Source of the DNA: Octopus vulgaris
Taxonomy: Eukaryota
Assembly (NCBI GenBank): GCA_951406725.2
Contig: OX597822.1
Span: 43,214,001-43,278,000, forward strand
Reading direction: 5' to 3'
Length of the DNA stretch: 64,000 nucleotides
The translations under genes were made by a program, and so were the position numbers. A model generated the notes under the pieces. The model was not told the origin of the DNA. It was given only the letters and a program-made list of their open reading frames with translations, and did not search any database. How positions within the stretch are numbered: position 1 is the first letter of the stretch; each line of letters begins with the position of its first letter. Below are positions 1 to 64,000 of the stretch, one piece after another.

Positions 1-170
1 TCCAGATCTTCGTATTTTGAAGTTTCTTTTTTTTTTAGATCTATTATCTATCTATCTATTTGTTGGTATTGATCTCTACTATCTTTTTTTATTTTCTACA
101 ATTTATCTTGGCTATTTCTATCTATCTATCTATCTGTTGTATCTTCTATCTATCTATCTATCTATATTCC

Positions 171-216
<46 letters not shown>

Positions 217-267
217 ATATACTATCTATCTAGAGAATCTATTTATTGTTTTTATATATCTACATAA

Positions 268-592
268 AAGTGTGTGGTAAGTGACTTTGTACCAACCACA
301 TGGCTGTTGTTTATGTCTAACTGCGTGGCACCTAGAGAGATATCTTCTATAGCCTCTATCCATAAAGCTTGTGAGGGATCTATCTTAGAGCGTTTATGTA
401 TAGAAGCTGTGTTGTATGTATAAATGTTTTGTGTCTTATTTGTCCCATAGCACACAACCGATGGTGAGTGCCCGTTACTTAGCGGTTCGGGAAAAGAGAC
501 CGATAGAATAAGTCCCGGGGTCGAGTTGCTCGATTAAAGGCGGTGTTTATGGCCGTAGAAAGACTGAAAGTAAAAAGAGTAAAGAGTAAGAG
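268..592 (+). mobile_element. SINE family A, decayed
   Basis: TGTGTGGTAAG head; TTAGCGGTTCGG...GACCGATAGAATAAGT body; GTAAAGAG tail. Confidence 0.75.
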
Positions 593-658
593 TATACTCT
601 GCAGTTATTTTGTTTGTCATTACATTGCTAATGGGAAGATTTTGACCTTATTATTATC

Positions 659-733
<75 letters not shown>

Positions 734-734
<1 letters not shown>

Positions 735-830
735 GGCGAAGATGGCAGAACCGTTAGCACGCCGGGAAAATGCTTAGCGGCATTTAGTTCATATATATTA
801 AAATTCAATTTTTGCTTTGCTTTTCATCTT
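734..830 (+). mobile_element. SINE family B, 5' fragment
   Basis: GGCAGAACCGTTAGCACGCCGGGAAAATGCTTAGCGG. Confidence 0.65.
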
Positions 831-929
831 ATGACAGTGAAAATAGTAATTTATCATAAAAATTAACTTTTCTTAAAATTCTTCTTTTATTTAATTATTA
901 TTATTATTATTATTATTATTCTTTATTAT

Positions 930-1240
930 ATAGTTTATAGTGGTGCTTTCAATTTCACTACCGAGCACAGCTCTGTGTGCCTTGGCCTTTGTGCTGTGAT
1001 TTGTTGTGATGCAATCTGATAGGTTATTGTATGGAAAGTGTTCTGCGTAGGATGTGTGCAGTGCCCAGTAGTGCAATGTTTCTGTATGTTATATGTGTTT
1101 GTAAGTCCTGGTGTTTTTGTTATGTGATTTGTCTGAATATTTTTTTATTTGCCTAATGCACACTACTATGATAGGAATTGCTTCTGTTTTCAGATCTACA
1201 TCTAGTTACCTCTATTTCCAGGTCTTTGTATTTTGAGTAT
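930..1240 (-). mobile_element. Dong/R4-type LINE 3' fragment between TAA repeats
   Basis: High nucleotide similarity to 43965-44258; (TTA)n on both sides. Confidence 0.85.
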
Positions 1241-1386
1241 TATTATTATTATTATTTATTATATATTATTATTATTATTATTATTGTTATTGATAACAAT
1301 GCATAAAGGCGGAGGATTGGCAGATATCTTTATTTCTTTTCTAGCATATTTACAATAATGAGTACAAATAAGTCTTCAACATGCAT

Positions 1387-1557
1387 AGGCGTAGGAGTGT
1401 TCGTGTGGTAAGTAGCTTGCTTAAGAACTACACGGTTTCGGGTTCTTGTCCCACTGCGTGGCACCTTGGGCAAGTGTCTTCTATTATAGCCCAGGCCGAC
1501 CAAAGCCTTGTGAGTGGATACATATATATATATATATATATATATACAATATATATG

Positions 1558-1588
<31 letters not shown>

Positions 1589-1672
1589 ATATGTTTATAT
1601 ACTGTGTTTATTATATATGCTGGTGTTTTATGTTATGTAACTTAGCGGTTCGGCAAAAGTACCCGATAGAAT
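1387..1672 (+). mobile_element. SINE family A, 3'-truncated
   Basis: GGCGTAGGAGTG...GTGGCACCTTGGGCAAGTGTCTTCT...AAAGCCTTGTGAGTGGA; AACTTAGCGGTTCGGCAAAAG. Confidence 0.8.
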
Positions 1673-1800
1673 GATATATATATATATATATACATACATA
1701 TATATTCAAACAACACACAACACACACACACAACACACACACACACACAACTACATGACATTTGTACGGTTACATAATTAAACACACACATATATGTATG

Positions 1801-1843
<43 letters not shown>

Positions 1844-1846
1844 GCT

Positions 1847-1895
<49 letters not shown>

Positions 1896-1974
1896 GCATA
1901 TATATACATATATGTATGTATGCATATATATATATATATATATGATACATATATATACATACATATATATGTAC

Positions 1975-2013
<39 letters not shown>

Positions 2014-2028
2014 CATATATATATATAT

Positions 2029-2109
<81 letters not shown>

Positions 2110-2404
2110 CGTGTGTAGCAGACGCGTGTATATATGTTTATCACATTCTTTTTCTGTGTGTAGACGTAGTTTTCATTCTCTGCGCACAATTTCATTGTCC
2201 ATTTGCTTAGAGCGACCATTGAGAGAGCGAGAGAAAGAGAGAGGTGGGGAGTAAAAGGCAGGAAGAAACATTACGCGTAAACAAATATGAAATACGTACA
2301 CATACAGACACATATATATGTCCTACATACATCTAAGTACGCACACTCGCACGCACGTACACACACAGACACATATATACGTATATATATATATTTATAT
2401 ATAT

Positions 2405-2444
<40 letters not shown>

Positions 2445-2620
2445 TATATAAACACACATACATGTATATATATATATATGTATATATATATATGTATATA
2501 TATATCGGTTTACTAGATTGTGAAAAAAATTCTTCATAAACGTCTGGCTGTCAATTCACCTGTCATCATGTCTGTCTATATGCTGTAAATATTGTGCCGC
2601 TCAGTCCGTCTATTCATGTG

Positions 2621-2698
<78 letters not shown>

Positions 2699-2785
2699 CG
2701 TGTGTATAGACATATATATATACATAATATATACATAATATATATATACATCTGTATATACCTATAGGCTCATATATATATGTTC

Positions 2786-2818
<33 letters not shown>

Positions 2819-3061
2819 CATATATATGTACGTATATATGTATATATACGTATGTATGTATATATGTATATATATACATATATACATACATGTTCATATA
2901 TTCAACTAACTTTACATTTGTTTATCACTCTTAAGTGCTCACGAATCTTTAACAACCCATCTAGTAACCAACAATTTATATCGATATCTTTATAATATAT
3001 CAATTAATCGATGAAAACTATTCATTAAATAATATATTGAACTATGCACTCCTGCGTTTGA

Positions 3062-4070
<1,009 letters not shown>

Positions 4071-4229
4071 GAACACATCTAAATATGCACGCATAACCAA
4101 CTTGATCCTTATACATATTCTAATTCAACATTACATACCCATCACTGTACATATTTCTCACCGCTACTCTAGCTTTTGAAAGTTTTGTATATATATAATA
4201 GAGCTGTCTATGTTTGGGCCGAAAGTAAC

Positions 4230-6550
4230 TAGAGACATACAGCCTATAGGAAGCACCCGAAATCTCTCCAATCTGAACTTCCTGAAAACAGATTGAAAAT
4301 CGATCCAAAAAGAGATCCACAGAGAGGACTGGCCGAAACGTCTCTCCACACCAGACATTGACATGAAAACTAGAATGTTTCATGTTTTCTGTGCAAGCCA
4401 TATGCCAGAAATATGTCCCAGAGCACAAGGCCAAAACAAATAGGAGTAAGATTCCAAGGGAGAGTAAGATCCCCATGAGACGACGGACTAAGTTTGCAAA
4501 ATCGACTCAACCAACATCCCAAAAGTAGCGAAACGTCCCGCCTAAAAACAACATAGAAGGAGATCGCAAAATGTCTGCAACAATCCTATGTGAGGGAAAA
4601 AGCAACCAAAGAAGCCCGGGTTATAAAAAACATTAAGTCAAACCCAAAGGCCTTCTTTCATTACGCGAAAGAAACAGCCTCAGTACACTACAAGATAGGA
4701 CCCCTCCTTCAAAAGGAAGGTTCCCTCACAGACAGTCCAAGTAAGATCAGTGAGATACCGAATGACTAGTTCAAAAGTGTCTTTACCACACCGTTGGAAC
4801 ACAGACAAGTGAACGAACCAGTGGGCTTCTTTGCCACCTCACCTATAACTAGCGAGGCAGTTACAATAGAATATATTGACATTCTACTAGCCATAGATGA
4901 AGTGGACACAAACTCAACTGCTGGTCCTGATGGTTTCCCAGCAATCCTCCTTAAATCGTGTAAGCATGCCCTGGCACAACCCCTCCAGATTCTCTTCCAG
5001 AGCTTTCTTACAAATGGCTAACTGCCAAGCAAGCTGAAGGAGGGAATAATATACCCAATCCATAAAGGGGGAAGTAGAGCAGATGCCAAAAACTATAGGC
5101 CTATCGCTCTGACTTCACACATCAGCAAAGTCATGGAATGGATAGTCAGAGGGGAACTAATCGCATTCCTTGAAGAAAATAACTTGCTGAGTGATACCCA
5201 GCATGGTTTTCGGCCAGGTAGGAGCTGCCTGACCCAGCTCTTACAACATTATGACTGGGTGTTGAGGCAGTTACTCAACAAATCAAATGTGGACGTAATA
5301 TACCTTGATTTTGCAAAAGCTTTTGACAAGGTGGATCATGGTATGATATGCCACAAACTGCGTGATGTCGGCATGGCTGGAATACTTGGAGAGTAGTTAC
5401 ATGACTTCCTGAAAGATAGAAGTCAGGCAGTAGTGGCTAATGGAGCCACTTCTATGAACACACAAGTAGTGAGTGGTATTCTACAGGGCACTGTTTTGGG
5501 GCCACTGCTTTATATAGTGGCCCTCTCAGATATGCCCGCAAATGCTCGGATAGCCACCCTTACAAGCTATGCAGATGATACGAAAGCCTCGCAGAAAATA
5601 CAGAACTCCAGTGATGTTGCACACCTGCAGCAGGAGTTGGACTCAATTTAAGATGGGCTGAAGATAATAACATGCAGTTTAATGCTGAAAAATTCCGAGC
5701 CCTGCGCTACCAGCATCCAAAACTGAATATGAAACTTACAGGGTACACCGGTCCACAGGGAATTTCAATCCCAGAGCCTAAGTTAGTGAGGGACCTGGGT
5801 ATCGACATGAGTGATGATACCTCTTTCCAAGTGCACATTACCAGGATGGCGACAAAATGCAGATGACTGGCTGGATGGATCCTAAGAACATTCAGAACCA
5901 GTGATAAGGAAACCATGATGGTCCTCTGGCGGACATTCGTCCTCAGCCGCCTGGATTACTGCTCACAGCTATGGTCATCCACCTGTGTGAAATTAACAGC
6001 TGACCTTGAAGCAATCCAGAGAAAATTCACAAAGAAGATCGTCTCTTTGCAACAGCCCAGCTAATGGGAAAAGTTGAAACAGTTAAGACTCTACTCCCTG
6101 GAGAGAAGACGGGAGAGGTATGCAGTAATATATATCTGGATGATCCTGGTTGTAATTGTGCCAAATTTTGGCATTGAAAGCTACACCACTGCCAGAACGG
6201 AACAACACTGCATAGTGCCAAACTCCCAGCCATGTCATCACGCTTCAGGACCAGTTACTGTAACAGCCTGGGTTTCAAGGGCCCACAGCTTTTTAATATT
6301 CTCTCAAAGAGTCTGAGGAACTTGCACAAAGTAGATGTAGGGTTTTTTAAAATCAAAGCTGGACCTTTTCCTGTCGAGAGTCCCAGATGAACCTACCTCA
6401 CGGTAAGAGGTGCAAATGAGGGTAACTGTATCAAACTACAAGCTTCATCAAGTGCCACATATTAGAGGAGGCTCTTAGTAATAACAGTATAGCAAAACGG
6501 TGGTGCATCAGCATGGCCACAGCTCTGAGCTGAAACTAGAGAAAAGAAAA
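4230..6550 (+). pseudogene. Decayed CR1/L2-group LINE ORF2 (RT and C-terminus) with 3' UTR; 5'-truncated
   Basis: AGPDGF, PIHKGG, NYRPIALTS, QHGFRPGRSC, YLDFAKAFDKVDH, QGTVLGPLL, YADDTK, MQFNAEK, RDLGI, LYSLERRRER; several in-frame stops. Confidence 0.92.
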
Positions 6551-6894
6551 TTACCTCCCACCAAAAGATGAACATTTATCTTCCCTGTCCACAATAATAA
6601 CGATAGCCAATTACCCCACCTTAGATTTTTCTACTTGTTGAATCATTCAGTCATAAACTCCACACACAACATGGACAAAAAAATATTTCCCAACAAAATA
6701 GGTATTTAAATAAATTTATATTTCATGATTAGCGAAAGTGAAACCGGTCGACAAACACAATACAAAATATATTAAACATGATATTAAGACTATGTAAAGT
6801 GTGTGCATTTTCCTTCTTTAGTTTCTTATATATATTACATCTCACGACAGGGGGATAATCGAAATTCCTCTCTTTCTGTTACTATACATATATG

Positions 6895-7105
6895 TTCTTT
6901 CATTCTTTTACTTGTTTCAGTAATTTGACTGTGACCATGCAGGAACAACCCCTTTTAGTCGAAGAAATCGACCTCCGTACTTATTCTTTGCTACCCTGGT
7001 ACATATTCCATTAGTCTTTTCTACCGAACCACTAAGTTATGTGGACGTAAACACACCAGCATCAGTTCTCAAGCGATGGTGGTGGGGACAAACACAGACA
7101 CAGAT
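6895..7105 (-). mobile_element. SINE family A, 3' half
   Basis: Matches 37112-37315. Confidence 0.8.
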
Positions 7106-7144
7106 ACACAGACACATACACCCCCAACACACACACATATATAT

Positions 7145-7500
7145 AAGCGAATAAGTAACAAGGATATTCAGGTATCAATGCCTTACGGCCGTTTCAAGCG
7201 GGTCCGTTTAATCGATCAATGAAAACATTACAAAAATTTGAAAGAAACCGCTCTCCTCAGACGCACACGACCATAAATATAGCAAAAGGAAACAATGTAA
7301 TTATTTTGGTTCCTTGTCCTGATGTAAATTATGCTAAAAAAGGGTTTATCCTTTATATTGGAAATCTATACGCTTCTCTGAATCGGAAGAGGGCGGTTTC
7401 TTTCAAATTGATGTAATGTTTTCCTTGATCGATTAAATGATGTTGCATGAAACGACCGTAATACATAGATACCTGGGCATCCTTATTACCTATTTGTTTT
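7145..7500. mobile_element. Fold-back of two inverted hammerhead-bearing pseudo-LTR-like units
   Basis: 7145-7260 is a diverged reverse complement of 7378-7498 (e.g. TTTAATCGATCAATGAAAACATTACA vs TGTAATGTTTTCCTTGATCGATTAAA). Confidence 0.75.
7179..7265 (-). ncRNA. Minimal type I hammerhead ribozyme, left arm of a fold-back element
   Basis: Minus strand reads TGCGT-CTGAGGA-GAGCGG...CCGCTT-GAAA-CGGCCG-TA-AGGCA; one mismatch in stem I. Confidence 0.75.
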
Positions 7501-7639
7501 TATTCAACTAACTTCGAGCTGCGCGGATTATACCGTACTGGCTTGGTGCCTCAATTTATCTATCTAATTCAACTGAATCTTAATTATATATATATATATG
7601 TAATATACGGTTTTTTGCATCTATGTGCTTACTCGTATG

Positions 7640-7688
<49 letters not shown>

Positions 7689-8122
7689 ATATAGTGCGGT
7701 ATTCCTTGACTGGCCGTATCAACAAACAATGTACTGTATCCAGTGAGAGGTGGAGGAATTATATCATTCAACAGACATAGGATTTAAATTTAAGCTACAA
7801 TTAGTTTCGTAGGTCTGAAAACACAACGGTCGAACAAGCTTGTATAGCATACGCCGTATGTCCGTATATATGAGAATGGTTAGGATGTTAGTTTCATAAA
7901 TATAATGTCTTAAATCAACTTTCTGGAGAATCATTGCATTATGTCCTTGAGCAGGGTACTTTATGTTGCACCGGGGGACTACATAGATACCTTAAATTAA
8001 TAAAACGACAGTACATATCATGAAGTCATATTGGCTCCCAAGTCACGGGTGGTTGTCTTTTTTATGTCCATCAATCTGTGTGCCTGTCTGTCAGTCTGTA
8101 CGTATGTTTGTATGTAAGTATA

Positions 8123-8425
8123 TTCTTTTATTTACTTCAGTTATTTGACTGCGGCCATGCTGGAGTACCGCCTTTAGTCGAACAAATCGCTCCCAGGACT
8201 TATACTGTGTAAGCCTAGTACTTATTCTATCGATCTCTTTTACCGAACCGCTAAGTTACGGGAACGTAAACACACCAACATCGGTTGTCAAGCGGTGATG
8301 GGGTGACAAACACAGACCATACATATATATATATACGTACGTCTTACAATTTCCGTCTACTAAATCCACTCACAAGGCTTTGGTCGGCCTGAGGCTATAG
8401 TAGAAGATACTTGCCCAGGTTGCCA
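8123..8425 (-). mobile_element. SINE family A; a + strand 3' fragment follows at ~8455-8560
   Basis: Matches 37120-37440. Confidence 0.8.
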
Positions 8426-8899
8426 TGGTCGTTGAGATCCCCTCTATTTTATAGAGTCAGAGAAAATAATTACCAGGCTTGAAGAATAAGCAAAAGAAAA
8501 TCTTCAAGGTGTTACCCCAGCATGGCCGCCGTCTAGAGGTTGAAAGAAGTAAAAGAATAAATTTACCTTTGCCCCAGGCGTAAGACGCGTCCGAGCTTTC
8601 CCCAGAAAATGCAATTATTTGATTCAAATTTAGCTTCTATTTCTAATGAACATAACTGCAGCATAGCGGTCCTCACGATGAAAGAGCTGTTGATGTTCGT
8701 ATGTAGATACTATTCGTCAATTATTTCCACGTTAGGATGACATTCAGAACAGAAACGATGTTATGTAATATATATTCAATTTTTGAAAAATTATTATATT
8801 TAAAAAAAAATTTTGCTTTACAGAAAATTGCATATTGTATCGTATGTTTCCTAAGGTTCTTCATACAACACGCACTTAGACACACTTGTGTATATGCAG

Positions 8900-8926
8900 G
8901 CATAATGAATGCATATATATGTAAAA

Positions 8927-9015
<89 letters not shown>

Positions 9016-9597
9016 TTGAAAAATGTATAGATATGAATATATGTATATATGTGTATATATATACAGACACACACCTTCACACACACACACACACACATAC
9101 ATACACACACACACTCACATATATATATACAACCACATAAGTATGTTTATATATATATATATATATATTTATAAATATATTTGCATATAGTTGCATGTAC
9201 ATTTTATTCAATTTATTTAAACACATGACACCATGTGCATATTTATGCATACACACACAAACACACGGATATAGAGACACAGACACATATATACACACAT
9301 ATGTGTATGTATGCGTTATATATATATATAAATATTTATATATATATATATATATATGCATACATATATGTACACACACAGGTATATATTTATACATATA
9401 TGCATGCTCCAGCGTGAATATATGTGTATATCTGTATATACATTGTACATATATGCATGTATATATGTATAAATGTATGCAGGTATGTATGAATATGTGT
9501 GTATACATATATGGGTATGTATATATATTGGCATATACGTTTACATAATATATATATACATACGTACACACAACACATATATGCGTGCATACATGCA

Positions 9598-9634
<37 letters not shown>

Positions 9635-9886
9635 TTGTGCATATATATCTATATATAAATATACATGTATATATATCCACGAACACACATTATATATATA
9701 TGTGGATATATAAACATGTATATAAATATATGCATATATATATAATTGTACGTATATATACATATACATACGCACACACGCACATATATATATATATATA
9801 TATCTATATATATATGTATATGCATATATATATACATATACATGCATACACAAACACACACATATATATATACATACACACATACA

Positions 9887-9924
<38 letters not shown>

Positions 9925-9965
9925 CATATATATATGTATATATACACACACACACGTATTTACAC
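8900..9965. repeat. Degenerate TA/CA microsatellite block; similar blocks at 1520-2900, 49730-50380, 52850-54520 and 62550-63110
   Basis: Directly visible. Confidence 0.95.
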
Positions 9966-10506
9966 ATAGTGCCATAGAACTCATATATTGCTGTAATGAA
10001 ACAAGTTATCGTGCAGTTATGGCGTGAAAAACAATATTTATTTACGAAATAATGAAATTAAAGATGTTGTAAAAAAAATATAATTTTATTAAAATCTTCG
10101 TGTCTACAACCGAACACTTCCGTTTACAATCGTTCCACACATGCGCAAAGTATTATACATAGCCAAAGCTTTATATGCGCGCATGCATAGTCTCATACAG
10201 ATATGTACATACACATTCGCATGCTTTAAAAAATTGTGTTGCAGACACATTGAAAAATAATTACTACAGCAGCAATTTTTATTATGGTTATTATTATTAT
10301 TACAAATTTTATTGATTTAATCATTATTATCACCATTATGAAGAGATGTGAATGACAATATCTGTAGAGTAATGTAGCTAATGCCTTTATGAATTTACAT
10401 ATGTTGTCGTTAAGTTTCTAAGTTCAAATCCAGGCAAGGCCAAGTAGACTTTGTGTCTTTCTAGGCATTATATATATCAATGTATCAGTCAAGTATTAGG
10501 TTATAG

Positions 10507-11002
10507 CATAATTTCTGAAAGTGGGCGCCACCGCGCACCGGTGGGCGCTACTGTGCACCGGTGGGCGTTGAGACGTTCCAGCTGGGCGCTAGGGGACACT
10601 GTTGAATTTATTATAATATTATTATAGTTTACAAATTATATGATATTCTTTTCTACTCTAGGTAAAAGGCGTGAAGTTTTGGGGGACGGCCAGTTGATCA
10701 GATAGACCCCAGTAGGCAACTGCTACTTAATTTATTGACCCCGAAAGGATGAAAAGTAAAGTCGACCTTGGCGGAATTTGAACTCAAAACGTAGAGACAG
10801 ACGAAATACGGATAAGCATTTCGCCCGGTATGCTAACGTTTCCGCCAGCTCGCTGATTTACATATAATATATTGAATATCAAATGGTTCATAATATATAT
10901 AAATTATTAAAATATAAAATATTTATATATATATATAAGCAGCGGTGAGGGTTTTATGTGGCCATGAGCGGGACGGTGGCCCAAAATGTTTGAGAACCTC
11001 TG
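10507..11002. mobile_element. hAT (Charlie-like) MITE
   Basis: Right end TTTGAGAACCTCTG, decayed left end CATAATTTCTGAAAG; GTGGGCGC subterminal repeats; GGTTATAG / GCTTACAG flanks. Confidence 0.5.
10645..10856 (-). mobile_element. SINE family B nested in a hAT-type MITE
   Basis: Reverse complement of the 14975-15188 type. Confidence 0.8.
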
Positions 11003-11189
11003 GCTTACAGTAATCAAATGCAGCACCCACCCAGAATGTGTGACCATCTATATCTGTTAGAAAGTATTTGGTGGTATCACTTGTTGAATTGACCGTTGAC
11101 TACACAGTAGTTCTTCTGCCCTTTGACGGGTCTTATTTTTCGTCCAGCAGGGTGTCCAACAATCACCCTCCTCACCAAGCAAGCTTGAT

Positions 11190-13119
11190 GGGGTTGCCGA
11201 CCACCCGACCGTGCGACAGGTTGTACTGGGTTATATGTTACGAGTAGCGCCCAAGAGCGACCTGACCATGACATAAAAAAAATGAGTGAAATCAATGAAG
11301 CAATCGAAATAAGAAACAAAACAAAAAAAAAACAACCAAAATAATCCAAGCCAAAGCAACACGTATAAGAAGGCTCGAGAAAAGATCAAATTTTTCCAGA
11401 GATAACTGTACTTTCCGAAACAATCTTAAAGCTTGTAAAGGAAAATCTCAAAAGCTAATATAACTGTTTGAATCATACATATCAAGGAGGAAGCCTAAAA
11501 GTTTCAGAAATCGATTTCATCAAACCTCAAACAAACATTTGTGATACTCTTTGGGTTCATCAATAATGAATATATTAAATATATAATGAATATATTAAAG
11601 AGCAAATATGGAAAGACTGTACTGAGAAAATTTAGCAAATTGAAATCAACGGGAAATGATAGAATCTCTAACTTCTGGTTCAATGCTCATAAGAGTGACA
11701 CATCTCTACAAAAGCATAAAGTATTACTATTCCCTACTGGTTGATAAATGGTGTAAATTACTACATAAACGAGACGAAACTATGTCCAAAACTATCGACC
11801 ACTAACATGCTATACAACCATATCTGAAATGCTAACACCCAACCATTAGTGAATACACATACAGAGCTTCCTGATGGGTAACAAGATATTTCCCGAGTGG
11901 CTCGCACGAGTCTAAAAACCAAATTTTAATCAATAAAATGGTTCCAGAGGATTTCTACAAACAATTGGATGGATTTGATTACAAAAATGTTCTTCGACAG
12001 ATTTCCCCATATGTGGATTGAGATATGTTTAGAAATGACATATAATCTCTCCTCGGTTATTGATAGTTTTCTGTCAGATTGTAAGAAACAGTGGAAAATA
12101 ACTCTTAACTCTTATATAGAATTCAGCGACTGATACTGTGAACGATAGTGGCATTGATATAAACTGTGGCATTTTCTCTTCTCTTTTGCATTGCTCTCCT
12201 CCTAAGTAAGCTGTTAAATGGCATAAGACATAGGTATGGAGTATATGACAGACAAAGCAATCCTTTATATGGATGATCTGAAACATTACAAGGAAGGAGA
12301 TCTACAACGGGAACGACTTTTAACCATAGTAAAAGCATTTAGTGATGATATTGTATTGGACTTCGGCTTTGATAAGTGTGCAAAAGCGACATTCCTCAAG
12401 GAGAAAAAAAAACTCTTGAAAACATACAACTTTCAGTTAGACAACAACTATAATTAAGGAATTACATCCTAACAGAAATTAGAAATATTTAGGCTTGGGC
12501 ACTCCTATGAGAACTAGTGGGAGAGCTTAAGCCTGCCAAAGTAGTGGGAAATAAAGATATCACTGTTGTTTGGGACTTTAGTTTTCAAACTGATCGAACT
12601 ATTTAGGTCAGTAGATCAGATACTGTAGTAAAACAACATGTATGCACATGAATGTGTCAATCTCCGGAGATTGCAATACATTTGTGAAACCTTTCACAAA
12701 GTTAAGTAAAAGCAAGGGCCTTGAAACAGAGTTCGCAAAAATGAGGCAACTAAAAACGACAACTGTATCCCTAATTGTCGGAGTTTTGGGGATAATACCA
12801 AACGGCACTCTTAAGCACTATGGTCAAATACCAGGAAGTCCAAAAGTATCAGAACTATGAAAAACTATTCCCACGGACACTGCCTACATCCCAAGAAAAA
12901 CAATATCAATATGAAAATATTTGACTCCCTTCAAACTCTTTTAAAAACCTCAAATATTACAACTAACTTTTAACGAAATCTTAATTCTCAGTGTTTGTTC
13001 TACTTACTCGGCAAATATATTATTGCTAACCATAAATGATATGACAATAAAAGTTCCAGCTTGCTGTTATTTGCAGCGAGTAATAAAACGAAGTATTATC
13101 ATAAACATCAACAAAAACA

Positions 13120-13120
<1 letters not shown>
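11190..13120 (+). pseudogene. Older, heavily decayed Dong/R4-type LINE ending at (AAT)n
   Basis: NYRPLTC, YMDDLKHY, DFGFDKCA, SLIVGVLG remnants; (AAT)n from ~13121. Confidence 0.75.
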
Positions 13121-13193
<73 letters not shown>

Positions 13194-13248
13194 TATAAAA
13201 ATAATAATAATAATAATTATAATAATGATGATGATGATGATGATGATG

Positions 13249-13289
<41 letters not shown>

Positions 13290-13313
13290 GATAATGATAA
13301 TAATAATAATATT

Positions 13314-13380
<67 letters not shown>

Positions 13381-13790
13381 TGACCTTAACCAGTTGAGCA
13401 TGTATCTTAGTGGCTGACGATATGTGCATCTCTGATCACAAGCAGAAGTAGTGTGGGGGGAGCATCATAGCCATGTGTTGAGAGGAATTCTTTAGGGTTT
13501 GGATAATTCACCTTTGGAAACATGGGTGTTTCGTTCAACATCCTTAAACAACCCTTATTCAGGGACCTTTTGAGCGGGATGGGTTGCTCGACCTGAAGAA
13601 AATTCTAACTGGGCCCCACCTGCAAGGTCAAGTACTGTTTATCTTGATATGAGATCACCATGTCGTGCACATATTATCGTGATGCATGTGCCTAGTGTAC
13701 CCTTATCAGACAGGTAGTCATGATGGGTATACTGGGCTTCGTATATTTTACCCCAGTGTCACTTTGAAGGCATGCACTGCTCTCTCACTC
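13381..13790 (+). mobile_element. 5'-truncated copy of the (AAT)n-inserted element
   Basis: Ends GCATGCACTGCTCTCTCACTC(AAT)n; (AAT)n also upstream. Confidence 0.8.
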
Positions 13791-13846
<56 letters not shown>

Positions 13847-14110
13847 TAATAATAATAATAATATTGATTTACAAATTATATTCTATTCAACAGACTATAC
13901 ACAGCGACAGAACTTGGCAATATTTCCACAAGGATTCAGCTGCTATGTAAAAATTAGCATGAATTATTTAATCGTACTAAAACTACTCTAAGGAGAGAAA
14001 TGAATTGAAAATGAAAACTTTATGTCAGATTTCAACACTGAAATCACCATTAGAACATAGCCGCTTTTATAAGTATTTAGGAGGTAATAAAACCGAACGG
14101 ATACTGTGTG

Positions 14111-14180
<70 letters not shown>

Positions 14181-14312
14181 GGAGATGTGTGAAGTGCAAT
14201 ATATAAGATAGTTGAGATATGAGGGCTGGCTTTCACAGAAATTATAGCCGCGTAACTCAAATTATAATTGAATATTAAGTGAATTGTAGAGCATGGTTAC
14301 TTAAACTAGAAA

Positions 14313-14387
<75 letters not shown>

Positions 14388-14765
14388 GCCCTCGGTCGGT
14401 TACGACGAAGGGGGTTCCAGTTGATCCAATCAACGGAACAGCCTGCTCGTGAAATTAACGTGCAAGCTGCTGAGCAATCCACAGACACGTGTACCGTTAA
14501 CGTAGTTCTCGGGGAGATTCAGCGTGACACAGAGTGTGACAAGGCTGGCCCTTTGAAATACAGGTACAACAAAAACAGGAAAAAAGAGTGAGAGAAAGTT
14601 GTGGTGAAAGAGTACAGCAGGGTTCGTCACCACTCCCTACCAGAACCTCTTGTAGCTTTAGGTGCTTTCGCTCGATAAACACTCACAACGCCAGGTCTGG
14701 GAATCGAAACCGTGATCTTATGACTGCGAGTCCGCTGCCCTAACCACTGGGCCATTGCGCCTCCA
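14388..14765 (-). mobile_element. tRNA-derived SINE family C with (AGT)n tail
   Basis: Minus strand GGCGCAATGGCCCAGTGGTTAGG (A box), GTTTCGATTCCC (B box); ends TCGTCGTAACCGAC..(AGT)n. Confidence 0.85.
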
Positions 14766-14974
14766 CACCACCACCACCACCACCACCGCGATCACCACCA
14801 TCACCGCCTCGACCACCACCACCACCACCACCACACTTCGCATATTATTTCGCAGTAGCAGCAACATCAGCAGCATCAGCATCAGCATCAGCATCAGCAG
14901 CATCAGCATCAGCAGCAGCAGTAGTAGTAGTGGTAGTAGCAGCAGCAGCAGTATTATCATTATTATTATTATAA

Positions 14975-15188
14975 AGGCAGCAAGCTGGCAGAATCGTTAG
15001 CACGCCGGGCGAAATGCTTAGTAATATTTCGTCCGTCTTTACGTTCTGAGTTCAATTCCGCCGAGGTCGATATTGCCTTTTATGCTTTCGGGGTCGATAA
15101 ATTAAGTACCAGTTGCGTACTGGTACTGATCTAATAGACTGCCCTCTCCCCCAAATTTTCGGATCTTGTGCCTAGAGAAGTAAAGATT
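14975..15188 (+). mobile_element. tRNA-derived SINE family B
   Basis: AGCTGGCAGAATCGTTAG (A box), GAGTTCAATTCCGCCGAGGTCGA (B box), TTTCGGGGTCGATAAATTAAGTACCAG. Confidence 0.85.
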
Positions 15189-15209
15189 ATTATCATCATT
15201 ATTATTATT

Positions 15210-15368
15210 GAGTGTGAGAGCAGTGCATGCGATCAAAGTGACACTGGGTTAAAATATACGAAGCCCAGTATACCCATCATAACTACCCGTCTGATAAGGG
15301 TACACCAAGCACATGCATCACAGCCATATGTATGCGACACAGTGATCTCATATCAAGATAAACAACAC
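15210..15368 (-). mobile_element. Short 3' copy of the (AAT)n-inserted element
   Basis: Direct repeat of 15460-15612. Confidence 0.8.
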
Positions 15369-15392
15369 ATTATTCTCCTCCTCCTCGTTGTC

Positions 15393-15458
<66 letters not shown>

Positions 15459-15459
15459 G

Positions 15460-16001
15460 AGTGAGAGAGCAGTGCATGCCATCAAAGTGACACTGGGGTA
15501 AAATATACGAAGCCCAGTATACCCATCATGACTACCTGTCTGATAAGGGTACACCAGGCACATGCATCACAACCATGTATGGCGACATGGTGATCTCATA
15601 TCAAGATAAACAGCATTTGACCTTGCAGGTGGGACCCAGTTAGAATTCTCTTCTGGTCGAGTAACCCATCCCGCTCAAAAGGTCCCTGAATAAGGGTTGT
15701 TTAACGAACCACCCATGTTTCCAGAGGTGAATTATTCAAACCCTAAAGAATTCCTCTCAAATCATGACTATAATGCTCCCCCACTTCTTCTGCTCGTGAT
15801 CAGAGATGCACATACCGTCAGTCACTAAGGGACATGCTCAAATGGTTACGGTCAAACAACTGACAAGCAAATCTGTGGTATTGAACAGAATATTTGCTGT
15901 AGCCCATCTTTTATACCAAGACAAAAACAATGCACATGATAGCACTTGCAATCAGTTAAGATCAGAAGCCACGAGAGCCACTGCCTGGCACTGCATCAGG
16001 G

Positions 16002-16003
<2 letters not shown>
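15460..16003 (-). mobile_element. Non-coding ~545-bp element inserted in (AAT)n; longest copy
   Basis: Reverse complement of 13381-13790 plus additional 5' sequence; (TTA)n on both sides. Confidence 0.8.
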
Positions 16004-16057
<54 letters not shown>

Positions 16058-16079
16058 ATTATTATTATTATTATTATTA

Positions 16080-16308
16080 GGGAGGCGAACTGACAGAAAA
16101 CTTAGTACGCCGGGCGAAATGTTTAGTGGTATTTTGTTCGTCTTCAGCGTTCTTAGTTTAAACTCCACCGATGTCGACTTTGTCTTTCATCCTTTCGGGG
16201 ATGAGATGGGGGTGGGGTCGATGAAAAAAGTACCAGTTACGCACTGGGGTCTATCTAATCGACTCTCCCCTCTTCCAAAACTGCCTTGTGCTTATGGTAG
16301 AAAGAATT
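16080..16308 (+). mobile_element. SINE family B
   Basis: Collinear with 14975-15188. Confidence 0.8.
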
Positions 16309-16359
16309 ATTATTATCATTGTTAGTATTAGCAGTAGTAGTAGTTGCTGCAACAACTGC

Positions 16360-16394
<35 letters not shown>

Positions 16395-17170
16395 AAGAAG
16401 TAGAAGTAGTAGTAGTAGTAGTAATAGTAGTAGTATACAATAATTACTGATTTCTATCAATAGAAAATAATTGAAAAATTTGTTTTTGTGCTAGTAAGAG
16501 GTTGATGGGAAAATAGTACTGGTTGTGGTGGTTCTGGTAATTGTTGTTGCTGTTGTAGCCGTTATTGTTGTTGTTGTTGTTGCTGGTGTTGTTGCTGTTG
16601 TTGTTGTTGTTGTGTGGTGGCGGTGGTGGTTGTTGCCGGGTGGATTTCAGCTGAGAGTTTTTAAATGGAACTAATAGCTGATTAATAAATATATTTAATT
16701 TGTCGAGAATTAAATCTCCAAGGATAATGGCCTCTGGTTGTAGTGGTTGCAGTGATTGGTGGTTGCGGTAGCAGTGGAACTGGTAGCTTGTAGTAGTGGT
16801 GGTTGTAACAGTCGTTTTGTAAGTGGAGGTGTCGTTGGTGTTATTAATGGTGAGTGTGGTGGTGGCGGTGGTAGTGATTATAGAAATGCTGATGCTGTTG
16901 TTGGTGATGTTGATAATGATGGTGTTGATGGTGGTGGCGGTGGTGGTGAAAGTGTTTTCGGTTGTAATGAAATAGTGTAATTAGTGCTGCAGTTTCTGTT
17001 TCACTCCAGCCGTGACCTTCCCATTATATATATATATATATATATACGTATGTGTGTATATATGTATATATATATATATATAGGTATGTGTATATATATA
17101 TATATATACTATATATATTATATATATATTTATATATATATGTTTATATATGTATCTATACATGTATGTT

Positions 17171-17218
<48 letters not shown>

Positions 17219-17219
<1 letters not shown>

Positions 17220-17483
17220 TCTTTTTACTCTTTTACTTGTTTCAGTCACTTGACAGTAGTCATGCTGGAGCACCGCCTTTAGTCGAGCAAATTGACCCCA
17301 GGATTTATTCTTTGTAAACCTAGTACTTATTCTATCGGTCTATTTTGCCGAACCGCTAGTTTACGGGGACGTAAACACACCAGCATCGGTTGTCAAACGA
17401 TGCTGGGGGAAGAAACACAGACACACAAATATATACACATACATACATACATACATACATACATACATACATACATACATACA

Positions 17484-17543
<60 letters not shown>

Positions 17544-17694
17544 ATAGAAATATTAAAATTACTAAGTTCGAAGGTTATAATGGATACAGATCGTGTATCA
17601 ATAGCTATCTTGATGGCGGTGGCCTCATGGAGCTGACCATGGCAGCGATTATTCTTATATCCATAAGAATGCCATATTAATATGGCGATAACAA

Positions 17695-17737
<43 letters not shown>

Positions 17738-17865
17738 GAGAGGCTTCTTTCAGTTTCCGTCTACCAAATCCACTCACAAGGCTTTGGTCGGCCCGAGGCT
17801 CTAGTAGAAGACACTTGCCCAAGGTGCCACACAGTGGGACTGAACCCGGAATCCTGTTGTTGGTA
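17219..17865 (-). mobile_element. SINE family A with an insert in its internal TA tract
   Basis: 3' half 17219-17430 and head 17735-17865 match the 37110-37512 copy. Confidence 0.85.
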
Positions 17866-17981
17866 TACATACATGTACAAAGTTACGTAAACATAAGCAT
17901 ATGAAACCACTTAATTATTCATCCTAATGTAGATAAATAGGAGAGAGACAGTGTGTATGAGAGAGAGAGAGAGAGAGAGAG

Positions 17982-18013
<32 letters not shown>

Positions 18014-18375
18014 GGAAATAAATAAAATGAGCTTTAAACCCGAAAACCCAAACAGATATCCTGCTGGAACATTGAGATGCACTCAGATACACCTGTATGT
18101 ACATACCAATCTCAAATCATGTGCACCTGTACAAATATAGAACAGGTATGTAGCTTCTTCCACCTGCTGACACATCGCCTATTTATAACGGAGGCCTAGA
18201 AAGGCTTACGTACAAGCTTACTTAAATCCAAGTTGTAATATATATATATATCTTCGTATAAATATTATATGTGCCTGACTGTATAAACATATGCATATGG
18301 ACATACATGTATATTTGTATATATGTGTGTATTTATGTATATATGTATGTACATATATTTATGTACATACATATA

Positions 18376-18431
<56 letters not shown>

Positions 18432-18515
18432 CATATATACAAATATACATACATGTCCAATAACACAGTTATTGGACATTGCGTTGTTTTCTCTTGCTCG
18501 TTCTTGTTCGGATTG

Positions 18516-18567
<52 letters not shown>

Positions 18568-18666
18568 TGAGGGAGACTGACTATATATATATATTAATAA
18601 TAACAATGACATGACAGACCTCGATATTATGTAAACTTTCGAACCCAGGTTCGAAATTTCACTAAG

Positions 18667-18710
18667 ACACCTGATGAAGGCCGTAGGGTATATCAGCCGA
18701 AACGTTGTGT
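18667..18710 (+). ncRNA. Minimal type I hammerhead ribozyme in repeat 18633-18800
   Basis: ACAC-CTGATGA-aGGC...GCC-GAAA-CG-TT-GTGT; stem I ACAC/GTGT, AACGTT palindrome. A decayed paralogue lies at 56782-56825. Confidence 0.75.
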
Positions 18711-18945
18711 TAACAGCAAACAAGACGAGGACAAATATCTGTCATATGTAAATAATGTAAACAATGTACATAATTCTTCATCTCTTAAATATAGAACTGT
18801 GTTTCTGAGATTATTGTTCAGACCAATGATTCTTACCCATTTATCCCTAGGGATCCATTTGATTTCAATTTTAATCGGGTGGGTCGTTATAACTATTCGA
18901 TCCTTTCAAAAATTCCAATCATGTTTCGATAATTAAATATTCGGA

Positions 18946-19343
18946 ATTCTTTTATTTGTTTCAGCCATCTGACTGCGGCCATGCTGGAACACCATATTTA
19001 GTCTAACAAATCGACCCCTAGTAAGCTAGATTTGTAAGCCTAGCCTAGTACTTATTCTATCAGTCACTTTTGCCGAACCACTAAGTTATGGGGACGTAAA
19101 TACACCAATGTCGGTTGTCAAGCGGTGGTGGGGGACAGAGGCACACAAACACACACACACACATATATATATATATACATATATACGACGGGCTTCTTTC
19201 AGTTTCTGTCTACCAAATCCACTCACAAGGCTTTGGTCAGCCCGAGGCTATAGTAGAAGACACTTGCCCAAGGTGCCACGCAGTGGAACTGAACCCGGTA
19301 CCATGTGGTTGGGAAGTAAGCTACTTACCACACAGCCACTCCT
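18946..19343 (-). mobile_element. SINE family A, near full length
   Basis: Collinear with 37110-37512. Confidence 0.88.
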
Positions 19344-19429
19344 TTGAAAATGATTAAAATATTTTATGTATTATAGGAGTATAACTGATTTATAGCTCAT
19401 AATCTTTAGCAACAAAATCCTACACAGAG

Positions 19430-20670
19430 CCCTCCGTTGAAAAGCATTGGTTCAGACCGTTCCTCATAATTACTTCTCCCAGCTTTTTGTGTTTCTCAGT
19501 GTACCACCTCGCTGTTCACGGTACAACAATGTTTGAGAAAATCAAAGAGAATAATGCCCTTGGCATCCTCCAGTATCAGTTATCATGTTTTTCCATGTTG
19601 ATTTTCTGACTATCGAACTTAGGCCTAGGAGAAGAGATCTTACGCCATTCCATGAACTAAACCGTCATTTCCAGATCATAGAGGCGCACACATTTTCCAT
19701 CATCTGTCACAGATAAAAAAAAAAAAAAAAGATTCTTCATCGGCTTTAAGCTTTTCCCACAGATTAGAGTAGACGTCCAAACTTCTTTCTAAATTGTGTG
19801 AGAATGTTGCCGAGGTATCTAATTTAACCATTTTCTGATACCGAGAGCCTTCCACCAGCTTCTGTAACGCTTCATGATCGTAGTCCAGTCGTGCGCCAAT
19901 CTCATCTGTTCACGGGAATTAATTCGTCGATCACTGACAGTAATTATCTTTGGTCGCAGTTGAAGGCCTTTCACTGCGTGATTTGTCTTCAATACTGGTT
20001 TCTGTTTCTTTCAACGTCTTCACCCGTCTGAGCGAATTGCTCCTGTGAATGTCGGACGACCTACATCAGCGCTGAATTAACCGTTAAGCAAAATAAGCAC
20101 GTGCTTCAAGCATCAAGGGAAAGTGGGTGGACACAGGAATGGTAAATGGTTTACGACAAGACAAGGAATCACTTTAAACTTGATAAAATTAATATTCGAA
20201 ATACCTCATCTATATTAAATGTAGAAGCAGATGTATTATGTGAGATTAATTTTGAGGATCTTATCAAAAACTTTGCACTTAAAAAGATTATAGGACAAAA
20301 CTTTTCAAATATAAAGTGGAAGTATACAAAAATAAACAATATTTTCTATCTTATTGTCGGTTTTGTTTCATTTTCAAAATAGAAATTATTTTATGGTTTA
20401 TTACTGTTTACATTTTGAATTACATATATATGGGGTTACCAAAGTCTTTTAAATGCTTAGGGCCTCTACGGATCTTAATCCGGCCCTACCCAATATACTC
20501 CTCTATCGTTCCGGCCCTGCCCTATATACTCCTCTATCGTCTATAAAGAAAAATGCGAGTTGTCGGTGATGGTCTGTTGCCACTGTTTGGACCCAATTAT
20601 TTGCCTTCGAAGAAAAATAGAGAGAATTATGTTCCGGCAAAAATCTAGCATATTCAATTTGAACGATCTG
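19430..20670 (-). pseudogene. Decayed mariner transposase interrupted by a hAT-derived element
   Basis: Minus-strand remnants ETSIEDKSRSERPS (EDxxRSGRP motif) and VTDDGKCV (TGDEKW-like). Confidence 0.55.
20067..20488 (+). mobile_element. hAT-derived non-autonomous element
   Basis: TIR-like CAGCGCTGAATTAA / TTAATCCGGCCCT; ILNVEADVLCEINFEDLIKNFALKK resembles a hAT dimerisation-domain tail; 8-bp TSD-like ACCTACAT / CCCTATAT. Confidence 0.6.
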
Positions 20671-20934
20671 AGTCAGTTAATAGGAAAATTGTACTCACGT
20701 TTGTATTACTTTCAGTACAAATATCGCATGTGTGTGTGTATTTATGTGTGTGTGCATGTACGGTGAAAATTCGAAGTCACAGTCACCTATCTTCTTGTAA
20801 AAGTCTAATAGAAATATAATCGACTAAAATATTGACTAAAAACTATTGATTAATTCTCCAGTTTAAAGCTTTTATATCTTTATATAGAACTGAACATAAA
20901 AAAACATAACAACCATACAAACAGTATATATATG

Positions 20935-21040
20935 TTTAAGCCTTGCTCTATTCTTCTATTTTGTTACTGGGACGTAAACACACAAACACCGTTTGTCAAG
21001 CCAGTAGGAGGAACAAACACAGGTACAAAGGGACACACAC

Positions 21041-21117
<77 letters not shown>

Positions 21118-21252
21118 CCGTCTGACAAATCTACTCAGACAGCTTCGGTCGGCCCGAGGCTATATTAGAAGACGCCCAAGGTGTCATGCAGTTGGACTGA
21201 ACCCGGAACCACGTAGTTTGGAAACCAGCTTCTCACTACAAAGCCACGCCTG
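20935..21252 (-). mobile_element. SINE family A, decayed
   Basis: GGACGTAAACAC; GGTCGGCCCGAGGCTAT; GACTGAACCCGGAACC. Confidence 0.7.
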
Positions 21253-22391
21253 AGATCGGAAAAACAAAGCAAACAAAAAAACAGAATGGTTTGGGTCGTC
21301 ATTCCACAAGTTAGAATCGTTCAAATGTGAATGGGTTACTGATCACCTATTTTCATTGGAAAATCGTCTTTCATCACCCACCGCAGGGTCCAGTCCTTGT
21401 TGGGATATTGTGGTTAGTGTGTCCCAGTGACCCTCAGAGACATACCAGTAAAGCGTAAGTTCCTGGTTGGGCCTCGTATGCTGAACAAGCCAGAGGGTCG
21501 CGGTAAGAGGATTGAAATCAGAATGTTGAGATCAGAGTATTATGGACCACATCTATCCAAATCTAAAACTGGGTTTAAGTAGGATCAATTCTCCTATATA
21601 GAAATAAAGCCAAGTTTTAGAATCACCGATGACAGTTCATAACCAATAAGGCCTGAGAGAGGGAGGCTTTCTCTCAGGGACTGGCCGGAGTCGAGAATAA
21701 AGGACAAAAGTCAGAGATGGTCTATGTTCTTATAGAGAGAAAGGGTTTAAGTAAGTATGTTATCTATGACGAGTTTGTTCAAAGTACGCAGATGCTCAAA
21801 TATGAGATTTGCTTGGAAGGCATGAGTCGTTTGTAAGAAATAACGGTGAAGAAGAGGCCTAAGGCATGGACAAACGCGTCTTTTATTTTATTTCAACATC
21901 GATAGAATAGAAATGAGACGAAGAGAAAACAATTTATACAAATATTGAACAGCGAAAGAGTAAAGAATAATTATTAAAATATGATAATTATTCCAATGTT
22001 AAATCAATATGAACGAAAAATAAATAATAAATACAAATATTTGGAATAAACAAACGCTGCACGACGACAGGACACCTACCTACATCATATCCGTGCCGTT
22101 TTGCGAAAGCATAATTATTGTTCCTTATTGCCCTTCGATGTGTACACCTGAAACAGTTATTCTCTTGTTGGCAAAGTAAAAACACAACGTGAAAGGTCAC
22201 CGATTTCAGACGACAGAAAATATTAAAGTAAGTTTACTACGAATTCTGTGCGCTCTTCCAGAAAACATGTTCCAGGACAACCTTTAAAACTGGACAAACT
22301 GGCGTATATATGAAGGAACCAAACCGAACAAATTATAAGTGAATCAATAAACTGTTTTATTTTAAAGTTTGGATTTCTTTTTAGACACATG

Positions 22392-22579
22392 TACGACGGG
22401 GTGCTGAAAAGTTCCTGACTTTAAGGGTATTCCGAGGTTTTTTACAGGGCTTAGAAAAACTGAAGGACTGCTGCGATAAGTGCGTAAATCTGAGAAGGGA
22501 ATATGTTGAATAAAATCATAATCAACTGATCCTCCTGTATTTTCTTTTAACGCCAGGAATATTTTAGCACTACCTCTTA
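22392..22579 (+). mobile_element. Internally deleted mariner element (MITE)
   Basis: TIRs GGGGTGCTGAAAAGTTCCTG / CAGGAATATTTTAGCACTACC, TA flanks; transposase tail GLEKLKDCCDKCVNLRREYVE*. Confidence 0.75.
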
Positions 22580-22686
22580 TATGTAATAATGGATGGTGTG
22601 TATGTATATAAATACCAACACGTGCGCAAATATGTATTTGTATATGCATGCGTATATGCGTATATATATATGTGTGTGTGTATACT

Positions 22687-22763
<77 letters not shown>

Positions 22764-22814
22764 AAACATATATATACACATATACGTACATATATATGTG
22801 TGTGTGTATGTATG

Positions 22815-22875
<61 letters not shown>

Positions 22876-22879
<4 letters not shown>

Positions 22880-23379
22880 GAGTAACTTTAAGGAGAAGCA
22901 AGTTAGGCAAGTCAACATAAAAAAATATTTAATGCATTTAATACAAAAAATGTACATATGTGATGCTACTGAGTTAGACATGGCCTGGGCCTATACTAGC
23001 CGAAACCTATCAAAGTTATGTTTCCACATTAGTAAGTCCGACTTACACAGAATAGAAATGAGATCAGGAATTAAAGGGGTTTTACGAGTCTAACAGCTGT
23101 TTCTGGGGGTTTGGTGGTCCCAAATCTTTAAGCTCCATTCTGTCAACACCTCAAATGTAAAATTCTTCCCTGAAGACGGTGGCTGGAATTATACGATGAT
23201 GGAATCTAGTTACAATCATTATTTTGAAACACCAAACCCCCAGAAAAGTTGTTGAACTCGTTAAACACTTATTCAACCTCTTTAATACCAGATATAATTT
23301 CTATTTTTGTATTAAATGTATTTAATATGTTTTGTATATCAACTTGCCTAATTTGCTTGTCCTTACGTTTACTCCTCTA
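22876..23379. mobile_element. Fold-back element with inverted arms and hammerhead remnants
   Basis: GAGGAGTAA...AAGCAAGTTAGGCAAGT vs ACTTGCCTAATTTGCTT...TTACTCCTC; TTTCTGGGGGTTTGGTG vs CACCAAACCCCCAGAAA; CTGAAGA at 23170; GAAACAGCTGTT on the minus strand at 23091-23104. Confidence 0.65.
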
Positions 23380-23524
23380 CCTGCTCAAGTTCAAATCTCG
23401 TGACCATTACGAAGTGTATTCTATAAGTAGAATACCTGCCGCTAATGTATGTATGTATGTATGTATGTATGTATGTATGTATGTATGTATGTATGTATGT
23501 ATCTATCCATCCATCCATCCATCC

Positions 23525-23593
<69 letters not shown>

Positions 23594-23619
23594 CATATTT
23601 AGAATGATAGATAAGTTTC

Positions 23620-23880
23620 TTTATTAACCACACAGAGACGAACACAGAGGGGACAAAATACAATGTAGAGCTTTTCTTTTCGAAAATAGAAGAAAAGGAG
23701 AAAAATAAAATTCCGATCAAAAGGAATCGTGTATCACAGAAAATATTTAAAATGTAAAAAGAAAGATTAGGTTTATCCATGGGAAGAAAGGTCTATGGAA
23801 AAGGCCACAGTAAACTCGGGTGGGGAGGGAATAGACACATGAAAGCAGAGTGCTCTCTCTCTTTTTTCCCGATTTACAGG
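23620..23880 (-). mobile_element. Inverted, diverged copy of the same Tx1-type 3' UTR joined to the 5' truncation point
   Basis: Reverse complement of 25157-25510 (GGATAAACCTAATC, AGCTCTACATTGTATTTTGTCC, CCTGTAAATCGG). Confidence 0.85.
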
Positions 23881-25167
23881 TATAGCAACCTGGTCGGCGA
23901 GACACTAATAGAATACGAAGCGGTAACGAGATCAAAAATTAACCGGGAGAAGTCAGTGGGATTGCAGCTCGGCACCTGGAGAAGCAAGCCCATGCAATCC
24001 AACAGCGTCTCCATCGTGGGACGCTGGACTGATGGACGGGTTAAATTGCTCGGAGTCTGGTTCGTTCCATACCTCCAAATGGAGAAGAACTGGGGTGAGA
24101 TAACGACAAGGGTGGCCACTCTCACCCAGCAATGGACCGAGATGAAGCTATCCCTAAAAGGTCGGGCCGCGGTGGCGAACACGTACATCGCTTCCATCAT
24201 CGATTACCGTCTAATCGTCGTGGCTTGTCCCGACCCTACCATCACCAAACTGGAACGCATATTCTTCCGCTTTTTGTGGAAGGGAAGCGTTCCGATGGCT
24301 AGGCGATCCATTTGCTGGTTGATGATACGCAGACATGCACTGAGACTGTGACATCTCCGGCGCTTCATAGACGACAGTGAACAGGTATAGTCGCCGTTTG
24401 AGCGACGCGCTTTCTCACAGATCGTCTCTTTGGCCGAACTGCAGTCGTGGATCAAACAGAAACCGAAGCTAAGCGAATGGCACCGTAAGTGTTGCGTTCA
24501 GGACCAAACTCGAGCGACTTCAATTCCACAAAGGCGCACTATAGAGGATTAGTGGAAGGTAGGTGCGACAACGTTCTCGAGCAGAATCTGGGCGTCGACG
24601 AGGAACACCTGAACCACCTGTTCAGGACAACTTTCGGGCCGGGTCCTATGGACAATCACCAGAGATCCTTGGCCTATCAGTGCTATCGAGAAGCATTACT
24701 CGTTCAGGATAAGCTCTACAGGAACAGTTCAAGACACACCGGAACGACTTGCCCAAGATGCGGTCAGAGATGCGAAGCCGTTCTGCACGCACTCGTTCAG
24801 TGTCCAACTGTTTCGGACCTGTGGGCTTATGCGGAAGGGTTGATGTCACGTGTGGGACTAGTCCGCATATCGGCCGAGTCTATCATGACAAGTGCACCGC
24901 CACCTTCCCTCAACCGGGAAGGCGAGACAGTCTTCATCGTACTGGTGGCCATGGTGAAAGAATGTGTGTGGCGGACTCTAGCGAAAGGTTTAGAGACAAA
25001 AACTTACCTCTCTGGCCAATCGCTCATCAACTTTTTCAAGTACCACTTGAAAAGGAAGGTGAGAATAGGTTTTGTCTCATAAAAGTTTAATTAAAAAAGG
25101 TGGGTGAATGTAGCAACGATGATACGTGCGAATGACGAAACCACTTTGAGCATGATCCTGTAAATCG

Positions 25168-25207
<40 letters not shown>

Positions 25208-25510
25208 GACACACACACACACAGATAGAGAGAGGGAGAGAGAGAGAGAGAGCACTCTGCTCTCATGAGTCTTCTCCCTCCATGCCCGAGGTTACTGTGG
25301 TCTTTTCCGTAGGCCTTTCTTCTCACGGATAAACCTAATCTTTTTACAATCTATATATTTTCTGTGATACACAATCCATTTTGATCATTTTTTTTATTCA
25401 CGATCCCTTATGATCGGAATTTTATTTTACTCCATTTTTCTATTTTCAAAAAGTAAAGCTCTACATTGTATTTTGTCCTCTCTGTGTTCGGCCCTATGTG
25501 GCTAATAAAA
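23881..25510 (+). pseudogene. Tx1/L1-clade LINE, 3' part (end of RT, CCHC zinc finger, 3' UTR), ending in (TCCA/TATC)n
   Basis: KINREKS, VKLLGVWF, LSLKGRAAVANT, FFRFLWKG, CPRCG...HALVQC; AATAAA at 25504. Confidence 0.85.
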
Positions 25511-25562
25511 TCTTATCCATCCATCCATCCATCCATCCATCCATCCATCCATCCATCCATCC

Positions 25563-25674
<112 letters not shown>

Positions 25675-25715
25675 CTCTACCTAATTGTCTGTTTGTCTGC
25701 CAGTCTGTTTGCCTC

Positions 25716-25812
<97 letters not shown>

Positions 25813-26389
25813 CGTATATACACAATAGACAGATAGATAATATATATATACTATGACTTTAGATCTAGCCAGCATTGTCAATATATCGTGTCTGACTCCG
25901 TAACGTTAGCTACATTTTTACCAAAGTAGACAGTTGCAGTCCGCCATTTCGTTTTTTTATTAAAAGCTTTCCAAGATGCACAGGGAATCGTTCTTATTGG
26001 TTGTTTCTTGTTTGTTTCTATAATCAGTCTCTTTATTTTATTGTTTTTAATCTTATTTTCAGTTTGTTTGATGAACATTGATGGCATGGTAAAAGAAGGG
26101 AAAAGGGAGGAGGAAAAAATTTGTACAAATACAGATGAATGAAAAAAATAAAAAATGAAGATGATTGTAATAATATGATAATTATTCAAATATAAAATCA
26201 ATATGAACAAAAAAACTAAGTAAACGAGAAATATAAATATTTAAAATAAAATAATATAAATATGATGAAGTTTTCTCATCCTTTTACATAGGATGATAAA
26301 AGAAGAAATAGATAAGAGGAAGTGGAAAAAAACCCTACTTAAATTGTAGCAACATCAACAAGAACAACAACAACAGTAATATTAATGCT

Positions 26390-26398
26390 TTAATAACG

Positions 26399-26466
<68 letters not shown>

Positions 26467-26482
26467 AATAATAATAATGATG

Positions 26483-26520
<38 letters not shown>

Positions 26521-26699
26521 TATAAATAAATAACATTAACAATAAAGACAATAATAATAATAATGATGATGATAAAAAATAAATAACATTAACAATAATG
26601 GCAATAATAATAATGACAATAATAATAAAAATTATAACTGTAAAAATAATAATAATCGTAATAATAACAATGATGATGATAATAATAATAATAACAATG

Positions 26700-26787
<88 letters not shown>

Positions 26788-27389
26788 TAATAATAATTAT
26801 CATCAAAATGGTAAAAATCGTTATAGTAATAATAATAAGAATTATGATGATAATAGTAATGATATTGATAACTCTAATATCAATAATAAGAATAATAATA
26901 TTGATAATAGTTGTAATGATAGGTTTCGTTATTGAAGTATTAATGATAATATAAAGAGTAGTTTGTGGTAATAATTATTGTTATTATAGTGTTAATATAA
27001 CTAATGTGTATGATGATGATGATGGTGATGATAATGATGATGCTGGTGATGGATGATAATGATGGTGATAATGACAAAGATGTTGGCGATGGTGGTGGTG
27101 GTGCTGTTTATAATAACGATGGTGGTGAAGAAGATGATGTTAATGATGAGGATGATGATAATGATAGTGATGATGATCAGGATGATGATGATGTTGATGA
27201 TGACGACGATGATTTTGATGATGATGATGATGACGTTGATGATTATGATGACGACGAGAGACGACGACGACGACGACGTTGATGATGATGATGATGATGA
27301 TAACGTTAGTGATGACGACGACGATGATGATGCTGATGACAATGATGACAATAATGATGCTTCGGTGGTGACGGCGGTGATGATGATAG

Positions 27390-27421
<32 letters not shown>

Positions 27422-27629
27422 TTGACAATGGTGAAGGTGATTGTAATGATGTGTGTGATGGTTTTATGATGACGATGATGATAATGAAAGTGATGATGGT
27501 GTTGATCGTGTTGATGATGATGAGAAAACAGCAACAACACCACCACTATCACGACGACGACGACGACCACCACCACCACCACCACCAACAACAACAACAA
27601 AACAACACTTCTATTACCACCACCAACAT

Positions 27630-27690
<61 letters not shown>

Positions 27691-28140
27691 GCAATATCGT
27701 GGTAATGGTGGTAGTAGTTTGTGATGGTGGTGAGGTGTAGTTGGTGTTGGTGATAGAAGCGTTGTTGTTGTTATTGGTGGTGGTGGTTGTGGCAGCAGTG
27801 ATGAAGTGGTGGTGTTGGTGTTGGTAGTGGCGGTGTTGGTGGTACCTCACTGCGTATGGGAGAATGTAGAATGTAGAATGCTCTTCAGTTTATGATGCTG
27901 AAGGGGATTCATGGTTGTGAAAAGTGATAACCATAATGGCAACGGCGGTGGTGGTTTTAGTGGTGGTGTTGGTGGTGGTGGTTGTGGTAGTGGTGGTGGT
28001 GGGGGTAGTGGTGGTAGTGATGGTGGTAGTAGTGTTAGTGTTATTGTTGTAGGTGGTAGTAGTGGTGGTGGTAGTAGCAATGATAGTAGAAGTAGTGGTT
28101 GTGGTGGTGTTAATGATGCTGATTTTGATGATTGTGATTA
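26390..28140. repeat. Compound trinucleotide tract (AAT, GAT, GAC, CAC, ACT, GGT)
   Basis: Directly visible; source of the poly-I/M/D/G ORFs. Confidence 0.95.
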
Positions 28141-28199
28141 TGTGTATCTTGTTAAACGTCTGGCTGTTGGTCCTCAGATCGCTGTCTAGCCCCAGGTGA

Positions 28200-28760
28200 G
28201 GTTTGACCCGTCGATCCTATGATGCACTCGGCATCATAGGATGCATTCCGATGCATTCCGATACTATGACACATTCGGCCAAACGATGAGATGTCACACG
28301 CTGATCCGATTTCCTTATTTCGTTATACCATAAAGGTGGAGTGCTGGCAGAATCGTTATCACGCCGGGTGAAATGCTTAGCGACATTTCATCCCTCCTTA
28401 CGTTCTGTGTTCAAATTCCGCCGAGGTCGACTTTGCCCTTTCATCTTTTCGGGGCTGATAAATTAAGTGCTAGTGAAACACTGGGTTCGATGTAATCGAC
28501 TAGTCCCTCCTTCAAAATTTCAGGCTTTGTGCCTCGAGTAGAAAGGATTTCGTTACACGATATCTTCATCAGACTGAAGACCATTCTATATACTCCAATA
28601 TGCACTGAGACCTAGGTTTCAGACCCTTGAGATCTGAGCTTCAGACAGTAACGCCTAGCGTTGCTCACATATAATGAAGGTGGATAAGATGATTTTGATC
28701 AAAATAGATCATTTGATGGTTCCACTGCATTTATTGGTGGTAATGCACATCACTGCACAG
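28200..28760 (-). pseudogene. Decayed RTE-like LINE fragment interrupted by a SINE
   Basis: Minus strand GGGTCTGAAACCTAG = GSET(W to stop), the LLYGSETW motif; V.N.EIR remnant split by the SINE. Confidence 0.45.
28334..28549 (+). mobile_element. SINE family B with apparent target duplication
   Basis: Flanked by ATTTCGTTATACCATA and ATTTCGTTACACGATA. Confidence 0.85.
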
Positions 28761-28874
28761 TCTTTAATGCCAGAGAGTTTCTTGATGTTGCAATTATTTC
28801 CTTGTTAATGAAATTTTTTATGCTTGACTGGGGTTGGTAGGTCATGTTAGTGATGTCAGTAGACTGTTCGAAGG

Positions 28875-28965
<91 letters not shown>

Positions 28966-29333
28966 CATATATACACACCGTATTTTAACGTGTATAATGA
29001 AACTCAATTTTTGTCAAAAATTAGATTAAAGAAATATGAAAGTTTCTTATACATGGATAGTATTATAATCCCTTACAAACCCTTTCTTTCCAAATTTTAA
29101 GCCTACGTCCCCGAAATTAGGGCTTCCTTATATAGAGGGCTCCTTATGTATGTATGTATGTATGTATGTATGTATGTATGTATGTATGTATATCGCCATG
29201 ATAGATCGTTAGCCACTGTAGAAGAGCGTAGGCTTGAAACGTAAAAGACTTTTTCTATACCTGAGCGTTATACTAAACATCATTTTGTTTTGTACACCAC
29301 CTGTCTTCGACTTTTGCTTTTTTCATAAACTCT

Positions 29334-29383
<50 letters not shown>

Positions 29384-29411
29384 GTATGTATACATACATA
29401 CATACATATAT

Positions 29412-29604
29412 ATAGTTATAAAAAAGAAGTTTGAAAACGCCACTATACAAGATAAATTTTAATTTTCTGAGAGATTTTACATGTTTCGGTTCTTCTTGAA
29501 AAAAGTTAAGTGTAATAAAGAAGAACCGAAACATGTAAAATCTCTAAGAAAATTAAAATTTATCTTATATAGTGTTGTTTTCAAACTTCTTTTTTATAAA
29601 TATA
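29412..29604. repeat. Near-perfect palindrome: ~86-bp arms, ~20-nt spacer, inside (TA)n
   Basis: 29412-29497 is the reverse complement of 29518-29604; each arm carries CCGAAACATGTAAAA. Confidence 0.85.
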
Positions 29605-29632
29605 TACCCACTCGTATGCCACCTATACTTTG

Positions 29633-29676
<44 letters not shown>

Positions 29677-29717
29677 TATGTACGTATATATATACATATA
29701 CTTACACATATATATAC

Positions 29718-29789
<72 letters not shown>

Positions 29790-30070
29790 ATGTGTGTGTT
29801 GCGAACATTTGGAGGTGTTTCTCTTGTAGTACTGATAAGGATTTTGGGGCTCTGATGGTGGTTGCAAGAACATGCGCTGGAGACCTTATAACGATGTTGA
29901 CTACGACGACGACGCCGACGGTGATGATGACGTTACGATGATGATGATGATGATAATGGTGAATCTGATGATGACAATGACAGTGATGATGACGCCGTTG
30001 CTGATAGGAAGGATAATGGCGAGGATAATGAGGATGATAGTAATGATGATGAAGATGAAGATGATGAAGT

Positions 30071-30110
<40 letters not shown>

Positions 30111-30904
30111 GATGATGATGGCACTAAATCGCTAAAAGATTAAATGATGCGAATAGTTTCTTTGGGAGTAATAGAAGTAGTGGTAGCAGAAGAGATGGGG
30201 ATGAAGAAGAAGAAGAAGAAGAGGAAGAAGAAGAAAAGAAAGATGAAGAAGAAGGAAGAGAAGGGGGAGAAGGGATAGAGGAGAAATAAAAAGAAGGAAT
30301 ACAGAAATGATAGTCGATGAAGGTAGTAACAATAGGAAGTTAAGGAGTTGAAAGACAACAGAAAACAGCAAAGAAAAAGACCACTAAGAAGTCGGAGAAT
30401 GAATGATAGAGTAAAAACGAAAGTGAAAGTAGAGGAAAAAGGGTGGCGTCGTGAGAGAGTCATAGATTATAGACAGAGAAGGATAAGAGAGAAAGAGAGA
30501 GATGTGATATGGATGTGGATATTTTAGAGAGAACATAGAGGAAAAGTGTGTATCAGAGAGGGGGTGAGAGAGAAAGAGGGAGGAGGGAGAGAGACTGTGT
30601 GAGAGAGACTGTAAGAATGAGACTGAAAGTGAGAAAGGAGAGGGAGAGAGAAGAAGAGACACAAAGATGAAATTAAAAAGACAAGGGGGGTAAAGACAAA
30701 AGACACACACACATACACACAGAGAGTCTGTCTCGGCTTTTCACACAGAGAGAAAGAGAGAGGCGCTGAGAATGTGCAAGGGAGAGTAGGAGAAGAGATA
30801 TAAGATGCAAAACATGAAGACAAAGAGAAGGACGAAAGAAAGGTGAAACAATAGAGAAATATAAGATGGAGGACGAAATGTGGAACTTTACATATAATAC
30901 ATAC

Positions 30905-30975
<71 letters not shown>

Positions 30976-32123
30976 GGGAGAAAGATAATGAAAGGAGAGA
31001 CAGAGAGAGAAAGAGAGAGAAAGAAGGAGAGAGAGTGAGAATGAGAGAAAGAGGAGTAGGATGTGTATTTTAAAAGACAAACATTTGGGACGTCATTCGT
31101 TTTTTGTGTTCATAAAAGTACCAACCCTGAAGCAGTGTCTTGTGTAAAATGATTGTTTTGTTGTCATCTAATTTACAGAAGGACGTCTTTGTTGTTGCTG
31201 CTAGTGTTGTTGTTGTCAGTATAGTCGTCGTCCCTGTTGTGGTTGATGTTGCTGTTGTTGCTGTCGTCGTAGTGGCGGACACGGGGTGGGGTGTTAGTGG
31301 TTGGCGGTGGTCGTGGTCGCAGTTGTTGCGTGTTTTGCAACACTTGTTTCATTTAGCCAAATATTTGCTGTCACAGTATTTTTGTTTTTGTTTTTTGTTT
31401 TCACTGCTGCTGCGCTTGTTGCTGTTGTTGCTGCTGCAGCTATTGTTGTTGTTGGTATTGTTGTTGTCGCTTGTTGCTTATTCCTAATTATCAAGTTAAA
31501 CGTTTATTTAAAGTCAACTTAGCGCGTGCCTGTGTATACACATGTGTGTACGCGAGAGAGTATGTAGATGCATGCGTATATAAGTGTGTGTATGGATGTC
31601 TATGTGTGTAATTGTATTTATAAACAACAGAAAAGTCTGTGTGTGTGTGTGTGTGTGTGTATGGATATGTATGATTGTGTGCATGTGCGTGCTACGTGTG
31701 TGTGTGTGTGTGTGTGTTTGTGTGTGTGTACATTATGCAACAAAGAAATAAAGTGTGTGTGTCAGATAGTATATATGTGTATGCATGTGCATGTGTGTAT
31801 GTCTGTATATGCATGTGTGTGTGCGTAACTGTGTGTGCAGCGTGCTACGGAGAATTTGTGTGCGTGAATGTGTAAGTGTGTGTATGCAGGTGAGATAGAG
31901 TTAGCGTGTACGGACGTGCATGAGTGTGTGTGTGTGTGTGTATGTGTGTGTGTATTCGTGGGCAGTATGCAACAAATAAAGTGTGTATAGGTGTGTCTGT
32001 GTGTCTGTACGTGTCTCTGTGTGTATTTGTGTTTGTCTATGTGTATGTGTGTGTGTGTCTATATGTGCGTATGCCTGTGTTTGTATATGCGTGTATATGT
32101 GTCTGTCTCTCTGCATGTATGTG

Positions 32124-32183
<60 letters not shown>

Positions 32184-32545
32184 GGAAGGGTGTACGGGAA
32201 ATATTTAATGAAATATACTTTGCTATATTCTATTAAACAATAGAAATAACGAGTTGTTTTTGTTGCTGTAGTTGTTGTTATTGTCATCATTGTAATGAAG
32301 GATGTAGCGGTGGTGATGGAAGTAAAGGAGTTGGAACAACAGAATAACACATCGCGCAATATTTTGGACTAATCTATTTCCTCTTGAGTTCGAACCCTGC
32401 CCGTCTAAGCTCCTACTTTTATATACCTTAGAATTCATAACCCAAATACGTTGTAGTCAACGAAACGAAGGACTGGTTGTGTGGTTATGACTGGTTGTGT
32501 TGTTTTGTTAAATCATGGTTCCGTGATCAATCCTATCACAGAGTA

Positions 32546-33042
32546 GCTTGGTCAAATGTTCCCGTTTTTCATTTTATAACACAACTTGGGCAACTGTTCC
32601 CGTTTTTCTTTTTCTTAAGACAGTTAGGGCAAATGTTCCCATTTTTCCCTTTCTGAACATAGTTTTCGCAAATGTTCTCGTTTTTCTTTTTCTTAACACA
32701 GCTTGGGCAAATGTTCTCGTTTTTCCTTTTTGTAACATAGCTTGGGCAAATGTTCCCGTGTTTCCTTTTCTTAACATAGCTTCGGCAAATATTTTCGTTT
32801 TTTTCTTTTTCTTAACACAGCTTGGGTAAATATTCCAGTCTTTCTTTTTTTGACATAGCTTGGGCAAGTGTTCCCGTTTTTCATTTTTTAACATAGCTTG
32901 GGCAAACCTTCCCGTTTTTCTTTTTCTTAACACAGCTTGGGAAAATTTTTCTTAACATAGCTTGGGCAAATGTTTCCGTTTTGCTTTTTCTTAGGTGAGC
33001 TTGGGCAAATGTTTTCGTTTTACATTTTTTTAACATAGCTTC
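32546..33042. repeat. Minisatellite, ~39-bp unit, about 12-13 copies
   Basis: Unit approximately AACATAGCTTGGGCAAATGTTCCCGTTTTTCTTTTTCTT, one unit shortened near 32940. Confidence 0.92.
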
Positions 33043-33106
33043 GACTCGACTCAAATCCATGTAAACGGAGACACTGTTTCTGTTTTTGGTGGTTATTCCT
33101 AATCAG

Positions 33107-33242
33107 TTCTGTGCTCAATTTGACACCTCTACCTGGTCCATGGATACCCGTGGAAGGAGACCATTATGTCGTAAACATTCAGAGCAAGGATTACTCTCTC
33201 TTTTTCGCCAGTGCCGGGGGTGGGGGCGCTCTGAAGGTGATC
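33107..33242 (+). CDS. Candidate host-gene exon, product unknown
   Basis: Unique sequence; pyrimidine-rich CTAATCAG acceptor, GTAAGT donor; open frame SVLNLTPLPGPWIPVEGDHYVVNIQSKDYSLFFASAGGGGALKVI. Confidence 0.35.
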
Positions 33243-33724
33243 GTAAGTGCTAACCTTCTTTTTTCCTCTGATTATGCCCTCTCCCTCCGTTCTTCTGTCT
33301 TTCGCCTTGTTTCCTTTTCTCTCTCTCCTTCCGCCCTCATCTTCTCCGTCCGTCCGTCCCCCTCTCTCTCCCTCCTTCTCTTGTCTTCCTGTGTTCTCTC
33401 TCTCCCTCCCTCTGCTCTTGTCTTCTCCATCCGTCCGTCTGTCCGTCCGTCCGTCCGTCCGTCCATCCGTCCCTCTCTCCCTCCTTCTCCTTCCTTCCTT
33501 TCTTTCTTCCTTCCTTTCTTCCTTCTTTTTTCCTTCCTAACTTTCGTCCTCCCTTCCTTTCTTCCTTCCTTCTTTCCTCCCTCTCTCCCTCTCCTTCCTT
33601 CTCTCCATCCATCTCTCTCTCTAGCCCAGGAGTCATAAAGGCCGTTTACCTGGTTTCCCAGGTGAGAAGAAGTAATGGAAATCACATTTTCCCTTTGAAA
33701 GGGACGGCGACCAGTTGCACGTTT

Positions 33725-33921
33725 CGAGGCCAGAAATTTTGAGAGGTGGGCACGAAGCGATTACAGTACTGAATTGGTACCTTCCTTTTATGCTCCACCC
33801 CCATAGAATTATTGGAAAAGTTGACCTCTGTGGGATTTGAACTCAGAACGTAAAGTGCCAGAAGAAACACCGCTAAGCCTTTTTTGTCCCACATGATAGC
33901 GATTCTGCCAGCTTGCCACCT
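33725..33921 (-). mobile_element. SINE family B, decayed
   Basis: GATTCTGCCAGCTTGCC; TTTGAACTCAGAACGTAA. Confidence 0.7.
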
Positions 33922-34264
33922 TACACACATACTCACACACACACGCACGCACACAGACATACACACGCGCACACACACGTACACCCACACATATGCACAC
34001 ACACACAGGTACTCACACACACATAAACACAAACATACACACACGCACACGCACACACACATGCGCGCGCACACACACACACGCACGCACCCCTGCCCCC
34101 ACATGATTGGCACTTGCACTAGTCACTTGTCTTACTAGTTTCAAAGCGCCACCTTCTGAGTAAATACGTTTTCACTCTGCTAACTCTTTCTCAGGTTTCT
34201 TAAACAGATATTCAGACGTACAATATATACACAGATATATACACACGTACATACACGCATATAT

Positions 34265-34334
<70 letters not shown>

Positions 34335-34396
34335 ATATATTCATGGTGATTTTGCTCCTCCGTCTTCCTTTTCTCTTAGTCTTTCCTCCGTCTCCT

Positions 34397-34430
34397 GTTT
34401 CTGACGAAGAACTTTGCTCGAAACGTAAAG
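34397..34430 (+). ncRNA. Minimal hammerhead-like motif, slightly decayed, in insert 34343-34520
   Basis: TTT-CTGACGA-aGAAC-TTT-GCTC-GAAA-CG-TA-AAG; one mismatch in stem II. Confidence 0.6.
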
Positions 34431-34550
34431 CTACCTTTCTTTTCTTCCTTGAGCGTCTGCGAATACTTTGCATGTACTACGTCCTCGCATTGTTGTTTTT
34501 TCTTGTGTTTATTCTTTTTTTTGTGGGGGGGGGGGGCGGTTAACTATATA

Positions 34551-34606
<56 letters not shown>

Positions 34607-34609
34607 TAT

Positions 34610-34838
34610 TTCTTTATTGCCCACAAGGGGCGAAAGACAGAGGGGACAAACAAGGACTGACAAAGGGATTAAGTCGATTACATCAACCCCAAGGCGAAAC
34701 TGGTACTTTATTTATCGACCCCGAAAGGATGAAAGGCAAAGTCGACCTCGGTGGAATTTGAACTCAGAACGTAACGACAGACGAAATACCAGTAAGCATT
34801 TCGCCCGGCGCGCTAACGTGTCTGCCAGCTCGCCGCCT
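34610..34838 (-). mobile_element. SINE family B variant with a different 3' tail
   Basis: Head and body match family B; tail TTAATCCCTTTGTC...GGGCAATAAAGAAAT differs. Confidence 0.8.
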
Positions 34839-35414
34839 TACATATATACATGTATGTATGTATGTATGTATGTATGTATGTATGTATGTATGTATGTATG
34901 TATGTATGTATGCATGCATGTATCTCTGTATTGCGGGGCAGTGTATCAGATGACCGCTATCAATCAAAGTGTCAAAGACTGACATCTTGTCACAGTTACT
35001 GTGATATATTTATGAGATACAGTTTAATTTTTATAGTTGAAAGTAGGTATCAAATGTAATATAGTTAATATGTCGGTTACAAAGCATAATTGTCCAGGCT
35101 TCAGTCGACCAAGCTGTAAGTAGATACCACCGTCTAATATAATTCACTGTCTTATTCCCATGGCCAAGGCACACACTTAACCATGTGTAGCGTTTTCAAC
35201 CTAACTATCCTTAGTATCAAATTATTGTATAATTTCATTGTACTGTGTCTATACGAAAGATACTAAACAGTTATTAGCTCAGTTTACCTAAGTGCAAGTA
35301 GGTGCCACTTTTTAATGTCGCTCATTGTATTATGTCTATGATCAAGATACAAAGTTTGATCATAAAGTATTGATTGGGACTGGTGCTAGAATAAGAAAAC
35401 TAAAACACATCAAT

Positions 35415-36230
35415 TCGGCATTTATGTACTAGTGTAAAGTCGAATTTTTTAGACCATTTTTTAAAGGTCAAATTTATGGGATCGAGTATTATATGGACAC
35501 TACTTTTTGGGGGGCTGAAATTCAAGCTAGAATCCGAAATACCGTATCAGCAGTAGAAGCCCAACTGATGACGATGATGAAGATGACGATGATACAAGCC
35601 GTTAAAAGATGAAAGTGCATGAATGTGGGCAATAAAGGAACTGTCATCTGGGTAGTTGTAGGAACACTGGGATCGTTAACAACCAGGTTTGAGAGATTTG
35701 TTGGAGACCTTGGGATTGATTTGAGGCCGCATATGATCAGAAAACCGCTCTCTCGAGGACAACAAGGTTTTTAGGATTGGCACTTGGCGGTCAAGTTGCA
35801 TGGAAAGAGGTTTCTATTCGCTCTTAAAAAGTTAACCAGTGCAAGAAAAATCGAGATCTCAGAACTGAAATAGAAATATGCTTGCAGCATATCCTGTGCA
35901 TATATTTTATTCATGGTGATGTGGCACCCATCAACACATGTGTAAAGCTCGCTATAAAATGGCGTTTTATTATAAGCACCGAGGATTCCATTATAAGCAC
36001 AAAGCATTCCATCAACACAGCAGGCTACAGTAAGGTAGCTATACAGTTTTGTAAGTGTTATTTCTATGTGCAGGATAATACGGTGCCTTGACCCACAAAG
36101 GTTGTCCTGTTGTTCGTGAAATACTAGGTTCGACTTGTTATATGGGGTCTATGGAAAATTCCCAGTTTCTTGGCCAAAAATAGGGTGTCAACTTTCACAT
36201 AAGATCAACTGTTGCTCGAGTATACACGGT
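35415..36230. mobile_element. Possible pogo/Tc2-like MITE ends
   Basis: Right end CTCGAGTATACACGGTA with GTCAACT subrepeats; left end badly decayed. Confidence 0.35.
35595..35780 (+). mobile_element. Decayed Dong/R4-like C-terminal fragment
   Basis: VVVGTLGSLTTRFERFVGDLGI resembles the PIIVGALG...EKYVEQIG region of 40262-42655. Confidence 0.45.
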
Positions 36231-36235
36231 AATCT

Positions 36236-36345
36236 CCTTCAGAGTAGTTCCCTTCTGTAGCCTCACACTGTATCCAGCGTCGTTTTCTGTGATAGAAACA
36301 TTGCTAGAGCTCCTTTTTTGGGGAGAGCGAGCAGCTACCTCGTCG
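36236..36345 (-). pseudogene. Mariner transposase C-terminal fragment
   Basis: QCFYHRKRRWIQCEATEGNYSEG matches the RWxKCxxxxGxYFE tail pattern. Confidence 0.5.
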
Positions 36346-36399
36346 CATCTTCTTGGATTTAATTGTCTTGTTAAAATCTTATTTCTTTCAAGTGCGATT

Positions 36400-36550
36400 T
36401 GATTCTGAGTTCAAATTCTGCCATGGTCGACTTTGCCTTTCATCCTTTCGGGATCGATAAATTAAGTACCATTTGCGTACTGGATCGATCTAATCGACCG
36501 CCCCTCCCCACCAAAGAAATTTCGGGCCTTGTGTCTAGAGTAGAAAAGAA
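36400..36550 (+). mobile_element. SINE family B, 5'-truncated
   Basis: TTCTGAGTTCAAATTC...GTCGACTTTGCCTTTCATCCTTTCGGG. Confidence 0.8.
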
Positions 36551-36834
36551 TGTGAGAACGAAATATTTTTGCACGATGTAAGCGGCGCTGTAAAAATATG
36601 ATCAGTAATTTTGGAAATATTAAAAAAAAATCTTACGGGAATATTGAAAGAAAATTAGTTATATGCATTAAATGTTTAAAATTCTGAGATGAGATATTAT
36701 TAATAAGATTATAAGTTTTGCAATTATTAACACCTTAGAGATAAAAAAAATGAAATTATTTACATCTAAACTAGGCCACTTAATGACGTTATATATACAC
36801 ATGCATATATATGCATATATTTATAGGAACACAA

Positions 36835-36920
<86 letters not shown>

Positions 36921-37040
36921 TGATACAAATATGTATTTGTATACATGTATGCACGTGTGTGTAACTTTAAATGTATAACCATTTATATAGGGAAAAAGTT
37001 AAATAATTACTTAGTAATCTTTAAAACTATTATGATATAT

Positions 37041-37108
<68 letters not shown>

Positions 37109-37109
37109 A

Positions 37110-37512
37110 TACTCTTTACTCTTTTACTTGTTTCAGTCATTTGACTGCGGCCATGCTGGAGCACCACCTTTAATCGAGCAACTCGACCCGGGACTTATTC
37201 TTTGTAAGCCCAGAACTTATTCTATCGGTCTCTTTTGCCGAACCGCTACGTTATGGAGACGTAAACACACCAGCATCGGTTGTCAAGCAATACTAGGGTG
37301 ACAAACACAGACACACAAACACACACGCACATATATATATACATATATACGGCGGGCTTCTTTCAGTTTCCGTCTACCAAATCCACTCACAAGGCTTTGG
37401 TCGGCCCGAGGCTATAGTAGAAGACACTTGCCCAAGGTGCCACGCTGTGGGACTGAACCCGGAACCATGTGGTTGGTAAGCAAGCTACTTACCACACAGC
37501 CACTCCTGCGCC
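37110..37512 (-). mobile_element. tRNA-derived SINE family A, best-preserved copy
   Basis: Minus strand GGCGCAGGAGTGGCTGTGTGGTAAG (A box), GGTTCAGTCCC (B box), internal TA/TG tract, 3' CAGCATGGCCGCAGTCAAATGACTGAAAC(AAGTAAAAG/AGTAAAG). Confidence 0.9.
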
Positions 37513-37530
37513 TATGTATGTATATATCAT

Positions 37531-37572
<42 letters not shown>

Positions 37573-37608
37573 TATATGTATATATATATATATGTACATA
37601 TGTCTATA

Positions 37609-37673
<65 letters not shown>

Positions 37674-37885
37674 TTGTGTATCGTATTTAATGTAAATACA
37701 TCAGAAAAAGGCAAAATTACAGCGGCTATGGCCCGGAGCTATTTATTACTTGCTGTTTAAAAATAATATATATATTGGAGAACAGAATTCCCTCTAGTAG
37801 TGCCAACCTTTCTGTTCAGGTGAGCGTCATCAGCATAATGTACTCACCGCGATCCGCATGCCAATACAACATCTGCCTCTAGTAA

Positions 37886-37980
<95 letters not shown>

Positions 37981-37995
37981 ATATCTACCTATCTG

Positions 37996-38243
37996 TGCGA
38001 CTTCAATTCTACGAAGGAGTTCTATAGAGGATTAGTGGAGGGTAGGTGCGACGATGTTCTTGGGAAGAATCTGGGCGTTCTTTGGAAGAATCTAATTTGT
38101 TCTACATTTTATTCCGCCTTAGTTTGCTGTTTACACGTCCCAACTGCTTTCGATCCCTTTTGATCGTTCTTTCTTTCCTTCTGGCCTTTTTTCCTTCTTT
38201 CTTTCTTTTTTCTTTCTTTCCTTCTTTTTTCTTTTTCTTTCCT

Positions 38244-38287
<44 letters not shown>

Positions 38288-38366
38288 TCCTTCTTTCTTT
38301 CTTAAAGGAAAGTTCTGCATTGTATTTACCCCTCTATATTCGGCCCTGCATGGCTAATAAAGGAAG
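37996..38366 (+). mobile_element. Internally deleted copy of the Tx1-type family inside (TATC)n/(TGTC)n
   Basis: 37996-38080 matches 24515-24598; 3' end TTCGGCCCT...GGCTAATAAA matches 25487-25509. Confidence 0.8.
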
Positions 38367-38832
38367 ATATCTGTCTGTCTGACTGTCTGTTTATTTGTCT
38401 TTCTGGCTGTCTATCCGACTGTCCGTCCGTCTGTCCGTCCGTCCGTCCATCCGTCCGCCCGTCTGTCTGTATCTGTCTATCTATCTGTCTGCTTGCCTGC
38501 CTGTCTGTCAGTCCGTCTGTCCGTCTATATGTCCATCTATGTATACTTGTGTGTGTGTGTGTTTGCATGTCTATGTAGTTTGAGGTTGCCCCACCACCGC
38601 TTGACAACCGGTGTCAGTGTGTTTACGTCTCCGTTACCTATCGGTTCGGCAAAAGATACCGATCGAATAAGTCCCAGGCTTAAAAAAAAAGCACTGGTTA
38701 GAAACCGTCTCTTTCTCTATCGGCAGGAAATCTTGAAATAGAATTGAATAATGACAATTATACATACACACATACATACATACATACATACCTACATACA
38801 TACATACATACATACATACATACATACATACA

Positions 38833-38924
<92 letters not shown>

Positions 38925-38999
38925 CATATATAAACTAATACACCTGCTTGTTTATAGAACTGTCTTCGTCTTCTGTTTTTCTGTAAATTTCAACTACAC

Positions 39000-39051
<52 letters not shown>

Positions 39052-39614
39052 GTATATATATGTGCATATATATACACACATACGGACATATGTATATTTT
39101 TTATGAATGTATTACGTATATAGATGGGCATACACAAATACAAAAGCAGAATAATGAAAAAGAATGAGCTGCAAGTATCAGGTTAAAGAAGAAATGTGTA
39201 AAAGTCTTCAGACTATGGGTTGTTGTTATTGATAAGGGTAATAGATATAAAGCTGTTTGTTATAACTACAGAAAATTTGGTGATGGCTAGATAAAGTTTT
39301 TTCACATTCAGTTAGCTTTAAAAAAAGTACCCCAACAGATAAAAAGAATTCTAGAAAATACTTTAGTTCAAAGTTAAGCTGTGAACATATCTTCAGACAC
39401 TATGGTGATTGTGATATTCGTGGTGGAATTTGAACTCGGAACGTAAAGAATTCTGCCGTAGATTAGCTCCAAGAGGCCATCGTCTCTTGGATTAATTACA
39501 GATTTATAGGAAAAATGAATTTCATTTTCATAATTAGTATACAAAACTTAATCCATATACCAAATTTGAAAATAATTGGAACAAAATCGTAGACAGTAAT
39601 GAAAGCCATAGAGG

Positions 39615-39760
39615 TCCCTTTCCTTTTATTCCTTTTTGTCAAAGAGCGTAGGATCGAAACGTAAAAGGCTTTTCCATTTTTCACGAGCGCCAAACTAATA
39701 CACTTGTTTGTTGTCCCTACACCTGTTTCGTCTTTGCTTTTCTATAAGTTTGAGGTAAAA
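39615..39760 (+). repeat. Short repeat family with hammerhead 3' half (GAAACGTAAAAG); related pieces at 29220-29340 and 38932-38996
   Basis: AAGAGCGTAGGATCGAAACGTAAAAG vs AAGAGCGTAGGCTTGAAACGTAAAAG; shared ACTAATACAC...CTGTCTTCGTC tail. Confidence 0.6.
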
Positions 39761-40261
39761 TACATAAAGCCTATGATGTGTACGTTGTGTATATTTCTTG
39801 TTAATACAGTTAATAATGAAAAGTCTAAAAGATTCGTCGCACTTCTGCGTCTTGGTCACTGACACAGATCCACTGCAAAGACACGACATACAACACAGCA
39901 TGAACACTTACAATCATAAAAACGCCCGTGTGCGTGTGTGTGTGTGTGTGTGTGAATTACTTCTTTAAAAACACAAATACACAGAAGAGTCCAACATCCG
40001 ATATCTACTATCATATGCATACACACATATACATAAATGCACAAACACATAAACACCACCGCTTCCGCCGCCGCCGTTGAAGCTACCACTACCACTACCA
40101 CCACAACCACCACCACCACCACCACTACTACCATAACTACCGCCACCGCCACCGCCGCCACACTACCATCATCACCACCACCACCACCACCACCACCACC
40201 GCCGTCACCACCGCCGCCGCCGCCACTACCGCCACCACCACCACCACCACCACCACTGTAG

Positions 40262-42655
40262 TGGAGAGTGTACAGCGGAGAGTGAACAGATGAAAAGTTG
40301 ATACCAGATAACAATGAAAGTCAAAGGTTTTGGAGTGACATCTGGAGCAAAGACAAGGAGCACAAGAAGGATCCTGAATGGTTGCAAGAACTGAAACAAA
40401 CAGTCTGTCCAAATCAGGCAGAACTAGTCATTTCAGTTAGGAAAGTGAAGGAAATCAGCAAAAAAAGGAGCAACTGGAAGGCCCCAGGACCAGATGGAGT
40501 TCAAGGATACTGGATCAAAAGATTTGGTGAATGTCATGCACGAATAGCTGCGCAACTCAACACCTTGTTAAATGCTGACGAAGTAATACCAGAGTGGTTG
40601 ACAATGGGTAGGACAGTGCTGTGCCTGAAAAACATCGAAAAAGGCAATACGGTAGACCGGCCGATATCCTGTCTGCCAATTATGTGGAAATTATTGACTG
40701 GAATACTCGCAGAGTCAATGTATGAACTTCTAGAAAAAAATAGAGTCCTGAAATTTGAGCAGAAGGGTTGCAAGCGTAATTGCAGAGGAACTAAGGATCA
40801 AATCCTGATAGATAAAACTGCACTTAGAGACTGCAAGAGGAGGAAAAGTAACTTAGCCATGTCATGGATCGACTATCGTAAGGCGTACGATATGATCGCA
40901 CATTCTTGGATTATGGAGTGTTTGGGATTGCATTGAGTGTTGAGCGATTGCTTGGAAAAAGTATGGCGAATTGGAGGACAGACTTAACAGCATACGGAAG
41001 AAGTTTAGGGACAGTAGAAATTAAGAGGGGCATCTTCCAAGGGGACTGTCCGTCCCCATTGATCTTTGTACGTTACTTGATACCACTAACACTGATTCTG
41101 AGGAAAGCAAATGCTGGGTAAGTATTCAAAACCTGCCAACAAAAAGTCAACCATTTGTTATTGATGGATGACCTCAAACTTTATGGTAAAGATGAATCCC
41201 AAGTCAGTTCTGTCGTTGATACGGTGTATACCTTCAGTCCTGATATCAGAATGGAGTCTAGACTGAGAAAGTGTGGCGTGTTAGTCTTGAAGAGAGGCAA
41301 GATCAAATGTATGGACGGGCTATCGTTACCGTCGTGGGGAGGTTAAGAAGCAGATAGAAGAGACGGGCTAAAATTACTTGGGGATTTGGGAAATGGACAA
41401 ATTGATGGAGAAAGAAATGACAGAAAAATTTAAGGTGGAGTACTTGTGCAGCCTGAGACTGATACTTAAGTTGAAATTAAACGAACGGAATAAGATCGAA
41501 GCTATCAACACCAAGGCGGCTTCACTCCTTAGATATGAAGCAGGGGTAATCGCATGGACATTGAACGAACTAAGCAGCATAGACAGAATGACAAGGAAGT
41601 TGCTAACTAGATATGGGTCACTCCACCCAAAAAGTGACACAGAGACTACATGTACCACGAAAAGGAGAAAGAAGAGGACTTTTGGGATACGAACACAGCA
41701 TTAGGGCAGAGGAAAATAACATAGCATGGTATGTAAAGAATGCTACAGAACCTCTATTATTATATGTAAGAAGGTCATGCTTATGTAGGATGAAAGATTG
41801 CAAAGATGCAAAGATAAAGCACTGTACAAGCAATTGAAAACATTTGAAACTGAAAATAGTTGGGTAAAGAAAAGAATGCATAGCCAATTTCATAGGGATG
41901 TTGAAGATAAGACAGAAAAAAGATGGCTGTGGATGACTAAAAGTGATTTAAAACCGGAAACGGAGTCTTTAATCTGTGCTGCCCAAGAGCGAGCACTAAG
42001 AACAAACTATATAAAATACAGAATAGACAACATATCAGAAAGTGATAAGTGCAGAATCTGTGGACAAGATGGTGAAAACGTATGGCATATTACAAGCCAA
42101 TGTATGCCACTAGCCTAGAAAGAATATAAGAGACGCCATGACAATATATTGACAGACAAAAAAATTGGTACGACCATAAACCCGAAAATCATAAAAAATG
42201 ATAATGCAAAGATCCTATAGAATTTTATGATTCAGTGCAACGCTCAGACAGAGAATAGGAAACCAGACATAGTGTTCATTGAGAAAGAAACTATGCTGGA
42301 TCATAGATATAGCATGCTCAGCTGACAACAAGGTATGTGATAAGGAAGAAAGAAAAGTCGATAAACGTGATAGGTTAGCTGCGGAAGTTAAGCAGTTCGG
42401 TCGATGAAAAAGGTGGTAGTGGTACCAATAATTGTCGGAGCCCTGGGAACAGTGAGTAAAAATTTCGAGAAGTACGTGGAACAAATAGGGACTGCAATAA
42501 GGGTGGAGCACTTGCAGAAAACAGCACTACTTGGAACCGCTCGAAAACTCCGGAAGATGCTCGAAAAATAAGGGGTGTTACCTTAGTTCAATGGTATCGA
42601 ACAGCTGACACCGTAGTACATCTCCATCGTTAGAAGCTGTGCAAAGACAATAAAA
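40262..42655 (+). pseudogene. Dong/R4-clade RLE non-LTR retrotransposon; 5'-truncated, multiple stops and frameshifts, ends in (AAT)n
   Basis: WKAPGPDGV, RPISCL, EQKGCK, WIDYRKAYD, RGIFQGD, MDDLKLY, CRICG...HITSQC zinc knuckle, RKPDIV and IDIAC endonuclease motifs, PIIVGALG. Confidence 0.92.
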
Positions 42656-42678
42656 TAATAATAATTATTATAATCATG

Positions 42679-42753
<75 letters not shown>

Positions 42754-42802
42754 TATACGTATATGTTTATATGTATATATATAATATAATATATATGTAT
42801 CT

Positions 42803-42849
<47 letters not shown>

Positions 42850-42874
42850 CATACATATATATATATATATACAT

Positions 42875-42943
<69 letters not shown>

Positions 42944-43912
42944 TACATACATACGTACACACACCCAGAAGCACACACATATATATCATGCAGATATATT
43001 TAAATATGGCTGCACTATTTGCACTGTGTCTGGTCACATACATATTTAAATATTGGCCAAATATTTGGACAGTTTCAAGACAAAGAATTATCGACAAAGA
43101 CAACAAAAACACATACATACGCACACACAAAAACAAAGCTAGCAGAACACCAAAACAAAAGAGAAATTCAACAAAAGATGGTAAAATAAGAAAGAAAGTA
43201 AAAAGACAACTGGAATTATTGTTCCGTTGTTTGTTATTGTTGTTGGTGTTCTTGTTATGATTTATCATCGTGGTATGTGTGTGTGTGTTTCTGTCTTGCA
43301 TTTTCTCTTTCATCTTCTCTTCTCCCACCACCACTTCGCATTCATCATCATCATCATCAACATCATCGTCATCATCATCATCATCATCATCATCATGTTT
43401 TCTTCCATCATCACCACCACTACCGACACGACGAGGACGACGACGACCACTACCGCCACCGGCACCACCACCGGCACCACCACCGGCACCACCACCGGCA
43501 CCACCACCGGCACAACCACCACCACCACCGGCACCACCAGCACAACCACCACCACCACCATCAACACCACCATCACAACCAACCACGACACTGTCATTAT
43601 CATCATCACCACCTTCCTCTTCTGGCTCATCCGCCTCCTTTCCTTATGACTTCCTCCTCGTCCACTTCTGTTTCTCACTTTCTCTCATAACTCCTCCTGT
43701 CCGCTGTCCTGCTCCCCTGTCCTATTCCGCTCCCCCGTCCTCCTCACCGTCTTCCTCCCCACCCTTCTCCCTGTCTTCTTCCCCAACTTGTTGTTGCTGT
43801 TGTTGTTGTTCTTCTTCTTCCTCGTCGTCGTCGTCGTTGTCGTCGTCCTCCTCCCCCTCCTCCCCCCCTCCTCCTTCTCCTCCTTCTTTATCTTCATCTT
43901 TTTCTTCTTCTT

Positions 43913-43943
<31 letters not shown>

Positions 43944-43964
43944 TTATTATTATTATTCAGTAGT

Positions 43965-44258
43965 TTTATTTTTATAGCGTGCTTTCACTTCACTACCGAG
44001 CGCAGCTCTGTGTGCCTTGGGTATGTGCTGTGATTTGTGGTGATGCTCTGATGGTTATTGTATGGAAAGTGTTCTGCGTAGGATGTGTGCAGTGCCTAGT
44101 AGTGCAATTTTCTGTATGTTATATGTGTTTGTAAGTCCTGGTGTTTTTGTTATGTATTTGTCTGAATATTTTTTTATCATGCCTAATGCACCTACTATGA
44201 TAGGAATTGTTTCTGTTTTCAGATTCCACATTCTAGTTACCTCTATTTCCAGGTCTTG
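43965..44258 (-). mobile_element. Dong/R4-type LINE 3' fragment between TAA repeats
   Basis: DLEIEVTRMWNLKTETIPIIVGALG...IQKIALLGTAHILRRTLSIQ* plus 3' UTR; nearly the same as 930-1240. Confidence 0.85.
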
Positions 44259-44269
44259 GGGGGGGTAAC

Positions 44270-44333
<64 letters not shown>

Positions 44334-44432
44334 GTTATTATTATTCAAGTTGTGTGTCATCTCCGGCCTGGTTACTCATTCTCCACTGCATCTGCTAAAA
44401 ATGAGATATTGGTCAGTTCTTTGTTCTTATAG

Positions 44433-44547
44433 GGCATGGTCAGTCTCTGTGACCTGGTCACTCGTAGTTTACGCCATACTTTTTGCAGGAGTGATGGTTT
44501 AGTCACAGAGAAAAACACTAAAAGAACCTCGTTAAGGGTATTTGAGG
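44433..44547 (+). CDS. Candidate host-gene exon, product unknown
   Basis: TTCTTTGTTCTTATAG acceptor, GTAAGA donor; only one + frame is open: [38 protein letters not shown]. Confidence 0.3.
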
Positions 44548-44579
44548 GTAAGATTGCTTGAGGATATGAAGGATGTGAA

Positions 44580-45590
<1,011 letters not shown>

Positions 45591-45893
45591 TAATCAAATT
45601 GGAGACTCACTTTTGAACCCACACGAGGAGATAAATGCAAAGTTTCATCATTAAAATATAGAAAAAAAAAACCAAGGCCCCCCAAAAAAAACAATGTTAT
45701 AGTTTGAACTTGCATGTTTCCGAATTCAGTTGTTAATGTGCTCGTTACTTGGTGAATTTCTTCCTTTGACAATCCTAACCTTTTCAGATTATAACTAAAG
45801 CCATTTACTAACAGAACGAAGTGCACGTAATTATAATTCCAATCTATGAGTGAATCTATCTGAATTTACAATGTGGGTGTAGAAACCTCAGGT

Positions 45894-45927
<34 letters not shown>

Positions 45928-46266
45928 AATATTAAATTTCTAAATATCTCATAGAGATATGTACGGTGGTGGGGCGATATTTCTGAGATTGACAGTATAC
46001 AACCATTCTATTTATATATATATATTTATATATATATATATATATATATATGCGTGTTTGTATGTAAATATGTATGCATGTATATATGTATGAATGTACG
46101 TGTGTGTATTTATATATGCACAATTACACACACAGGTGATTAATATACATCATTAAAGCATCTAATATAGAGCTGAAGACAAAACATCGTGAAGAGCGAC
46201 TGTCTGAAACGGTCAGCAGGAGAAGAATTATGAGAAACTATCATTAATTATGATATATATATATAC

Positions 46267-46342
<76 letters not shown>

Positions 46343-46362
46343 GTGCATGTCTGTGTGTGTTT

Positions 46363-46395
<33 letters not shown>

Positions 46396-46562
46396 CAATG
46401 AATTGACCAAGTACGATTATATATGGCATTATAGCATTTTCATTATGTATAAAAGTTGTTACCTAAACGCAGACAATTCTTGCTCTGCGGAATTATTTCT
46501 CCTCTGAAATAGGAGGGTGACTATTAAAATCCAGAATAGCCTGATCAGTAATCCGGCGTTCA

Positions 46563-46615
<53 letters not shown>

Positions 46616-46654
46616 GGGTGCGTGTGTGTGTGTGAGTGTGTGTGTGTGTGTGTG

Positions 46655-46968
46655 AAGGCGCCTGGCTTAGTGTTTAGAATGTTCCGCTCTCGATCGTATG
46701 GCCCTGAGTTCAATTCCCGGCGACGCGTTGTTTCTTTGAGCAAGACACATCATTTCACATTGCTCCAGTCCACTGAGCTGGCAAAAATGACTTGTATCTG
46801 TATTTCAAAAGAACCTGTCTTGTCATACTGCGTGTCACGCTGAATATCCATGAGAACTACGTTAAGGGTAGGTGTGTCTGAGGAGTGCTCAGCCACTTGC
46901 ATGTCAATTTCACTAGCAAGCTGTTCAGTTGATCGTATCATCTGGGACTCCCGTCGTCGTAACCGACG
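46655..46968 (+). mobile_element. SINE sharing its 3' half with family C but with a different head and central domain
   Basis: TGGCTTAGTG...GAGTTCAATTCCC head; TGTATTTCAAA...GTCACGCTGAAT...GAGAACTACGTTAA...CGTCGTAACCGAC shared with 14395-14570. Confidence 0.8.
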
Positions 46969-47007
46969 TTGTTCTCCTACATACACACACACACACACAC
47001 ACACACA

Positions 47008-47121
<114 letters not shown>

Positions 47122-47621
47122 AATTTGTTACCAGTTCGAATATATTTAAGGTATATCAGAACTCGTAAGACAGCCATTGACTGTATTTTGTCACGGGGTA
47201 AATTTCTCGTGGTTGATAAATAGGTGTAAACACACTGAATCATCTCACAGCACCCACTAACCAAACCTTTAGAAACATGCATGCATTTCGGAGTGATCAT
47301 CTCCTCTTCAGCAGCAGAGCCCGCACAGGCCAACACTGCGAACTGACACAGGAGACAGGTCCCTCTTATGATAATCCCGTTAACGTTCAATGAATGGTTT
47401 TGCTATTCAGCGGCTTGGAGTAAATACAGAATGAGACCGCTAAGAAGTGACGTGAAGAAATACAGACTGTTACTAGTTCAAATGTGCTTGAGGCATATAC
47501 ATACATACATACATACATACATACATACATACATACATACATACATACATACATACATACATACATACATACATACACACACATATGTATATCTATATAT
47601 ATAAATATATCTATCTATATG

Positions 47622-47682
<61 letters not shown>

Positions 47683-47737
47683 CATCCCCAACGTAGAATT
47701 TTTGATGTAATACATGTCCTTGAGGTAGTAATTGTGC

Positions 47738-47813
47738 GCGGCTGAAGAAGGCCATAGACACACATTATGCATTGTTATAAATCCGTAATAAAGGCCCGAA
47801 ACATATGTACCGC
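47738..47813 (+). ncRNA. Minimal type I hammerhead ribozyme in a ~170-bp insert (47681-47848) within (TA)n
   Basis: GCGG-CTGAAGA-aGGCC...GGCCc-GAAA-CATATG-TA-CCGC: stem I GCGG/CCGC, intact core, palindromic stem III. Confidence 0.8.
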
Positions 47814-47843
47814 TGAATCCTTGGCATCATGTTTTTATTTTGA

Positions 47844-47884
<41 letters not shown>

Positions 47885-47946
47885 AAAGCAATTAAGATTC
47901 AAGTGAGTTCTACTGAATTCACTTGAACACGGTACTTAACTTTCTC

Positions 47947-47996
<50 letters not shown>

Positions 47997-47999
<3 letters not shown>

Positions 48000-48053
48000 T
48001 TTGATTTGATTTTGATTTTTCCAGTTTCAGCTAATGAGCTGTGGTCATGCTGG

Positions 48054-48057
<4 letters not shown>
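47997..48057 (-). mobile_element. Extreme 3' end of the CR1-type LINE with (AAATC/AAAATC)n tail
   Basis: Minus strand GCCCCAGCATGACCACAGCTCATTAGCTGAAACTGG matches 6504-6540. Confidence 0.7.
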
Positions 48058-48084
<27 letters not shown>

Positions 48085-48233
48085 TCCTTTACTTGTTTCA
48101 GTCATTAGACTGCGGCCATGCTGGGGCTCCACCATTTTTAGGCGAACAAATCGACTGGGGTCTATATCAGATATAGGGCAGTGCGAAAACTTTTTAACAT
48201 CGAAAGATTTTGTGCCAAAACGAAAGTTCTTCA

Positions 48234-48292
<59 letters not shown>

Positions 48293-48369
48293 GTTCACAC
48301 ACGCGCATATGTGTGTGTATATGTGTGTCTTTGTGTGTGTATTTATGTGTGCGTGTGCGTCTTTATATC

Positions 48370-48545
48370 TGTGCTTGTTTCCCTCCCCTGCTTGACAACT
48401 CGTATTAGTGCATTTACGTCCCCCTAAGTTAGTGGTTCGACAAATCGACCGATAGAATAAGTAACAGACTCGAAAGAAAAGTACTGTGGTCGATTCGTTC
48501 ATTTAACATTCTTCAAGGTTATGCCCCAGCATGGCCGCAGTCTAA
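48370..48545 (+). mobile_element. SINE family A, 3' half; a minus-strand 3' tip lies at 48083-48150 and another + fragment at 38570-38690
   Basis: GCTTGACAAC...TTTACGTCCCC...GACCGATAGAATAAGT...CCCCAGCATGGCCGCAGTC. Confidence 0.7.
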
Positions 48546-48559
48546 TAATAAAATAAAAA

Positions 48560-49238
48560 AAACTTTCAGTACTGATCTCTGGCATTTGAACTTTTTGGTT
48601 CATGGAGGAGCCTGTGTTTCTGGATCATAAATGTAAGCCGACGTTTTATGTTCTGTCATTAGGTCGGGAAAAATGTCTCCTGATAGGTTTCAAATGTTTC
48701 CGGCAGATTAACGCATTCTTCCAAACTTCTCCTCTTCAAACCGTATGCCATAGAAAGCGTTTACGAAGTTTTCCAGCATCTACTGTAGTTCATTGTAATC
48801 ACGGTCAAATTGTGCAGCAATCTCCGACATTGTGACTCGTCTGTCCACGCAAGTCAGTTTGTCTGCTCATTGGCGATTTGTGTCAGCGATCATAGTTAAT
48901 GACCTCCTTCTGCGTGGTTTGTTTACAATGCTGGTTTCCTATTCAGTAAACTTCAACCATTTGTGCCTAATTCTCATATCAACAGTGTCAACACCGTAAA
49001 CACCATCAAGTCTTCAGTGAATGCTCGAAAATTCTGCATTCTTCCTTCGTCGAGAATTCGATGACAGCACGTTGCTTCTATTCGGAAGCCATTATGCGCC
49101 TGCAATGGAGAAGAACAGGAAGAAGAGATTCTAATAAAAGTGTCTTTCTGTCAAGATGTACAATTTGAACGAGGTATGTCAGTCAATAAAATCATTATGC
49201 CCCCATTTTTGCATTACTTTCGAGAAAACCCTCGTATA
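48560..49238 (-). pseudogene. Decayed mariner 5' part
   Basis: TIR-like TACGAGGGTTTTCTCGAAAGTAATGC on the minus strand; ETSIVNKPRRRRS remnant. Confidence 0.45.
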
Positions 49239-49888
49239 TAGGAATTGAAAATGGAGAGAAAGGCCAAGAAAGGGAGAGAGAGAAAGAGAATGAGAAATAA
49301 TAAATGAATCAGTGAGAAATAAATTCAAAATTGCACGCGTTGTAAATAAAGAGGTGAGAGTTTGTCGTTTAGATACAGTAAATAGCTATTTTTACTTGGA
49401 TTGTCAGAAACTTCTGCAAAGAAGAAGATAAGAAACGAACACTGTAACATTTCAATTATAGCAAAAAGGGTAAAGGATCTACGTAAAGATGAGGGAGAGC
49501 GGAAGAAAGTGAGAGACGTAAAGTATCGAACGAAAAATAGAGAGGGTGAAACTGAGAGAGGGCGCAGCGAAAAGAGGCAGAGTGAAAGAAAGAGGTGGAA
49601 AATGAATATGGAGTTCGTTAATGGGGAGATAAATCAGTGTAAATGAGCAAAAAAGGAGTTAATGGTGCATTGGAAACATGGTGGCAATATAATACTGACT
49701 ACATGAAAATAGAACTCATCACTACATTTATAATGTGTATGTGTGTGCGTGTGTGTATGTATGAATATATGCATATATATATTATATGTAAGTATATATA
49801 TTATATATAAGTATTAATATAAGTACATTATTTATATATATATCTTTATAACTTAGAGTGTATAGGTATGATGCCAATATATGTGTAC

Positions 49889-49926
<38 letters not shown>

Positions 49927-49981
49927 GTGTGTGTGTGTTTGTATTTATATGAGAATACATATACACGCATATATTTGCTCA

Positions 49982-50022
<41 letters not shown>

Positions 50023-50253
50023 GTGTGTGTATATATATATATATATTCATATATTTACATGTATCTATGTGTGTGTGCGTGTGTGTATGTATAAATATAT
50101 GCATATATATTATATATAAGGATGTGTATAACTTAAAGTGTATGGGTATGATGCCAACATATGTGTACAAATATATACATATATATACATATGTATATAT
50201 GTATATTTATATGAAAATGTATATACACATATATTTGCATGTGCATGTATATA

Positions 50254-50303
<50 letters not shown>

Positions 50304-51448
50304 TATATTTACATAAATACACAAACACATATATATATATGTATGTATTTTAAGCATGTATCTATGTGTGTGTGTGGGTATGTTATGCAATGTCATTACA
50401 ACCGAATCACAAATTACACCCTGACAAATTAGAAAACACATCTTGGATGGCCATGGTCAAAAGGTCTACTTAGTTAGAGTCGTTGTTGAGGGCAAGGGCT
50501 AAACAATAACATCGACGAAAGACACGGTGGATAGATAATGTGCTCTTTGGTATACTATGTCGCAATAGCACCGACAACAACTGCAATAACAAAATCCATA
50601 AAAAACAGTGATAACGACGACAGTAACAACAATTGGAATAAAAACAAGAACATTATCAACAACAAAAGCGACATTAGCAACAACAACAACAACAATATAG
50701 AGTAGAGTTGAAGTTCTAACTTCCTAGTGTGCTAAGCATGTTTTATAGGTTTTCATTCTTCAGTGATCGATATGTGAAATACCAATAAACTACTGGGATT
50801 GATTTAATCGATTGTATAGTGCCCACAAGTTTTATAGCTTTACTCAAGTGTTGGAAATGTCGATGGACTCTCAAAGACGATACAGCGTCGGAGGTTTTTT
50901 TTTTGTTACCTCCCTTTTAGTTCTGATTTCAAATCTTGTGAGCTTGAATTTGTCTTTCGTCATTCCGGGGTCGATGAAATTCGTACCAGTTAAATGCCAT
51001 GAGGTCGAGGTCATTGGTTATATTGCCCTCTCAAGACTTGTGACATGGTCTAAATCTTGATTCTGTACAGTCAGAGCAGTAAATAAGAGGATTTCATTTC
51101 AGGATTGGAAAAACGCTGATGAACATCAAGGAGAGATCGAAACCCTGATCATTGAATTACAGAATCCGAATTAATAATCAGTCAAAATTTCATTCGAAAT
51201 GGAATTCTGTTTTGTATAAAGTAGCTCGCTTTTCAATCACGTGATTTCGGATTAAATCCCAACGCGAAGAAGCACTGCGAGAAAGTACCCTCTACTATAG
51301 CGCCAGGACCAGGCGGAGTGTTAAAGCGTTGCATAGAATGCTTGGCATTATTTGTTCCGACTAACAGGGGCGGGGGAGAGCTGGCAGAGCCCTTAGCACG
51401 TCAGAGAAAAATGTTGTCAAGTTTGCGTTCTGGATCTTTACAATTTTA

Positions 51449-51672
51449 AGGCGGCGAGCTGACAGAAGTGTCAGCAGGCCGGGCGAAAAGCTTTATCGGT
51501 AATTTCGTCTGCCGCTACATTCTATGTTTAAATTCCGGCGAGGTCGACTTTATCTTTCATCCTTTCAGGGTCGATAAATCAAGTACCAGTGAAACACTGG
51601 GGGGGGGTCAATGTAATCGAATAGTCCTCTCCCTCAAAATTTCAAGGCCCTTTACCTTCAGTAGAAAGGATT
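51449..51672 (+). mobile_element. SINE family B; further decayed heads at ~50870-51050 and ~51370-51440
   Basis: Collinear with 14975-15188. Confidence 0.8.
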
Positions 51673-52881
51673 ATTTGTTCCGACTCAGTGCTCCGCGTTT
51701 AAATCTGCATAAGTCAGCTTTGCCTTCCAATCCCATCGAGGTGTAAGTGCGGCAACGAAATTTGCTTAAGGGATGAAAACCAAGTTTTTCAGGAGGTTAA
51801 TCTTTTACTCATTTAACCATGCGGGTGCGGTCATGCTGGAGTTTGAACGCGTTTACATTACCTCCCCCAAATTTTAGAGGGTGCGCTTGCACTCCCGACA
51901 CCCCCTGTTCCTGAGCCTCGATAATCGAGGTCGATTAAAATGCACAGTCCAGGGCGATAGGATGGTAAAAATCTTAGATATCAGGATATCTGGCAGCATT
52001 TGTTCCCACCCTTTGCGTTTAAACAGGAACGCTTGTGGAAATATTTCTTTAAAACTGTATTGTACAAGTTCTAGAAACATTTGTGTCTCGCAGACGAGAA
52101 ACTTGTTTATAAGGGCAACGCTAGTCACCCTAAAAAACTTTCTCTAGACCTATGGGTAGATGTGTAAATGCATGGGTAACTAACTGACGGAGGTACTTTG
52201 TGTGCAGGGTTAACTATAGACGGTTTTAATTGCCATATCTAGCAGGTGGAGCGAGCGACGATTGACTCCTTCATTTATTGTTGATTCCCCTGGGCGGCTC
52301 TGATCGAAAATATTAACTATCAAAATCATTATGATCGTGCCTATTTCATCCTTCATTCCTCCCTCCCAAAAACAGCTTCACATTGAATCTCATTTCCTAA
52401 CGTGCCCTTCATTTCTATTAGCGTAGAATGAGAACTAAAAATATACGGCTACTATTTCTAGTGAGTTAAACAAACCAGGAAAAATTTACTGCGCTTGTGC
52501 TTAATGTCTTCTGTAATTTTCATCACGTTTTTTATCATCGAATCCAAACCATTCTGTGTTCTTAGAGAGAATTCTATAAGTTATTTACGCTAAACTACAA
52601 AGGTATTGAGTAATATCGATATGGACGGGATTCTAGCAAATGTTGGTACTGCAATCCTTCGATGGAATATCTTTAGCTTCCGTCTTGCATTTTGGCTTTT
52701 ATCTTGAATAGTATGGTAAAGAAAAGAGAAAAGAAAAAAAAAGAAAAGAAAAATTAGAGAAGAAAAAAATATCAATACTTTCATAGCAAGAATAAATATG
52801 TTTACATATTTCTGATTCATTAGATTCCAACGTTACATAATGTCTTAAATAACACACACACACGCACATCCATATATATAT

Positions 52882-52920
<39 letters not shown>

Positions 52921-52928
52921 AACATATA

Positions 52929-52964
<36 letters not shown>

Positions 52965-53153
52965 CACAAACATATATGCATATATAAGCACATCCTGACA
53001 CACAGAACTCCGCACGTATACATGAATGTATATACCATATAAATCTTTTCTGTTCATATATATATATATAGAGAGATATGCATGCATACATATATCCACA
53101 AATATATATCTAAATATGCGCACATATGCATATAAATATGAAGAGTTATATAT

Positions 53154-53219
<66 letters not shown>

Positions 53220-53244
53220 AGATGTAAGATACACATAAATCATG

Positions 53245-53326
<82 letters not shown>

Positions 53327-53566
53327 TATATACATATATATATAAGCCCACATATCCGCATATATGTATATATATATGTATACATTTCGCTAAATACACA
53401 CACACACATGCACATATATGTATACATATACACAGATATACATGTACATATATCTATATGCATATATGAATGTACGTAAATCATATATATGTATATAATT
53501 ATATATTTGCCTATGTATATATAAATTTATCTATATCTATGTGTATATATGTGTATATATATATTT

Positions 53567-53605
<39 letters not shown>

Positions 53606-54383
53606 GTATATATGAATATATAGGTATAGATATATATATGTATATATATATATATATGTATATATATATGTGTGTGTGTGCGTATAAATATATATATATA
53701 AAATTAAATATGGAGTCAAATGAACACCATTTCATGAAGAAGTTTACCTTTCGCCATTCAATCAAGCATCAAATAATCTTTGCTTTTGCTAACTCTCTAA
53801 GAATTTCAGACATCCTGCAGGCCAAATCGATAAAGAGGGCATCTTAGAACTGTTTGATGCCAAACCGACATATACCAAACTTCAAAACTACAAAATATAT
53901 ATTATAACTACATCATTAATTATATACATACATATGCCTATACATAGATATGCCTATACATAGATATGCCTATACATACATACATATATAGATTTATACA
54001 TAGATCATACATACATACATATATACATATATACATAGATACATATATACATACACATATATACATACATTTATACATACATACATACATACATATACAT
54101 ACATATATGCACACATATGCATGTATGTATGTATAATCACATGGGTACACACTCCGCGCACACATACACATATAGTAGGCACAAACATGCACATATGTAC
54201 TCATGAATTTTCATATTCATACACGCATACGTATGGCGAATACGTCGGATTTTCTAATTCATAATGATTTATTAATGACAAGATTAAATATATATATATA
54301 TATGTATGTATATATATATATATTAAGTATATGTATGTATATATATATTAAATATATGTATATATAAGACAAGATTAAATATA

Positions 54384-54432
<49 letters not shown>

Positions 54433-54623
54433 CTGCATATATACATATACATATATATGCATATATGCATGCTTGCGCTTATGTGTTGTATGCATATTCA
54501 TATGCACATATGCACACCATATACCTAATAGCCAGTGCTATTGTTAATCACTGATTTAAGTATTTGCATATATTTCTTGTTAGTCCTAACATAAATGAGT
54601 ACAGACACACACAAACAAACACA

Positions 54624-54675
<52 letters not shown>

Positions 54676-54844
54676 TTCTCTCTCTCTCACACACACGCAC
54701 ACTCCCACGCGCACACAAAACAAATACATACACATACAAGCATATAGCTACACTCAGATAAATACAGCTATGTATAAGTCACATATTGCTATTTACACAC
54801 GCAAAAATAAAGAAACACGCACTTGCGCACATGGACACATATGA

Positions 54845-54895
<51 letters not shown>

Positions 54896-55330
54896 TACAT
54901 ATCCATAATTACAAACGTATACCCGCCCATGCAAAAATATATACACATTAAGAGTACTCGCTTGTCCACAAAATTCTATATTCCTTTTTATATAAAGGAA
55001 GAATTATTGGATAGTTAGATGTTGTGATACGATCTTTTCGAAGAGAGCGAGTGTTAGATGGACTGGGAACGTAACAGGAAATTATATTTCTGAATGATAT
55101 ATTGCGCATGTGCACCCACCTCCATTTTTACACTACCCTACCTACCCTTATTCTGTTAAGTGTCGCCGTCGTCGTTGATTTGTTCCACCCTTGTGTGCAT
55201 TGAATCCCCTAATGACAGATATGAATGTTTTCTCCTTGATGATTTTTTTCCAGTCTGTTATTTTGGAATTTTCTAAAGTCTGGTAATGCTACAAAAGGCT
55301 TTAGCATGCTCAGGATAAATACTACAAGCA

Positions 55331-55828
55331 TACAGAGTAATCCTACGACCATCGCAGGAGTTACGTTCCAAAACCACCCGCGATAGCTGAAAATCCGCGA
55401 AGTAGGAACAGTACTGCATTTGTTTTTTTTGTTATTTTTATAATTTGTATATATTTATTTTATTATAAATGCAAAACAACACCACACACTCACTTCCTGA
55501 GTTTCGTTTTCCATACCGTAAGCGCGATTCTTTGTTTATTCATCTACAGTACACTACGTATTTTCTTTTAATATATTTTAATTAATGTATTATACAGTGC
55601 AGTATAGTACTGTATTTATATTTATTAATTTATTAATTTTCAGGCGTAAAAATGTTTATTTCATCACAGAAATAATTAAAATCTTAAAAAATATGAATAA
55701 CTCTCGGCCGCAAAAACCCGCGATATAATGAGGAGTCCGTGATATAAAATTACATATATTAGCCAGAAAAGTCAGCGATGTACTGAAGGCGCGATAGGTG
55801 AACCGCGATATGGTGAATGATGACTGTA
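55331..55828. mobile_element. Tigger/pogo-like MITE
   Basis: TA-CAG...ACTG-TA ends; repeated subterminal CCGCGATA motifs near both ends. Confidence 0.6.
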
Positions 55829-56412
55829 CGCACTAAAGCGCTCACCAACTACACTGGCCAAAGGAGCGAGTAGAGAGACGAAACAGTTACTACTGAAACA
55901 CACCTTGCATGGATACAGCTAACATTGTCCACTTTTTAAGCCTTATTGCATTTTTACTGCATGCTTTACTTAACTTATGTTACTACAAGGATTGGAGTAT
56001 TGGTTCGAAATTGTTACCTGTTACCTTTTCGAAGTTATTCCACTTTTATAATGGAAGAATAGACCGTTATTAATTGAGTAATTAACTAATTAGTTTATTA
56101 ATGTTCCGTCACTATATTCTACTCGCCAATCACATACTGGAAGCAACTGAGTTAATAATCACGATCAATGTGACCCAAACCAATTTATACATACATAAAT
56201 ACATACACACATGATGGCTGCAAAGTCGTGTTCGAGTATTGCCATCGCCTGATCGAAAGTCCCACAGATGCGAAGGCTACGACCAGCCATTTTCGTAATA
56301 GGTCTTACTTTTTTTTTATAGTGGGGAGAGTATTTGCACAAATCTAATTCCACTCCCTAAAGATGGACGATATAAATTCGAGAAGAAGAGCTAGTTCTAC
56401 ATTTTGTACATA

Positions 56413-56482
56413 TGCCCACGGCATAGTGGTTAAGAGCACGGGCTAGTAACCCCAAGATTCCGAACTCGATTACAAGCAGTGA

Positions 56483-56513
<31 letters not shown>

Positions 56514-56514
56514 G

Positions 56515-56545
<31 letters not shown>

Positions 56546-56567
56546 CAACAACAACAACAACAACAAC

Positions 56568-56603
<36 letters not shown>

Positions 56604-56882
56604 CATAATAATCATAATCATAATAATAATAATAACAACAACAACAACAACAAAAACAACAACAACAACAACAACAACAACAATAATAATAATAATAATA
56701 ATAATAAGAAGAAGAACAACAACAACACCAACATCGAAAAATACCTTGGGAATAAAAACCCAGGTTCGAAATTTCTCCAAGACACCTAATGGAGGCTGGA
56801 GGGCATATCAGCTGAAATGTTGTGTTAACAAACAACATGAAGATGAGGACAAATATCTGTCAAATGTAAATAATGTAAAAAA
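56413..56882 (+). mobile_element. tRNA-headed SINE-like element: Pol III head, (AAT/AAC)n spacer, decayed hammerhead module
   Basis: GGCATAGTGGTTAAG A box and decayed B box (AACTCGATTAC); 56757-56880 matches 18640-18760. Confidence 0.65.
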
Positions 56883-57005
56883 TGTGTTTGTTAGCGTGTG
56901 TGTCTGTGTGTGCGTGTGTGTGTGTTTGCATGTGTATGTGCGTATGTGTATTTCGTTTATACGTTTGTGTATGGTGTATGTGTACGTGTACGCGTGTGTT
57001 TGTGT

Positions 57006-57047
<42 letters not shown>

Positions 57048-57065
57048 GCAGTAGTAGCAGTGATC

Positions 57066-57121
57066 ATAAATCTCGAGAAGTACGTCGAACAAATAGGGGC
57101 TGCAATGAGGGTGGAGCATTT
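57066..57121 (+). mobile_element. Tiny Dong/R4 fragment after (AAT)n
   Basis: CGAGAAGTACGTCGAACAAATAGGGGCTGCAATGAGGGTGGAGCA matches 42466-42510. Confidence 0.7.
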
Positions 57122-57257
57122 ATGATGTAGAGTCGAGCGTGTGTGCGTGTGTGTATGTGCATGTATGCGTTTGTGTCAGTGGTGCGTGAGGGTATGAATG
57201 AATGTATCAAATATGTCTATGTATATATGTATGTATGTATGTATGTATGCATGAATG

Positions 57258-57309
<52 letters not shown>

Positions 57310-57349
57310 AACATTATTGGTGAATTGAAGAAATGGAGCTGAATGCAGA

Positions 57350-59113
57350 TTGAACAGAAATCGTTTTATTTCATTCTACACGTGCCACCTCAGATACCTA
57401 GATAAAATTACCAAGGACATTAATAGAACGGACGGAATCCTGGTGCAGTCCGACAAGACCAGGAACACATACAAGATGCCCATTAAGCAGTACCTAGATT
57501 TACTCGGTAAAGAGATCAAGAAAAATTATAGAAAAACCAATTGGAGTACCCTGAGGAAGGTAAACTTGGAAATTAAGGAAATAATATTTAAACACCGAAT
57601 TCAAATGAGAACTCAGCCGCTTAGCCCTAAGCAACCCAGATTTATAGTGAAGGACCATAAACCGAACTTCCACACCAACCCAGCGCTAAGACTCATATGC
57701 CCTGCTAGATCTGATATCGGGATAATCAGTAAGTACATTTTAGATAAATATATCCCTAGTTTAGTAAACAAGCTGAAGCTCAGCCTCTGGGCCAACTCCT
57801 CGCAGGTAGTGAAGTGGTTCTCTTCCATCCCCAATAAGAACCGTACTAGGTTCATTCAGTTTGATATCGCCAGCTTCTACCCCTCGATTAACCCTAGTGT
57901 GCTAAATAAGGCCCTCTGGCATGCTCACAACAAGGCTGGCCTCACCAGAGAAGAGATAGATATTTTAGTTGCCAGGAAATCGTTTATTAAGTTTGATAAT
58001 AAGTTGTGGATCCGTAAAGATACTCCCAATGAATTTGATGTGCCTATGGGTAGTTCGGATAGTGCGCAGATAGCCGATTTGGTCGGAATATATATTCTCT
58101 ACGAATTGTCCGACCAATTCCCGGAGATCGCGGGCGGCCTGTATCGTGACGATTGTCTGTTTTACCTGCAAAACACCACGAACAGAATAGTGCAGAAAAC
58201 TAAGAGCAGGTTAGCTAGGTTTTTTAATAGAATGGGCATGAGTATAGTTTTTGATAATGAACTCACCAAGGCTAATTTCCTAGACGTTACACTTAACCTT
58301 AATAGCGACTCATACTGCCCTTACCATAAGCCTTCCACTAATTTGAAGTATGTCAGTGTCTTCTCAAATCATGCCAAAACCGTAACAGACAATTTGGTTA
58401 AAAACATCTCTCTAAGATTGTCTGGCTTATCCGCCAGTGCCGATATTTTTATGCAGAAAGCGGAATTTTATAACGCCGCACTATCCAAGGCCGGTTATAG
58501 GCAGAAGGTAATTTATATTGATCCGGCCCTTCCGATGCCATCATTCGGTCATCAGGATAGGGCCGTATATAATAACATTAACATTTTAAGTAAGGACGGG
58601 AGCGCGGCGGATGCCGGGGTAGTCGCTCCCGCATTTAATTTAGCGAACAAGGATAATTATCGGTCCGGGAGGTCTTACACTAACCCAAGACCCGTTATTC
58701 ATCCGAGAATCACCCACCCGAACGCGAGAGCTGGCGTCCCGACCCATCACACTGATAGGAATAAGCATATATGGTTTGTAATCCCCTTTGGTAAGCAGAT
58801 TAGAACTAACCTCCCCCTCATGTTTAGACAAGCCATCGCCAATAACTTCCCCAGAAATTCCAAATATTACTCCACGGTTAACTCGCATAAAGTTAGGATA
58901 GCTTTCTTCAACACTAAAAACCTCGCCCAGATAATCGCCTCCCATAAAAATAGGCTACTTACTAAGACCCTATCACCTTTTTCCGGAGGCACAGCCTCTT
59001 CCGCTCCCGGTTTAATGCTCAGTAGGAATAATTATAGTAGTAATAATGATATGAGAGCCAGTACAGTGACACATAATCTCAGCTCCAGCCAGGAGTACCC
59101 ACTAGGGGTATAG
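57350..59113 (+). CDS. Penelope-like reverse transcriptase (RT core, thumb, linker); N-terminus truncated
   Basis: Motifs SDKTRNTY, KDHKPNF, RLICPARSDIG, QFDIASFYPSI, FDVPMGSSDSAQIADLVG, GLYRDD, NFLDVTLNL, PYHKP. The first ~12 codons come from the inverted repeat, so the TTG start is not genuine. Confidence 0.9.
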   Translation: MNRNRFISFYTCHLRYLDKITKDINRTDGILVQSDKTRNTYKMPIKQYLDLLGKEIKKNYRKTNWSTLRKVNLEIKEIIFKHRIQMRTQPLSPKQPRFIVKDHKPNFHTNPALRLICPARSDIGIISKYILDKYIPSLVNKLKLSLWANSSQVVKWFSSIPNKNRTRFIQFDIASFYPSINPSVLNKALWHAHNKAGLTREEIDILVARKSFIKFDNKLWIRKDTPNEFDVPMGSSDSAQIADLVGIYILYELSDQFPEIAGGLYRDDCLFYLQNTTNRIVQKTKSRLARFFNRMGMSIVFDNELTKANFLDVTLNLNSDSYCPYHKPSTNLKYVSVFSNHAKTVTDNLVKNISLRLSGLSASADIFMQKAEFYNAALSKAGYRQKVIYIDPALPMPSFGHQDRAVYNNINILSKDGSAADAGVVAPAFNLANKDNYRSGRSYTNPRPVIHPRITHPNARAGVPTHHTDRNKHIWFVIPFGKQIRTNLPLMFRQAIANNFPRNSKYYSTVNSHKVRIAFFNTKNLAQIIASHKNRLLTKTLSPFSGGTASSAPGLMLSRNNYSSNNDMRASTVTHNLSSSQEYPLGV

Positions 59114-59772
59114 TTATAAATAGGGGTGTTGTGGTTGACGGTAACAATGGGAGTAGGGTAGAGAGCCCCAATAGCATCCCCAGCATCATTTCCCGCAATA
59201 GCAGCACCACGGGCAGTAGCAATGACAGCACCCTGATAGATAGTGGAGAATCAGGGGTTATTCCTATAGTTAATAGTGACGTAGTGGAAAATAGAGTAGT
59301 AAGTGGCTGCAGGTCTCGGAACGAATATAGTGACAGGAACGCAGTTCTAATTTCAGAAACTAATCCTAGCAGAATAAGATTCACGTCGGCGAACTCCAAG
59401 ATCAAAAACGCCGTCTACCAATGCAAGGTTTACACGGACTCAGATGTCTTCACTTATGTAGGGGCCTCATCCTCAAGATTGTCTTTGCGTGTCTCCAACC
59501 ATTACGCAACTTTTCGGGACATGAACAAGCGCCAGACCACGGGACTCAGTAAGCTAATATGGCGACTGAAGGATACGAACTTAAGCTACAGGCTGGAATG
59601 GTCAATTTTGTCGGTGGCCCTCCCATTTGATAGGGGCAGAAGGCAGTGCAACCTTTGTGTCTCCGAACTCTTCCATATTTTGTTTGCCAGAGGCCGGATG
59701 GTAAACGGGCTTTTACAGTCGGCTTTTCGATGCCCCCATTGGCGGCGTTACACTTATCTGGCTTTTAAATAG
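59077..59772 (+). CDS. GIY-YIG endonuclease of the Penelope-like element, in the -1 frame relative to the RT ORF
   Basis: AVYQCKV...YVGAS...RVSNH...LSKLIWRLK...WSIL...CNLCVSE...N...CPH. The frame opens after TAA 59074-59076 and overlaps the end of the RT ORF. Confidence 0.85.
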   Translation, partial: SQLQPGVPTRGIVINRGVVVDGNNGSRVESPNSIPSIISRNSSTTGSSNDSTLIDSGESGVIPIVNSDVVENRVVSGCRSRNEYSDRNAVLISETNPSRIRFTSANSKIKNAVYQCKVYTDSDVFTYVGASSSRLSLRVSNHYATFRDMNKRQTTGLSKLIWRLKDTNLSYRLEWSILSVALPFDRGRRQCNLCVSELFHILFARGRMVNGLLQSAFRCPHWRRYTYLAFK

Positions 59773-60360
59773 CGTTTATAAATAATACCGGCACCCATAG
59801 CCCTTGGTAACAAATTCTGAAATAGCTTTTAAGATATCTACGATTAACCACTGCAAGGGGAATTACTCCTGTATGACGAACGGGGCTTGGTTTTTTCATA
59901 GCGGGGGGTTTCCTTGACAAGGCAGGCTTAGATGAACACACACACACATAAAACATAATATATATATATTTTTTTTCTGCTACCCAACGGTTCTCGCGGC
60001 AGTAGCCACTGACAGCCGAACGCTCAAACGCACACACGTACACAAAAAATGTTTTCTACCCCTACGCCAACACACACATATATAGAACAGTATACACACA
60101 CACACGTCTCTAAGTAGATTTTTTCTCGCCCCTTATAAAACATCCAATATTCCTTAAATAGTCAGAACTTTATTCTCGGTCACAAAGAACACCCACACAC
60201 CCTCACCCACATGATTGACCGATGCCTGACCCGTTAAATTCTTCAGCCACCGGTTCTCAACATACACTGATAAACAGTTTCGCCATGGGCTCTTAGGAGC
60301 ATAGTTCGATTTGTTTTTGCTCCGCCTCTGTTCTGTTTTTGTTTTTCCAACGGATTTCCT

Positions 60361-60452
60361 ATTTTCTTCCTGAAGAGAAAGACACAATATGGTCCCATTA
60401 TTCAATCGGAATTTGGTAATTTGTGCCTTTCGAAACACGTGTAGAATGAAAT
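60361..60452 (+). ncRNA. Minimal type I hammerhead ribozyme in the Penelope pseudo-LTR
   Basis: Stem I TTC/GAA (extendable); CTGAAGA 60370-60376; stem II GAAAGACACAA/TTGTGCCTTTC; GAAA 60432-60435; palindromic CACGTG; predicted cleavage after GTA at 60443. Confidence 0.85.
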
Positions 60453-60671
60453 AAAACGATTTCTGTTCAATCTGCGTTCAGCTCCATTTCTTCAATTCAC
60501 CAATAATGTTTTAATTTCAATTATCCGCACCAACGCACGGTTGCAACACCATATGGTTGTACCTCCAACCGTGCTGTTTACTGGTGTGATTTTTGCTACT
60601 AAGGTATCGGTTAAACTTTTGATTAATCTACTACAAGATTATTCATCTTTCTATTTCACATAATATATATG

Positions 60672-60720
<49 letters not shown>

Positions 60721-60731
60721 GTGTATATATA

Positions 60732-60766
<35 letters not shown>

Positions 60767-60779
60767 GTATATAAATATG

Positions 60780-60811
<32 letters not shown>

Positions 60812-60903
60812 TACATACATACTTAAATGCATGCATACATACATACATACATACATACATACATACATACATACATACATACATACATACATACATGCAT
60901 ATA

Positions 60904-61193
60904 TTCTTTTATTTGTTACAGTCATTTGACTGCGGCCTTGCTTGAGCACCGCCTTTAGTCGAACAAATCAACTCTAAAACCTATTCTTTGTAAGCCTAGT
61001 ACTTCTTTTATCGGTCTCTTTTGCCGAACCGTTAAGTTACGAGGACGTAAACACACCAACACCGGTTGTCAAGCGATGATAGGAGGACAAGGCTATAGTA
61101 GAAGACACTTGCCTGAAGTGCCATGCAGTGGCACTGAATCCGGAACCATATGGTTGGTAAGCAAGCTATTACCACACAGCCACTCCTGTGCCT
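60904..61193 (-). mobile_element. SINE family A with internal deletion
   Basis: Matches both ends of the 37110-37512 copy but lacks the central TA tract. Confidence 0.85.
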
Positions 61194-61284
61194 ATAAAAA
61201 GTTACCTTGATATATACATACATATATACATAAATACATACGTACATACACGTTCAACATATATGCATGCATGCATTTTGTAGA

Positions 61285-61509
61285 GAAGGGTTAAGTCGAT
61301 TATATCGACCCCAGTGCTTAACTGGTACATATTTATTAATGAAAAACAAAATCGACTTTGATAGTATTTGAACTCAGAAGTTACAGATGAAATGCCGTTA
61401 AATATTTTACCCGGTGTGCTAACGATTCTACCAGCTCGCCGCCTTAACAACAACAACAACAACAACAACAACAATAATAATAATAACAATAACAACAGTA
61501 ATAACAATG

Positions 61510-61594
<85 letters not shown>

Positions 61595-61801
61595 CAACAA
61601 CAACGATCATAATAATAATCCCCAGGAAATTGGGGTGGGGGTGGGGATGGGACCCAGTCGATTAGAACAACCCCAGTACGCAACAGGTACTTAATTTATC
61701 GACACCGAAAGGATGAAAGACAAAGTAACCCTCGGCGGAGGCAGAAGAAATACCGCTAAGCATTTCGCCCGGCGGGCTAACCGTTTTGCCAGATCGCCGC
61801 C

Positions 61802-61803
<2 letters not shown>
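61285..61803 (-). mobile_element. Two SINE family B copies (61285-61445, 61620-61803) separated by (AAT/AAC)n
   Basis: Both end in CAG(C/A)TCGCCGCCTT, the reverse complement of the head. Confidence 0.8.
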
Positions 61804-61862
<59 letters not shown>

Positions 61863-61901
61863 TGTTTATATATGTGTGGGCATGCATATATTTACGTAAA
61901 A

Positions 61902-61954
<53 letters not shown>

Positions 61955-62089
61955 TACCTGTATCTATCTATTTATTTATGTATAGTTATACATGCATAAC
62001 ATATATGCTTATAAAAACATATATCTATGCTTGTATATATGTATGTATATATATGTATGTAAATATGTATATATATATACATATATATA

Positions 62090-62145
<56 letters not shown>

Positions 62146-62181
62146 AGTATATAGTGGACAAGAGAGAGAGAGACGAAGGGT

Positions 62182-62213
<32 letters not shown>

Positions 62214-62591
62214 GAGAAAGCAAGATAGAGACAGAGAGAAAAAGAATGGGAGAGAGAGAGAGAGATGGCGACAGAGAAAGGGATAAAGAAGGGTAAGCTG
62301 AAAATGTATGTATCCAAGAGAGACATTAGCAATTTAGGCAGAAACGACAAGAGGATCAGCGCAGCGAAAGCAATTAACAGGAAAATAGCAGTAGATTAGG
62401 AGAAATAATTAAAAGACATGGATTATTGCCTCCTCTTATTAATTTTCTTTGCCATCTCAGACACGCGCACCTCCTACAGCTTTCTCAATTCAATTAATTC
62501 ACATAACTTACAAATGCTTACGAACAACATAGAAGCATACACATGTAGGTGTGTGTATGTCTACATATATATATATATATATATACATACA

Positions 62592-62625
<34 letters not shown>

Positions 62626-62633
62626 CATATACA

Positions 62634-62709
<76 letters not shown>

Positions 62710-62882
62710 TATATATATACATATACACATATATATGTATATATATATATATATGTAGCAATTTATACATTCACACATATAGCTACATCTATGAATATAC
62801 GTATATCCATATATATGTATGTGTATATATATATACACACATATTCATACATACATATATATATATATGTTCATATATATAT

Positions 62883-62930
<48 letters not shown>

Positions 62931-63075
62931 GTGTAGCAATTTATACATGCATACATATAGATACATCTATGAATATATGTATGTGTGTGTGTGTATGTTT
63001 GGGCGCGTGTGCGCATGTGTGTTTGTGTGTGTGTATGTACGTATTTATGGAAGTCTCTCTCTCTCTCTCTCTCTG

Positions 63076-63115
<40 letters not shown>

Positions 63116-63587
63116 CACATCGTCGGTTTATGTGAGATTATCGAACATGTAACGAATGAAAACTTTTAAAGTTTCATCTAAGAAAGTCCAATCAGTAAGG
63201 AACTGAATCATTTCTTAATCTTGGCCATCTTGGTTTTTCATCCTTCATTTTTGATGTTGCGTCTTCTGTTTGTCGTTGCTTAAATCTTCGCAGATTATCT
63301 TTAAACTGACGTGGATTTCTAGATGATATTCTTTCTAGATGCGGATCGAGATCCCTCTGAAGTCAACTACGCGTTTCATGCGGCAATCCCATTCAAGTAC
63401 AAGCAATGGTGTAATCGACTCTCTCTATCATGCACAGTGAATGTCCTATACCTATAAAGGAAATGATTATTTAAGGTTAAAAAAGAAACCCAAAACGGTT
63501 GTCAAGTCGTGTGCGTGGGGGCAAATACAAAGACACACCCACACACCTACTCCCATATATATATATATACATATATATATGCATATA

Positions 63588-63637
<50 letters not shown>

Positions 63638-64000
63638 AATGAGATAGGGGTTGAAAATTCAACCCACCATGGGATAATATATATCCAATATACTGCTAGA
63701 TAGGTACCCAACAAAAATAATACATAGATGTTAAAAATTGTCAAGCAATCAGTTCATCTTTTTTGTTTATCTAAGTGCTAGTTGTTGCTTGTGATTTTGT
63801 ATGTGTATAAGTGTATGTATATACATATAACTATGTGTGTATGTGCGATTGATCTGTAGATGCGTGTGTGAATATTGGCGTTCCTTGACTAACCAACCGT
63901 ATAATTTTCTTTTGTGATTTAAATTTCAAACCAATAGCCAATCGAATTAATCTAAATTTTCTTTACCTAGTGGTCAGCATTTCTTAACTCATAGTTATTT

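What the first reader, a model, noticed from the sequence alone, without database searches (positions are those of the whole stretch)
57309..60511. The Penelope element's inverted 5' repeat ends on the hammerhead's palindromic stem III
Seen: 57309-57384 is the reverse complement of 60436-60511 with one mismatch. Its inner boundary is the CACGTG palindrome, two bases before the predicted cleavage site (60443), and it abuts the truncated RT ORF. Inference: the template RNA end or a template switch is set by ribozyme cleavage or palindrome pairing. Near identity of the arms suggests a young insertion.
Basis: partly seen in the sequence, partly recalled or inferred. Interest (0 to 1): 0.72.

Follow-up and report, generated by a model that had tools for sequence, protein, structure and literature searches.

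The report
Ordinary two-armed Penelope insertion
This inverted repeat is the standard two-armed shape of a young Penelope-like jumping gene, and its joint keeps the ribozyme's predicted cut site whole, so it was likely copied from uncut RNA, although a small excess of other copies that end at that site likely records occasional cutting in cells.

Summary
The 76-nt inverted repeat is real, with one CpG-type mismatch. It is the short arm of a young Hydra-like Penelope element in (TA)n. This head-to-head layout is the family norm (48 of 61 unselected insertions) and is published for PLEs.

The arm does not stop at the cut site. It runs 8 nt past it to 60436 and joins RT sequence without palindrome pairing, so its template was likely uncut.

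In a census of 124 junctions within 54 nt, none ends at 60436 and stem III is not enriched (19 vs 18.4 expected).

Two minor family-level signals remain. First, 16 arms (14 loci, 4.6 expected) end at the cut site; older subfamilies repeat this only weakly. Second, one copy joins an 18S rRNA fragment at that site on both arms. Perfect fold-backs occur on stem III, but also on a neighbouring palindrome. The scan noted cut-site excesses and U6 chimeras before, in this genome and in others.

The parts
57309..57384 (-). Short inverted arm (inverted pLTR piece), copy of 60436-60511; outer end at the family's 'short' terminus
   Evidence: 75 of 76 identical; short termini cluster at about 60493-60514
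57384..57385 (.). Head-to-head junction between the inverted arm and 5'-truncated RT sequence; 0 nt microhomology, or 2 nt with a one-base slip
   Evidence: comparison with intact copy in L023/L061
57385..59772 (+). 5'-truncated ORF (RT, N/S-rich insert, C-terminal GIY-YIG-type endonuclease by motif); about 98 N-terminal codons missing; frameshift near 59091, in-frame 3-nt gap near 57963
   Evidence: (899-codon open frame in L061); Pfam gave no passing hit, PDB sequences none
60276..60513 (+). pLTR; its start near 60267-60290 is a pile-up of inner ends, likely the RNA 5' end (inferred)
   Evidence: 8 of 96 unselected inner ends in 24 nt
60360..60453 (+). Type I hammerhead motif with long stem II; predicted cut between 60443 and 60444; cleavage untested
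60435..60442 (.). 8-nt palindrome forming stem III (predicted dimer duplex about -12 kcal/mol)
60428..60435 (.). Second 8-nt palindrome (end of stem II plus GAAA); centre of perfect fold-backs in other copies
60512..60663 (+).
57270..57308 (.). (TA)n target, left side; target-site duplication not resolvable
60664..60800 (.). (TA)n target, right side

Best explanation
This is an ordinary head-to-head insertion of a young Penelope-like retrotransposon in a TA microsatellite, likely made by two reverse-transcription events primed from the two cut target strands and likely joined where each cDNA happened to stop on uncut RNA. Shown: one arm runs from 60663 back into the RT gene (57385), the other from 60511 back to 60436; the same two outer termini recur across the family while inner ends scatter. 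Inferred: the two termini are two internal RT start sites, as shown in vitro for the anole element (PMC11167929), and joining is by end-joining with little or no microhomology. The stop on stem III is likely chance for this copy. Separately, a small class of other copies (about 1-2 arms in 100) ends at the hammerhead cut, which most likely records occasional cleavage in vivo (about 0.55).
For: 48 of 61 unselected insertions on C1 are two-armed, and 47 of the 48 have one long and one short outer terminus (read). Inner ends: 34 of 96 lie upstream of 60200, 1 of 96 at the cut, 2 of 96 in stem III. Census of young copies on C1-C17: 124 inversion junctions over 54 nt; stem III 19 vs 18.4 expected (p 0.48); 60436 0 vs 2.3. 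The window's arm spans the cut site and shares no palindrome with its partner. The layout is described for PLEs (PMC8557442 passages; PMC3846280 passages), and uncut RNA was the dominant template in vitro (PMC11167929, parts 1-2 of 4).
Against: The hammerhead region is not neutral: 16 of 124 arms end at 60443-44 (4.6 expected, p 1.5e-5; family-wise 0.001), and at least 8 loci fold back on stem III. At least five other arms end at 60436 (rows). 8 of 48 pairs end within 5 nt of each other against 0.8 by permutation, so the arms are not always independent; some may be copied from one RNA molecule or by fold-back. The two-priming model itself is not tested here.
Confidence: 0.8

Rival explanations
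1. Pairing of the stem III palindrome (cDNA self-annealing, or RT stalling in the ribozyme dimer duplex) set this copy's junction.
For: The arm ends one base short of the full palindrome; dimer duplex about -12 kcal/mol; independent perfect fold-backs on this palindrome with different flanks (L254, L255, L256, L258; imperfect L056, L229, L253, L257). Palindromic junctions are published for PLEs (PMC3846280).
Against: Pairing should give a fold-back, but the partner here is RT sequence. Stem III is not enriched (19 vs 18.4). The adjacent palindrome gives 4 perfect fold-backs in the young census against 2 imperfect ones for stem III. A stall would be expected at the 3' edge of the duplex (about 60443), not at 60436 (inference).
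Confidence: 0.1
2. Hammerhead cleavage produced the template end for this copy.
For: The junction is 8 nt from the cut; the family shows a cut-site excess.
Against: The arm contains 8 nt that lie upstream of the cut and would be on the other cleavage product.
Confidence: 0.03
3. The junction is secondary: a longer inverted arm was shortened after insertion by a deletion or repair event.
For: Long perfect palindromes are unstable (general knowledge); the copy carries small indels.
Against: The copy is under 1% diverged, and such asymmetric junctions are the family norm.
Confidence: 0.07
4. Family level: the excess of ends at 60443-44 comes from RT stalling at the folded or dimerised ribozyme, or from sequence context, and not from cleavage.
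For: The peak is slightly higher at 60443 (9) than at 60444 (7), the base just 3' of the stem III duplex. A structure-linked pile-up exists elsewhere: 21 of 124 partner starts lie at 60570-60599, at the 3' base of the tail hairpin. Older subfamilies give only 8 of 87 (p 0.06) and 8 of 43 (p 0.16) (rows tallied by eye; p). The rRNA chimera has 2 nt of microhomology across the cut.
Against: A simulated microhomology null predicts 2.2-4.5 arms, not 16. In 5 of the 9 arms at 60443 the extra base is shared with the partner. In L044 both arms stop at 60444 with no overlap. An 18S fragment joins at this site on both arms of L382.
Confidence: 0.4

Closest known systems
Endonuclease-positive PLE insertions with an adjacent inverted 5'-truncated copy and a one-sided tail (PMC8557442 Fig. 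2 legend; PMC3846280, Adineta Pen2/Pen2a)
   Same: Head-to-head inverted pLTR piece, one-sided tail, partial tandems, microhomology or palindromic junctions, hammerhead in the pLTR, N-rich insert in the ORF.
   Different: Tail is about 150 nt against 30-40 nt; the window's junction is not palindromic.
Hydra clade of PLEs (Craig et al. 2021, PMC8557442 section 11; Hydra-1_Obim in its File S1)
   Same: C-terminal endonuclease without CCHH, DKT, RW-type motif, CxxC and CxH around E and N, (TA)n targets, hammerhead.
   Different: Unit is 3.6 kb (Hydra usually under 3 kb; Hydra-1_Obim 2,507 bp, listed without pLTR); no CxCX5C linker seen; three short motif queries found nothing in the one supplement file held. 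No tree built.
Poseidon PAc of Anolis (Frangieh et al. 2024, PMC11167929)
   Same: Two fixed 3' termini defining a tail, AT-rich targets, hammerhead upstream of the RT start sites, uncut RNA as main template.
   Different: That study saw no RNA reads beginning or ending at the cut; here genomic ends show a small excess there.
U6/LINE-1 chimeras made by RtcB ligation (Moldovan et al. 2019, PMC6789731; abstract and opening seen)
   Same: L382 looks like a cellular RNA fragment joined to a retroelement RNA at a site that would carry a 5'-OH.
   Different: Donor is an internal 18S rRNA piece, the element is a PLE, it is a single event, and a template jump on 2 nt of microhomology is not excluded.

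Membership tests
EN+ Penelope-like element | Single ORF with RT followed by a GIY-YIG endonuclease | tested here: met
   899-codon frame in L061 with RT (YRDD) and GIY-YIG-type motifs read by eye; Pfam and PDB searches gave no passing hit
EN+ Penelope-like element | Partial tandems forming pLTRs | tested here: met
   L061, L078, L347, L352
EN+ Penelope-like element | Adjacent inverted 5'-truncated copy and one-sided tail | tested here: met
   48 of 61 unselected insertions; tail about 150 nt
EN+ Penelope-like element | Hammerhead motif in the pLTR | tested here: met
   Motif and stems by hand; core kept in 161 equal-length copies, first half by construction; no Rfam hit
EN+ Penelope-like element | RT groups with PLE/telomerase RTs in a tree | not tested
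   no reference sequences held
Hydra clade | DKT in place of DKG; RWK-type motif | tested here: met
   DKT present; RWL rather than RWK
Hydra clade | No CCHH; CxxC and CxH flanking conserved E and N | tested here: met
   read from the endonuclease sequence
Hydra clade | CxCX5C linker before the endonuclease | tested here: not met
   only a single cysteine in that region; so called Hydra-like, not filed as a member
Hydra clade | Generally under 3 kb | tested here: not met
   unit 3,626 nt
Hydra clade | Insertion into (TA)n | tested here: met
Type I hammerhead with palindromic helix III (PMC4209133) | Conserved core, NUH cut site, short palindromic helix III | tested here: met
   stem II changes in the oldest haplotype keep pairing (by eye)
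Type I hammerhead with palindromic helix III (PMC4209133) | Self-cleavage | not testable with these tools
   monomer fold is not the minimum-energy structure; only contigs, no raw RNA reads

The most novel reading that the evidence does not exclude
The hammerhead of this Penelope family cuts its RNA in germline cells, and the cut 3' product is itself reverse-transcribed and can be ligated to fragments of cellular RNA (here 18S rRNA), with both arms of an insertion copied from the same RNA molecule. Genomic junction maps would then be a fossil assay for in vivo activity of PLE ribozymes.
Probability: 0.5. Interest if true: 0.6.

Novelty: new member of a known kind. Interest (0 to 1): 0.3.

Why it matters
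The locus itself is ordinary. The role of PLE hammerheads is described as unclear (PMC8557442), and the one in vitro study found cleavage dispensable and no RNA ends at the cut (PMC11167929). A genomic excess of ends at the cut, plus an rRNA piece joined there, gives a cheap in vivo test. It also suggests that cleavage is a side path (about 1-2 arms in 100) and not what builds the inverted repeats. Three paper searches listed no study that maps PLE junctions against the ribozyme; the library lacks most subscription journals.

Tried and rejected
Rfam scan: no hammerhead among the matches shown, only microsatellite noise. Repeat finder swamped by (TA)n. Pfam and PDB sequence searches: nothing passing. 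The mirror-capture table was mis-indexed and was not used. The pattern, 24 misses some symmetric joins, so one search was added. Snap-back on the small hairpin 60444-60468 would give partners starting at 60469; none was seen among the cut-site arms. A fixed 150-nt offset between arms was rejected: partner starts pile at 60570-60599 whatever the arm's end. 19 dispersed matches to the 18S fragment were checked for this element at their ends: none apart from one simple-repeat hit. No U6-type joint was noticed by eye in the rows; this was not searched for directly. RNA: no RNA holder listed; contigs of four guessed-RNA runs cannot show ends, and two of them bridge the tail-ORF boundary without a skip, so a possible 5' intron is neither shown nor excluded. 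Only one supplement file of PMC8557442 was held; its consensus sequences could not be compared.

Full report
Observation. The window lies at G000:C9:43214001-43278000 of a 2.8-Gb genome; octopus is likely, from earlier notes and the microsatellite-rich sequence, and was not tested. 57309-57384 is the reverse complement of 60436-60511 with one mismatch at a CpG. The hammerhead reads core 60370-60376, a long stem II, GAAA 60432-60435, palindrome 60435-60442 and a predicted cut at 60443/60444. The arm therefore contains the cut site and 8 nt upstream of it.

The element. A partial tandem (L061) gives a 3,626-nt unit with an 899-codon open frame. The window copy lacks about 98 N-terminal codons, has a frameshift near 59091, and differs from that copy at 24 substitutions and 5 gap bases. 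Motifs fit the Hydra description in PMC8557442 (section 11 read), except the linker motif and the length, so I call it Hydra-like. One 22-nt anchor of the young subfamily matches 1,233 places. The insertion ends at 60663, followed by (TA)n.

Architecture. I took the insertions behind the first 100 rows (61 insertions on C1, 62 loci). 48 are two arms joined head to head; 47 of these have one outer end at 60654-60663 and one at 60493-60514. The other 13 showed one arm, a tandem or an incomplete partner. This matches the published inverted copy plus one-sided tail (PMC8557442 and PMC3846280, passages seen) and the two internal RT start sites of the anole element (PMC11167929, parts 1-2 of 4 read). 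Of the 96 inner ends, typed as numbers, 34 lie upstream of 60200, 8 at 60267-60290, 7 at 60565-60630, 20 within the 94-nt hammerhead, 2 in stem III and 1 at the cut.

This junction. In the intact copy the RT sequence next to 57385 shares no base with the arm's end, or 2 nt with a one-base slip. It is neither a fold-back nor a cleaved end.

Census near the ribozyme. Searches listed young-subfamily arms that leave the element between 60470 and 60417. I kept contigs C1-C17 only, because one search left 36 later rows unlisted. I did not fetch rows that by eye were small indels or broke outside the interval, nor three junction rows at about 60418-60424. One search classified 209 rows: 47 small indels were dropped, leaving 124 inversion junctions (154 non-indel ends) in 54 positions. 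Stem III: 19 against 18.4 expected. Position 60436: 0; the window's own arm is excluded by its mismatch in the anchor. Cut site 60443-44: 16 against 4.6 (p 1.5e-5; any 2-nt window, p 0.001). These come from 14 loci (p 2e-4). The second base of that window was allowed after seeing the data. A simulated microhomology null predicts 2.2-4.5 arms there. Position 60428, the edge of the neighbouring palindrome, has 12 arms, 8 of them from four perfect fold-backs, and microhomology explains much of that.

Replication. In older subfamilies, tallied by eye from printed rows, 8 of 87 ends over 41 positions fall at the cut (first 100 of 264 rows; p 0.06; L382 left out) and 8 of 43 over 16 positions on later contigs (p 0.16). 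A script check on the 60 stored loci agreed to within a base. The direction is the same but the support is weak.

Palindromes. Independent fold-backs with different flanks are centred on stem III (four clean, four imperfect) and on the adjacent palindrome (six examined). Palindromes seed symmetric joints in general, as PMC3846280 noted; stem III is not special. 8 of 48 arm pairs end within 5 nt of each other (0.8 by permutation), and several of these joints have no native palindrome. So both arms may often be copied from one RNA molecule, or one from the other.

A chimera. In L382 both arms leave the element at 60443/60444 and continue into the same roughly 270-nt sequence, which is part of 18S rRNA in the sense orientation, with 2 nt shared across the cut. 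Ligation of an rRNA fragment to the 5'-OH cleavage product, as for U6/L1 (PMC6789731, abstract and opening seen), is one reading; a template jump is another. It is a single event.

Verdict. The feature is a real, young, ordinary PLE insertion whose junction likely fell on stem III by chance and came from uncut RNA. The ribozyme does not set junctions in general. A minor cut-site class (about 1-2 arms in 100) is probably real and more likely reflects cleavage than stalling (about 0.55 against 0.3, remainder chance). PMC4209133 (part 1 of 4 and passages) describes the palindromic helix III and low activity; the retrozyme preprint (part 1 of 5) did not bear on junctions. Earlier scan notes report the same pattern on other DNA; they are unchecked and not counted as support.

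Noticed in passing
L382 (G000:C1:121057012-121060087), about 1333-2162: Two-armed insertion in which both arms join an 18S rRNA fragment at the hammerhead cut site.
   Followed up: yes
window 60527-60599: Stable hairpin in the tail; long-arm 5' ends pile up at its 3' base (21 of 124 partner starts at 60570-60599), likely an RT stall site.
   Followed up: partly
window 60267-60290: Pile-up of inner ends, likely the RNA start of the pLTR promoter.
   Followed up: partly
window about 58500-59400: N/S/R-rich low-complexity stretches in frame between RT and endonuclease, recalling the N-rich inserts of Adineta Penelopes.
   Followed up: no
window 60604-60663 and the following L061 sequence: Possible GT..AG intron upstream of the ORF start; the long 3' terminus would fall inside it.
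   Followed up: partly
L350 (G000:C1:111721900-111728200): The same rearranged junction (60352 to 57628) occurs twice in one insertion, suggesting copying from an already rearranged locus or a duplication.
   Followed up: no
L352-L353 (G000:C1:119513700-119530900): Tandem array of three full units plus a partial one.
   Followed up: no
G000:C20 about 23.96-24.08 Mb; L407-L426: rDNA array with an 18-kb period and about 20 dispersed, partly decayed rDNA fragments.
   Followed up: partly
window 18671, 34401, 47742, 51116 (+): Further hammerhead-like core matches from a loose regex, unrelated in sequence to this family; unverified.
   Followed up: no
L034, L035, L041, L043, L230 and rows: Recurrent 2-nt deletion in stem III that leaves a shorter palindrome; may be a subfamily variant.
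   Followed up: no
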